Shown: positions 1-64,000 of the stretch, one piece after another
How positions within the stretch are numbered: position 1 is the first letter of the stretch
How the letters are laid out: every line of letters begins with the position of its first letter
NCBI GenBank assembly: GCA_001179505.1
Contig: CDMY01000465.1
Location: 7,230-71,229 of the forward strand
Direction of reading: 5' to 3'
Origin: Vitrella brassicaformis CCMP3155
Lineage: Eukaryota; Protista; Chromerida
DNA: 64,000 nucleotides
Notes under the pieces: model-generated
The model's input: only the letters and a program-made list of their open reading frames with translations
Databases searched by the model: none
Told to the model about the DNA's origin: nothing
Position numbers and translations under genes: made by a program

Positions 1-2
1 AG

Positions 3-740
3 CAGCTTCGGCTTGCCCTCGTAGTCCTTGGGATCGAAGTCATACACGCGACAGAGCATGTTGCCGTAGCCGCTCTCGTCGTATGACGGATCGCCACCCG
101 GTGACATGCCGGGCGGGAATGGGACGGTGTCGGGGGGCATGGGAAAAGCAGGCGAGGGCTGGTGGGGGGAGGGGGAGGGGGGCGGCCGCCAATCGTAGAC
201 ATAGTTGCCTTCATTGGGGTCGTAGTCAACCGAGTCGACGAATCCTGGACGCATGCGGCGTTCGGGCATTGGGGGGTACGGCTGAGGTGGATCGGGCATG
301 ATGGGCCGCCTCTCCGGCAGCCTAGTCGTGGTAGGGGGAGGCTTGCTCTCATCCTCTGGCTCGTCTTCATCTGTATCACCGCTAGTCGTCGCGTGCAGAC
401 TTGTCACCGGCCTATTGCCGCCATGAGCAGATGAGAAGATGCTCTTCTGCGAGACGCAGTGGATGACCTCCATGCCATCTGCCGTTTCGCCAACATGTCT
501 GCACTCAAACAGACCACTGCGGGCATGCGGAAAGATGTCTGCGGGAAAGGGCATCTTCGGCGGCACAAAGCTGCTCTGCTGTCGAAATACCGTCGATGCA
601 GGCGGCCGAGTGCGATGAAAGCGCTCCCTTCGCTGAGGCGGTGGTCGATATCTGGCAGCAGCAGAGGCCAGATCACTCCCCAGTAGCAGCAGGCAGAAGG
701 CCCAGCAGGCAAGGCGGGGTTGGGTTTTCTTCAGCAGCAT
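3..740 (-). CDS. 5' part of a signal-peptide-bearing, Pro-rich hypothetical protein; runs off the left edge
   Basis: Stop-free frame from ATG 740 to the window edge: MLLKKTQPRLACWAFCLLLLGSDLASA...GYGNMLCRVYDFDPKDYEGKPKL. Hydrophobic N-terminus followed by an Arg/Ser-rich stretch. Missed by the ORF track because it has no stop in the window. Confidence 0.7.
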   Translation of the reverse strand, partial: MLLKKTQPRLACWAFCLLLLGSDLASAAARYRPPPQRRERFHRTRPPASTVFRQQSSFVPPKMPFPADIFPHARSGLFECRHVGETADGMEVIHCVSQKSIFSSAHGGNRPVTSLHATTSGDTDEDEPEDESKPPPTTTRLPERRPIMPDPPQPYPPMPERRMRPGFVDSVDYDPNEGNYVYDWRPPPSPSPHQPSPAFPMPPDTVPFPPGMSPGGDPSYDESGYGNMLCRVYDFDPKDYEGKPKL

Positions 741-906
741 CATTAGGCATTTTTTACCCATCCACGGTGGAGCAAGCGACGAGGGAGCAGATCTCCATAC
801 ATCTCGTCCTGAGCGGTCTCTGAGCGCCAAGCTTGCAGATCTCTGCGAGCTTGAAGCCGATGAGCCAAGAGGGTTCGGAAATCGCGAGAGCCGCCTGAGG
901 CATTCG

Positions 907-3393
907 ATGATATCGGAATGGCAGGTTGACACACCGAGGAGCAGGGTGATCGCCAGATGGGGAGGCCTGGCGACTGACAGCGACGCGAACAAGGTGGAAG
1001 GCCTGCTGATGCGACAGCCATTCATCCAACAGGTGAGAGAGGAACATGCAGAGCGGGAGAAATGAATGCCGCTCCATGTGCATGGGTGGAAGGTTGGCTC
1101 GTCGTGAGTGTGTTTCAGGCGACTCTTGCACTGCCCAGGCCAATGGATTCTGTTGAAGATGCAGAAGCACTGCTCGAATCGATCAAGAAGCAGGTCACCT
1201 GCTTGTCGTGTGGATGGGCGGATGGGTGGATGGATGTCAGCATTTCTTGTCCTTTGCTGTGTGGCTGTCCGATCAGCTGCACTGTCTGCGAGTGGAGTCC
1301 CTTCATCTCAGCGCCTTCTGCACGGAGCGGTTCGTCAAGGGGGCCGTGCCCCTCACGTCACCACAGCAGCCACGCAGAGGGCCTCGCCAACCTTCTGAGG
1401 GTGTGGCCGAGCCACGGTGCGTGTTGGTGAGTTGTGGCCCTTCGATTGATGGGGCAGCAGGGATCGCCGCATTGCTGCCGTCAGGGAAGCTGCTCCTGGC
1501 GGTGAGCTGAGCTGAAGGGAGGGAGAGAGAGGACGACATTCGATTGAAATGCAACCACAGCCTGCCTGCCTGCCTCATCTGTGTGTCCGCAGTCAGATCC
1601 TGTCAATGCGACTGCACTGGGCATTGACCCTTGCATTCACCATCCAAAGCCCTTCCAGAGAGGTTAGGTGTCACGCAAACAAGACACGAAGGATCAATGG
1701 CCCCGCTCTCACCCCTTGTTGTGTGTGTGTTTGATCCATCCTTCCATCAGAGCAAGTGCCGTCTTTGCGGTACTCCATGGTGGATTTGGCGTCGCCGGCC
1801 TTTCGCAAGAGCCGCCTCTTCCACCGCACCCACTTCCTCCTCAGTGGCGACCGGTGCACGTCGGGCACCATGATTGGCTATGGGGAGGGGCAGTGTGGCG
1901 ATCCGACACATGTGCAGCACCTGCTCAGCGAAGACCATGGACAGGTCAGTGGTGGAGTGCACCATTGCATCCTTTGATTGCACCATCCTTTGATCTCCAC
2001 ATTCAGGCCAGAGTGACATCTGTTCCGCTGCAGTACTCGTCGGCACACGTCTCTGACCACCCGTCACCAGACTTCTGCCAGATCACTGGCTTGCTCGAGG
2101 CGTGCTGCGGGCCCCCACGCAAAGCCAAGAGAGGCCATGGGCGGGAGGGAGGGGGGCCGTCAGAGGTCTATCGAGGAGGGGAGGCGCCGCTCACGACCGA
2201 TGCCGAAACGCATGCAAGGCTGGAGCAACAGCTGCGGATCGTAAGTGTATGAAGAGGGCCCTTGTGTAATCAGTCGCCTCATGTGTGCCTCTTCTCTCCT
2301 CGTCAGCTGTTGGAGGAGCTGCTCGAGTGGCTGGGGTGCACCCATCTGGACATCCCTGTGCAGAAGGGTCTCTATCCGTGGCTTGTAGAGGATGGCCGTG
2401 ATGCGTCGGACCTCAGCTTGTGGACTGTGCGGGGCATCCTTGAGCCCTCGCAGCTGCGTCACATGTGGAAGGCACTCAGGTGAGATGCGGATGGCTGGAC
2501 ACACATATCTTAAGATATGCCATTCATTGGTGGTCGCCTGTGTGTGATGCATCGATCAGGGAGAGGGTGTGCAGCCCACAATCAGACCAACGACAGCGAT
2601 GCACGTGGGGCGCACTGTCCATCTGGTCTGTCGAGGACGCTCCAGTGGCCTTCGACGAACACCCACACGGTGGGTAAATACCCACTGCAGACAGACAGAC
2701 AGACAGACAGACAGAGAGCGACAATCAAACCAGAAGGCATATTTGCTCCTTGTCCGTCTGCATTGTGTTCATGCCTGCAGGTTATGACATGTGCGGTGCC
2801 GCCCACTCGCATTTGGTGTGCTTCAGCGATGGCCCGGCCGTCTGGTGGCTTCTGCTACAGGTACATGTCCGTCCGTGAGTAAGGAGGCAGGGCGTGCAGG
2901 TGGGATTAAGTGAGCTCTTTCTTCGCTGCTCCTCAGGTTGTGAACCATCTGGATGCGACAACAGCATGAGTATGTCTTGACCGATGGTGTTTGTGCCTCC
3001 ATGAGAGACGCGCGAAACCGCAGATGGATGGATGGATGGCTGGCTGGATGTGTACAGAGAGAGAGAGACGGACACAGCACACAGACATACGTATACTGAC
3101 TCGCTGACTGACCGATTCCTGTGAGTCGAGGTGGCCTTCTCGCGCACAGACCCCTATAGGAAGGAGTACGTGCAGGACCTGACTGAGAGGCGGGGCGGGA
3201 TGTGGTGGATCTGCTGCTGCGGCGAGGGGCGGTGGTGTACGTGTGCGGCCGGGCGCACCCGATGCTGTCGCAGGTGTGGGACGCGTTTGTGGAGGTGCTG
3301 GGTGTGCATGGCGGGATGGGCAAGTCGGAGGCCAACCGGTTCCTGCTGCAGCTGCAGGCCAAGAGGCGATACATATGCGACACCTGGGAGTAG
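907..3393 (+). CDS. Degenerate diflavin-reductase-like (CPR/NDOR1-type) gene, multi-exon, with an apparent frameshift in the last exon
   Basis: Phase-consistent exons from ATG 907 include a weak flavodoxin-like LRYSMVDLASPAF. The last exon has AFSR-x-x-x-x-x-x-YVQD, then VYVCG...M and a terminal RRYICDTWE, as in the NADP-binding C-terminus of diflavin reductases. The central FAD domain is not recognisable. Confidence 0.5.
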
Positions 3394-3477
3394 ACGTCAT
3401 GGATGGACACGGGTTAGTGTAGGTGGACGTGTGGATGGTTTTGACTTTTTGCGTGTCTGCGTGCATTGCACGACTCA

Positions 3478-3570
3478 TGTGTCTATGCGTGTATGTATGT
3501 GTGTATGTATGTGTGTATGTATGTGTGTATGTGTGTATGTGTGTATGTGTGTATGTGTGTATGTATGTAT
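3478..3570. repeat. (TATGTG/TATG)n compound microsatellite
   Basis: Directly visible tandem repeat in the intergenic region. Confidence 0.9.
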
Positions 3571-3662
3571 GAGTAATTGTGCGTGAGGAAACTTCGATCT
3601 TGCATCAACCAATTGGTCCAGCTCGAACGCGCGAATGATGCTTCTCGGCTGAGTGCATCGAG

Positions 3663-4215
3663 ATGTGTCGCTCACTGTTGATCGCTCTCTTAAGTGTGGC
3701 TGCTGTGACGTCGACTGTGTTTGGCGGTGAGAGCATGGCTGCACAAGACAACAACTCGGTGGCCAGTGAGCAGACAAGCAAACAAGCAAGAACACACACA
3801 GGGTAGAGTGATTGCGTGTCTCTGTGTGCGTGCATTAATTCCGCAGCCGACTCTCTCGGTCTCGCCCACGGTAGAACATCATGATTGACCATTGACACGA
3901 CATTGACTGCACGATCACATTGTCTCTCTCTTTCTTCATTCATTCATTCATTCAGATCGCCTTGATCCCCTCGCCGTCATCCTCTCGCACAGGCGCCCGC
4001 ACAGGTCAACACATACTCACTGACGGACAGGTGTGGCTTGTGTATTCATCTGTCCATCTGTCCGTCTGTCTGTCTGTCTGTTCTGCAACTTTGTGCGCCA
4101 CGAGGACCCCGTCGAGGGTTACTGGAAGCTGAGACTCCCCGAAGACCCCAAGGAGATGGATTGGCCCAACTTTGACGATGAGCCGGTCCACTTCGTCTTC
4201 AAAATGTGGACGTAG
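3663..4215 (+). CDS. Small secreted hypothetical protein (4 exons, ~100 aa)
   Basis: MCRSLLIALLSVAAVTSTVFG signal peptide. Exons join as ...NNSVA/TDSLGLAH/DRLDPLAVILSHRRPH/SFVRHEDPVEGYWKLRLPEDPKEMDWPNFDDEPVHFVFKMWT*. The last acceptor is non-canonical (see findings). Confidence 0.5.
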
Positions 4216-5660
4216 GCGCGTCACGACAGCGCAGAGAGGAGTCACTCCCACGCATCGAGAGCAGGAGTCGTTTATGTGTAAATGCAGGAGTTCTACCTGC
4301 GTTGGTGGGGCCTGTCAAGGAAATCGAAGCACGCCCGCCGCCGTCTCGATTCTCACCCGAAGTGTCAAGGGAATCGTCGAGGTAAATCTCACCCGAAGCC
4401 GCCCAAGGACGAACACCGAACAGAGAGTGACGAATTCCTGTGAGTATGTTCTGTTACTCATCCACCCGGAGTGACGAACAAGGTACAGACACAGACACAG
4501 GCACTGCACTGCACTGCACTGCAGCAATCACGAACAGACCAACAGACACACTATGTATACACAATCCTTTCTCCCTCGCTGTTGTCTGTCAGATCGCCGC
4601 CTACATCTTATATCTGAAGACCCTTTCTTGCCCAGCAATGTCCATCGTTGGCCCCCCGCCGGCCAGGTGAGAGTGAGACATGATACTGATTCCATGAATG
4701 TCTCATCTGCTGGTCGGTGGTGTTTGCTCAGCTTCCTGTCCGGTGTCAACATCCTCCCGCAGCAGGTCAATCAAATGGAGGCGAGGAGAACACAACAGAG
4801 AGCCATGTATGCATTCGTGTTGGTGCTCGAATGCTTCATTCAGTCAAAGGAGGGCCGGCTTTCGAAGACAACGATGAAAGGGGAGGGAGGTCAGGAGGGA
4901 GGGAGGGAGGGAGGGAGGGAAACGCGCATGAGTGCAGTGCAAAGTGTGTGTGTGTGTGTGTGCAGGAGTCTGCGTGTGACGGCATCGCTAAACTCGCTCA
5001 GGGCAAGACGAATACACAGACACAAAAGACGGAAACGCACACGTGTGTGTGGCTGCTGTGGTCAGGTCGTTCAACTCGAAGTGCGTTGAGTGGAGTTGGA
5101 GAGAGACGGACAGACGGACAGACGGAAGTGAACTGACTAACTGACTACTCACTGACTGACTGAAAGACTTTCGAAGGAACTCTCGAGCGACGTGAATGAA
5201 TGAACGAATGCACCAATCTTGCAGGCCTTGACACTCACCCGCTGACATTGGCACCACACGACCGACACACAAGTAGGCACGCCCCTTAGAAATCCGACAT
5301 CCATCCATCCATCCATCCACACACGCTCACACCTCCCCCGAACACCTCGTACTCGTCTGCACATACACAAAGGAGACCGGCAGAATAATGTCTGTTCTGT
5401 GCACACTGACTGACCACAGCTCTTGATTGTTCATTTCCTCCCGCCGCCAGCCTGCCCATGTGACTGCCCATGAGGCGCACCCAGGCCTACGACAGACACA
5501 GACATACACGTTGATGCAGGCACCCACACCACACACGTCGTTTCTGCCTGCGTTCCTTCGCCGGAGGCATCATTCCGTTCTTGCATGGGCAGTGACGCGT
5601 GGGAACGAGTCTTGAGATATAAAATGTAGGCGGCGATCTACACACATACAGCGACGGAGA

Positions 5661-7337
5661 CTATATTGTGTCTCCGTATCTGTGAAGCGTGTCTCTTTCA
5701 ATCAACTCACCACTGTTGAGATCCCATTTTCCGCCGGTGAGAGTGCGGATCAGCCGGATGGCGGCCCACGGGTCGACGGACGGCTCGCTGGTCGCCCTGT
5801 GCACCGTCATCAGCTCGTCGGGGCGCAGAAACACATGGCACTTTCCTTCGGCTACAAGAGGCACCACAGCATACCACACCCATATGTATCAGCACACTCA
5901 TACACACACGTGTGGCTGTGTCGTCCCCTCACAGCCATATGGGCTCTCTGTGCGTGTCTGTGAGAGGACGTACCATCCTGGCAGGCTGACCCCCAGGCCG
6001 TCAGGTCAGCCCTCAGTGCCTCGAAGGACTGCGGCGTGCTGTAGTAGATCAGGCCATTCAGCACTCCCGTGTTGATCAGATTCACACAGAACGCACTCGT
6101 CGCCACGACAATACGCAGAGCGCCTGCACACACACACACGCACACGCACACAGAGGTGTGTGTACTTGGCTGCTGTGCATATGTGTTAAGAATTGCAGCG
6201 TCTCTCTCTCTCTCTCTCGCTCTCTCACCGCTTGCGAACTTGCTCTCGACGTTGGCAAGGTGATTCTTGCCGCGGCCGCCATGGTAGGCCTCCACGGCAC
6301 CGAACGGACCTACACACGCGTAGACAGAGATGCACACCAATCACACACATGAGCGATTCATTGTCTTATGTGAGCCCCCCCCCCTCTCCCCTCCCCACCT
6401 CCCACCTACCGGCCTTTGTGAGTGCTTCCGTGAGTATGTCGGCATCCTGGCGGCGCCACGTAGAGATGAGAATGGATTTCTTGTCCACCCACCGCTCCGA
6501 CTTGAGGAGCTGCTTGAGCTCTCGGACGCGGTGTGCGTCCCGGCGGGCCTCACTGTAGGTGAAGTCGAAAAACCGTCGATCGCCACCCTCACCCTCAGCG
6601 GCAGCAGGCCGCACGCCGTCGGCCTGCTGAGGAGCAGTTTGTCGATCGAATTCGTTTGTCATCCATGCAGGTGTGTACCTCCCCAATAAGTGCCCCACAT
6701 CAACACATACCTCTGCTGCACAAACGTGACTCATCCTTGGTAGAGATCCTGTGGGTAGAACTCCTCTGCTGCAAACAGACACATGACATGAAAGAGTGAC
6801 CGTATTCTTTTCGTTTCTCCAGCTGGTGCAGCATACTGGTCATTTCGATGCGAATCCTGGCATCTCTGCTCTGGCCTCCGTTGCCAAATACCTCAACGAC
6901 CGTACGGTTGAGCTGATGCTCATGACTGAACGCGCATAAATGCGAACACGCAAACACAAAGCATAGACCTCAAATTTGTGAGTTTGTGTGAGCCCCGTCT
7001 CACTCCGAGAAGATGATTCGGCTCTCAAACTGAGTGGCAAAGAGCACCGCCAGCGCCTCGTCGAGGGCACTGGGCGTCCCTGTGGGGCACTGCCGCTGGG
7101 CCACACGCATGGCTGTGTTGATGGGGACGGCTGCGCTGCGGCTGGCTGTGTATGTGGTGGGAGCGGAGGCGCTTGAGGGACCTGCAGAGGGTGGCACCTC
7201 GTGCGTGGCGTCGAGGCTGCTCGAGAAGTCGAGGGCGAGCACGCCATCGCAGGACAGAGGGAGGCCGGATGACGAGAGGGGCTGGGTGGGGGGCAGACGG
7301 CCCTCTTTGAGCTCCGCCCAGAAGAGGAAGATGTCCT
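5661..7337 (-). pseudogene. Kinase/RecQ-like module copy 1: 3' part with a degenerate RecQ helicase C-terminal domain; 5' end lost in the gap
   Basis: Exons KSILISTWRRQDADILTEAL / VEAYHGGRGK...VESKFASG / ALRIVVATSAF...TPQSFEAL...CQD / AEGKCHVFL follow the RecQ(4)-type order IIYC..R, AYHAG, VVATxAFG, GRAGRDG..CHL. Motif VI is degenerate. Confidence 0.55.
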
Positions 7338-7637
7338 NNNNNNNNNNNNNNNNNNNNNNNNNNNNNNNNNNNNNNNNNNNNNNNNNNNNNNNNNNNNNNN
7401 NNNNNNNNNNNNNNNNNNNNNNNNNNNNNNNNNNNNNNNNNNNNNNNNNNNNNNNNNNNNNNNNNNNNNNNNNNNNNNNNNNNNNNNNNNNNNNNNNNNN
7501 NNNNNNNNNNNNNNNNNNNNNNNNNNNNNNNNNNNNNNNNNNNNNNNNNNNNNNNNNNNNNNNNNNNNNNNNNNNNNNNNNNNNNNNNNNNNNNNNNNNN
7601 NNNNNNNNNNNNNNNNNNNNNNNNNNNNNNNNNNNNN
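7338..7637. other. Assembly gap (300 N)
   Basis: Run of N. Confidence 1.
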
Positions 7638-9390
7638 GTCTTATGTGAGCCCCCCCCCCTCTCCCCTCCCCACCTCCCACCTACCGGCCTTTGTGAGTGC
7701 TTCCGTGAGTATGTCGGCATCCTGGCGGCGCCACGTAGAGATGAGAATGGATTTCTTGTCCACCCACCGCTCCGACTTGAGGAGCTGCTTGAGCTCTCGG
7801 ACGCGGTGTGCGTCCCGGCGGGCCTCACTGTAGGTGAAGTCGAAAAACCGTCGATCGCCACCCTCACCCTCAGCGGCAGCAGGCCGCACGCCGTCGGCCT
7901 GCTGAGGAGCAGTTTGTCGATCGAATTCGTTTGTCATCCATGCAGGTGTGTACCTCCCCAATAAGTGCCCCACATCAACACATACCTCTGCTGCACAAAC
8001 GTGACTCATCCTTGGTAGAGATCCTGTGGGTAGAACTCCTCTGCTGCAAACAGACACATGACATGAAAGAGTGACCGTATTCTTTTCGTTTCTCCAGCTG
8101 GTGCAGCATACTGGTCATTTCGATACGAATCCTGGCATCTCTGCTCTGGCCTCCGTTGCCAAATACCTCAACGACCGTACGGTTGAGCTGGTGCTCATGA
8201 CTGAACGCGCATAAATGCGCAAACACAAAGCATAGACCTCAAATTTGTGACTTTGTGTGAGCCCCGTCTCACTCCGAGAAGACGATTCGGCTCTCAAACT
8301 GAGTGGAAGGAGCACCGCCAGCGCCTCGTCGAGGGCACTGGGCGTCCCTGTGGGGCACTGCCGCTGGGCCACACGCATGGCTGTGTTGATGGGGACGGCT
8401 GCGCTGCGGCTGGCTGTGTATGTGGTGGGAGCGGAGGCGCTTGAGGGACCTGCAGAGGGTGGCACCTCGTGCGTGGCGTCGAGGCTGCTCGAGAAGTCGA
8501 GGGCGAGCACGCCATCGCAGGACAGAGGGAGGCCGGATGACGAGAGGGGCTGGGTGGGGGGCAGACGGCCCTCTTTGAGCTCCGCCCAGAAGAGGAAGAT
8601 GTCCTTGGTGAGGTTGTCAGGACACACGACGCCCATCGCCAGCAGGCACCTGTGGCAGTGGATAATCAGCGAGAGGCCCTTGACAGCTGATCCAGCATGC
8701 TGAAGGGGATCTCGTAGGGGTCGGGGGCTTGCGGGCGGTCTCGGCAATGCGGGCGATGTTGAAGATGTCGATGAAGTCCGCCAAGTCGACGTAGTGATCG
8801 TTCGTGGCAACCCGAGTCGAGGAGGTCGGCACCACCTCCTCGGCCACGTACAGGCGATTCTCCACCAGCCTCTTCCTCTCTCCGGCGACTTCAAGCGTCA
8901 GGTGGAGTGTGGCGGAGTTGTCCTTGTCCGTCAGTGCGTCGATGAGGCGGACAAACGGTGCCCGCCGCGCCCCTCCCTCCAACGCACCCAAGTCCTCCCG
9001 GTCGACAGCTTTGTTGAGCTTATTCAGACGCGCCTTCTCGATAACAGCCGCCACGAAGCTCTCCTGCCTTGTCCGGTCGTTGGCCTTCCTCACTGCAGCA
9101 GTGTCACCGTCGGCATCGATATCTCCAGGGCACGGCCAGGTCTTAAAGGCCACCTCCTGCCCGTCCCTGATGCCCTTGAACGCCCAAGCGAAGCTGCCCT
9201 TTCCATAAATGCGGATGGCTCTAAAGTTGTGAAATCGGGTGGGAAAAAAGTTTGCCCCCGTCTCTGTCCCCAATTCTCGAATTCTCGACGCACTCCCTTC
9301 TCCTCCCGGAAACAAACGCCGAGTCCAGAGGCTGAGGCTGTAGAGAAGTGAAGGCCAACAATTGCCCTGTGTGAAGCCGCGATGATTTCA
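7638..9390 (-). pseudogene. Kinase/RecQ-like module copy 2 (kinase-like N-terminus, several frameshifts)
   Basis: GKGSFAWAFKG...VAFK N-lobe, degenerate catalytic loop GVVCPDNLTKDIFL, and LDFS at the DFG position. 7638-8600 is near-identical to 6362-7337. Frame breaks at ~8728, ~8685 and ~8305. Confidence 0.65.
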
Positions 9391-10141
9391 CCATCCATTT
9401 TGAGTAGCTGTGCAGCCTAAGGTGATGTTCATGATGGATGGATGGATGGATGAACATGCATCCATCGCTCAGTGGTGACTTCTCCTTGACTACATCGTGC
9501 TTGAGTCCTCAACCGTGTCCACGCGCAAACATGCATTATAAAACCACGTGTGCCGGCCGGCATGCGAGAAGGAATGAGATACTTGTGAGATACACAGCCA
9601 GATAGATAAATAGATCCATTTATGCACACAAGGAGAGCAGAACGACACACCGACCGACAGAATGATGAATAAAGACGTGCTTTACCTACCCACCCAAACC
9701 CTCCAGACGCGAGGCGAAACGACGTGGCAAAGTCAGCAAAGAGCTAAGTGAAAGGCTTCTGGTGCGATGAGCGGCTGTGCTGCTGCATGCGACCCCATCA
9801 GGAATGGTCTTCTGCTTCGATCGGCCACAACCGAGACGAAAGACCATTGCCGACCAGGTGGCAACATCACACAGTCGCACACGCGTAGACAGACCTGAAA
9901 ACGACACCAATTACCAGCGAACACCATTATTCAGCCACCCAGCGCCTTTTCCTCTCTCTCTTAGACAAGAAACCGGCAATACAGACAGACCCCCAACCCA
10001 TTTGGGCAAACATCATGCAGACAGGGATGCTTCTGCCCTCTCCCTCCCTCCCTCCCTCTCTCCCTCTCTCATCTACCGATCTACCGATCTACCAGAGCCC
10101 TCTGCACTACTGCCCATCTACCTTGCCGACTGGTCTAAGGC

Positions 10142-10752
10142 TCATTTCTTCGGGGCGCCCACGTAGCGGGGGTTCTCGTTGGGGCGCGTGTAGGTGCCTG
10201 ATGGTGTGAGGAGGGGAGACCCAAACCTATGTAGCAGGGGTGAGCGTGTGGTTTGTTTGTTCCTTTGTTCCTTTGTCCTTCTGTCTGTCTGTCTGTCTGT
10301 CTCCCTGTCTGTGTGTCCAGTCAGCGTAAGTACCTCCAGTCTGGTTGCCCTGGGCGTCCTTGGTGCCGTGGTAGGTGGAGCCATTGGCGTTCTGGTAATA
10401 GTAGGAACGGTTCACACCTGCACACACACACACACGTGATGGCGACACGCTCTGTGTCTGGCCCCGCAATGTGCACTCACTGCCTACCCTGGCCATCGTA
10501 GTTGTCGTATCGGTACGAGCCGCCCTGCGCATTCCCGTCACCCCTGCTCGACACAGATGTGCACACACACGACAGAAACACGCAAGGTCAACAGCGTGTG
10601 CCGGTGCCCTGCGCTTGCCTGTCCGTCCACCGATTGCCCTGCACACACGCATGCACATGGCGAAGTCAAGATGGATGAAGAGAAGACGGATCTGGATGTG
10701 CGCGTGCCTGAGCGTTCCAGCCAGATGACTTGTACTGATCTTTGCCCGACAT
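10142..10752 (-). CDS. 86-aa Gly/Tyr/Asn-rich microprotein (5 exons, two GC-AG introns)
   Basis: Exons 10752-10708, 10638-10619, 10543-10488, 10417-10334, 10197-10142 total 261 nt and give MSGKDQYKSSGWNAQGNRWTDRGDGNAQGGSYRYDNYDGQGVNRSYYYQNANGSTYHGTKDAQGNQTGGTYTRPNENPRYVGAPKK*. All junctions are phase-compatible. Confidence 0.75.
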
Positions 10753-12924
10753 GCCGACGCAGAACGCAACGGGACACGAACGAATGCTCTCCCCAACCGC
10801 TTTTTCTGGTCTCCTGCTCCAAGCTCGCAATCAGACTCTTCCGGAGGCCATTGAGGCTGCGCGGGACGCACCCAACAATCCGACACATGGACGAGGGTGA
10901 GGGTGAATGAGTGCATGATATGAATGACTCAATGGATGGATGAATGAATTCGTGTGCGGATGGATATCCGGATGGTGAGCGGCTGGTACCATCGGACTTA
11001 CACATCGATCGCATCTACCCATGCCTCCCACAGACGCGATTGTGAATGATCCCATTGATTGACACACAACATTGTGTGTCTGCATAGACACCGGCAATCA
11101 GACAGACAGACGCACTCCATGCATATCATCCGGGTTCGTCTCGCTCTCACAAACCGCCATCATTGCGCGCACACGTCACTCCCACCCAGCCACTTTGCCA
11201 CAGACAGACAGACAGACAGACAGCCATGCAGTACGGTATGCACACACACACACACACTGCAGACGCACTCGACTCCCCCGCCCCCTTGATTGAATCTGTC
11301 TGTCTGTCTGGCGTGGGTGCTTGGCTGCAGGCCACCCACACCGACAGACAGACACAGACAATATAGACGCACGCACATGGAAACAGGGAGAGAGAGGGGC
11401 TTGGCTGGCTGTTTATCAGAGGGAGGGGCTTGGCTACTGTATGTGTGGGCAAGACAGACAGACAGACAGACGAGCAGACGAGCAGACTGACTGACGAGGT
11501 GGTCGATGGGCTGGCTGTGGTGCCACACGAGGCGATGGATGGATGGATGGATGGACGCTTCCACCGGCGGCCAAAGAAAAGAAAACAGACGGGCACTTGA
11601 CACATTCACTCTCTCTCCAAAAAGAAGACAGACGCGTCACCGAACAAAGCACCCGAGCCAAGCGACAAGGAAAGGAAAACATCACACCGTGGAGTGGACC
11701 CCCCGCACCCACACACCAAGGCAGTCGATAGAGTGACAAAGGGAAAGGGAAAGATATACATATCGACCGACACACTGACTTCCCTTGACTGACTGGCCCC
11801 AACGGATCGACGACCGACGGCAAACACACTGACTGACTGCACCCGTCCCCCCATCCATCCGACAAACAGACCGACCGACAGACTGATCGATTAGCCTCAT
11901 GGATTTTGTCCATCGCTGCCCCTCTCCTCAGCTCTTCAAGGAAGCGGCCAGAGGAAGGAAAAAGCAGCGTGTTTGTAATGGGCTGACTGGTTTACTAATT
12001 GCGAGGCGGTGTGGGGAGAAAACGAACAAACACCAACACGCATTGCCCCGCATGGCATTGCATTGCCCCCGCCCTGCCCTGCCCTGCCCGTCGATCCACC
12101 GCTACCCGTCAATCCCCCGCTATCTCCTGGAGAACGGCAAGGTCAGGGCAGCAGTGGACTGGCTGACTGACTGGCTGGCTGACGGGCGAGGGAATGCGCT
12201 GACTGACTGCGGTGCGTATTCCATCCCACTCAAAAGAGACCGACCGACAAACGACGACAGCCATCCACCCAACCACCCACCCACAAGAAAGGAAGAACAG
12301 GGGACATTCTCCGAAAGAAGACAGGCCGGCCATCCGTGGCGAAAAAAACGATAGGTCGACGACGACAAAATAAAACCCGCGACAGCCACCACCCCACCCC
12401 ACACTTGGCATCGCATCCATCTCATCTCCCACCCATATATCCCACCGACCAGCCGAGCTATTTGTCCGTCCGTCCGTCTGTCTGTCTGTCTGCCTCGCTC
12501 ATCGTGTGGCCGTCTGAAAGGAAACGTGAGCCCATCCCCCCGCCATCCCATGCATGTCTCGATCCCTTCTCGTCTCGTCTTGTCTGTCCAGACCTGGCAA
12601 GGCCACCCCGCCCGCACAACAGTCATCCATCCATCCATCCGCACCGCCACACACACTAAAGGGCATCAAAGAAAGGCGTCCACTCCACGACAGACATAAA
12701 CCACAGTGTGCACTCCAGACCGACAAAGGGCATCATCAGACGACAAATCGGTCAGTCAGCCAAACGTGCATTGCTTTGCGGCACACCACACCCATGCAGC
12801 ACACGACAGACAACAGACACCATAAATTGATGCAGACAGACGGTGTCATCCATCCATCCATCCCCCTGTGAGTGCCACGGCATGTGTGTGGTGCCGTTGA
12901 TCCGTCCATCGTTCCTTCCCTCCC

Positions 12925-13224
12925 NNNNNNNNNNNNNNNNNNNNNNNNNNNNNNNNNNNNNNNNNNNNNNNNNNNNNNNNNNNNNNNNNNNNNNNNNNNN
13001 NNNNNNNNNNNNNNNNNNNNNNNNNNNNNNNNNNNNNNNNNNNNNNNNNNNNNNNNNNNNNNNNNNNNNNNNNNNNNNNNNNNNNNNNNNNNNNNNNNNN
13101 NNNNNNNNNNNNNNNNNNNNNNNNNNNNNNNNNNNNNNNNNNNNNNNNNNNNNNNNNNNNNNNNNNNNNNNNNNNNNNNNNNNNNNNNNNNNNNNNNNNN
13201 NNNNNNNNNNNNNNNNNNNNNNNN
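12925..13224. other. Assembly gap (300 N)
   Basis: Run of N. Confidence 1.
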
Positions 13225-14252
13225 GCCACACGCATGGCTGTGTTGATGGGGACGGCTGCGCTGCGGCTGGCTGTGTATGTGGTGGGAGCGGAGGCGCTTG
13301 AGGGACCTGCAGAGGGTGGCACCTCGTGCGTGGCGTCGAGGCTGCTCGAGAAGTCGAGGGCGAGCACGCCATCGCAGGACAGAGGGAGGCCGGATGACGA
13401 GAGGGGCTGGGTGGGGGGCAGACGGCCCTCTTTGAGCTCCGCCCAGAAGAGGAAGATGTCCTTGGTGAGGTTGTCAGGACACACGACGCCCATCGCCAGC
13501 AGGCACCTGTGGCAGTGGATAGTCAGCGAGAGGCCCTTGACAGCTGATCCAGCATGCTGAAGGGGATCTCGTAGGGGTCGGGGATGCTGCGGGCGGTCTC
13601 GGCGATCGTGGCGATGTTGTAGATGTCGATGAAGTCCGCCACGTCGATGTAATGCCCGGGTGAGGAGATCGGCACCACCTCCTCGGCCACGTAGGGGCGC
13701 TTCTCCACCAGCCTCTTCCTCTCTCCGTCGACCTTCAGCGTCAGGTCGAGCTCTCTGGCGGGGTTGTTCTTGTTCGTCAATGCCTCGATAAAACGAACAA
13801 ACGGCGCCCGCCCCTCCCGGCCTCCAGCGCACCAACTTGCCACCAAGGTCCTCCTGGTCGACAGCTTTGTTGAGCTTCCTCAGCCGGGCTTCCTCGATGA
13901 CAGCCGCCACGAAACTCTCCTGCCTCGTCCGGTTGTTGGCCTCCCTCACTGCAGCAGTGTCACCGGCGGCATCGATATCTCCAGGGCACGGCCAGGTCTT
14001 GAAGGCGACTTCCTGCCCATCCCTGACGCCCTTGAACGCCCAAGCAAAGCTGCCCTTGCCCAGCACGCCGGTCAGCTGGTACTGCTGCCCGCCGCGCAGG
14101 TGGATGCTACCGTCGACAAAAGTCTTCCTGACCGGATATGCCGATAAATGGCTGGCGGCGGTCCGCCGGCGGATGGCTCTTGCACGTCCGTCATCGTCAA
14201 GCGGCTGTAATGACAGGTTGTTGAAAAAAAGGTTGCCCCCGTCTGTCCCCAA
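13225..14252 (-). pseudogene. Kinase/RecQ-like module copy 3 (kinase-like part; 3' end lost in the gap)
   Basis: YQLTGVLGKGSFAWAFKGVRDGQEVAFK and GVVCPDNLTKDIFL. Homologous to 8364-9300. Frame breaks at ~13830 and ~13542. Confidence 0.65.
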
Positions 14253-14378
14253 TTCTCGAATTCTCGACAGCTCGCTCCCTTCTTTCTCCCAAACAAACGC
14301 CGAGCCGCCCAGACAGAGGCTGAGGCTGTATCACAGAGAAGTGAAGGCCAACCAACAATTGCCCTGTGCGAGGCCGCG

Positions 14379-17300
14379 ATGATGTCACGAGCCCCGCCTT
14401 TCTACTTGTCGGGCGTCCCTCACACATCGTCTGCAGCCCACTCGAGCGCCTCAGCAGCACCGCGCAGCAGCGACAATGCTAGCAATTACCCCAGCTCGCT
14501 CGTCGGCAGCTGCTTCGTCTGCTGTGCATTCCGCGATAAGGATGACGGCACGCAGCAGGACCAGCAGGGCCATGTGTTGATGCACCAGCACACCGACCCG
14601 TTTGTGCGGTGGCGAGATAAGTGGAAGGGCGTGTTTGACCGGCTGCTGAAGCGGCCGGAGACTGGCGTGGAGGCGGAGGTGTTTCAGATACTGGCGGGCA
14701 TTCTGGCGGGCGAGGCCGTGACGGAGCAGCTTTACAGTATCTACCAGAGGAAACGGAGCGTCGTGGCACTGTTCGTGCCTGAAATCGGTGCACACACCAA
14801 ACAGAGAGGAGGGGAAACACCAGCACCCTACCCTTGGTCTTTTCCCTCTCTCTGTCTGCCCTCTGGGTTTGTGCGTGTGTTTCGTCCATCCATCCACAAT
14901 GTATGTGTGCAGCCAACTATCTTCTGCACGGTGCGGAGCCCAATCGCTCCCACCTGGAGCAGGTCATACTGACCCTCTCCTCCCACGACCTGCAGCTGGC
15001 CCACCAGTTCTGGTGGTACCTCCAAGGCTCCATGATGCCCCCTGTGCTTGTGGAGGGCCAGCTGACTCAGCCCAAGCCACATGCAAGGGTGGAGCTGCTC
15101 AAGCGGGCCTTTGAGGAGGCGGGCAAGGAGGCCGTCAGCGGCGGCAAGCGGCCGGCAAAGAGGGAGATCACTGCGCAGGTGAGAGAGGGGGTGTGGGTGT
15201 GGGGTGCATGGGTCGCGAGCAGGTCTGTGTGTGTTGTGATTGTGTGTGGGGGTGGTAGGATGATTCCAGTGAGAAGGCGGATGATGGCGCGTCGATCGAC
15301 AAGAGCCAGCTGATGCACCGCTTCAGGAAGGTAGGTATACACCACGCACACGTGTTTCTTCCGTGTGTCGTCCATCCATCCATTCATTTGGGCGTTATGT
15401 CATTCGCCATGCAGACGCCCGATTTCATCGACGGCCTCGCCAACATTTCTCGCAACCTGGTGGCCATCAAGAGAAGAGACCTCAGGAAAGAGGTGAGGGA
15501 GCAATGCCACTCACCGCATCGATGTCTGCAGCCACTGTGTGGTTGATTTGTGTGCCAACTGATAGGAGCTGCAGCGGCAGCTGGGCATTCTCAACGAGAT
15601 GCTGCCGGCTGATGTGTACATACCCGTGCTCAACAGACAGAAAGGAGGTGCGTGTGCCAGCCCAGCCAGCCCCCTCCCACCCACCACCACCAGACACCAA
15701 AACCTCTCCTGTGTGCAATGCACTTGTTGCAGAGAGCGAGTCGTTTGTGGCCCACACGGTGCTGCATATTCCCGTCGAGGAGGCATTCTGTCTGCATTCG
15801 AAGGACAGGGCGCCCTTCCACGTGTGCGTCGAGGTGCTCGAGACCGACATGGACGACGACAATGAGTGGGACACGAGAGAGGTGTGCCCCCCAACACACG
15901 TGCATCCATCTGTGTGTGTGCGCGCCATCTTTCCCCTCCCATCTCTTTGCCATGTCAGGCCAACAAGACGGAGAGCGTGTTCGAGCTCATGAAGAAGTCC
16001 TTCACCCCCATGCACAACGCGTACAGCCGACGCGACTCCTACACACACACACACGACTGGCAACACAAGGCCCCCACCCACCACAACCACCCCCACGCCC
16101 ACCCCTCCATGCGCCACTCGGCCCCCCTCCCGCCCCTCTCCCCGTCAGCCGACCACCAAGCAGCAGCAAGTGCCAGTGGCAACTCGGCACACGAGCACGA
16201 AGGAAGCGATGCCCACAGCTGCGCTTATCATGGTGCTGCTGGTGTGGATGAGAAGAGTGAAGGCAGGGCGGCGGCTGGTGAGCCGAAGGGGGGCGGGGGC
16301 GGGAGCGACGGCGCGGAGCTGTTCATCGACCCTGCTGTCGGCAGCCTGATCGTCTCACAGGTGCGTTGGCGCGCGCAAGGGATGCATGGACATCCACATG
16401 TTTGGATGCCTGTGCGTGTGCGTGTGTGTGTGTGCTGCAGATGCCGGAGGAGCAGAAGCAGCATGGCGAGCACTCCCCGTTTCCCCCCCCTGGCCGCGCC
16501 CGGATGCCCAGCACCCACAGCCACGTGTACTCCCACACCCAGCCCGCCACGCCATACGTCAACGACGACACCAACAGGCGAGAGAGAACCATCACTGAGG
16601 AGGAGACCAGAGGTATGTAGCCACACCCACACACACACAGATGAATCGATGGGGGGCATCTGCTTGTGTGCATGGCAGGTTGGAATCCGCCCATCGTCAG
16701 CCACAATGTGAGCATGGCAGCGTCGGCGGTGCGCTCGTCCGACCGGCTGGAGGGAGACGATGACGACGACAACTTCGAGCTCACACAGGAAGAGCTGCAG
16801 TTCTTCGTAAGCCACCGCCACATCTCTCTTCCTCTCACTCTCATTCTCTCACTCTCTCTCTCCCGGTGTGTGTGCAGGAGCGTGTCAAGCAGAAGGGCGG
16901 TGCGCGTGGCATCTTCGGCCAAGTGACGTGGGAGCAGGTGCAGGAGCGTGTGCGCAAGGCCTCCAAGTTCGGTGGCGAACGGGGATGGCGGCTCGTGTCG
17001 GTCATCGTCAAGACCAACTGCGAGCTGCGCCAGGAACAGCTGGCCGCACAGCTGCTCGGCTGGTTCCAGCGGGTAACTAACACGTGCGCAAGAGAGAGGC
17101 CGAGGGAGAGAGAGAAATGCGTGCTGCACGTGTGGCTTGGCTGCATGTCCTGCGTATCAGGTGTGGTCTCGCGCGAAGCTGAAGCTGTGGCTGAAGCCCT
17201 TCCACGTGCTGTCGACGTCGTACGATGCCGGTGGGTGGGCAGGAGGGCCGCGTGTGTGGTGAAGGCATATGTGTGTCTCTGTGTGTGTGTGGTTTGTCCA

Positions 17301-18262
17301 TGCAGGTCTGATAGAGACGATCCCCGACGCGATATCGATCGACTCACTCAAGAAGACCTTCCCGGGCTTTGTGTCGATCAAGGACTACTTCGAGCGGGTC
17401 AGCCAGCAGGACCAGAGAAAGCACCCGCACAACGAACACACACACACGAAGCATTGGTCTGTGGTGCTGCTGTGTGTGTGGGTGTCATATGTGCAGACGT
17501 ACCCCCACTCCCGTCTGCTGCAGAAGGCCAAGCTCAACTACGTCGCCTCAATGGCCGCCTACTCCATCGCTTGCTACATCCTGTCAATAAGGGACCGGTA
17601 GGCACACACATTCTCCCTCCCGCTCTCTCTCCCCCTCCACACTCGTACACAATTTTCAGGCACAATGGGAACATTTTGATCGACACCGAGGGCCACGTCA
17701 TCCACGTCGACTTCGGCTTCATGCTGTCTAACGCCCCCGGGAACGTGCGGTTCGAGCCGCCCTTGTTCAAGCTCACCAACGAGCTGCTCGAGGTCATGGA
17801 GGGGCCGCGCTCGACGCTCTTCAGAAAGTTCCGCGCCAGAGTCGTCAAGGGCTTCTTGGCTGTGAGGAGGGAGATGGACAACCTCTTGGGGCTCATTGAA
17901 ATGATGATGCTCGGTAGGCAATTGCGCACGCAAACAGAGACACGACACCGTTCGCTCGCTCATTCGTTTCTCTCTCTGTGCGTTAAGGTGAGGAGAACAT
18001 AGCGTTGCCGTGTTTTGCGTCGGGTCACGATGCGGTCATCGGCGGCATCCGGGAGAAGATCCCCGAGATGATGCCCGAGCTGGACTTCAGGCAGCACATA
18101 CACAACCTCATCGACGCATCCGTCGACAACTGGCGGTCACGATGGTCCGTACGGATGCCCTCACACACACACGGATGCCATCGCTGCTGCACGTGTGTGT
18201 TGTGTGGTGTCTTGTGTGTCAGGTACGACAAGTATCAGCGGTACTTCGTGGGCATCATGTGA
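14379..18262 (+). CDS. PI4KB: Phosphatidylinositol 4-kinase III beta-like
   Basis: Helical (LAHQFWWYL) and catalytic exons: SKDRAPFHVCVEV, VIVKTNCELRQEQ, GLIETIPDAISIDSLKK, SMAAYSIACYILSIRDRHNGNILID, IHVDFGFMLSNAPGN, FKLT, VDNWRSRWYDKYQ. Canonical GT-AG splicing. Confidence 0.92.
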
Positions 18263-18646
18263 TGACTGGACCGCCTGGACCGATCGATCGCACCCATTGC
18301 CATCGTGCCCGGCAGTTTTTGATGCCTGCCTGCCTGCCTGCCTGTGTCGATTCGTTGCCCTCTGCCTGACAGTTTTGCCACGTTGCTGCGAGCATTCCGC
18401 TCGCCCCCTCGTTCATTTCCCACCACACGCTTGCGTCTGCCTGGTTGGTGCTGATTTGAGGCAGCAAGGAGGGAGATGCAGACGGATGGGGGCGAAGTGA
18501 ATGAGGGCGCGACGAGGACAAATGGACAAGCTAACGTGAATGCTACTTCACGAGGTGAGGCTTTAGGGTTCGCGGGGTTCCAGGGTTTCAAAGTTTCCCA
18601 TAAGTTTCCGGGTGCCATTTCGTTCGTTAACCTCTAAGACCTTGCC

Positions 18647-20370
18647 ATGGCTGTCCTTTTCACTCTTCTCTTCACCTCGATTGCCGGCCTGAGCTCTCTC
18701 GGCAGCGGCGCGCCCAGTCCTCCTCTGTGCGGCGCTTGGTGCCGGACAGCACCTGACGATGAAGCATGTGAAGTCGACAAGAGGCTCACTTCCTGCACGG
18801 GAGAGTACTGCAACACCACATGCGGGCTCTGGTGAGAAACACGGGCTGACACAATGAGATCCATCGAATCGAATCAAGCGGTGTGTGTGTGTTGTGATCA
18901 CTCTTGATGCAGGTCGATGAACATGCTGAGTGGCGAAAAGCCGCCCATCCCATGCGCTATATTTGAGATGAGCGCCGGCTACCCGATCGGGACAAAGCCA
19001 TGCAGACCAGACTGCCTCGGGCCTGAGGTCTCGCCGGCGCGGTGGCCCCTGCCGCTGGGTCTGGGCTTGCTGTGCTGCAACGACGAGTGCATGCCGGCTG
19101 TACAGGTGAGCATCAGCAGGTCCCAAGTGTGTGGAGCATGATGACTTGACTCTCGCTCTGTTGCTGGTACTCTCTTGCAGCGGAGGCATGCATTTCACCC
19201 CGAGTACCAGTGTGGCGTAATGCAGGTGGGTCACAGGCAGGCAGGCAGGGAGGGAGGGAGGGAGGGAGGGAGGAAGCGCGTGTGTGGCCATTGATGGGCT
19301 GGCTTCTGTGTGTCTGTGTGGGATGCATTCAGTGTCCCTGCAACGTCTTCGGCAGCGACTGCCCTGATGATTGGAAGCGGGTAACCCGGCTGACCAAGAC
19401 CCCTCTGGACCCCTCAACGGCCCAGCAGCTGTACCTGTACCTCTCTATCCCCGACTGGCATGCAGTCATGGCCTCATTCGAGCTGGGCGGCGCCACGCGC
19501 ATCTTCGTCACACACGACATGGTCTCATCAGACATGCCCGAGGCCGACTACTCGATCGCGAGCGTCACCACGCCCGGCGTGATCGAGCTGCTCTCACAGA
19601 CACCCCTGGCGTACCTCCACCCCAACGCAACGGCCACGGCTCGCGCCATCCGTGCAATGCCGAATGACGTCGACCGTCCTGGTCTGGTCGTCAACCCATC
19701 TGTGGGCGCCTTCATGAACAGCAAAGGCACGACGCTGATGGGCGCCCTCACCAGTGGCGACTCTTATGGCGATCGGCTTCTATTGGTCAGCACAGGAGTG
19801 GGTCTCGGGGCGATTCGCGCAACAGTTGAGACGCTGCTGAAGGAGAGGGGCATACTGTCACGGCTGAAGCAGGTCATCGTGTACACCGGCGACCGGTCAG
19901 TGACACACCTGCCGTACCGTGCTCACGTGGAGGGATGGCTGACCGAGGCCGACATCGAGACAGTGGTCGTCTTGAGCCGGCAGGATGACAGCTGCAGTGA
20001 GACCGATCCCCTCTGCGCAACGGCTCACGAGGCGTCCAAGCGACTGCCCCGACTGCTCGCGGCCAACCCCACCGTGCAACGATTCGTCAACGGCACGTCC
20101 ACTGATGTCAACACACCGATGGCCGAGCAACAGATGCAAATGCGCAGCCTTAGTTGGCGAGGCGGCAAGATCTACGTGCAGCACGCCGTCGGTCTGGATA
20201 TGGCCAAGGGGGGCAAGCTAGCGGCCGATGGGTGGACGTTCGGCAACACGATGGTGGTGTGTGTGGGGCGGTTCGAGATGGTCGACCAGCTGCCCGATGT
20301 GCTGCGGGCCGTCTGTCAAGATGAGGGCCAGGAATGCAGACGATTCATCGACGAGCGGCTGTTCCAGTAG
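18647..20370 (+). CDS. Signal peptide + Cys-rich domain + FNR-superfamily FAD/NAD(P)-binding domain (3 exons)
   Basis: Exons 18647-18831, 18913-19105, 19333-20370 are in phase. There are 15 Cys in the N-terminal ~135 aa. FNR-like motifs appear in order: YSIAS, LLLVSTGVGLGAI, VIVYTGDR, VVLSR, YVQH, VCVGRFEMV. Confidence 0.75.
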
Positions 20371-21077
20371 ACGGCCTTACGTGACGAATGAATGTGTGTT
20401 GGTGTACGTAATGGGGTGGGCGGTGTCGATAGTATGAATGTGCCATGCACAGCACACAGGGAGTATTGGTTGTTAGCTGCGTGTGCAGCCCAGCCCTTTC
20501 TCGGTGTGTCTATGAAGGAAGCTATTTTTCTGTCGGCCGGCAGTGTTGCTCAGTCTGTAGTGGCTCGGACTGACCGATCGATGAGTTTGCAAGGGCTGTT
20601 CAGCACTGGTCGATTTACCTTGGTTGCTCCCCGGTTCATGTTGTTGTCTTCACTGGCACTCAGTCGCTTGCTGCCTTCGACGCGCAGCAGTCGGGAAGAG
20701 TGCAGTGCACGAGGTGACGTTAGCCGGCGAGGGCCTACCCATGGAGGTCTACGTATGGTTTGTGCGGCATATCGAGGTTGAACAGAGACTTATTCGAAGT
20801 TGGAAACACATTGAGTCATAGCAACGGCAGGCAGAGTTTGTCGATCTCTCATGAAATGAACTGTGTCAATCGACCAACCCTCAATCACGCGAGCATCCGA
20901 CGGACGGACAGGACAAAGGGGCATTGCACAGCCGAGACACGAAGAGAGACAAGACACGACCTAAGTACCCTCCTTTCAGATCAAGTCCTTTTTTCCTTCT
21001 TCAGAAGCAATTTTCTACAACCGTTTTCTTTCCACGGACGACCACGCGTCCACGTCTTTCCACCATCTCCTAAGTCA

Positions 21078-21908
21078 TCACGGGCTGACTGCATCGAAGT
21101 AATCACCTGCGATGGACACATCATCGCCGTCACCGTTGACGGAGACCATGTCCTCTTCGTATCTCGTGTCCAAGTGCGGGCGCCGCTTCTCCTTCTTTAT
21201 GGCCTTCAGGGATTTCTTCGACTGGCGCTTGTTTTTTCGTGACACACATCACACGGAGGAACAAGAGGTACACCTCATGCATGTCAGAACCAAACAGGCC
21301 GGCTTGCTTACTTTGATTTTCTGCTTGATGCGTTTGGCCCTTGCCTCCCGAAGTTGCTGCACGACATCGCGGAGGCCGTAGTTGACCCGGACATCAGCCT
21401 GTGCCGTTTTTTCCCTGACGAGACACACGCATACAAGCCACGAGACACGAGACACGACAGGGACACGTGCATGTTTTCTGCTGTCCATGACGATCTATCA
21501 GATGCCCTCTCTGCACAAGTCTGGCGTACATGCACAAGGGGCAGACGGCTACGCGACGACTGCTCCTGCGGAACTCAGTGCGAATCAGTCTTCGAACGCA
21601 CTGATTGACAAGGAGGCATTCCATGTGTTCATCATTGACAGTGTGTGTGCACAGAATCACGGACCTTCGCGCAAAAGGAGTGACCTGACGGCAGATGGTT
21701 GGGTGGATGGATGACACACCGCACAAGACAACACACACGTCCCCCCAGAACCCCCCAGGGCCTCTCTCTCTCGCTCTTTCTCTCTCTGCGTGCGTGTGTG
21801 TGCGAATATTTGCTCACCGCATGGGAGAACTTGAGGCTGCTTGTCGACCTTTTCGTGGTGCCAGTCCTTGAAGCACACGCCGCACTGGGGAACTTCAATT
21901 CCCGCCAT
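21078..21908 (-). CDS. Small C3HC4 RING finger protein
   Basis: Spliced MAGIEVPQCGVCFKDW...PQVLPCGHSFCAKCVRRL...CPLC...NYGLRDVV, then a Lys/Arg-rich and acidic tail. Confidence 0.8.
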
Positions 21909-22116
21909 CAGATACGCGAGAGCTCCCTGGAAGTTATGCGCAAGTTGTCCGCCCTAGTCTCGACGCGAAATAAGCTGCCCTCACCTTGGGTTGATTGGAC
22001 GCCGAGGTCCCCCGCGCTGGCAGCGTTGAGTTCGAGCCTGGGGGCGCATGGGGGCGGCCTGATACTGCATGCCATCAGTGCGCGTGCATTCCGTTGGTCA
22101 ACAGACGAGCTAGGAG

Positions 22117-25100
22117 ATGGAGGGAGGCCCCAACAGGAGAAGTGAACTCAGGCGACTGCGAAGCCCGGACGTAAGACCACGAGTACTGCAACCCACATGC
22201 GCAGATCTTGTCACTCACACACAGCATGAATCAATGGGAGGCAAGAGAGACGATGTATGACACTTTTTTCCGCCGAATGCTCCGCTACAGGCACCATCCG
22301 ACTCGTCGGTTTTGTCTCTGATTGTCTCTTTGTATGTCCCCCTTTGTGCATTGCAGGAGGGTGCAGAGGCATCGCGGTTCCCCTCCCTGGTAGCCCCAGC
22401 TCGTGCGGCAGCCGATGAGTCCTCCCGCCCACCTGCTGGTGCCCCGGGCAAGCGGCCCGAGAACAGCATGTGGGAGCTTTTCGGCCGACCCACACTCGCT
22501 ACACTGGAGCAACAAGCTTCACGAAAGAGGCCCGCCATCGAGGTACACACACACGGACTCATCTCATCGATTGCACATGCGTATGTCGGTCATGTGTTGT
22601 CCCGTTTAGTTTTCCCCTCCCGCCCCTCTGCCCGTCCCCGCTGCGCGAAAGATTGAGCCCCGGCCGTCCTCATCTCCATCAGAGCCGTCCGAGACACGGG
22701 AGCAGAGGCTGGGAGGGGCGTTGGAGCGGCGGCTTGTCAGAGTGGAAGAGGCGGCTGCCAACCTGTCGGTGAGTGGGTGCAAGCAGGGAAGAGATGGAGA
22801 ATAAGATGGGCATGCCTTTTGTGTTGGTGTGTTGATGCAGAGCGATGTTGTGCAGTTGCATGTGCTGAGGAATCGTCTCGGGGAGGTGGAGGCGTCTGTA
22901 CGTGAAGTGCGGGCCACTGTCGATAGGCGAATCGCAGGAATCGATGTGGAAACGGTGATGTCTCATCTCCTGCTGTTCTACATAGAATCGATCTCTCTCT
23001 TGCTGTTGTCAGAACTACAAGGCGTCGGGATTCATGCGCGAATATGACGAAAGGGAGAGGAGGGCCAAGGAGTGGGTCAGGAACGAGCTGCAGAGCTTGA
23101 ATGAACAGGTGAAACAGACACCCATTCATCCCAACGAACACAGACACACACAGAGGGAGAGCTGTGTGTGCTCTGCAGATGGCGACCATCCGGTCGACGT
23201 CAGTGGACGCGGCACAGCGCAACCAAAACTCCATCGCTGGCCTCGCAAGGACCACACAGGCAATCCCAACACACAGAGACACGTGGCATGACAAATGTTC
23301 ATCCCCTCATGCAGGCCATCGAGGCACGGCTAGACGGTGTCGACTCCTACCTGGGCCAGCTTCGGCATCGCATGGATTTTCTCTCGTCGAAGGCAGAGCA
23401 GGGGCGGCCGTCCGGCCACCCAGACACAGGCGGCATCCTGCCTCTGTCTGAGGGAGGCCCACTTCAGCAAATGACGGCGCAGCGTCTGGCCGACGAGCAG
23501 AAGAAAATCGACGACCTCGCCAAGTCATTCGCTGACCAGATAAGGGTCGGCCAGGGACACAAATGTTGCATTATCATGCGTCCTTTCTTCTTTGCGTGTA
23601 TGCGCAGAGCGTACAGAATCGCATCGATGAGTTGGCTGGGAAGCAGGCAGAAGAGGCCAAAGAGCGACGGTCCATATCGGACAAGGCATTCAAACAGATC
23701 ACTTCGCAGGTGGGGAATGAGTCAGCCATGCGCAACACACACACACACACACACACACACCTCTGTCCTTCAATGCAGGACGCTGCGCGAGCCAGTGACC
23801 TGCAAAAGCTCGAGACAGAGATCACAGGCGTCGGGTGAGCATCAGACAGAGAGACGCATCTGTACCCCATCTGTATGTATGGCTGCAGCAATCAGGTCGA
23901 CATGGAGCGGGAGGACCGTCGCGGCGCCCTCTCTGAGCTCGAGCAGAGGATGCAGCAGTCTATGGCCATGCAGGAGGACCGCAGCAAGGCGCTGCACCGG
24001 GAAGCAGCCTCGCAGCAGAGCCAGATGATTGCCGAGTGGAAGGAGTCGGTCAAGAGCCTGCAGAAGCTCATCCACGCCACTCAGACAGAGGCACACGACA
24101 AAATTCACGTAGGCGGCAACACACCCTTTTCGGCTGCTACAATGGATCGATCGCATCTCTGTATATGCGTGTGTGGATGCAGGCTGTGATGAAGGACAAT
24201 GAGGAGAAGGAGGCGGCCCTGCTGGCAAGGCAGCTGAAGGTCAATAATGACATCACCACCAGGCTGGCTCGCCTGGAAGCGGCTGTCGACACCGAAGCGC
24301 GGCATCGTGAAGAGGCCATGCGGAAAGCAAGAGAGAAGCACGATGAGGTGAGACATGACGGAGAGAGCAGATACATGCTATGAGTCCATATCTGCCTGTA
24401 TGATGCGGTCTGTCCATGCAGTCTCGGAAGGCGATCGAGAAGATCCAACTGAGCCTGGTGCACGCCATCGAGGAGCTTCGGGGCGAGTGGCAAGACTTTC
24501 TCAAAAGCACATCCAAGGCCATCGCCACCGCATCACATACTGCGCAGCAATACACCGACACACGGGTGGGCGGTGGGCGGTTGGGTGGGTCTGTTCCACT
24601 GTGTTCCTTCTCGTCATGTGTCTGTCCATGCCTTGTCATCTTGGTGCAGTACCAGGATTGCACGCAGCGGCTGGAGGGCCTTGACTCTCTCGTCAAAGCG
24701 ACGACGGCTGCACTGACGAGGACGGAGGCACAAGTGGCTGACCTCAACTCCAACTACATCACAGACCTGCAGGCCACGGAAAGTGAGACACGACGGCCGT
24801 GAGGCCACACTGCTGCACGGATCAATGCGTGCTGCAGCTCGGCTGAGGACTCGGATGTCCGACTCACAAGCGGCCGCATCAAGACAGATCACACAAGGTA
24901 GGGGAAGAGACAGAAGCGTCTGTGTCTCTCACGCAATGTGTTGATGCAGTCGAGTTTGAGCTGCGGTCGGTGGTGGACAAGCGATGTGCCGACACCGAAA
25001 GCATGGTGAGCAGGCAAGGCCTTACAGCACAAGAGAGCACAGCGGTCGTTGCGAATCCTTTGCAGCTGAAGGAGGAGGGCCAACGTACCAAAGAGAGATG

Positions 25101-28100
25101 CGACACACTCGCCAAGGGCGTGGACGGCACCATCGCACTCACCAGGGTAGGTGAGCATCATGTGCGCTACGACTTTCATCCGGTCTGTGCGTCTGTCCCA
25201 GAGCGCTTTGGAGAACCAAGTGCGCGAGCTTTCCGAGCGACAAGACGCCAAACTCACAAGCGTTGACTACAGACTGATGAAGGTCAGCTCCCCAGGACAG
25301 GTGAATGCATCCATGAACTGCTGTGGCGTATCGACACTTCAGGACATCCAAGAGCGTGCCTCGGCGCTCGACGATGCCCTGAAAGCGAAGGACCTCGAGC
25401 TGTCGGCTCGGATAGATGCTGTCCAGGAGACATTCCAAGAGGTAGGTAGCCACAGCTATTCACCGCTCCTGCAACCATGTGTGCTCGCAGGAGAAGGCGC
25501 GTGTGGACGCCCGCTTCAGCCTGGTCCATGAGCATGGCGCCCTGCAGGCTGAGACGATCGAGAGGTGGGGGAAACGAGAGACGTGTCTCAAACGATCGAC
25601 AAGCATTGTGTGCCTTCTTCAGTGCGAGGAAGCATTTGATTGAGCAGATCCAGGACCTGGACGCAAAGACGGAAAGAGACATCACCATGTTGGATGGTCA
25701 GCCTGATTGACAGTCAGCTTGAGAGCTTTGCGACATCCACGTGTGTCTTTCAGAGAGGATGCAAGCCAAACTGACCGATGACATCGCCGCCCTCGACATT
25801 GCATTGAGGGTGAGGGCAAGAGAATCATGCACCGAGCGACAGCAGACACGCCCCCCTTCCGCCTCATGCAGGTCTTCGCCACCGACAATCTGAACCAAGA
25901 ACGCTCCGAGCGGCTTACAATGGACACCGAGCGATCACGCGTCTTCCAGGAGCGGCTCGAGAACCACGAGGAGCTCACGCGCAACCGCATCAGCATGGCC
26001 ATGGAAGACGTGAGCAACCACCTGAAGGCGAGCAGAGACGCCGCACTGTTGCGGTCGGTCGCGCACGAGCACGACGTTGATATGAGGCTGAAAGAGGCCG
26101 AGGAAAAGCGAGTGGCCTATGAAGCGTCGATGGACGCTCGCTTCGACACTTTGCACGACGAAACGCTGGATATCCACCAGACGCAGGAACAGGCCATGAA
26201 CATGATGGCTGAAGACTGCCGAGGCATGTTGGAACGACAGCAAGAGAGGGTCATGCAAAGCGAGGCAGCTATCAAGGCTGACATGAGAAGGGAGACTAAC
26301 AAGCTCTGCAGCGACATGGCCAGCATTGTGCTGCAGACCGGGCAGCTCCGACACGAGTTGACGAAGGAGATTGCTGCGCTTGACGGGGGGACAAATGAGC
26401 GCTTCGACACATTGCAGAACGACATGCAAGCCGCACACGAGACGCAGGAACGGGCCATGAACATGATGGCCGAAGATTGCCGAGGGATGCTGGAACGACA
26501 GCAGGAGAGGACACTGGAAAGCGAGCTGGCCATCAAAGCTGAGTTGGAGAGAGAGACAAAGAAGCTCCGCAGCGACATGGACCAGTCTGCAGAGGCTCTG
26601 ATGGCCAGCATTATGCTGCAGACCAGCACCTTGCGAGACGAGCTGACCGAAGAGATAACTGCGCTCGACGGCCGCACCAACGAGCGCTTTGACACTTTGC
26701 AGAACGACCTACAAGCGGCACACGAGATGCAAGAGCACGTCATGAATATGATGGCCGAAGACTGTCGGGGGATGCTCGAAAGACAGCAGGAGAGGACCAT
26801 GCAGAGCGAGACGGCCATCAGAGCTGAGTTGGAGAGAGAGACGGAGAAGCTCCAAAGTGATATGAATCAGTCTGCAGAGGCTCTGACGGCCAGCATCATG
26901 CTGCAGGCCAGCACCTTGCGAGACGAGCTGACAGAGGAGATCACCGCCCTTGACGGCCGGACGAGCTTGCGTCTTGAGGAATTGCAGAAGCAGCATGAAG
27001 ACGAGACGGGGGCAATCAGGGCCCAGCTGGAAGAAGATACAAGCGCACTGTGAGCTGACAAGAACGAGTGTATGTGTGTGAGTGTCTCACCGCATCCATG
27101 TATTGGCAGTCGTCTTGAGTACCAGAATGAGATTCAAACCCTCCAGGACGACATGTCGGAGCAGATGGAGCACCTGTACACGCAGACGACAATGAGGTGC
27201 GACGACATCGAGCTCAAGTGGGACGAGCTGGAAAGACGCGTCAAGGCACAGATGGACGAGGCTGCTGACCAACAGGTGAGCCTGCAGCAAAGGTTTTCAT
27301 TGTTTGCATGGCTGCTGTGGCCGTGTGCAGAGAGCGATCGATGGGAGGCTGGCCGAGACAGAGGTAGCCTTATGTCTGCAAGACATGGTGACAAAGGTCG
27401 GTGTGTCCCTGTGCACATGTGAGAGGCGAAAACACCGGTTGCTGTCTCTCTCTGCCCCTGTCTCCTCCCTGTCTCCCTCTCTCCCCTCAGGTGGCCCTAA
27501 ACTCAATCGAAGCCGCCAATGCAGAGAGCAAGCAGGAGCTCACGCGCGTCGCTGAGGGCCTGACGTGAGCAAGAGGGCAAGGACGATCCCTGACTCGCAA
27601 TATGCATACCTACACCCACCACTTTGTCCTTTGTGTTTGCAGCAAGACCAACGCCGCGATAGAGATGAGGATGAATGGTGTGACTGCACGGCTACTCATG
27701 GCCTCACAGGCACTGGAAGTCGTGAGAAGCGACATCAAAAAAGGTAGCGAGGCTGCAGCGGCCTTGAAGGGCGACGTCGACAAGACGAAAGAAGAGGTGA
27801 CCCGACCCGATACACACACACTATCCACTGTGACGTGTCCGCTGCTGTCCTGTATGTGGTTCAGTGGCAGCAGGAGACCGAGTCGATTCGCCGCCATCAG
27901 GACGAGTTTGAGAAGACAGCCACCGTCACGATGGACGGCCTCGGCGCTGAAATGCTTCTCGTCAACACCAACGTCCAGAAGGCCCAAAAGGACGTATGTG
28001 TACACGGCACCGCCATACCAACCACGCCACTTCCCCTCCGCTCTCTTGCCCGTCCATCAGGTGGAGGCCATCCGCGCAGAGGTCAAGAAGCTCGACGATC

Positions 28101-28463
28101 TGCGGCCGAAGGTCTCCTTGCTCGAGGACGAGGTGGGTACTGTATATAACAGGGCATATAACAGGCAGAAGAGTCCATCTGTTCTGTATGTGTACAGGTG
28201 GACGAGCAGCTCACACCTCGGCTGACGAAGCTGACGGCGGCTGACGAGGTCAAAACCGTGCAAGAAAGAAATGTGAGGGCACGGAAAGGATGTGTGTATG
28301 GATGCAGGAGGTGCGGAGACAGCTGCAGGACACGGCGACCGCCTTGGTGGCCCGGATGGAGTCGCACTGGTATCTCAAGAGCATGATGGACACGGTAGCC
28401 GACACAAAGACCAAGGAGTTTTTCAAATATATCGAGACACGCCTGGCCCAGCTGGAACGTTAA
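22117..28463 (+). CDS. Large multi-exon coiled-coil protein with internal 87-95-aa tandem repeats
   Basis: About 25 E/Q/K/R/L-rich exons bounded by GT-AG (e.g. NRLGEVEASVREVRATVDRRIAG; ITTRLARLEAAVDTEARHREEA). Ends ...FFKYIETRLAQLER* at 28463. Exact exon boundaries are uncertain. Confidence 0.7.
26135..26960 (+). repeat. Three in-frame coding tandem repeats (261, 285, 285 nt)
   Basis: RFDTL...MNMMAEDCRGMLERQQER...ELT(K/E)EI(A/T)ALDG recurs at spacings of 261 and 285 nt. Confidence 0.9.
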
Positions 28464-28917
28464 CGACCGATCGACACATGTCAGGAAGTCAGGGACAGAG
28501 GTGTAAGTGTTGGAAACGTTTTCTCAACGCGACGACTGTATAGGATTGCATGTGTACGTGATGTGTGTGTCTGGTACGTACTGAAGGCATGCATGTCTTA
28601 CCGTATCCACTCACTCACAAATGCACAGGCAGACATACCGACCGACGGGCGTCCAAAAAGGGCGAGACCCGATCGCCAAGATGTGTAGGTGTGGCTACCA
28701 GAACTGCACCAACGCGTGGTCAACGTTGCGGACAAGCATCTGGGCCCAGAGCTTGCTCGTCGCGTTGCCCGCGACATGGCCATTCTGACAGCCACACCGA
28801 TACACACACAAAACTCAAAGAAAGCCACAGCACCAGCCACCAGACAAGAATGCACACCCCTCCTATACACGATCCACAGGCTAGGCCGTCCTATACACTC
28901 ACACAACCATGCACTCA

Positions 28918-30070
28918 TCAGACCACAATAGCGGACTTGCCATAGGTTTGAGGGCCGAATGGGTGCATCCGCGCCGTGTCGGCCTCGGGGTCGCCCACAA
29001 CGATGTCCTCCTCCGTCTCCTCGACTGCATCGGAGCCCTTGGGGAGGATGAAAAGCTTGTGGATAAGGCAGATGACCAAAGGCACCAGAGAGAAGAGGGA
29101 CACGATCGTTGCGGCCATACGAGGGGCTGGAATCGACGCCACCACGACCTACACGCATGCACCACACACAGCACATGCATCGTGATAATATGGGTGTGAG
29201 GGGAGCGGGTGGGCTTACATTGACGATCAGCATTGCCACCAAGACGACGGAAGCGGAGCGCATTCGCGCCCAGGGCAGATAGACGAGAGAAATGCACACA
29301 ACGGAACTCACACACCGCACAGTCGCCCTGCGTCAGGACAAACAAGGTGAGTACACACACACACACACACACACACGTATCCACAGAGACCTCTGTGTGT
29401 ATTGCGTGAATGGGTGGGACCTCCTTCTCACCTCAGCGCAGCAGGCACCAGATCTCCCCTGGCCCGGCTCACAGCGAAGGTCGGAAACCCCAGCGCCCAA
29501 AGAAGAGACCCGTTCAGACCGACGAGCACCACAAACTCTATGGTTCTGCCGCGGACGTGCCTCGGCACACTCGACCGCTCTTTGACGGCGAACTCACACC
29601 ACGCAGCCAAGACCGCCATGCCCAACGCGGCGATCGGGTAGAAGCCAAAGTCATCAAGATACGTCAACGAAGGCACCTGAACGACGCGGAGGCACACACA
29701 TGCACCTGCTTCCCTCTGTCTGTGCCCGTGTGTGCGCGTGAGGACTCACGTCCATCTCTCCATGCAGCTGCAGCTTCTTCTCGGGGTACCGCAGCAGATA
29801 CAGAACGGCAAGCGCCTGGCCCGCGTTGAGAAACGACGTCATGCCCAGCACCGCCGGACCGATTTGGCTGCACTGCACGTCGAGGAATGCCGCTGCGATG
29901 CAGCAGAGGCCCGTGACACAGAGGAAAGCCGTGTGGATGGCCTGCCACGGCATCGGCTCGAGGATGGCATTGATGGCGCCGCCGGTGAGCAGCAGTAGGC
30001 CGAAGATGACGGCCGTGATGGTGAAGACGATGTCGTTGGTGGTGGAGAGGTAGATCTCACGCTGCGCCAT
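28918..30070 (-). CDS. Multi-pass membrane protein of unknown function (4 exons)
   Basis: Repeated hydrophobic segments (IVFTITAVIFGLLLLTGG; IHTAFLCVTGLCCIAAAFL; FYPIAALGMAVLAAW; IEFVVLVGLNGSLLWAL; IVSLFSLVPLVICLI) with GT-AG junctions. Confidence 0.7.
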
Positions 30071-30359
30071 GAGATGGCGCTGGCATGTGGGTTCGCGCCC
30101 TCTGTACGCTGCGGGTCGTTACGTTGCGGCCGGGTTTGCGAACAATGCAGTCGCGTTGAAAGGGGGACTCCAACGAAAGCTCACGATCAGCTCAAGCAGC
30201 AGTGGTTTCAGGCAGCACCCTAGCTCAACCAATGCGAGCTTGAGTCCGGAGAAACTTGGCTGTGCCTTGGCTGTGGCGCGATTGCTCCCGCTTTCCATTC
30301 GCCGGCGCACCCATCGCATTAACCAATCCTTGAACCAATCCATTCACTCATCCCTGGCC

Positions 30360-31277
30360 ATGTCCGCATCTGCGGCATCAGCAGCGGGGGATGAGCTGAA
30401 GAGGGGGCTGACGGGCAGCCTGTTCCGGCAGCTGGCGACCATGGAGGGCAACAGCGCCTCGCTCGGCGGCGCCACCACAATATTTGAGGAGGCGCAGGTG
30501 AGCGAGGCCGACCTGCTGGCGGCCAGGCGGATATTCTTGGAGTTTGCTACCTTTGAAGAGGACGGTCATGAGACTGGAGTGGATGGCGGCAAGAGGGAGA
30601 GGGAGAGGGGGGAGAAGATTCTCACGCTGGCCAACTTTGTCAAGATGGCCATCAAGTAGAAGAGGGCGAGCCCACCACATGGATGGATGGATGTTCCACC
30701 TTCTCTCTGTATGTGAATGTATGTGTGTGTGTGGGTGCAGGTACCGTCTTTGTAGCTTGGCGGAGTGCGAGGCGTTCCACTACTGCATGGGGCGGGAGAC
30801 CGGCGGGCGTGTGGGGTGGGAGGCGTTCAGCCGGACGTGCGTGCTGGCCGACCCCCACACGTGCCACGTCCTCAACTCGGTCACCGGCAGACAGCGGTGC
30901 AGGGACATCTTCCACTTCTATGACGTCAACAGAAGGTCATTAACCTCACCACACCACACAGAACACACTCTTTTTCTCTCTCCCATTTCTCATCCAGCGG
31001 TGCATTGGAGTTCCACGAGTGGTGCCGCATCGTCGCGGACGCCCTCCAAGTGCGCGACAACAAACCCCACCTACCGATTGGCGACGGCGAGGAGGCTTCA
31101 TCCTCGGCAGGTGTAGATGTAGATGTGGACGTAGCTGACCTGATGGAGGCCACGCGCGAGGCCAGGGAGGCGAGCGTGCAGCTGGGGCTGGAGTACGCGC
31201 GGAAAATCAACATCAAGGCCTTCCGCAACCAAGACGATCCACACGTGAGAAAGGGGAAAGGGATGTATCATGGCACA

Positions 31278-31309
<32 letters not shown>

Positions 31310-34300
31310 CGTGTGTGTGTGTGTGTGTGGATCAGGGTCTCCCCCCTCCATCCGCGGCGATGGATTTCGACCAGTTCAACAGCATCGTCCGCAAGGAGCA
31401 GCTCCGCGGCAGCGCCAAGCTATTCCGCTTCTACTCGTCCATCATGCACACAAACACCGCCACCGATGGCAACAGCGGCACCATTGACACCGGCCCCCCA
31501 CCCAAACCCAGCACCACCACCCCTCCCAGGCTCACCTCGACCTTGTCGTTCGAGTCGTTGCGTCAGATCCCGTCGAACCCCTCCAGTAGCAGCCACTCGG
31601 CCCTCACCACACACAGACGGGACGACCCTCCCCCTCTGCCCATCGACACACAACATGAGACTGAGGCCGTCGAAGGGACGGCGGGCGATGGGAGGCAAGT
31701 GCGTGTGTTGTTCCCTCTGGCTGAGCTGGTGCGTCATGAGGCTCTTGGGGCTGAGGAGGGGGGCGTGATTGAGCTGGCGAGTATTGGTGAGGGTGAGGGA
31801 GAGGTGAATGAGAGCGGGCTGAGGGAGCTGCCACTGGGGCTCACAGATGAGGAGGAGACGGCCATCCTGCGGATCAGAGAGCTCATGGGCGGAGGTACGC
31901 CGGGCAGGCCAACCAGCACAGCCCACACGATACCCCAACACACACCTCACAGAAACCATCCTTTGTGTGTGCGTGTGTATGGTCAGATTCTCCGGCCTTC
32001 CGTCATCTGCTGGGTCTCCCTCCGCCCTCTGGCGACCCCCTCACCGCCCCCATGCAGCTCATCCACACTACTGCAGACGGCGACTCCACCCCGCTGCCCT
32101 TCTACATCCACCCCCCAGCCCACCTCCTCTCACACGCACCCCTCTCTCGCCAATTCCCGCAATGCCGGAGACCGAAATCGCCCGACCACGGCAGGCAGAG
32201 ACAGCCCGTGGACGCGTTCCTGTCGCTCTTTCCCTTCGCCGGCTTGCCTGCGCCGGATGTCATCCACGAGGCCCACAAGTGAGGCTGACTGTGGACCGAT
32301 GCATTCATCGTCACAGTGCATATGGCGGCTTGTGTGTGTTGTGTGTGTGCAGGGTGGCCCGTCGTGTGCTGTCGGATGTCTTCACGGACACGACTGTCTT
32401 CATCGGTCGGCTGGAGAAAGCGGCCTGGGGCGGCGGCGGCGGCGGCGGTGGTGAGGGGAAGGGCGGGAAGCGTTCCGGTGTGTCGGTGTGTTGCTCGATG
32501 TTTCTGTGCACCCCTGCGGAGCTGGTGGGCGTGTTGGGTGCGGCGTGCAAGCTGATGGAGGGGGAGGAGGTGGTCAAGAGGGTGAGTGTGGGGGCCAAGG
32601 CCAGTAGCAAAGCTGTCAAGGTCATCGGCAGCATCTATGGACAGGTAAGCGCCGCGCCTTGGCCCCCATAGAGTCATCATGCTCTTGTCATCTTTGCCCT
32701 TGCTCATTAGGTAGCGGACCTTCTCTCGATGCTCGGCCCACCTGCCCTGCTGCCCACACCAGCAACACTCACACCCACCATCACCAACACCAACACCAGC
32801 AGCAACAGCAGCAGCAAGCCGCCACCGTCCCCCTCTCTGCTGCGAGATCTGGAGCAGGGCACGTGCAGCCTGGTGTTCCTGGGAGACTATGCCGGCCGGG
32901 GCGGGTGGGGGCTGGAGTGTTTGGCCATCGTGGCCGCACTCAAGGTGCGGTTCCCACATTCGGTCGTCCTGCTGCGGGGCTCCTATGACAACCGGGTGAG
33001 TGAGCGTGGGGGCTTTGCGTGGCGCATGAGCGGCGGCATTCTCATGTGTGTGGGGGGGCGTGTGTGTGTGTGTTTGCAGGCTGCCATGCATCTCGTGGCG
33101 TTTCAGGACGAGTGTTCGCGTCGGTTCCCCTCGACAACGTTCCCGAGCTACCTGACCGTGAGCGACACGAGCCACCACAAAATCGCACCCACAGACAGGA
33201 GCGTCCCCGACATGACCTTTGAGCTCTTCGACCGGTCAGCAGAGCGGCCCCCTTTCCCCTCACCCCCATCTGTATGTCTCTCTCTCTCTCTCTCTGTCCC
33301 TCTGCGTGTGTGTGGATGGCCAGGCTCTCCCTTGCAGCCGTGATTGACGGCCAGATCCTGCTCGGCAGCTTCGTTTCTCGGCTCCCCTCCCTCTATCACC
33401 AGCAGCAGCAGCACCAGCAGCAGCAGACATCGCTCCTGTCCTACCTGGCGACACACAAGAAGCCCCTGCGTCTGATAGTGGGAACGGGAGCCGGGGTGGG
33501 GGCAGGTGGGCCGCCCTCATTATTCGTGTCTCTGGAAGCGCTGTTCCTGCCCCAATGCAACAACATGACGGAGGGCGTGGCGGCATCGCTCGCAGTGGGG
33601 AGGCCCCCGGTGCTCACGCAGACACAGATGCAGGACAACGAAGTGAGATAACTGCGCACTAGGAAGGACGAGGCGACATGCATGTGTGTGTGTGTGTGTG
33701 TCTGTGTGTGTGTCAGAGTGTGTTTGAGGCGTTCATGGCTCGTGAGAAGGTTAGCATGATGATGGGCAGCGGGGTGGTGTCTCGGCGGGGGTGTGTGGTG
33801 GCGAGTGGGGGGCGGGTGCTCCTGCTGTGCTCGACGGTCAACTTCTGCGACTGTGTGGCAAACGATGGGGCGTTCCTCACCATTACCCGGTCGGTCAGCT
33901 ACCCACGAATGTGCCCCTCTCTCCATCCGTCCACTTCTCTCTGTATCTCTCGCTCTGTCAGCGATGGCAGCGATATCATCATCCGCCCGCGCTCATTCAC
34001 AGCCCTCCCTCTGCCGACATCGTCGCAGCAACACTCCCTCCCCCCCTGTCGGCCACCCACACCGCCAACGGCCCCCACCTCCATGAAGCGCACACACACA
34101 CGCAAGACCGCGAGAGACAAAGACAGGATGGCCACGACCAAGAGCTACCGAGACCTCCGCACTGGTGCCACCACCACCACCACCACCACGAGCGTCACAG
34201 GTGCCACCAGCAGCATCAACAGCAGACCGCCCCTCCCACCGCTGCCCCCAACGCAGATATCGCGGCGACTGAGATGGCCCGCACAGATCCGAGACGTCGA

Positions 34301-36881
34301 CGCGTACCAGATCTACGCCCACGCACATGAGCACGACGATGAGAATGACGAGATGGAGGGGAGGGAGGGTCTGGCTGCGTATGGCGTGATGCCGCCGATC
34401 TGCGCCGCGATGCGGTATGATGTGGCGGGGAGGGAGGGGGCGATCCGGGTGGTGCTGGGGCTGCCACGGGCGGCGCTGGACGAGGTCAAGCCGTCGGTGC
34501 ACCACCCCACACACAATAAGACGTACGTGAGAGAAAATGAGAGACTAACACACATGGATGGCTTGACGGATGGATGGATGGATGACCTCTTCTGTCAGCA
34601 ACGAGGCGGCCTTCGGCGAGCTGGCAATGTACCTCCCCTTCCCGGCCTACCACCTCACCCCTCCCGGCATCTCCACCCTTCCCCAGCCGCACCATCCCCC
34701 TCTCCCACCGCTGTCCATCTCCGTCTCGCCGCCCCTTCCCCCATCCACCCCCACCAAGGACACCTCAACAGGGGCCTCCGTCACGCGCCGGAGCAGCAAG
34801 TCGAGCAAATCGACACAGAAGGGAAGCGCGCACAAGGGCAGCAAGAGGGAGAGCTTGGGCACCAAGCACCACCAGCAGCACCAGCAGCCCGGCACGGCCA
34901 GGAGGGTCCCCCGGGTAGCAGATAGGGGCCGGGGGAGGGAGGCCGTCTGTGAGGATAACAGCAGGCCGGCAGAGGTGCATTTCTCGCCACCTCCCCCTCA
35001 GCTTAGGCCGAGGAGAGGTTTGTCTGTCGGCCCCACCGGCAGCACCGGCATGAACGTCATCCGCAAGGCAACGGCGGCTGCTGACGGTCAGTCCATCCAT
35101 CCCCCACCCCCCCTCTCTGTGTGTGTGTCTGTATGGCTGTCTGTCTCCTTTTCAGCATTGGCCGCAGCAGCAGCAGGGGCACAGTCGACAAGGCGCCCTG
35201 TCCACGAGAGAGGAGGAGACAAGGGAGAGAAGCCCCGGGCCGTCAAGCAGCCAGAGCCGGGTGTAGCCAGTAGTGCAGCAGCAGCCAACGCAGCAGCAGG
35301 GGACAGCACTGAGGACAGTCAGGACGTGGTGATGCGGTTCACGATGGGGGCGGGACCCACGGATGTCTTCAGAAATACACAGGCGGCTTGGTGTGCTGAA
35401 CCCCATACCCGACACACACATTGCTACATGCACACATGGCCCACTGCCTCTCTCTCTGTCTCTCCGTCTCTGCGTGTGTGTGTGTGGTTGTTGGTAGGGA
35501 TGAGAGCGGCCTGTCCCTCGAGCAGTGGCATGACGCGCGCGCCGTTCACTACGAGCTCATGTCGCACCAGAAGCGACACGACCCCCACGCCGCCCACACG
35601 ATCCACGCGCCACCCGTCAGCATGACCATGACGCCCAACAGACCGCACCAACTCCGGCCGCCGACAGTCAGTCAACACACATATACACGCCTTCCCGCCT
35701 CCCCCCTTCCCGTCCCCGTCAACACACTCTCTGTGTGTGCCTGTGTGTGCAGGGCATGCTGTCCTTGCGTGGTGGGGATGGTGAGAGTGGCGAGAGAGAC
35801 CACCACCATCAGCAGGGGCAGCAGCAGCAGCAGCCGCCTGTAGAGGTCGAGGGGTGGAGCAGGGCGACTTTCGCGCAGTGGGCCGCGTCGGTGGGCATCC
35901 CCCGAGCAGAGCTGGACAAGTGGTTCAGGATCTTTGACAAAGACGAAGGTCCGCCGGTGCCCCACCGCTCACACACACACACACACACACATACACACAC
36001 ACACACAGATGGATGGATGGATGGATGTGTGTGTGTATGTGTGTATCAGATGGGCGAGTTGGCGAGGGAGACTTCCTGCAGGGGCTCTCGGTCACCTGGG
36101 GGCAGCGCCATGACGGCATGATAGCGAGTAACTGTGTCAAGACATCCAGAGTGCCCCTGATGCGTGTCTGGCTGCAGGCATGTTTCGGAAGCTGGCACTC
36201 TATCGGTCCATCGGGGGGGCGGCGCCCCACGGAACAACTGGTACATATGTACTAATGGGGGTCATCCGTCTGCTGTGTCTTGTGCGTGTGTACGTTGTGC
36301 GTGTGTGGGTGCGTGTGTGTGTGTGTGCAGTGAAGGCTGTCGAGGTGGCCCGGCTGGCAGAGGACGCTCTCCGGCTCTATCACATGACCACCGGGGTACG
36401 CATTCAGGATGCTGGGCATCACACACAGACAGCTGGTCTCGTGTCTCCTCTCTCTCAGCACCAGCTGCCAAGAACAGTGGGCTACGAGCGCGTCCTCAAC
36501 GAGCTTCTCGCCACCCCGACACATCGGCCTCCCCCCTTCTCGCACACACATACCCACACACAGCCGTCCCGCATGATCACATACGGCGAGTTCCGCCATG
36601 CCCTCGACGAGCTCACGCAAGAGCACGTGCCCTTCGACGTGCTCTTCAGGCTGCCACACCACATCCACATCCGCGGCAGGCATGTGCCCTCGCCACCTGG
36701 GCTCATCTGCGTGCCGCCCCCGCCCCCACCGGCGAATCTGCCCCTCTCGGTGGTTTTTGGCGTGGGAGGGGGGAGGGGCGTGGGAGGGGGAGGGGGAGGG
36801 GGAAATGGCGTTGGGGGTGGTGGGGTGAATGTGTTTCAGATAAGCGCGGCGGGGCGGATGATGTTCAAGGGGGGGCCGTAG
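30360..36881 (+). CDS. EF-hand-containing PPP-family pseudophosphatase (EFPP-like)
   Basis: Spliced EF loop DVNRSGALEFHE. PPP-fold segments with substituted motifs GSIYG, GDYAGRG, GSYD, then LLCSTVNFCDCVANDGAFL. A second EF loop DKDEDGRVGEGD lies near the C-terminus. Long low-complexity linkers; could be split into two genes. Confidence 0.7.
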
Positions 36882-37333
36882 AGCGAGATGGACGACTGAG
36901 TGGGTGTGGGTGTGGGTGTGCGTAGGTGGCTGCAAGATCTCATCAAAATCTCATTATATATCCAACAGAGAGCGTCATACACGCATCCACCGCCCGAACG
37001 AACGAACGAGTGGTTCATCCATTGTACACAGCGTCGACTGGCACACATTGGCCGCCTGCACGAACAGAAGGAAGCGAATGTGGGTCAACACATTCACCCT
37101 CATCTGTTCGGGAGGCCAAGTCACGTGAAGCCGTCGAAGCGAGCGGAACACAGCGACACAGGTGGCCGCGCAGAAAGGAACATTGGCCAAAACAGTCGAC
37201 CATCATCAAGGGGCATCCTTCACACCAGCATTAATCCACACATGTGCACCTCTCTGTCTGTCTGCCTGTCTGTCTGTCTGTTATCCACACACCCAGTCAC
37301 CCACACACATACACAAACGAAGCCATCCCATCA

Positions 37334-39000
37334 TCACTGCCGCCTCCTCAGCGCCCCCAGCAGCCCCTGCACCTCTCTCCCAAACTCACCCTCACCCACA
37401 CTCGGGTACAGCCCACCGCCCGCATTCTCTGGCTGGTCCCCCCCTCCCAGCAGCTGTCTTGACACATTGCGCACGGCAGACGCCACCACGTCGGGCAGGC
37501 CGCCAGGGGGCCCGAGCATCGGGGTGCGGAAGACGGCTCTGGCGCGCCGGGCGCAGTCCATGGTGTACTTGCCGTCCAGCACACCGCCGAGCAGAGAGCC
37601 GAACGCTGGGATGCTGCGGAAGAGGCGGGTGCCACCGGCCTGGTATGCAGATCCATGGATGGATGGATGGAAAGGTGTGGGTGGGTGGGGGGTGGTGTCA
37701 GTCAGATACCTTGGCGATAAGGTGGTATACGACGTTCTCCAGTAGGTGTGCCCATTCCCATGGAGGCACCTGAGAGCTGCATCACAGCACATGACATCAC
37801 ATGGGAGAGAATGACTGATAAGGGATGCATGTGGTGATGTGTGTGGTCACAAGCTCAGCTCACCCTCCGTAGACTCCGATCTTCCTCAGGGTGGCGACAC
37901 AGCCCTCGTCACCCAGCAAACACGCAATGATCTGCATACACACACGGGACAGAGACACAAATACACACACAAACACTGACGTGCCGGTCTCCCTCCCTCC
38001 CTCCCTCCCTCTGTCGTACACACACACCTTGAGTTGCGTCTCGGGCATTTGCACGTCATGACCCTCCATCTCAGCTATGATCTGACACACACAGGCAGGC
38101 AGGCAGTGTGGTCTCTCCTCGACTTCGTGTCGCTCTCCCTCCCCCCTCCCACTCACCCCTGTCAGCCTGCAGCTGAAGAACAGCGTCGACACCATCCCGA
38201 TCGGCAGCAGCACCAGAGACGTCGTCCAGTGCAACGGCGTGCCCGTGAAAAAACCTGCAAACACCAACCACACACACACACTCACACCCATCGCACACAC
38301 ATCCAGAACACAGTCACATTCCTGCGACAAACAGACGGACCTGAGAGGAACGCCCCGGATGCCTGGTGGTTGACGAGGTACTCGAGCGCATGGTTTGTGT
38401 CCCGGAACTCCTGGTCGTCCACCTGCTTCTTGAGCCGGTCGGCGCACTGCTTAACGGGGTGGAAGGATATCAGCCAGCTCATCTCGTCGGCCTGGTCCTG
38501 GCTGACGGCCAGGGGCAGCCACCCGAGAGGGATGTGGATGTCCACTCCCGTGAGCGACCACTTCATGAGCTGCTGCACCGCTGTCTTGAGGTCCATTGTG
38601 GTCAGGCAGCGGGCGATCGTCGCACTCACTGGGCGGCTGGAAGGCTGACAACGACGAGAAATGGCCAGGACACATTGCAGTGGATGGCTGGACAGACGGC
38701 TGGGTGCTTACGCGTGTGTTGAGGTTGTAGTTTCTGATGAGGTTGTCGAGGCTGTCTATGCGTATGGTCCGCCGGCAGGCTGGGCACTCAACTCTGCCGT
38801 GCTTGTGAAGCTTCCTCAGGCACCGACGGCTGCACAACATGCAGACACACAGACACAGACAGAGTGAACACACGACAGGCTACTAGTTTCATTCCTTTCT
38901 CACTGCTCTGCTCCACTTACCAGTAGCTGTGGCCGCAGGGGAGAATCAGCGGTGTCCTGTCAGGCTCTCGAAATACCTCGTAACACACGGGGCACTCCAT
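37334..39000 (-). CDS. C3HC4 RING E3 ligase-like protein with an uncharacterised C-terminal region
   Basis: [34 protein letters not shown]...CPACRR...NYNL. Downstream exons splice in phase as far as ~37860; the last exons are uncertain. Confidence 0.75.
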
Positions 39001-39348
39001 CTCGTACACTCATCACATTCAGATGTCTCCCTTTTTTCCTTCGGGTTTCCGAAGAAGGGCCTGAGAAACCCGCGACCCCACGAAGCTCGCAATCTGGAAC
39101 CCTACACCCGAGACCCAGTTGTTCCCAAAAGCGAAGAAGACAGGAAGAGAGAATAGCTAAGGAGCAAGCGAGGATGGTTGAAGTATCGCTTTCCCGCTTC
39201 AAGCCGTCACAGGGCGTGGTAAGCAACCACACGCTGTTCCTAACACCGCGCACACACTCAAGGCTTGATCTCATCTGCATCTGCTCCTCTCTGTCTTTCC
39301 TCTTTGCAGTGATTCTTTCTTGTGGCTGTAGCCGTGCAGGGCACGACA

Positions 39349-42300
39349 ATGCGGACCGACGCCATGGGTACGGAGTCGGTGGACCACGATGTGCTGCGGC
39401 AGATGATCCGGGGCGACGTGATGGAGGGCGCTGTGCGTGTTGTGAGGGTCACCGGTGCTGGCGAGGATGAAATCACGTACGTGAGCCACTGTGGGTGTGC
39501 ACGCGGAAGAGAGTTCCTTCCTCCTTCCTGTGTAAGTGCTCTGTGGGTCCTTCTCTCTGTCAGTGTCATTGCCAACGATGACGAGTCGAGCCGCAAGGTG
39601 GTGCTTGATGCCAGGGGGGTGCAGGGCGGCCAGGGGGTCGGCAGATGGGATGTGGTGCGCATCAGCCAAGTGACACTGCGGAACCGACCGGAACACGGGT
39701 GTGTGTGACTGACGTGAGAGGGAGGATGGGAGGGAGGGAGGGAGGGAGGGAGGGAGGGAAGACCTACACAAAGCGGCAATTGTGTGGATTCTCCTGTGTG
39801 TGTGTCTGCAGAGGTGTCCACCTGTTCGCCCGTGCGTGTGAGCGGCTCTCGTCAGGGCAGCCCCAGCCGGCCTCCATGGCGGCCAGCCCTTCCCCTCCCC
39901 CCACCCCCGCCCCACGACGCACTCTCGCACACACGCCGCAGCTGAGGACACCACCCGCTGCAGCAGCATCAGCATCAGCATCAGCATCAGCATCACGGCC
40001 GGCACGGATGACGGGCGGCGGTGGCCTGCTGCAGCGCATTATCAGGGGGGAGCTAACGGAGGGCACTGTGCGTGTGGTCAACACGCAGCCGAGCCAGGAA
40101 CAGAACGAGATCGTGTAAGCGCGCTGAGGGGTCGGCCTTGGCGCGAGTGGACGTCTGTGTGGGGGCTTGTTTCACGCAGGTTGATAGTGAATGATGGCGA
40201 TTCGTCTCGTAAGGTCGTTCTCGACGCGAGTGGCTTGGACGATGGGGGCCGGGTCATTGCGAGAGGTGACCACCTGCACATCAGCCAGGTCTGCCTGCGC
40301 GAAGACGCGGCACACGGGTACCCAAGAAGACACACATCCACATTACACTCAGGTGGCGGACCACTCACCACTTGTGTGTGTGGGCGTGTCTACTCAGGAA
40401 ACACCTATTCGCCGCCGTCTCGAGACGACAGGCGCCCCCAACAGGGCCCTCCATCCCCGCACCGTCCCAGCCATCAGCACGACCACGACCAGCCCGGATG
40501 ACCATGGGCGCGTCACCTGCAGCTCCGGCTACCCCGGGTCCCTCCCAGCCATCAGCACCAGCGCGAGCGGGGCGGATGAGCGTTAGTCCTCCGCGATTAT
40601 CTTTGACGCCTGGAGCGGCATCATCTCAAGAGGACCCCGCCGCCGGCTGCTGATGGCCCGGTGAGGATTGCCGATCTGAGGGCGGAGGGGTCGATACGGC
40701 AGCCCATGAAGGCGCGGGTCTCGTGCAAGTGAGTGGGGAAATGAACGGGCAGGAACGGGACATCCCATTGTGGGTGCGTTGAATGTGACGGCCTGCCTGC
40801 CTGCCTGCCCGTGTGCGTGTTAGGGAGGAGTTGAAGGGCTTCACTGGCAAGAACGGGAAGCCTGGGAAGCGGTTTACCTGCCTCCTCACCGATGAGAGTG
40901 TACGTCGGGATGGAGGGGAGGGAGGGGCACGCCCCATTGCCTGCCATGATCCCCCCTGTCCATGTGTGTGTGTGTGTGTCCTTAAGGGCGAGATTAGGGC
41001 GTGTTTCTTCTACGAGGCTGCCGATCGATACCACGGCATGCTGCAGAACGGACAAGTGAGGACAGACAGACAGACAGACAGGCAAACAGACAGAAAAACC
41101 GCTGGAGTGATTGCATGGATCGACCCTTCTGTGGTCTATCTGCTGGAACTGCGTGTGCAGGTGTACAGTTTCTCTCACTTCTCTGTTAAGGAGGCGAACC
41201 GGTCGGTAGGGATGGCATCCATGGCATCCAGAACAAGAAGACGATACACATCACATCACAGACACCCTTGGTCGGTCCGCAGGCAATTCAACCGGACGGG
41301 CGACTACGAAGCGATGTTCCACAGCAGCTCCTCTGTCGAGCCTGCTCAAGATGACGGGACCATACCCCTGCAGGCCACGTAAGCCAGATGTCATCTGTTC
41401 TCTCTGTCTGTGTGTGCGTATGTGTGTGTGTGCGGTTGGTTCGTGCAGGCATCCTCACCAGAAGATCGTGCAGATCAAGCAGCTGCCGACCAAGAGCAAC
41501 GTCAACCTGCTCGGCATCATCACCAAAGCAGACAACATCAGCCACCGGGTGAGCCTTGACACGCACACACACACAGAGAGAGAGAAGGGAGACATCTGTT
41601 GCTGCTGTGTGTCGCCTGCACATGCTCTGACCAGGGCGGCAGCAGCCACCGCACTCTGCGTGTGGTCGACGACTCAGAAGCGGCCATCGAGGTGACCCTC
41701 TGGGGCGACAAGATCACGCAAAGCCAGAGGGTGGACTTCAACGACGGCGACATACACACTATAGACATCAAGGGTCACACACACACACAGACAGACAGAC
41801 AGACGGAGGGAGGAAGTGGATCGTATCACCTGTGTGTGTGTGTGTGTGTGTGTGCGTGCGCTTAGGTGGTTCGACAGGTGAGTACAGAAACCAGAAGAAC
41901 GTGCAGGTTGGCGGCATGGCCTGGATGGCCATCGACTCGGACCGGCCAGAGGCAGCAGCACTGAAGACATGGTACATACAGGTGAGCGCTTTCACCAACC
42001 ATCCCATCGATCGTTGGCCAGCACACAGACAGAAAACCCGAGAGACGTTTTCTTGTGTGTGTGTGTGTGTGTGTGTCCGTATCTGCAGACAGGTGGCAAT
42101 GTCAAGCGAAGACGGACCAGACAAGTGAGCAGCCTACCCTACACAGAGGCGGCCCGCTTACGTACTTGCATTTCTCTCTCACCTTCTCGTGTTTCCTTTC
42201 CTTTGTGGTGTGCAGGGCCCCCGACCCTCATCCCCTCCCTCCCTCTTCCCGCCCTCATGCGGCCGCTACACCATCACCGACGTGACCTGTGAGATGCAGG

Positions 42301-43238
42301 AGAAGGTCGCCACGCTCTTCGACAAGACCTCCCACGCCTCTGGCTGCCCCCACTCCACCAACCTGCGGGCCAGCAATGTGGTCAAGGTCCTCCGTGTGAC
42401 CGACCCAACTCGGATCTTCCAGTACAACGCCAAGAGACGGGAGATCCAGGAGAAGCTCGCGCGGCGGCGGGAGTGCGGCAACACTGGCCAGGCGTATGTG
42501 GTGCCCTTCGACGCGACAATCCGCCCCCACGCCCTGCTCAAGAACCTCAATGGCCACTCCTCCTCCTCCTCTCGCTCAGCAGATGAGGGAATGGGTGAGT
42601 CGGAGCAGCTGAGCGAGACGGTGGATTCCTCGATCAACGAGTGCTGGCTGTTCCACGGGACCAACGCTGCGCACATGACCGACATCCTGCGGGACGGCAT
42701 CGACTTCCGCGTCGGCAGGGAGGGCGGGATGTTCGGACCAGGCATGTACTTCGCCTCGGAGGCCTGCAAGAGTGAGTGAGCCAAGGACTGAGGGAGGGAG
42801 GGAGGGAAAGACAGAGAAAGAGGTGCGTGGATGCACATCAGATGTGTGTGTGGATGGATGGGTGGGTATGCAGGTCACTGCTACGCATCTGGTGGCCGCC
42901 CCTACTGCGTCATCCTCCTGTGCCGTGTGTTGCTGGGCGACATGTACTTCGCCAAACACGCTGACCCGAGCCTGCGCCGCCCCCCTGTCCGCGAGGCGCC
43001 GGCAGGGTCGCCGATGGAGCGTGACTTGTACGACAGTGTGGTGGGCAAGAAGGACAGCACCTCGTGCGATAGCTCGGGAATGTTTCGCTACAACACCATG
43101 AAGCTCAACCACAATGAAGTCAGTGAGTGAGGAGCATGAGCTGCAGGGGTGACGTCATATGGTTTGTGTGTGCAGATGATAGTCTACGATCGGTCGCAGG
43201 CTTACATCGAGTACATCATCTCCTATGAGAATAATTAG
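39349..43238 (+). CDS. RPA1-like OB-fold protein (2x RPA70N-like, DBD-A, DBD-B) fused to a PARP catalytic domain
   Basis: DBD-A: PVRIADL...KARVSCK/...KRFTCLLTDES/GEIRACFF.../VYSFSHFSVKEANR/QF...DYEAMF. DBD-B: VNLLGII...RTLRVVDDS...VTLWG...IDSDRPEAAALKTWY. PARP: NECWLFHGT...GMFGPGMYFA...KSHCY...LLCRVLLG...YDSV...NE/MIVYDRSQAYIEYII. All junctions from DBD-A to the stop are phase-compatible GT-AG. Confidence 0.8.
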
Positions 43239-43802
43239 CGGGGCGGCAGGTGGCTTGTGAGGATGAGGGTGGGTGTGCTGCATGCACACAGAGTCCGCCT
43301 TGCGCACTGAGCGGCTTAGTACTGACGTCGACCTTCGCTGTCGCCTGTTGAATTGGGGGAGGGAGGGAGGGAGGGAGGACATGGCGTCCGTCTCTGTCGC
43401 TTTGCTCGCTGTTCCGTGATGTTTTCTGCATGTGACTGTGCAATGAAGTTTCCCAACATGCAGCAGAAGCGATTCTCGCTTATAGCGGTGCCTAATACAT
43501 GCGCGCACAAGCAACGAGACGGACGCACACGCGTGTATATACCCTCAAACAGTGAACAATTGAACCATCAGACGTGAGACACAGTGATGCACTGATCCTT
43601 CGACACGTCTTATGCGTTTGCCTTCTTCAAGATTCCATGTGTTGACTTTGATTCGTTGATCTGTTCAATCGACGTCTCTCGTCCAATCGTGTCTCAGTTC
43701 ATCCATGAAACCGAACAGCCATGGAGGCGCCCGGAAAAGAAAAGAAAAGAGTCTCCTCCGCTGCTCCACCAGACAGACAGACAGACAGTCACGCACACTC
43801 AG

Positions 43803-45548
43803 TCAGTCTCTCCGCCAGACAATCACGGGGATGGGGGGCTGCTGGTGAACGGTCCGCACGAGGGTCATCGTGCCCACATGAAAGCCCAACACTTGCTCGC
43901 ATCTCGGCGCCGGTCGTGCTGGTGGCGGGGCCGGCGCGCGCATAACGACGGGAGACCGCTGAATATCGCCAGGGGTCGGTGGCACACTTGTGGAGCATGA
44001 GGAGAGGAGTAGCGGCTTCGGTTGATGTGTCGGTGCTGCCGCAGTGGACAGAGTGTGGTGGTCGCTGTGGGGGCTGCCGCTGCTGCCGCCGGTCCCGACC
44101 ACAACAAAGGCTGGAAGGATTGGCGGGCCGCGCGGCTCCTCTCTGGCGGGCGTCTCGTCGTCCAAGAACAGCGGCGTGCTGGCCCACCGGGGGAGGTCAG
44201 TGTCGCCCGGGGAGAACGGAACTGCATTCGGCCAGAACGGATCGTCTTCACCGTCGTCATCCGCCAGGTCCGCGGGCAGACGCATTAACTCAGCTCTCGA
44301 CTACACACACACACAAGTGAATGGCATACCCATTCTTCCCTGGGCGGATCCCCGGGTGTGGTGTGGCGTGCGTACCGCCATTGCGATCCGTCCGGGCATT
44401 TCACCAGCAGCAGCGCTCTTGTGGACGTCGCTGAGCATCTCGACCAGCCGGTCATGCGCCCGAAAAATCTTTGCGAACCTCAGCAGCGCCTTGGTCGGCA
44501 ACCACATGTCGCGACCTGAGTCTACGACTCTCGGACCCTCCACACACAGACAGACACACACACGTACGTGACGGAACCAAGATACACACGATGCAATCAA
44601 CAGCCGAGCGCAATCATACCCCGTCGCTGGCGTTGACCTCCTGTCGGTCTAGTCGGCCTTCTGGCGTTGAGGGGTCCTTGCGAAGACGGTCGAGGTCGAC
44701 CAGGACGGCCTCGTACATCCCATCGCCCGTCACGCGCAAACCAATGTTACCCAGCTGCACACACACACACACAGACAGAGAGAGAGAGAGAGAGATGGCA
44801 AGGGCGTTATGTGTCTGTCTGCGGGTGTGCCCGCTCCTTACGTGGGGGTCGCCGTGCACCAGCTGAAGGTACAGCAGCTCCTCCAGGGCCGCAAACACTC
44901 CGTCGCAGATCTTGGCGATTGTCATTGTCGCCTTCAGGCGATCAGTGGGCACCTTGATTTCACGAAACATCACTGAGACCATGAGAGCACACACACACAC
45001 ACACACTCACACTCACAAACACACGTGAGCTAGCCAGTCTGTCTGTCTGTCTAGCTAGCCAGTCTGTCTGTCTGTCTGTCTGCCAGTCTGTCTGTCTGCC
45101 TGTCTGTCCCTTTTGCTTACTGTCGATCCATTCCATTCTGTAAGCCGTCAGCCGTTCCTCGTCGGGCCGGTGAGGTGGTAGACGTCCTCGATCTTGACAA
45201 TGTTCTCCCCCGGTGTCCACTGCCGACAGAGCTCCATCCAGACGTCGTTGCCAGTCCTTTGAAAGCCGCCCACCTGCACATAGAAAACACACAACAGACA
45301 GACACACACACTGACATGGGTGCATGGTGCTGTGTTTGTGTCTGTCTGCACTTACATACCATTTTGGCGCAGTCGTGCTGTTCATGGAGCACCTTGACGG
45401 CCCACTTGCGGCCTTCCCGGTCAGTCATCGGCAGGACGACACCGAAGCCGCCCAGCCGCTGCTTCTCGCCCCGGTCGAGCGACAGCCCGTGGTCCCTCGA
45501 CAAGCAATCCTGACCGAAGGAGTCAGTCAAGGAGTTCATCAAACGACA

Positions 45549-45579
<31 letters not shown>

Positions 45580-45680
45580 AGGCATTCGCTTACCATTGCA
45601 ATCGACAGCCTGTGGAGCTGCTGGGGCGTCAGCTCCCGCAGGCCATTGGCCCCCTCCGCAGAGCCTCCGTTGGGCTGCAT
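43803..45680 (-). CDS. Divergent protein kinase-like protein with HGDPHLGN catalytic loop
   Basis: Exons RLGGFGVV...KWAVKVL, ENIVKIEDVYH, LQLVHGDPH/LGNIGL...VLVDLD, then a Pro-rich tail. The start codon is uncertain. Confidence 0.65.
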
Positions 45681-45923
45681 GACACACGCACACGCCACAC
45701 GAGCCAATGCACCTCATCTCATCAGTGAGTCGAGTGAGTGCACTAGTGGCTTGACGAAGGCCTCGCTCACCGGCATGGGACTGACGAGTGCTCACGCGGC
45801 AATGCTTCCCTGCTTGCTTTGGCCACAGAATTCTAAGCTCGCAGGGAATTGAAGCTCGCATTTCTCCCCCTGTCTTGCGACGGGAAAGGCGTCGCTGATG
45901 CATCCCTATGGCCACACGCCAGT

Positions 45924-47521
45924 ATGAAAGCCTTCACAGCGCGCCGGAGTCCGCCGCCGCCGCACCAGCCGACAGACGGGCCGTCTGCACCGTCTGTGGT
46001 GGCGCGGAGGAGGACCTACGAGAGCATCAGAAGCACGCCCCGCACTCCAGAGGAACACCACCATCACGTCAAGGTGAATCCGGCAGAGTCTGCGCACTCG
46101 TCTGTCTTGTGCGTGATGACTTGGCGTTGGTGCCTCTGGCATGGCAGGCTGAGCAGCGTGCCGTGTTGGTGGCGGAGAGGCACGCAGAATGGCGGAAGCA
46201 CATCTGGACGGTACGCAGGCAGACCACGCGCATAACACTGACTAAATGGACAGATGGGCACACGTCGGCAGACAGACAGACTTACCTATGCCTGGTCGTG
46301 TGATGCCTGTTGGCAGGACAAGGGCGACGCCCTGATGTATGTGTTTCTGCGGGGTTTGAGGCGGCGGGTCAAGGAGAGCCTATACGTCAAATGGGTGGTA
46401 CGTTTGTTTGACATCCATGCAGTGCAATGCAGCACAGCACACGAATGTAATGCCCCATCATGTCTGCACGTTTGTTTGTTATCAGGAGTATTGGTTGTCG
46501 ATGGCCAAGACGCCGGGGGTGTCTGTGCGTGAGCTGAGGGACCTGCTGCTGGACAAAATGAGGGCTGACGTGGAAGCCATACGCAGACGGGGGTGGGTAC
46601 TCGTGCACTCACACACACTCCCGCGTATCGTACAGTGTCCACGGAGCCCTGCCGTGTGTGTGATGTGTGCGCAGATCGTCCTACTGCGACAGCGATGACG
46701 GTTCATCAGAGGGCGGAGGGGACGCCGATATGGACTGTGTCATCGATAGACTTAGGTGCGGATGGACAGCACACGGCGGGGTAGATGGACAGATCATATG
46801 CCCCTCCCTTTACTTGTATGTCGATGTGATTGATGCAGTGACTGTGGGAGCGTTGACGAGAGTGTCAAACGGGAAGCCTTCCAGATCATCCACCAGGTCG
46901 ACAAAAAAGACAGACACTCATACACCCACACACACACACATCGATGCATCTCTCTCTCCAGCTCTTCCAATCGCTGTGCCCCGAGCCATCACCAAGACGG
47001 CACCACTCCATAGACCAGCTGCCAACCACCAGACGGGCCAACACAACACCAGCACCACCATCGGATACCGCCACACACCGATCGCAGACACAGAAGCGGG
47101 CAATGGGTCGCAGATCGTCCCACCCGTTGTGGCGGCTGGTGACCCACCGCGGCGGCCCCCCAGGCGTCCACACGACGACTCGTGAGGAGCACTGGTCGTC
47201 TGTGCATGCGTCCGTGTACAGCAAGGGCGGGGGGCCGATGTGGGTGTGCCCGAGTAGCCCGTCCAGCAGCAGCTCGTGCTCCTCTGACGGCATACTGCCG
47301 CCATTCCGCAGCTACCTCGACTGGTGTATGCTCGACTACGGTGAGTGATGGAGGAAAGACAGAGAGATGCACCATGTGCGCGAGTTGGCATCGGATGGAT
47401 GGATGCAGGGACATGTTGGTTGGCTCTGTGGGGCTACCTGCTGGGCGAGAAGTACATGGAGGCGCAGCGGCACATGAGGGCGGTGGAAGCAGAGGTGGTG
47501 GTGCATGTAGTGGTCGGGTGA
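45924..47521 (+). CDS. Hypothetical protein (about 8 exons)
   Basis: Phase-compatible exons MKAFTARR...HHHHVK/AEQRAVL...KHIWT/DKGDALMYVFLRGLRRRVKESLYVKW/EYWLSMAK...; no family recognised. Confidence 0.5.
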
Positions 47522-48982
47522 GCCTCTTAGATGAGAGATAGATGGACGATGGATGACCCCCACCCACCCGTCCACCTACCCACCACACACAAATGCATGC
47601 TGGCTGTATGATGTATGGTATGTACAGTAGAGCACACACACATTGCGCACACACAGGGTGAGGTGACGGTTGGTTTTAATTCAGCTCATCGATCGCTTCT
47701 TGATGGCTTGGATGGATGGATGGATCGACTGACTGACTGATTGACTGCTTGTTGCCCGTTTGTCCGTTTGTGTGTCTGTCTGTTTGTGTGTTTTTTGATG
47801 CGTCACACCGTGACATGTCATGCCACTGCCATACCTACACACGTACAGTACGGTCCGGGTGCAGAATTCAGTTGCCGGTGAGGCACGAGCCAGCCATGTC
47901 AGCCATGTTTTGACTATCGCTTGCTGCCGTTTTGCGTCCACTCACTTGCTGGTACGGGGTATGTATGTATGCAGTCTCTCTCTCGCGATCGATCGATCTC
48001 ACTCTCACTCGTCTCTGTACATATATACACATACGCATACTCATACTCATGTAGATTAGTCCATCTGCCTGCCTGCCTGCCGATTGCTGGACGGCATGCC
48101 ATGCCATAGAGATCCATCGATTCATCCACCCATATCGGTCCATATCTATCTGTGTTGGTGTCATTTTCTTTTTCTTTTCTTCTTTTTCTTTGCTTTGTGT
48201 GGTTTTTCCTTCCTGCCTGGCTGCGGTCGATCGCCCCTTGCACGTGTGTAAGTACCTGTGTACGCATCTGTGTTGTGAATGAATGAATGCGTGAGTGGGT
48301 GTAAACTAGTGGGTGGATGACTGCTTGGATGGATCGATAGATGCGACAAGACAGCCAGGGCACACCATAACATAACATACCGCACAGCGATAGAGACACT
48401 TAGTTGCACAGCGACAGCGACTGACTGAGAGTCAGAGTGACAGCTAAAACTGCCTTCCTGGGCAGGTGTTGTTGTAATGGGACATTATTGTTCTTTTACA
48501 GGGCGGGGCGGGGCTCTGGTGGGAGTTTGTTGTGCGCTGCACACACGCACAGAGGCAGGTGTGCATGCAGCGCTGCAGCTAGGAAATGGGGTCGTTTTAC
48601 AGGTGGGCGGCACGGCACGCAGTGTCTGTATCTCTGTATGTCTGTATCTATGGGTGTGGCTGTGCTGTATGTGTGTGGATAAGTGGATGGAGGCGGGGAG
48701 TCAGTCGTGTGGACGGACGCACGGACGCACGGACGAAGGCACTTACTTGGAGCAGACAAGCATGACGGTGATGGAAAGATGGATCCACATCGATCTCTCG
48801 CACTCTGTGCTCACGTGCACACACTCACACGCAAACAAACACACAAACACACACACATGTCCTCTCGTCAAATCGTCGAATACTCAAAAGTGAGAAGTGA
48901 TCAACCGCACCACCGAAAAAACCGATACGATACCCCCCGAACTTCCCGCACACGCAAAGACCCACACACTGACCTGACACCC

Positions 48983-51056
48983 TTACGCATCTTGATCCCA
49001 GTAGAGCTTGACCACAACGGCTGTGCAGTTGTCCATCGTGCCTGTGCAGACACCACAACACAAGAAGACAAGCCAGCATCCATACATCCATCCATCCGTA
49101 CTTCATCGATGTCTCCTCAGCCCACCCTGCCGCTCACCAGCTCTCATGGCCTCTGCGACCAGCGTCCTCGCAGCCACACTGCACACATCGACCTCGGCTG
49201 CCGGCCCCCCGCCTGCCCCTCCATCCCCCTCCCCCTCTGTGTTTGAGGGTGCGTAGGGCTCCGTGTCGCCGCTCTGCCGGCTCACACTTGACGAGCTGGA
49301 CGCCAACACACGCGGGGCATCACCAGCACCAGCACCAGCACCATTCGTGCTGGCAGGCACGTCTCCGTCTGCCGTGCTGTTGACGGATGTCGATGCAGCG
49401 TCCTCCCTCTCAGCCTCTTTTTCCTTTTCCTTGTGGCCGTTGTGGTCTGGCGAAGGGTGTGTGTCTTGCCTGCTGTCTTGATTGCCTTTGCCGGTGTGGT
49501 TGCTGTTGCCGTGGTTGGGTTTCTTGTCTTTCTGCTGGTCGGCGAGCCGCCTGAGTGTGGAGTGGACGCTCTGGACGGCCTCCAGGTCTGACAGGACGTC
49601 CCACACGCCGTCGCAAGCTAGGATGAGGAAACTGTCCTTGGAGGGATCCAGCTCTCTGACAGACATGCGACAAGGAGGGATATGTGTGTGTGTGTGTGTG
49701 TGTGTGTGGCGTGGTGCAAGTTGGGGTGGGTGGCTGCTGACCGTTTGTCGATTTCCGGGTCCGCGATGAGTGCGTGTCTGTTCTGGTTCTTGAGCATGAA
49801 GTCGCCCAAAGCCCTTGACACACCCAGATAGTACTCGAGGGGCGGCACACCCAACCTACACACACACACACATCCAGTTCACACACACACAGGCGTCCTC
49901 CCTCTTGCCACACTGAGTGTGTTGTGTGTGATATCACCTCGAGCATCTCTCGAACGGGTGTTGGACCACCCGGCCGCCGGCCCGCACTATCCGCCTCTCC
50001 TCGTCCGGCCTGTTGGGCTTGTGGTCTTCACTCAGCCGAATGGCCTCCACCTCCTCATCACCGCCACCAATGCTGCCACTCGGGTGACGGTGAACACGAC
50101 CCAGCCTGCACACACACCATGCACACACACACACACACACGAGATGCACACACACGTCCCCTGTCCGTCATGTCATGTGTGTGGCGTGGCTCACACAGCT
50201 CTGGAGTCGCCGATGTTGGCCGTGTGGAGGATGACCCGGCCCCTCTTGCGGTGGACGAGGCAGACGATGGCAGTGGAGCCGTCCTGTGGATGGGGCGTCT
50301 GGGTTCCCTCGTAGGCCGTCTCGAGCTTCTGCACCGACTGCTCGATGGCCTTGTGCACGAAGGAGTCCTCCAACAGGGGAGGGGGGGAGGCATTCACACC
50401 TGATGTCAGCTGCCGCCTCAAGCTGAAAACACCGCAACACACACACACACACACACACACACGTGTGTACCTGAATGTTCACACGATGCTGCGTAAGCCT
50501 GTCTGCCGGTTCTCTCCCTACTCACTGGTTGTGCAGGTGCGTCTTGGCGTATTCGCTCGCCCGTTTGCCGTTGTGGCCGTCGAAGACGCCGTAGTAGGAC
50601 ATGCCCTCCAGAAAGTCGTCCACACACAGAGAGGCGTCCTCCATGTCAGCCCGGTGGCCCTGCAGCTCAGCGCTGCCCGACACGCACCGCAGGCCGACAG
50701 TGCGGCCGCCCAGCACCGTTGAGTGGTCATCTGATGAGCCGGCCAATCCGACTGTGCCGATTGCGCTGCTCGCACTTGCAGCGTGTGCGTTGAGAGAGTT
50801 CTCGAGGATGCGCCTGCGCTTGCTCTCCTCCTCGAAACGCCCTACAGTCACCTGACATGACGCCACATCAATGAGAAGGCCAGGCATGCATCAGAAGGAC
50901 GACAAAAAGCCATCTCGCTGCGCGAAGGGCTTTGGTGCCCACCTGTCCGATTCGCTTTGTCGGCGCCGCTTCCTCGACTTCATTCAACTCATCGTCGAAG
51001 CTGAGCTTGACCTTCCTGTCGGCCTTGCGCTTCTTCACAGCACCCTCATCGCCCAT
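48983..51056 (-). CDS. Protein phosphatase 2C (PPM family)
   Basis: QGHRADMED, YGVFDGHNG, DGSTA, ANIGDSRAV, LSEDHKP, LGVSRALGD, FLILACDGVWDV and a final DNCTAVVV. All PP2C motifs are present. Confidence 0.93.
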
Positions 51057-51360
51057 GCTACTGTAATGCACTCAGGTGAATCAGCAGCTGCTGAAGGAAG
51101 AAAGATCCCAGGGAATCGGATGCGTTCAAGCAAGATCTGGGTCAGGGACGCCTGGCGGCCACCTCACAGGCTCTCTTTCCCGGCGAATCATGTGCCGCTC
51201 AGACGTGCGAGCTTGGCGATCGCCGGAAAGCAGTGCGAAGCAGATGCTTGCGTGCGACCTGGAGGTTCTCGAAGGCATGCACAATCACTTCAGCTCTGTT
51301 TTGATCTGCCGCTCATCTGTCTTGTTTCTTCCGCCTCCGTCACTGGCCAGACGGGTACAC

Positions 51361-53434
51361 ATGATGCTTCCCCAGACCGTGAGGCGTGCAGTCAGCAGCC
51401 TCCCCACCCCCCGGGCAGTCAGCCTGGAGTCCCTCACCCTCATGCAGCCACACCGGGCTGCATTCCCCATCCCCCCTCAGGCGTCATTGGCAGCATTATC
51501 ATGCCGGAGGAGCATGAGTGTCGTCACGTCAGCAGCGGCAGCCGCCCACCGCCACCGCCACCGGCATCAGCCTCCCCTCCCCTCTGGCTTCCTTCCCTGG
51601 TCGTCCCTCTCCACCCACCCGCATGCGCACCTGAGACAGCTGCAGCTGCGGCACAGCTCGACCAGCTTCATCAAGCAGGTCATGGACCAGGTCAAGCGCG
51701 ACATCGAGAAGGACCCCACCATCATGGAGCAGAGCAAGAAGCTCGAGGACAGCGGGCTGCCCCAGTACAAGGAGGAGATCTTCACCAAAGTCAAGGAGGC
51801 CACCGACACCGTCTCGGAGGCCGCCACGGTCGCCATCAAACGCACCAGAGATGTGCTGGGCAAGACCAAGGAGCAGGTGGACAAGGCCAGGGAGGCCGTG
51901 TCGAAGCTCACTGAGGAGAACCCCGCACTCAAGGGCGTCAAGGACGCCACCAGGGGTGCGGCGAGCGGCGTCGGTCGGGCGTTCTCTGTTGTGTCTGAGT
52001 TTGCGAGCAAGCGTCTGGAGTTTTTGAGCGAGGACAAGGACTCGGCGGCGGCTAAGGTGCGCCGGTGGAAGGAGGAGAAGGAGGAGAAGGCCAGGCAGGA
52101 GGAAGCCGTCAGGTGGGTGACGTGACCAGCGCAGCTATCCACGCAAATACGTCGATCCATTGGTCTGTCTGTCTGTCTGTCACAGGAAAGCAAAGGAAGA
52201 CGGTGCCGAGGAGGAGGAGGCCACCACACACAAGGCGACTGCAACAGCAACAGCAGCCGCCCCCGAAGCCTCAGCTGAGGCGGCCGGATCATACTCCAGG
52301 GCGTCAGAGGCCGCTGGTGGTGCGGCCGAGCGGATGACGTCGGCGGAGGAGGCGGCGGCCGATGACGCGCTGGTCGTGTCGATGAAGCATGACTCCACTT
52401 GGGACAAATTCGGCACACGGCTGAGGGACATGCCATTCCTGCGCAACTTTTTTGGTTCGCATACAGAAGGGCGTGGGATCACGCACCCGAGTGTTGGCAG
52501 ACATGGATGTCCTTCATAATGTTTTGCGTGTGTGTGCATGTGTGTGTGTGCAGAGAATCCTTATTTCGGGAAGCTGTTTGGCGAGACGGAGATCGGCAAG
52601 TGCCTCCGAGAAATGAAGAGGATCGACCCGGCTTTCAGGTATGTACCGGCACACACGGCACACCCAGCATCCACACACACACACACATGACATGTGGGTG
52701 CCTCTGTGTGTCAGGTTGGCGGAGTTCCACGACACCATTGAGCATGTGGTGGCCCCGAAGCTCGTGCAGGCCTTCCTGGAGGGAGATGACGACCTTATGA
52801 AGCTGGTAGGCATCCGCACCAGCACACGCACAAGAGAAACGGGCGGACGGCTCATGCACCGCGTCCGTCTGTGTCTGTCTCCATGTGTCTGCTATGCGTG
52901 ATACTGATCAGCAATGCGGCGACGCTGCTTACGCGACGGTGCACGGTGTGTTCCAGGAGCGCGTCAAGCAGAAGGTCGACCTCGACACGTCCATCCTACT
53001 GCCACCAAGAGCTGTCGAGCTCAAAGGTGCACTCATTCCCCTTTTCCCCCAAGGCCTTTCAATGCATGCACCATCCATCGCCCCCATCCGCGTGTGTGTG
53101 CGTCAGGTGCCCGCTCGAAGGGCGAGGAGGAGGCCCCGTGTTTCGTGTGGACGTTCAAGACTCAGCAGATCAACTGCCTGCGCGACAAGAAGGGCAACGT
53201 GGTGGAGGGCGCCATCGACGACATCCGGGAGGTCTTCTACGCCATAGCGGTCGTCAAGCACCCCGAGCCGGACCGGCAGGGGCTGGAGTTCCCTTGGCAG
53301 GTCAGAGAGAGAAAGAGAGAGAGAGAGAGAGCGAGGGGGTGGCCAGATGTATGCGGTAACGCTGAACTGTGTGCTGTGCGTCGGTGTGCCAGGTTGAGGA
53401 GCTCGCCATTGTGGGCAGCAACTCTGTGTGGTGA
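51361..53434 (+). CDS. TIM44: Mitochondrial inner membrane translocase subunit Tim44
   Basis: Arg/Ser-rich presequence, SFIKQVMDQVKRDIEKDP, GETEIGKCLREMKRIDPAF, FLEGDDDLMK, TFKTQQINCLRDKKGNVVEGAIDDIREVFY, W-x-V-EELA. Confidence 0.9.
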
Positions 53435-54783
53435 AGCCGAGCGAAGAGAGCAGCGTGGCGGGTGTGTCCTTCGAGCTCTTCGTCTTTCGAGCCAGACAGA
53501 CTGTGTCTTCGACCAACGGGAGTCTGCCCTTCCGGCTATTCATCCGACACCGACAACGCAGCCCTTTGGTGGCTTGTGCTGATGCGAGTCACCGAATCGC
53601 TGCGCAGTGGGGGCCGTATGTCTTGCCGGAGGAGCCAACACCCACCCAGCGATGCATCTGTCCAGTCGATTTCCTTATTCATTGATTGAGTGTCCCTCTC
53701 TCGTCGTCTTTTGAGTAGCCAATCAGCCCGGACGCGAAGGCGCATCTTGGATCCCTCCGAAGATGTGCCTTCGCGTTTGACCTGGTGTGGCGTTCGGGGA
53801 TGGCTCGGAGGGACTTCTCGAGCGAGCTTCTCCGTTTTTCCCTTTCGTGGTGCGTGTCTTGCTTGCTTCTGCCTGCCTGCCTGCCAAAGGCATGTCTTTC
53901 CTCCTCACCTCTTCCTCTGTGCCAATCGATGCCATGCTGGTGTTGCGTATTACGCGTTGTGTGTCGGGGCGGCGCCATTATCGCGACTCGCCTTTGCGTG
54001 TTTGTGGGTTTTGGATGGATGAATGTGACCGACACACACAGAGAGTCTTCCGCGCATCCTGTAGATACCATATACCTTCCGCGTCCATCGATTGCTCTTT
54101 GACTTTCTCTCTCTGCGTCTCGACTGTACATGTGTTGATTCATTCGATTGGACCCTCAGTGCTACCAATGGTTCCTTCGTGCCTGTCATGTTCATTCATG
54201 GTTCACGTCAAGTGTCTTCGGGGATTTTACATCCACGCAATGATATCCACCCATCCACCCACCTTGCTATCAATCGGTGGATTCGCTACGCCAAAATGTC
54301 CTCACTCAAATGCACACACAGGCGTGGCGCACACCGGTCGCGCAATACATACACACATACATACCGATGGAGCCTGTCGCTCTGCTTGCGCCTGTCGCTC
54401 TGCTTGCTCGTGTGGCGTCCGCCCACAGGCCAACTGACTCTCCCAAATCAGCCTGTCACGAGACACACATGAAGATGATCGATAAACGCACCCATTACCT
54501 GTAGACGTGCCAACGATTTCATACATACACACGTTTCCTTCCTGCTGCAGCCAGAATTCTCTTTCTCCCTCCCCCCTCCCTCCCTGCCCTGTCTGTCTGT
54601 CTGTCTGTCTGTCCATCTGTCTACTGTCAGGCGATCATCCCTTCATGTCCATATCCAGTGGCTGCATGGCCTCCCGGGCAACAACACACTGAATGAAAGC
54701 ACCCACACAGTAACACACAAGACAAACAAACAAATCAACAACCAGGTGAGCGGGCGCCTCATTCTTCCCTCTTTCTCTCATCA

Positions 54784-57700
54784 TCAATCGTCCCATCCCC
54801 TCTCACTCACCTGATCGGCGGGCGACGACGGGTCGCCTCTTCGCTGCATGTGGTGGGACGATCCTCTTTCCCGTATGCGGCCATTCAGCCCACCACCCAG
54901 TTCACCAGCACAGCCGTCCTCAGTCTTCTCGGCCGTCTGCTCCTGCTGCTCATTTGTGTAGTCCCGAGCCGATGCAGCAGCAGCTGCTGCTGCTGGTGGC
55001 AGCGTCGCAGCGGGGCTGGTGGGCGAAGCGGTGAGGTGCTGGGGCAGCTGCAGGGGCGGGCGGTCATTGAGCGTCTTGTTCCTGACCTCCACGGCCTTCA
55101 GCAGGGCCAGCCGGACGCCTCTCCGGGTGGGCGAGATGGGTATGGGGAAAGGGGGGAAAGGGCCCGCGGCGAAGTGGCCGTCGCACAGAGCGACCATGAC
55201 GTCGGGGCCGTCTGTGCTGTTGGATGCCGCCACGAGGGCGAGCTGGTCGCTGGCGTAGTTCATCATCTCCTCAATGCTCAGCGCGGCATCATCACCCTCG
55301 TTGTCTTCCTCTTCCGCATCCTCATCCCCATCCTCAGGTTCGCCGCCGCTGCCCTCAATGGCGACCTCGTAGCCACCCTGACCATCTTCGTGGCGATCCT
55401 CGTCGGTGTCAGGACAATGCCGAGACCGGAGCGACCTGAGAGGGCGATTACCGATCGTCTTGGCCAGCCGATTGCGACTCTCGACAGCCTTCTCGAGGGC
55501 CTTGTCGATGGCCTCTCGTGTGCGGGAGTGTAGGTTGATGGTGTGGGAGGCACGCTGCCCGCCGCTTTGGCGGAACCGGACCACCCACGCGAATTTGTAC
55601 CAGATGATGTTGATTCTATCGCTTTCATTGAGGCGACGCAACTCGGCCAGGCGCTGCTTGGCGTAGCGGTCGAGGGCGTCCCTGTCCAACGCAGTAGCAG
55701 CAGCAGCAGCAACAGCAGACGAACCTGAACACCAGCACACAAAACCACCACACGTTTATGAGTGGACAGGTGGGTGGGTGATCCGTTCATATCTGTGTTG
55801 CAGGGTCACCTACCTGCAGGGGTCTCTCTCCCTCTTGCCCTCTTCTGCGGCTTGCGGTCGTACTCTTCTGCATTGAACCGACAAGTGCGCGTACATGCAT
55901 CGATATGTCTGTCCCGTGCACCCCGCCCTCCCTCCCTCCCTCCCTCCCTCCTGCCTGCCTCTGTGTGGCTCACCGTCTGACTCGTCTTGTCCGTCGTCTT
56001 CCTCTTGCTCGTCCTCAGGCGCCCGGACACTGCCCTCCATCTCATCGTCACCCTCGCCATGGGCCTCCCCCGATCCCTCAGCGACGCCCTGGCCATGGCT
56101 TGACTGCAGCGACCGGATAGGGGGCCGGCCCAGGTCGCTGGCCAGCTCGTTGCGGGTCTGCACCGCCTCCGCGAGGGCCTTGTCGACGGCCTCTTGTGTG
56201 AGGGTCAGTGGGGGGATGGTCAGCCACATCCGTCCTCCGTTGTGGCGGAACTGTATCGACCACGCGCAGTTGCGCCACCTGAGATTGACGTTCTCGGTGC
56301 CTTTGAGGCGACGCAGCTCTGTCAGCCGGTGCTTGCAGTAGGCGTCGAGGGCGTCCCTGTCCACCGAGGCACCAACAAACCGACCTGAACACCATCCATC
56401 CATCCATCCGTGAAGGCCTCTGTCCGTTTGTGTGGCTCACTGTCTGGTTCGTCGTCTTCCTCTTCCTCTTCCTCTTCTTGCTCATCCTCAGGCGCGCAGC
56501 TGCTGCCCTCCATCTCAACATCTTCACCCTCGCCGTCTTCCTCGCCCCCTCTCTGCCGACATCGCGAAGGCAGCGACCGGATGGGTGGGCCCATGGTCTC
56601 GAGCAATTTGTTGCGCTTGTCGACGGCCTCCTCGAGGGCCTCGTCGCTGGCTTCTCGGGTGCGGGATTGGGGGCAACCGGCGGCGTAGTGCGCTTTGCCG
56701 TCGTGGTGGACGCAGACTTGCCTGCCATCGGGTTGCCAGTTGATGTAGGTGCTCGTGTGGCGGTTGAGGCGACGCAGCTCGCTCGACCGTTCCTCGGCGT
56801 AGCGGTCGAGAGGGCCCTCCCCCCTGTCCACACCAAGACGAGACGGACCTAGAGACCAGAAGAGGCGCAGAAGCAGCACAACGCATACTCATACATTCAC
56901 TCATACATGCACTCGTGTGTGTGTGTGCGTGTGTGTGTACCTGCAGATGCCCCTCTCCGTTTTCGCCTTTTCCGCGCTTTGTGGTCGTGTTCGTCTTTCT
57001 GCTCTTCATCCTCGTCCTTCTCAGACGGCCCTTCGCTGCCATGCTGGGTCATGTCCATCTCATCGCCATCATTGCCCTCTCCCTCTCCATCGGATGAGGC
57101 AATGATGGGGGGAAAGCGGACAGGGGGAAGGCCGATCCTCTTGGCCAGCCGGTTGCGCTTGTCGACAGCCTCCTGCAGGGCCGCGTCGACGGCCTCTCGG
57201 GTGCGAGCTGGCGCCTTGATTGTGTAGGACTTTGTCTGGTTGTCAAGGCGGATCCGAATGAACCAGCCGTTGCGGTGCCACATGATGTGGGTGCCCCTGC
57301 CCCCGTTGAGGCGGCGCAGCTCGGCCTGCCGCTTCACGCCGTAGGTCTCGAAGGCGTCCTTGTCCAGCCCAGTAGCACCACCAAACGAGCCTGGGGCCGG
57401 TCAGCACACACACGCACTCATGTGGTGATCCATCCATCGTGTCTGTGACGTGTGTATGTGCTGGGTGCTCACCTGCAGCAGCCTGGGCTGCTCTCGCCCT
57501 TTTCCGCGCCTTGCGGTGGCTTTCCTCGTCCTCTTCCCCCTGTTCGTCCTCAGAGTCCTCGGCCATCTCCATCTCATTGTCAGAACAATGCCGAGACTGC
57601 AGCGAGCAGAGGAGGGGAAGGCCAGCCTTCTTGGCCAGCCGGTTGCGAGTCTCGATCGCCTCCTCGAGGGCCTTGTCGACGGCCTCTCGGGTGCGGCTTG

Positions 57701-58727
57701 ACGGGCTGATGGTGTCGTAGGTAGCTGCTGCTGGTCGGCTGCCGACTCGAATCATCCACGTCGACTTGTTCCAGACGATGTAGATGCCCTTGGATTCGTT
57801 GAGGCGGCGCAGCTCTGCCAGCCGCCTCTTGGCGTAGCGGTCAAGGGTGTTCTTGTCCAGCGCAGTGGCACCACTAAACAAACCAAGGTAGTGAGAATTG
57901 CTGTCTCTCTGTGGCCCATGGCATAAGGATGCTGCTGCTGCTGCTGCTGCCGCTGCCGCTGCCGCTGGTGGTAGTGGTGGTGGTAGTGGTGGTGCTGCTG
58001 GGAGGTAGGTACCCTCCGGTGTGTGTGCTGTGTGTGCTTGGTCGTGGCGCTGCTGTTTCTGCTGCTGCTGCCTGCCGGTTCTGTCACCGTCGCGGGCGCC
58101 ACCCTCAGTCTTGACTAGGACACCCGGCTGACAAGTACCCTCAGCGTGCTCCTCTGCCGCATCGCCGCCCTCTCCCTCCCCCTGGCCACCCTTGTCGCTG
58201 GTCTCGTCTGAGTCGTCGATTGCATTCTCCCACCAGGCCTGCCAGTCCTCAATGGGTTTGCCGGCCCTTCTCTCGGCCACCTTCCGAGTCGGAGAGGGGT
58301 CGGTGGCTGGGGGCTGGTGGGTCACGTCAGGCATTGCTGCAGCCTCGGCTGCAGACCCACTGGCAGGGGGTGTGGGGGCCGGGAGCCCGCTGCGCGTGGT
58401 GGGACACAATCGACAATGTGATGCATGTGGGGGCCGGCAAGTGTTGTGTGCGGCTGACTTACCTTTTAAGTGACGTGACGAAGATGCGACCTCGCCCTGA
58501 CCACCACCACAGCTCCTCGCCCGTTGCGCCCCTTCGGTCTCGACACGCTCACCATCACCAGGAGGACCGCCGGAAGAGGCCATGCCGCGATGGTGGCCAG
58601 GTGGGCAGAGGGCGGGGGATGGCTGGGTGGAGGTTTGGTCTGATGACTGTCCTGAAATACCAGCCGTGTGGGGTGGGGCGGTGACATGCTGCTGGCGGGA
58701 TGTCTGTGGTTGGACAGTGGACGACAT
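54784..58727 (-). CDS. ApiAP2-like transcription factor candidate with five tandem AP2-like domains
   Basis: Five units of LDRY.K.RLAELRRL + three beta-strands (e.g. GIYIVWNKSTWMIRV...YDTISP) + helix TREAVDKALEEAIETRNRL, separated by acidic linkers and RKARKR-like basic motifs. Start and stop are approximate. Confidence 0.7.
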
Positions 58728-59149
58728 AGTGAAGTCTGGGGTGCCTTGCAGGGCTGTCCCATCGGCCTGAGGCTCCTGCCTGAGGTATACAGCACCCGCT
58801 GTCGAGCGGCACACAGCAGAGAGAAAGAGAGCTATGTCCAAAATGTATCTACATGCATGGGCATGTGGGCATCTATCTACGCACGGCATCTTTCGCACGC
58901 CTTGTACCTGCAGATGCAGGTGGCTCTCACGAGCTGTCCTCACCGCTCATGGATCCACAGATCTCTGCCGTCCGGGCCTCAAGCCTCGACGAGCCCGACT
59001 GACGTCAGCAGTGGAGAGGCCGACGAGGGAGAAAGATCAGCGCAGTGGTCATGCGTGGGGAAATTCACCAAGCTCGCAGAAAAACCCTAAACCCTGTAAA
59101 CCGAGGGCTGAATCGCAATTTGTGCAGCCCACAGAGGAAGTAGATTACA

Positions 59150-60721
59150 ATGGCGGACGAGCGGAGCAAGACGCTCGTCATCGTCACGGGTGCGTCCCGC
59201 GGCCTCGGCAAAGCCATTGTCGTGGAAATGGCCAAGGCGCTGAGCAACTCTGCGGCGCACAAGAGGACCCACTTTCTGCTCATCGGACGGGTGAGTCAGC
59301 CAACAACAGACAGATCGGGCACCGGCTGAATGCAGCCACAAGGAATGTGCATCATCTCTGTGTGTGTGTGTGTGTTTGTGTGTGTGGTTTGTCCGTGTCT
59401 GCAGGACACAGATGGGATGGAGCAGAAAGGCAGGAGGCGCAGGACGGCATTGCAGAAGACGCACAACTGACGGTGGCCATCCACAGGTAACAGACAGACA
59501 GATAGATAGACACACCAGGCCCCCTACTCACTCTCTTTCTCTCTCTCTGTGTGTGTGTGCAGGTGTGACTTGGCTGGCCCGTTGGAGGACGTCGGCAGTG
59601 CTTTCGACGCGATTCTCTCATCTGAATGGACAGGCTCAGGCCCCTTCCACCAAGTGTAAGGCATGCAGACTGACTCTCCCTCTAACCAACCGCACCGAAG
59701 AAACCTCACTGTCCACTGTTGTCCTCTCGCCATGCAGTTACTTCATCCACAACTCGGCCAACACCGGCCCTCTCGACATCATCCGTGACATCTCTCCCGC
59801 CGAGATCCGCACCAACCTGCTCTTCAACATCGGCTCGCCCTTCCTCCTCACCGGCAGGCTGCTGCGGTTCGTCGCACCAAATGACGGCGCCGCCCCGCCA
59901 CGCGCCAAGAGGCTGCGGATCGTCAACATCAGCTCTCTGGGAGCCAAGGTGGCCTTTCCTGCGTCGGGTCTGTACTGCATGGGCAAGGCGGCGAGGGACA
60001 TGCTGATGCTGCAGGTAGCCGCTGAGGAGAAGGGCACCACGGAATACGATATCAAGACACTCAGCTATGCGCCAGGTGGGCGCGTGAATGCTTGTGCAGA
60101 TGGGGGACAGACAGATGTACACCATTGTGTGGTGTGTGTGGTGTGATTGGTGTGTGCAGGTCCGATGCGGACGGCGATGACTGAGCCTATGTTTGAGGGC
60201 AGGTGTGCTTCAGAGTCGGTCATTCAGTCCTTCAGGGACATGGAGAAGAACAATACGCTCGTCGACCCATGTAGGTGCGCCCCCCTCCCCTAACACACAC
60301 CCAATCTCACTCGGTGTGTGTGTGTGTAGATGAGACTTCCCGCAAGATGGTGAGGCTGCTGCTGGACGACAAGTACGAGTCGGGCGCCCACATCGACGTC
60401 TTCGACATCGAAGACGAGCCGTCTAATGAAGCTTTTGCACTGCAGGCTGAGGTGATGGCGGTGAGGGAGGAGAATCGGAGGCTCCGGACCGTCAACCCCA
60501 AGGTCGAGGTGGACCGCCGCGCCGTTCTGCCGTCTGCGGATTCTCCACCTGACGGTCGTCGTGGAGTGGTACACAGCCGATCGCTTGCTAGCCCCACAGC
60601 TGCCTCATTAGCCGGCTTGCTCGTCCGCGGTGTGTCACAGGAGGCTGCTGCTGCTCTGCCTCACCCCCATGGACAGCCACAGGCCCCACAGCATCAGCAG
60701 CCACAGCCACAGCCACAGTGA
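59150..60721 (+). CDS. SPR: Sepiapterin reductase-like SDR with a C-terminal extension
   Basis: VTGASRGLG, FIHNSANTG, IVNISS, YCMGKAARDM, LSYAPGPMRT and LL...YESGAHIDVFD all match the SPR subfamily pattern. There is a frame ambiguity in exon 2. Confidence 0.82.
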
Positions 60722-61700
60722 GAGAGAGAGAGAGAGAGAGAGAGGCGCGACTTTTTCCGGTTTTCAATGGCCCCTTCCATATTTGCGTGCGCTTTCGGAT
60801 GGACGAGAGTTTGATTCTCCAGAAGCTCATTTGCCTGCTGTCTAGGTTTCTTGCGGCTTGTGCTGAGGCAAGTCGTTTGGTTCCTGTGCAGTGGGGTGGT
60901 CGAGTGGCTGCTGGAGGAGGGAACTCTCCATCCGTCATCGAATGTATGTAGCATGGCCTCGACGTCTGTCTGTTTGTTGACGTGCATGGGTGTGCATTCC
61001 CCGCGGCTCACGGCTTGCCTGTCAATCTCGTATTCGCAGATGCGACATGCGAAGGACGATAGGCTTGCTGTGATAAACGTCAGAGCACCCCACGGACAGA
61101 GAGCGATGACGACAGGCAGTCTGTTTTGCGTGGAACGGCCTGCAAAGCTTTTCCGGCCCCTCCTCACTGGCAGATGAGTGCATACGCATGACAGCTTGCC
61201 AGACGCTACGACACATGCATTCCCTTGCCAAAATGGATGAATACGACCGCCATCGAGCTCGCTTAGCCATCATCCCGAAATGAGGCAATGAGCTTGCATT
61301 TTCCGAAAAATGACAGCGCGGCGTTGGCGGATGTGGTTGTGGTGTGCCAGCTGCTGTCGAGATGCTGTCGATCAGTTCACCTGCCGCCGCCGTATCTGTG
61401 AGTGCCGCTGATCTGGCCCATTGAGGTGCGAGAGGACCGGGGAGGCGTCAAAGGTAACAATACACGTTGTTTCTGTGTGCTTGTGTCAGGTTCTGTAACT
61501 CAGTCACAGATCATCGCTTTGAGATCTGGCCTCACGGCAAATGCGCTGACTGACAGGGCCGGTGAGGCCAAACGCCAGATCAATCTCTTTGATGCTCTGA
61601 CACACGTGCTGTCTGTGGTGCGGTATGTCTGCAGAAACACTCATTGCCTCGTCGAGCCTGCCTGCTGTGACGGCATGTGGTGACTGACTTGTGTTGATTG

Positions 61701-62750
61701 ATGGCGTCTTCGGTGCCCATCGACACGTGGCGTGCACGTGTGGTGGCGTGCCTGCAGCTGCCTGATGCGGCCGCTCTCCGCAACACATCCAACGCACTCG
61801 GCACCTCTGTTGTCACCGCCACTCTGCTGGTGGAGCGCATCGACGCGTCCCTCGCCCGCCACTCACTCACCGGCCTGATCGACATCAACCGCACGGCCCC
61901 CCTCTCATTCACCTATGTGCTGCGGGTGGCCTATGTGCTGGAGCAGGGCAGCAGCCAGGAGTGGCGTTTGATCGGTGTGGTCTTCATCCGCCTCGCCGCC
62001 ATCTATCGGCTGACGCCGGCCAGTGGGCTGCCCCTGGTGCTGCCGGTGCAGTGGCTGGTGACCAACCTCCCCAGCAAGACGGCCTTCCACCAGCTGCCCT
62101 TGGCCATGGCCATCTACCGCCTATTCGGCCACATGCTCACCCACCAGGGACATGGGAGCCTGGCGCTGCGGCAACTCATCAACCAACTGATCAACCCTCG
62201 CTATCGGATCGACAATGTGCCGTTTCGGGTGGTGCAGTTGAGTGACCTGCCGGCCGCCCACCCTTACACAGACGACTACAAGCGGACTGATCCCGTCATC
62301 CGACAGGACCTCCTTCTCCACTCCTCCTTCTCGTCATACCTGCTGCACGGGCTGCTCCGGTGGTGGAGTGTGTGGGTGGGCGTCAGGCAGGTGTTGACTG
62401 CACCTATCGTCGACGGTGACCCCCGCTATCGCCGTCTGCGGATGGAGCCCATCAGCGAGCAGCAGGGCATCGCTGTCGACCACCTCGTCGACAACGACAA
62501 CCTGAATAATGCCAACCCCATCCACCGTCGTTATGTGATCGTGAGTGGCTTCGGGCCCAACGAGACCGTCGCTGCCCATCTGAGGGTGGAGACCAGCCGC
62601 ATTTATCTGTGCACAACCGAGCGGTCTATTGGCGATCGGTCTCAGTCGCTCGACGTCCGCTTCCCCACATCGATGCCCCGCTGGCGTGCCGTGCTGCGGC
62701 ATTTAAACCTCGAGAACGACGTCATCAACCGAGGGACGGTGATGGAGTGA
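61701..62750 (+). CDS. Intronless hypothetical protein with a degenerate F-box-like N-terminus
   Basis: Open frame of 349 aa without introns. VPIDTWRARVVACLQLPDAAALRNTS resembles the F-box pattern LP.D.W..I...L...D...LR.VS. Confidence 0.7.
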   Translation: MASSVPIDTWRARVVACLQLPDAAALRNTSNALGTSVVTATLLVERIDASLARHSLTGLIDINRTAPLSFTYVLRVAYVLEQGSSQEWRLIGVVFIRLAAIYRLTPASGLPLVLPVQWLVTNLPSKTAFHQLPLAMAIYRLFGHMLTHQGHGSLALRQLINQLINPRYRIDNVPFRVVQLSDLPAAHPYTDDYKRTDPVIRQDLLLHSSFSSYLLHGLLRWWSVWVGVRQVLTAPIVDGDPRYRRLRMEPISEQQGIAVDHLVDNDNLNNANPIHRRYVIVSGFGPNETVAAHLRVETSRIYLCTTERSIGDRSQSLDVRFPTSMPRWRAVLRHLNLENDVINRGTVME

Positions 62751-62958
62751 GGACAGATGTGTGTGTGTGTGTGTGTGTGGTGAGATGGGGCCGAATGGGA
62801 TGGGTTGTGAAGTGGCTGATTGCATTCATGAAATGAAATGGATGCCATCACCTCTTCACACACAGCTGGACGGCGTTTGTGCATTTGTCTTGGACCTCCA
62901 CGCGCTGAGTGTGAAGTGTTTCCATCTCTCAGTGTTTCAATCCGCTATCTCAGTGGTT

Positions 62959-63292
62959 CCCTCCCCTAACACACACCCAATCTCACTCTGTGTGTGCGTG
63001 TGTGTGTGTGTGTGCAGATGTGACTTCCCGCAAGATGGTGAGGCTGCTGCTGGAGGACAAGTACGAGCCCGGCGCCCACATCGATGTCTTCGACAAGGAG
63101 AGGCCGTCCAACGAAGCTCCTGCTGGTGGTCGTCGCGTTAGGATTGGCGAACGGCAGCTGGGCGCCATAGCTGCCTTGTTTGCCAAATTGGCCGACGACG
63201 GTGCGTCGGCGGAGGAAATCGCTGCTGCGGAGGAGGAACCTGATGCTGCTGCTGCTCTGCCTCACCCCCATGGCCAGTCACCGCCGCAGTGA
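62959..63292 (+). other. Duplicate of the last intron and exon of the SPR-like gene
   Basis: 62959-63120 aligns with 60283-60430 (cctcccctaacacacacccaatctcactc...AG|AT G.G ACT TCC CGC AAG ATG GTG AGG CTG). The frame stays open to 63292. Confidence 0.85.
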
Positions 63293-64000
63293 CACATGGA
63301 TAGATGGATGGATGGACCTGATGTATTTGTGTATACAACAGAGGGCTGGCTGGGTGGGTCATGACGACAAGACAAATACACAAACGCTTCAGACAGATAG
63401 ACAGACAGACAGACACGCAGAGAGAAACAGACGAGACTTTTTGGTTTTCAATGTATTGATAGTGTGAGGACGTGAGCGGTGCATTGGACAGTGCTCCGAT
63501 CTCTGCCTTGCGGGCGAATGAATGTGGCCACTGGATTTCTATCCATCCATCCATCCATCCGTTCACATCAATCGCACCCATCACTCACACCTGTCCACAC
63601 GCACGGCTATGGATCGGTGAGTGCATGGCCGTCAGTGGACGACATCCATCCACCCACTTCTGTCTGTCTGCACAAGGAAGGAGAGAAGATGCCAAACTAC
63701 GAGCCATCCATCCATCCACAACGAGGGAGAAAGATCAACGCATTTCGGATAATATTTCTGAGAGATGGACAGTGTCGGTTCATTTCTGACCCTTCCATCC
63801 CTCTGTATCGACCAGCCAGTCACACTCTGTCGTGTCTTCCTCGGCACTCATCAGCCACATCGTCGCCACGCCAACACACACTCCACTGCAGTGGAGTTGG
63901 CGTGGCGACGATCTGGCTGATGAGCCCTGAGTCGGACCGGGCATGGTGGTACACACGACACACGAGGCACTCTGCATCCAGCAATGGATTGTCTGCATTA

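Follow-up and report, generated by a model that had tools for sequence, protein, structure and literature searches.

In Vitrella brassicaformis, OB-PARP is a real chimeric gene that is expressed: the DBD-A and DBD-B OB folds of RPA70, its high-affinity core for binding ssDNA, are followed in it by the catalytic domain of a PARP. This layout was absent from every other organism searched. The explanation we favour, and consider reasonably probable, is that the gene encodes a chimera of RPA70 DBD-A/DBD-B, a basic linker and PARP, working as an ADP-ribosyltransferase tethered to ssDNA. It lies in a stretch of 64,000 nucleotides (the window, in whose positions all coordinates are given) of contig CDMY01000465.1 from strain CCMP3155. 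The features of the locus are listed in Table 1.

Table 1. Positions, strand and supporting evidence of the features of the OB-PARP locus
Feature	Position	Strand	Evidence
ORF1, 319 aa (exons 39349-39476, 39564-39698, 39812-40114, 40180-40317, 40398-40653)	39349-40653	+	RNA junctions
Proposed 49-nt intron, retained in transcripts	40582-40630	+	RNA contigs
ORF1 stop codon, TGA	40651-40653	+	
OB-PARP coding region (ORF2, 519 aa, P0001)	40706-43238	+	RNA contigs and spliced translation
ORF2 exons 1 to 6	40706-40728, 40824-40899, 40987-41055, 41161-41201, 41283-41378, 41449-41548	+	
ORF2 exons 7 to 12	41635-41773, 41866-41981, 42089-42124, 42216-42771, 42874-43118, 43176-43238	+	
RPA70 DBD-A-like OB fold (P0001 residues ~1-100)	40706-41378	+	Pfam, PDB phmmer, Foldseek
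RPA70 DBD-B-like OB fold (P0001 residues ~103-222)	41449-41981	+	Pfam and PDB alignments
Mini-exon of 36 nt, phase 0, encoding the basic linker KRRRTRQ	42089-42124	+	RNA junctions in runs X1, X2, X7, X8
PARP/ART catalytic domain (P0001 residues ~251-519)	42270-43235	+	Pfam, PARP1 and tankyrase alignments, Foldseek
ORF2 stop codon	43236-43238	+	
3' UTR, reaching at least 43348	43239-43348	+	X7 and X8 RNA contigs extend to 43348

The original prediction had proposed a single spliced frame starting at 39349. The part running from the OB folds to the PARP domain held, since the translation of the 12 spliced exons (40706-43238) is identical to a public protein of 519 aa (P0001), whereas 39349-40581 belongs to a separate frame. 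Most splice junctions of ORF2 were directly present in RNA contigs, and those adjoining masked intronic repeats were deduced from GT..AG sites and contig ends. Every ORF2 intron is confirmed, either directly or by flanking contig ends together with the exact match to P0001. The two junctions linking the OB folds to the PARP domain (41981/42089 and 42124/42216) lie within single intron-less RNA contigs from four runs (X1 record 2, X2 record 7, X7 record 18, i.e., L002, and X8 record 22). Transcription across 41979-42215 thus speaks for the fusion, and the phase-0 exon join reads, as had been proposed, KTWYIQ/TGGNVKRRRTRQ/GPRPSS. The stretch from the last OB exon to the PARP exons is also present in DNA contigs of independent runs (X3 record 17, X5 record 24), which excludes an assembly artefact as the source of the join. 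Judging from composition alone, the KRRRTRQ linker is a possible nuclear localisation signal.

The first ATG of the OB-PARP ORF, at 40706, is most likely the start of the protein. The annotated start fits because homology to RPA1 begins 2-3 residues ahead of this methionine and extension upstream adds no score: the RPA1 HMM gave 131.9 with the extension vs. 130.6 without it, a value equalled by 376 of 1000 shuffles. We also considered whether RIADL, upstream of Met 40706, could be the PIASL segment of RPA1 and prove upstream translation; this was rejected on the same scores.

Pfam, the PDB and Foldseek concurred on the predicted RPA1-like DBD-A and DBD-B. The DBD-A region matched the tRNA_anti-codon OB profile (PF01336, 28.1 bits, over the curated cut-off) and the DBD-B region matched REPA_OB_2 (PF16900, 35.2 bits vs. 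a cut-off of 27). Searching the PDB with phmmer, we matched the OB region to human and Ustilago RPA70 AB structures (1fgu, 1jmc and 4gnx) at E ~1e-21, with F, F, W and Y aligned in 1fgu and 1jmc (E ~8e-21). Foldseek matched DBD-A to 4gop_C and 1jmc_A at E ~1e-19, with a TM-score by target of 0.77 for 1jmc_A. The four aromatic positions that stack on ssDNA are kept as F, F, W and Y: in the PDB sequence alignments, Phe41 (41008-41010), Phe72 (41287-41289), Trp158 (41701-41703) and Tyr188 (41883-41885) align respectively with F238, F269, W361 and F386 of human RPA70. The tandem is ~27-32% identical to animal and dinoflagellate RPA1.

The resemblance to RPA70 stops at the W-Y/F motif that precedes DBD-C in RPA1 and lies directly ahead of the linker in OB-PARP. 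The DBD-C profile (Rep_fac-A_C, PF08646), present in every RPA1 match, matched neither P0001 nor the extended ORF. In P0001 it is the PARP domain that follows DBD-B and forms the C-terminus, in agreement with the original prediction. Without the zinc-ribbon OB fold of DBD-C, OB-PARP has no canonical way of trimerising with RPA32 and RPA14 and thus of joining the RPA trimer. A further difference from RPA70 is the lack of a detectable RPA70N; its profile (Rep_fac-A_N, or DBD-F, PF04057), suggested earlier for a domain check together with RPA OB and PARP, gave no signal in ORF2.

The catalytic half matched the Pfam PARP profile (PF00644) at residues 368-517 of P0001, at E 1.6e-22 and 80.4 bits, where the cut-off is 26.7. 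As anticipated, it retains the H-Y-E triad, with all three motifs located: His379 (42654-42656), Tyr410 (42747-42749) and Glu499 (43116-43118). The NAD+ pocket further includes Ser418, whose codon is split between 42771 and 42874-42875, and Tyr421 (42882-42884). These five residues (His379, Tyr410, Ser418, Tyr421, Glu499) align with H862, Y896, S904, Y907 and E988 of PARP1 and with tankyrase residues. The catalytic glutamate is the final codon of exon 42874-43118, and the junction that follows it (43118/43176, reading HNE/MIVYD) is confirmed by RNA. Among PDB sequences, the best match was the catalytic domain of PARP1 (E 1e-11), in which the counterparts of His, Tyr and the catalytic Glu all line up. 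For the exon carrying the H and Y motifs it was tankyrase (E 1.6e-4); most exons are too short to score in exon-by-exon Pfam scans. Foldseek retrieved PARP1 and tankyrase at E ~1e-11, with TM-scores by target of up to 0.73 (tankyrase). The AlphaFold model of P0001 had a mean pLDDT of 81, and most of the two OB folds and of the ART core was modelled at more than 90. The PARP domain, whose NAD+ pocket is complete in sequence, is apparently active.

Upstream of OB-PARP, and on the same transcript contig, we found an ORF of 319 codons (ORF1) in another frame, the OB-PARP frame being +1 relative to it. The genome annotation likewise has two genes, of 319 and 519 aa, the former without a Pfam match. 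ORF1 consists of two repeats of ~95 aa that are 47% identical, plus Pro/Ala/Ser-rich linkers. Introns interrupt the two repeats at matching positions and in the same phase, and the repeats have a dN/dS of 0.36. No homologue or family was found for ORF1 in Pfam, the PDB, the Atlas or homologue searches: it is an orphan tandem-repeat protein whose reading frame is separate from that of OB-PARP. The single-sequence AlphaFold model of the repeats had a pLDDT of 44 and was uninformative. That they are a duplicated RPA70N was not supported, with no lead from Pfam, the PDB, the Atlas or homologue searches and an hhalign probability of 0.2%. The region 39349-40581, which had been taken as the N-terminal part of the fusion, thus lacks any Rep_fac-A_N or RPA70N signal.

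The two ORFs would have been joined by a 49-nt intron, with its joint at ~40581-40631, the weakest in the original prediction. This segment was unspliced in every transcript assembly seen: X7 record 18 and X8 record 21 each run through 40397-40728 without a break, and the 49 nt were kept in three independent transcript assemblies, with k-mer depths of ~99 and ~20. The JGI transcript L003 begins inside it, at 40597. The 40581/40631 joint was not listed in any of the eight runs searched, and the 24-mer of the spliced junction was absent from the JGI contigs. Set beside 15 real introns, all of which are longer (57-113 nt), the candidate stands out by a T at donor position +3, seen in none of them, by its rare AAG acceptor and by the lack of a TG-rich tract. 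As the 49 nt are retained, ORF1 ends at its TGA.

These data bear on a protein of 839 aa, in which a minor or condition-dependent isoform devoid of the 49 nt, or +1 recoding at the ORF1 stop, would fuse the ORF1 repeats to OB-PARP. We regard it as unlikely. The order of its parts would be that of RPA1 (N-terminal modules, linker, DBD-A, DBD-B), followed by PARP, and the linker rich in Pro, Ala and Ser at the end of ORF1 has its counterpart in RPA1. The two ORFs share one transcript contig (L002), excising the sole plausible GT..AG pair restores a single frame, and Logan contigs lose rare variants, which leaves room for a minor isoform. Yet the retention of the segment, the missing joint and 24-mer, and the atypical length and splice sites all argue against splicing. 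The context of the stop (TGC-TGA-T, where a +1 shift leads into the ORF2 frame) is suggestive of recoding, but no stable RNA structure was found after it (z 0.11). Moreover, the repeats have no similarity to RPA70N and the upstream extension brings no homology score.

The only transcripts seen thus place a 319-codon ORF ahead of ORF2. Under the scanning model ORF1 should hamper the translation of ORF2, unless a shorter mRNA exists. RNA depth climbs towards the 3' end, and this rise and the 5' end of L003 are compatible with such an mRNA, short of proving it.

OB-PARP combines traits of several known systems. Like PARP1, PARP2 and PARP3, it would couple a module binding DNA lesions to an H-Y-E ART domain, but its OB folds are of the RPA type, implying ssDNA, whereas PARP1/2/3 use zinc fingers and WGR at breaks. 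In contrast to them, it lacks the helical regulatory domain, and PARP1-style allosteric release therefore cannot apply: neither this domain (PARP_reg, PF02877) nor WGR had a Pfam match on P0001 or the extended ORF. Tankyrases 1 and 2 also have an H-Y-E ART domain without the helical regulatory domain, but carry ankyrin repeat clusters and SAM where OB-PARP has OB folds as its putative targeting module; the Pfam scan of P0001 gave OB, OB and PARP only. OB modules derived from RPA70 also occur outside the canonical trimer in RADX, plant RPA1 paralogues and DUF223 proteins. To our knowledge, none of these stand-alone RPA1-like proteins has an enzymatic ART domain. The N-terminal half further resembles the tandem-OB structure of the HIN-200 sensors AIM2 and IFI16 (Foldseek E ~1e-12), which follow a comparable plan, with tandem OB folds that bind DNA and feed into signalling. 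This is a similarity of fold only, with 9-16% sequence identity, and HIN domains differ in binding dsDNA and signalling through PYD domains.

From this architecture we infer ssDNA-targeted ADP-ribosylation by OB-PARP. The OB pair would tether the enzyme to exposed ssDNA, e.g., at stalled forks, resected ends, gaps or foreign ssDNA. The unrestrained catalytic domain would then use NAD+ to ADP-ribosylate itself and neighbouring proteins, possibly also DNA ends. Recruitment, and not allostery of the PARP1 kind, would then set the activity. The H-Y-E triad is necessary, yet insufficient, for polymer synthesis, and PARP3 and PARP4 carry it too; the product may be polymers or single ADP-ribose units. 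A more specific scheme is rather doubtful, and we offer it tentatively: OB-PARP would be a PARP specialised for recruitment to ssDNA, marking RPA-type substrates (gaps, stalled forks, foreign ssDNA) by ADP-ribosylation and needing no break sensor. Its mRNA would hold both ORFs, and the ORF1 product would be either a partner expressed alongside it or, under some conditions, part of the same polypeptide, through regulated excision of the 49 nt or a +1 shift where ORF1 stops.

The main target could instead be nucleic acid, if the OB pair brought the ART domain into contact with ssDNA or DNA ends, so that the DNA itself was ADP-ribosylated. PARP1-3 act on DNA termini and DarT is a bacterial ssDNA-specific transferase; OB-PARP would be analogous to the DNA-end modification of the former and, functionally, to the latter. 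The predicted ssDNA-binding module directly adjoins the ART domain and there is no protein-interaction module. Still, OB-PARP has a catalytic domain of the eukaryotic PARP type, nearest to PARP1 and tankyrase, which are mainly protein modifiers, and we judge this target improbable.

When the PARP exon was searched against 1.84 billion representative proteins, only the protein itself was found below E 1e-30, and the next-best match was a triple-PARP of Ptychodera (E 1e-13). Among the matches listed, the 149 PARP relatives nearest to it all lacked an RPA-type OB. Word-index searches for orthologues, whether queried with the entire protein or the OB region alone, returned RPA1s only, and a scan of JGI metagenomes found none. 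No cluster in the Atlas or AFDB combined an RPA OB with PARP, and the literature searched held nothing relevant on this architecture; the original prediction likewise named no described protein of this kind. OB-PARP is already in the databases solely as an automatic entry, i.e., P0001, a Vitrella protein automatically named 'Poly [ADP-ribose] polymerase' with precomputed Pfam matches.

A fusion confined to one species, with no orthologue found, and an ORF2 that follows 319 codons of another ORF on the transcripts seen would suit a recent, lineage-specific outcome of exon shuffling that has hardly any function or none, either an expressed chimera or an untranslated downstream ORF of the ORF1 mRNA. 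We give this little credence: the OB region is old, being only ~30% identical to any RPA1, and the four intact aromatic DNA-contact residues, the open frame over 12 exons and the complete set of PARP pocket residues make an absence of selection unlikely.

PARP1 is a break sensor and RPA a sensor of ssDNA, and in the systems known to us the two communicate only indirectly. The ssDNA core of RPA70 wired to an H-Y-E PARP would be a minimal and testable model of ADP-ribosylation triggered by ssDNA, and the protein is a possible tool to mark ssDNA in cells. The two-ORF transcript poses a separate, tractable question, that of the translation of downstream ORFs in chromerid algae.

The OB-PARP gene encodes P0001, a 519-aa protein that is the exact translation of twelve exons from 40706 to 43238, in an intron-rich eukaryotic window of ~59% GC (window coordinates are those of the genomic locus L001 + 34705; assembly GCA_001179505.1, contig CDMY01000465.1). 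The Logan contigs of four runs (X1, X2, X7 and X8) lack the introns and hence stem from spliced RNA. One X7 contig, L002 (2271 nt, ERR558152), extends from ~39966 to 43348 and holds the OB exons, a 36-nt mini-exon and every PARP exon; record 2 of X1 and record 7 of X2 independently run from the last OB exon across the mini-exon into the PARP exon. The stretch 41868-43348 is unbroken in DNA contigs from independent runs. The RNA bridging, the unbroken DNA contigs and the exact translation show that the OB-PARP fusion is not an artefact of assembly or gene modelling. The join in the original prediction is thus real and transcribed, and the contigs span it rather than stopping short of the PARP exon or beginning with it, which favours fusion.

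Domains of P0001 and splice junctions of the transcribed region (window positions unless residues are given)
Feature	Position	Strand	Evidence
tRNA_anti-codon OB	P0001 residues 19-59		Pfam 28.1 bits, above curated cut-off
REPA_OB_2	P0001 residues 108-195		Pfam 35.2 bits, above curated cut-off
PARP	P0001 residues 368-517		Pfam 80.4 bits, above curated cut-off
Junctions, upstream part	39476/39564, 39698/39812, 40114/40180, 40317/40398	+	RNA contigs X1, X2, X7, X8 pooled
Junctions, OB exons	40728/40824, 40899/40987, 41201/41283, 41548/41635	+	RNA contigs X1, X2, X7, X8 pooled
Junctions, linker/PARP	41981/42089, 42124/42216, 42771/42874, 43118/43176	+	RNA contigs X1, X2, X7, X8 pooled
Junctions beside masked intronic microsatellites	41055/41161, 41378/41449, 41773/41866	+	Inferred from contig ends and GT..AG sites

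Tetra- and dinucleotide microsatellites (GCCT, GGGA, CAGA, TG) occur in introns at 40751-41032, 42725-42865, 39714-39768 and 41053-41098. Their k-mer depths are 10-50x the gene depth in RNA and DNA runs alike; they interrupt contigs, generate many false joints, and look like a genome-wide intron feature. The 5' side (39174-39312) may hold a 5' UTR intron at ~39219-39309, and a 15-codon upstream ORF from the ATG at 39174 that would end at the exon junction; in record 17 of X7, the 137 nt located 5' of 39309 are not contiguous on the genome. The neighbouring gene (37334-39000, minus strand; L001 2629-4295) encodes, by annotation, a 364-aa RING-finger protein.

The OB half is RPA1-like, as predicted. 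It matched the RPA70 DBD-A/B crystal structures (1fgu, 1jmc and Ustilago 4gnx) with E ~1e-21 over ~225 residues, and Foldseek of the AlphaFold model returned the same unit (4gop_C and 1jmc_A, E ~1e-19, TM by target 0.77). In the alignments to those crystal structures Phe41, Phe72, Trp158 and Tyr188 align with RPA70 F238, F269, W361 and F386, the four aromatic residues that stack on ssDNA; the DNA-contact residues are intact. The RPA70 match stops at the W-Y/F motif, which in RPA1 lies ahead of DBD-C, and the Pfam scan found neither Rep_fac-A_C nor Rep_fac-A_N in P0001. DBD-C is therefore missing and a PARP domain stands in its place. A basic cluster encoded by the mini-exon is a possible nuclear localisation signal.

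For the catalytic half, the sequence matches were PARP1 (E 1e-11), PARP12 and the tankyrases, and Foldseek gave PARP1/tankyrase (E ~1e-11, TM by target at most 0.73). The expected H-Y-E triad was recovered as His379, Tyr410 and Glu499, aligned with PARP1 H862, Y896 and E988, while Ser418 and Tyr421 occupy the positions of S904 and Y907; the NAD+-pocket residues are intact. An H-Y-E triad allows polymer formation without proving it. The PARP1-type regulatory domains are absent (no WGR or PARP_reg in the Pfam scan). The AlphaFold model of P0001 (33-row alignment, mean pLDDT 81) exceeds 90 over the greater part of the ART core and of both OB folds, with low confidence in the linker and one Ser-rich insertion.

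The proposed start of the frame at 39349, through a 49-nt intron (40582-40630), did not hold. The region 40397-40728 is contiguous in X7 (k-mer depth ~99) and X8 (~20), the joint 40581/40631 is absent from the joints listed for their contigs, and the JGI transcript L003, from a third assembly, starts at 40597, within the supposed intron. Retention of the 49 nt makes the upstream frame stop at TGA 40651-40653, giving a 319-aa ORF (ORF1); the OB-PARP frame is +1 relative to ORF1 and has its first ATG at 40706, 52 nt past the stop. The genome annotation likewise has two genes, of 319 and 519 aa. An 839-aa fusion of both ORFs through a minor isoform or recoding is unlikely. Logan contigs lose rare variants, so that a minor spliced isoform could be missed, and a +1 shift at TGC-TGA-T would link the frames. 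Yet the hypothetical junction 24-mer was not found in JGI contigs, and the candidate intron is shorter than the 15 real introns used for comparison (57-113 nt, none with T at donor +3, acceptors mostly CAG/TAG after TG-rich tracts), with donor GTT, acceptor AAG and no TG tract; the ORF1 stop has no stimulatory RNA structure for the shift (z 0.11). The k-mer depth climbs toward the 3' end (5.4, 19.6 and 40.7 in X8; 59.6 and 99.3 in X7), which, with the 5' end of L003, fits an internal start site or plain 3' bias alike.

ORF1 and the OB-PARP ORF share one transcript contig in different frames. ORF1 consists of two repeats of ~95 aa (47% identical, two introns each at equivalent positions and phase) with Pro/Ala/Ser-rich linkers that include an (Ala-Ser)n run from a GCATCA hexamer repeat (39949-40002), where RNA contigs end. 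The repeat-versus-repeat dN/dS of 0.36 indicates that ORF1 is coding. It is an orphan that arose by tandem duplication of the ~95-aa unit: we found no Pfam or PDB match, no Atlas lead, and, in the libraries searched, no homologue with an E of 0.01 or less, and its AlphaFold model is of low confidence (pLDDT 44). The repeats are unsupported as duplicated RPA70N domains (hhalign probability 0.2%). The 33 codons 5' of Met 40706 in the OB-PARP frame were rejected as an RPA1 pre-DBD-A segment: the RPA1 HMM scored 131.9 bits with them versus 130.6 without, and 376 of 1000 shuffles did equally well. RPA1 homology begins 2-3 residues ahead of this annotated Met.

The search for orthologues found none, nor did any search turn up a second annotated protein of this type. 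Scoring of 1.84 billion representative proteins with the PARP exon left P0001 alone below E 1e-30; the next-best match (E 1e-13) came from the hemichordate Ptychodera and is a triple-PARP protein, and an RPA-type OB region was absent from all 149 of the best-scoring PARP relatives. The two families are not united in any fold cluster of AFDB or any cluster of the ESM Atlas, and the JGI metagenome scan gave no relative. With the whole protein or the OB half as query, word-index searching gave nothing but canonical RPA1s (Anopheles, 32% identity; Crypthecodinium, 29%) plus archaeal RPAs, so that the OB half is an old, diverged derivative of RPA1 and no recent copy. Four marine sediment metagenomes from 2025 (X13-X16) contain 10-16% of the sampled 31-mers from 39349-41400, which suggests that Vitrella or a very close relative lives there; these runs could yield a diverged gene copy for gauging selection. 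P0001 is already public under an automatic name with the same Pfam matches, and our literature search found no paper on it or on the architecture. Domain shuffling is notoriously common among protist PARPs, so the protein is no new kind of system.

The DBD-A/B of RPA70 is an ssDNA-binding unit sufficient by itself, and in P0001 it would bring the enzyme to ssDNA. An ART domain without the autoinhibitory helical domain would act on itself and on proteins close by, or possibly on DNA ends, its activity being governed by recruitment. That the substrate is DNA instead of protein seems quite improbable. We give equally little credence to a functionless chimera, or to a downstream ORF left untranslated behind the 319-codon ORF. 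The idea that Vitrella directs ADP-ribosylation to ssDNA through this protein is a reasonable one.
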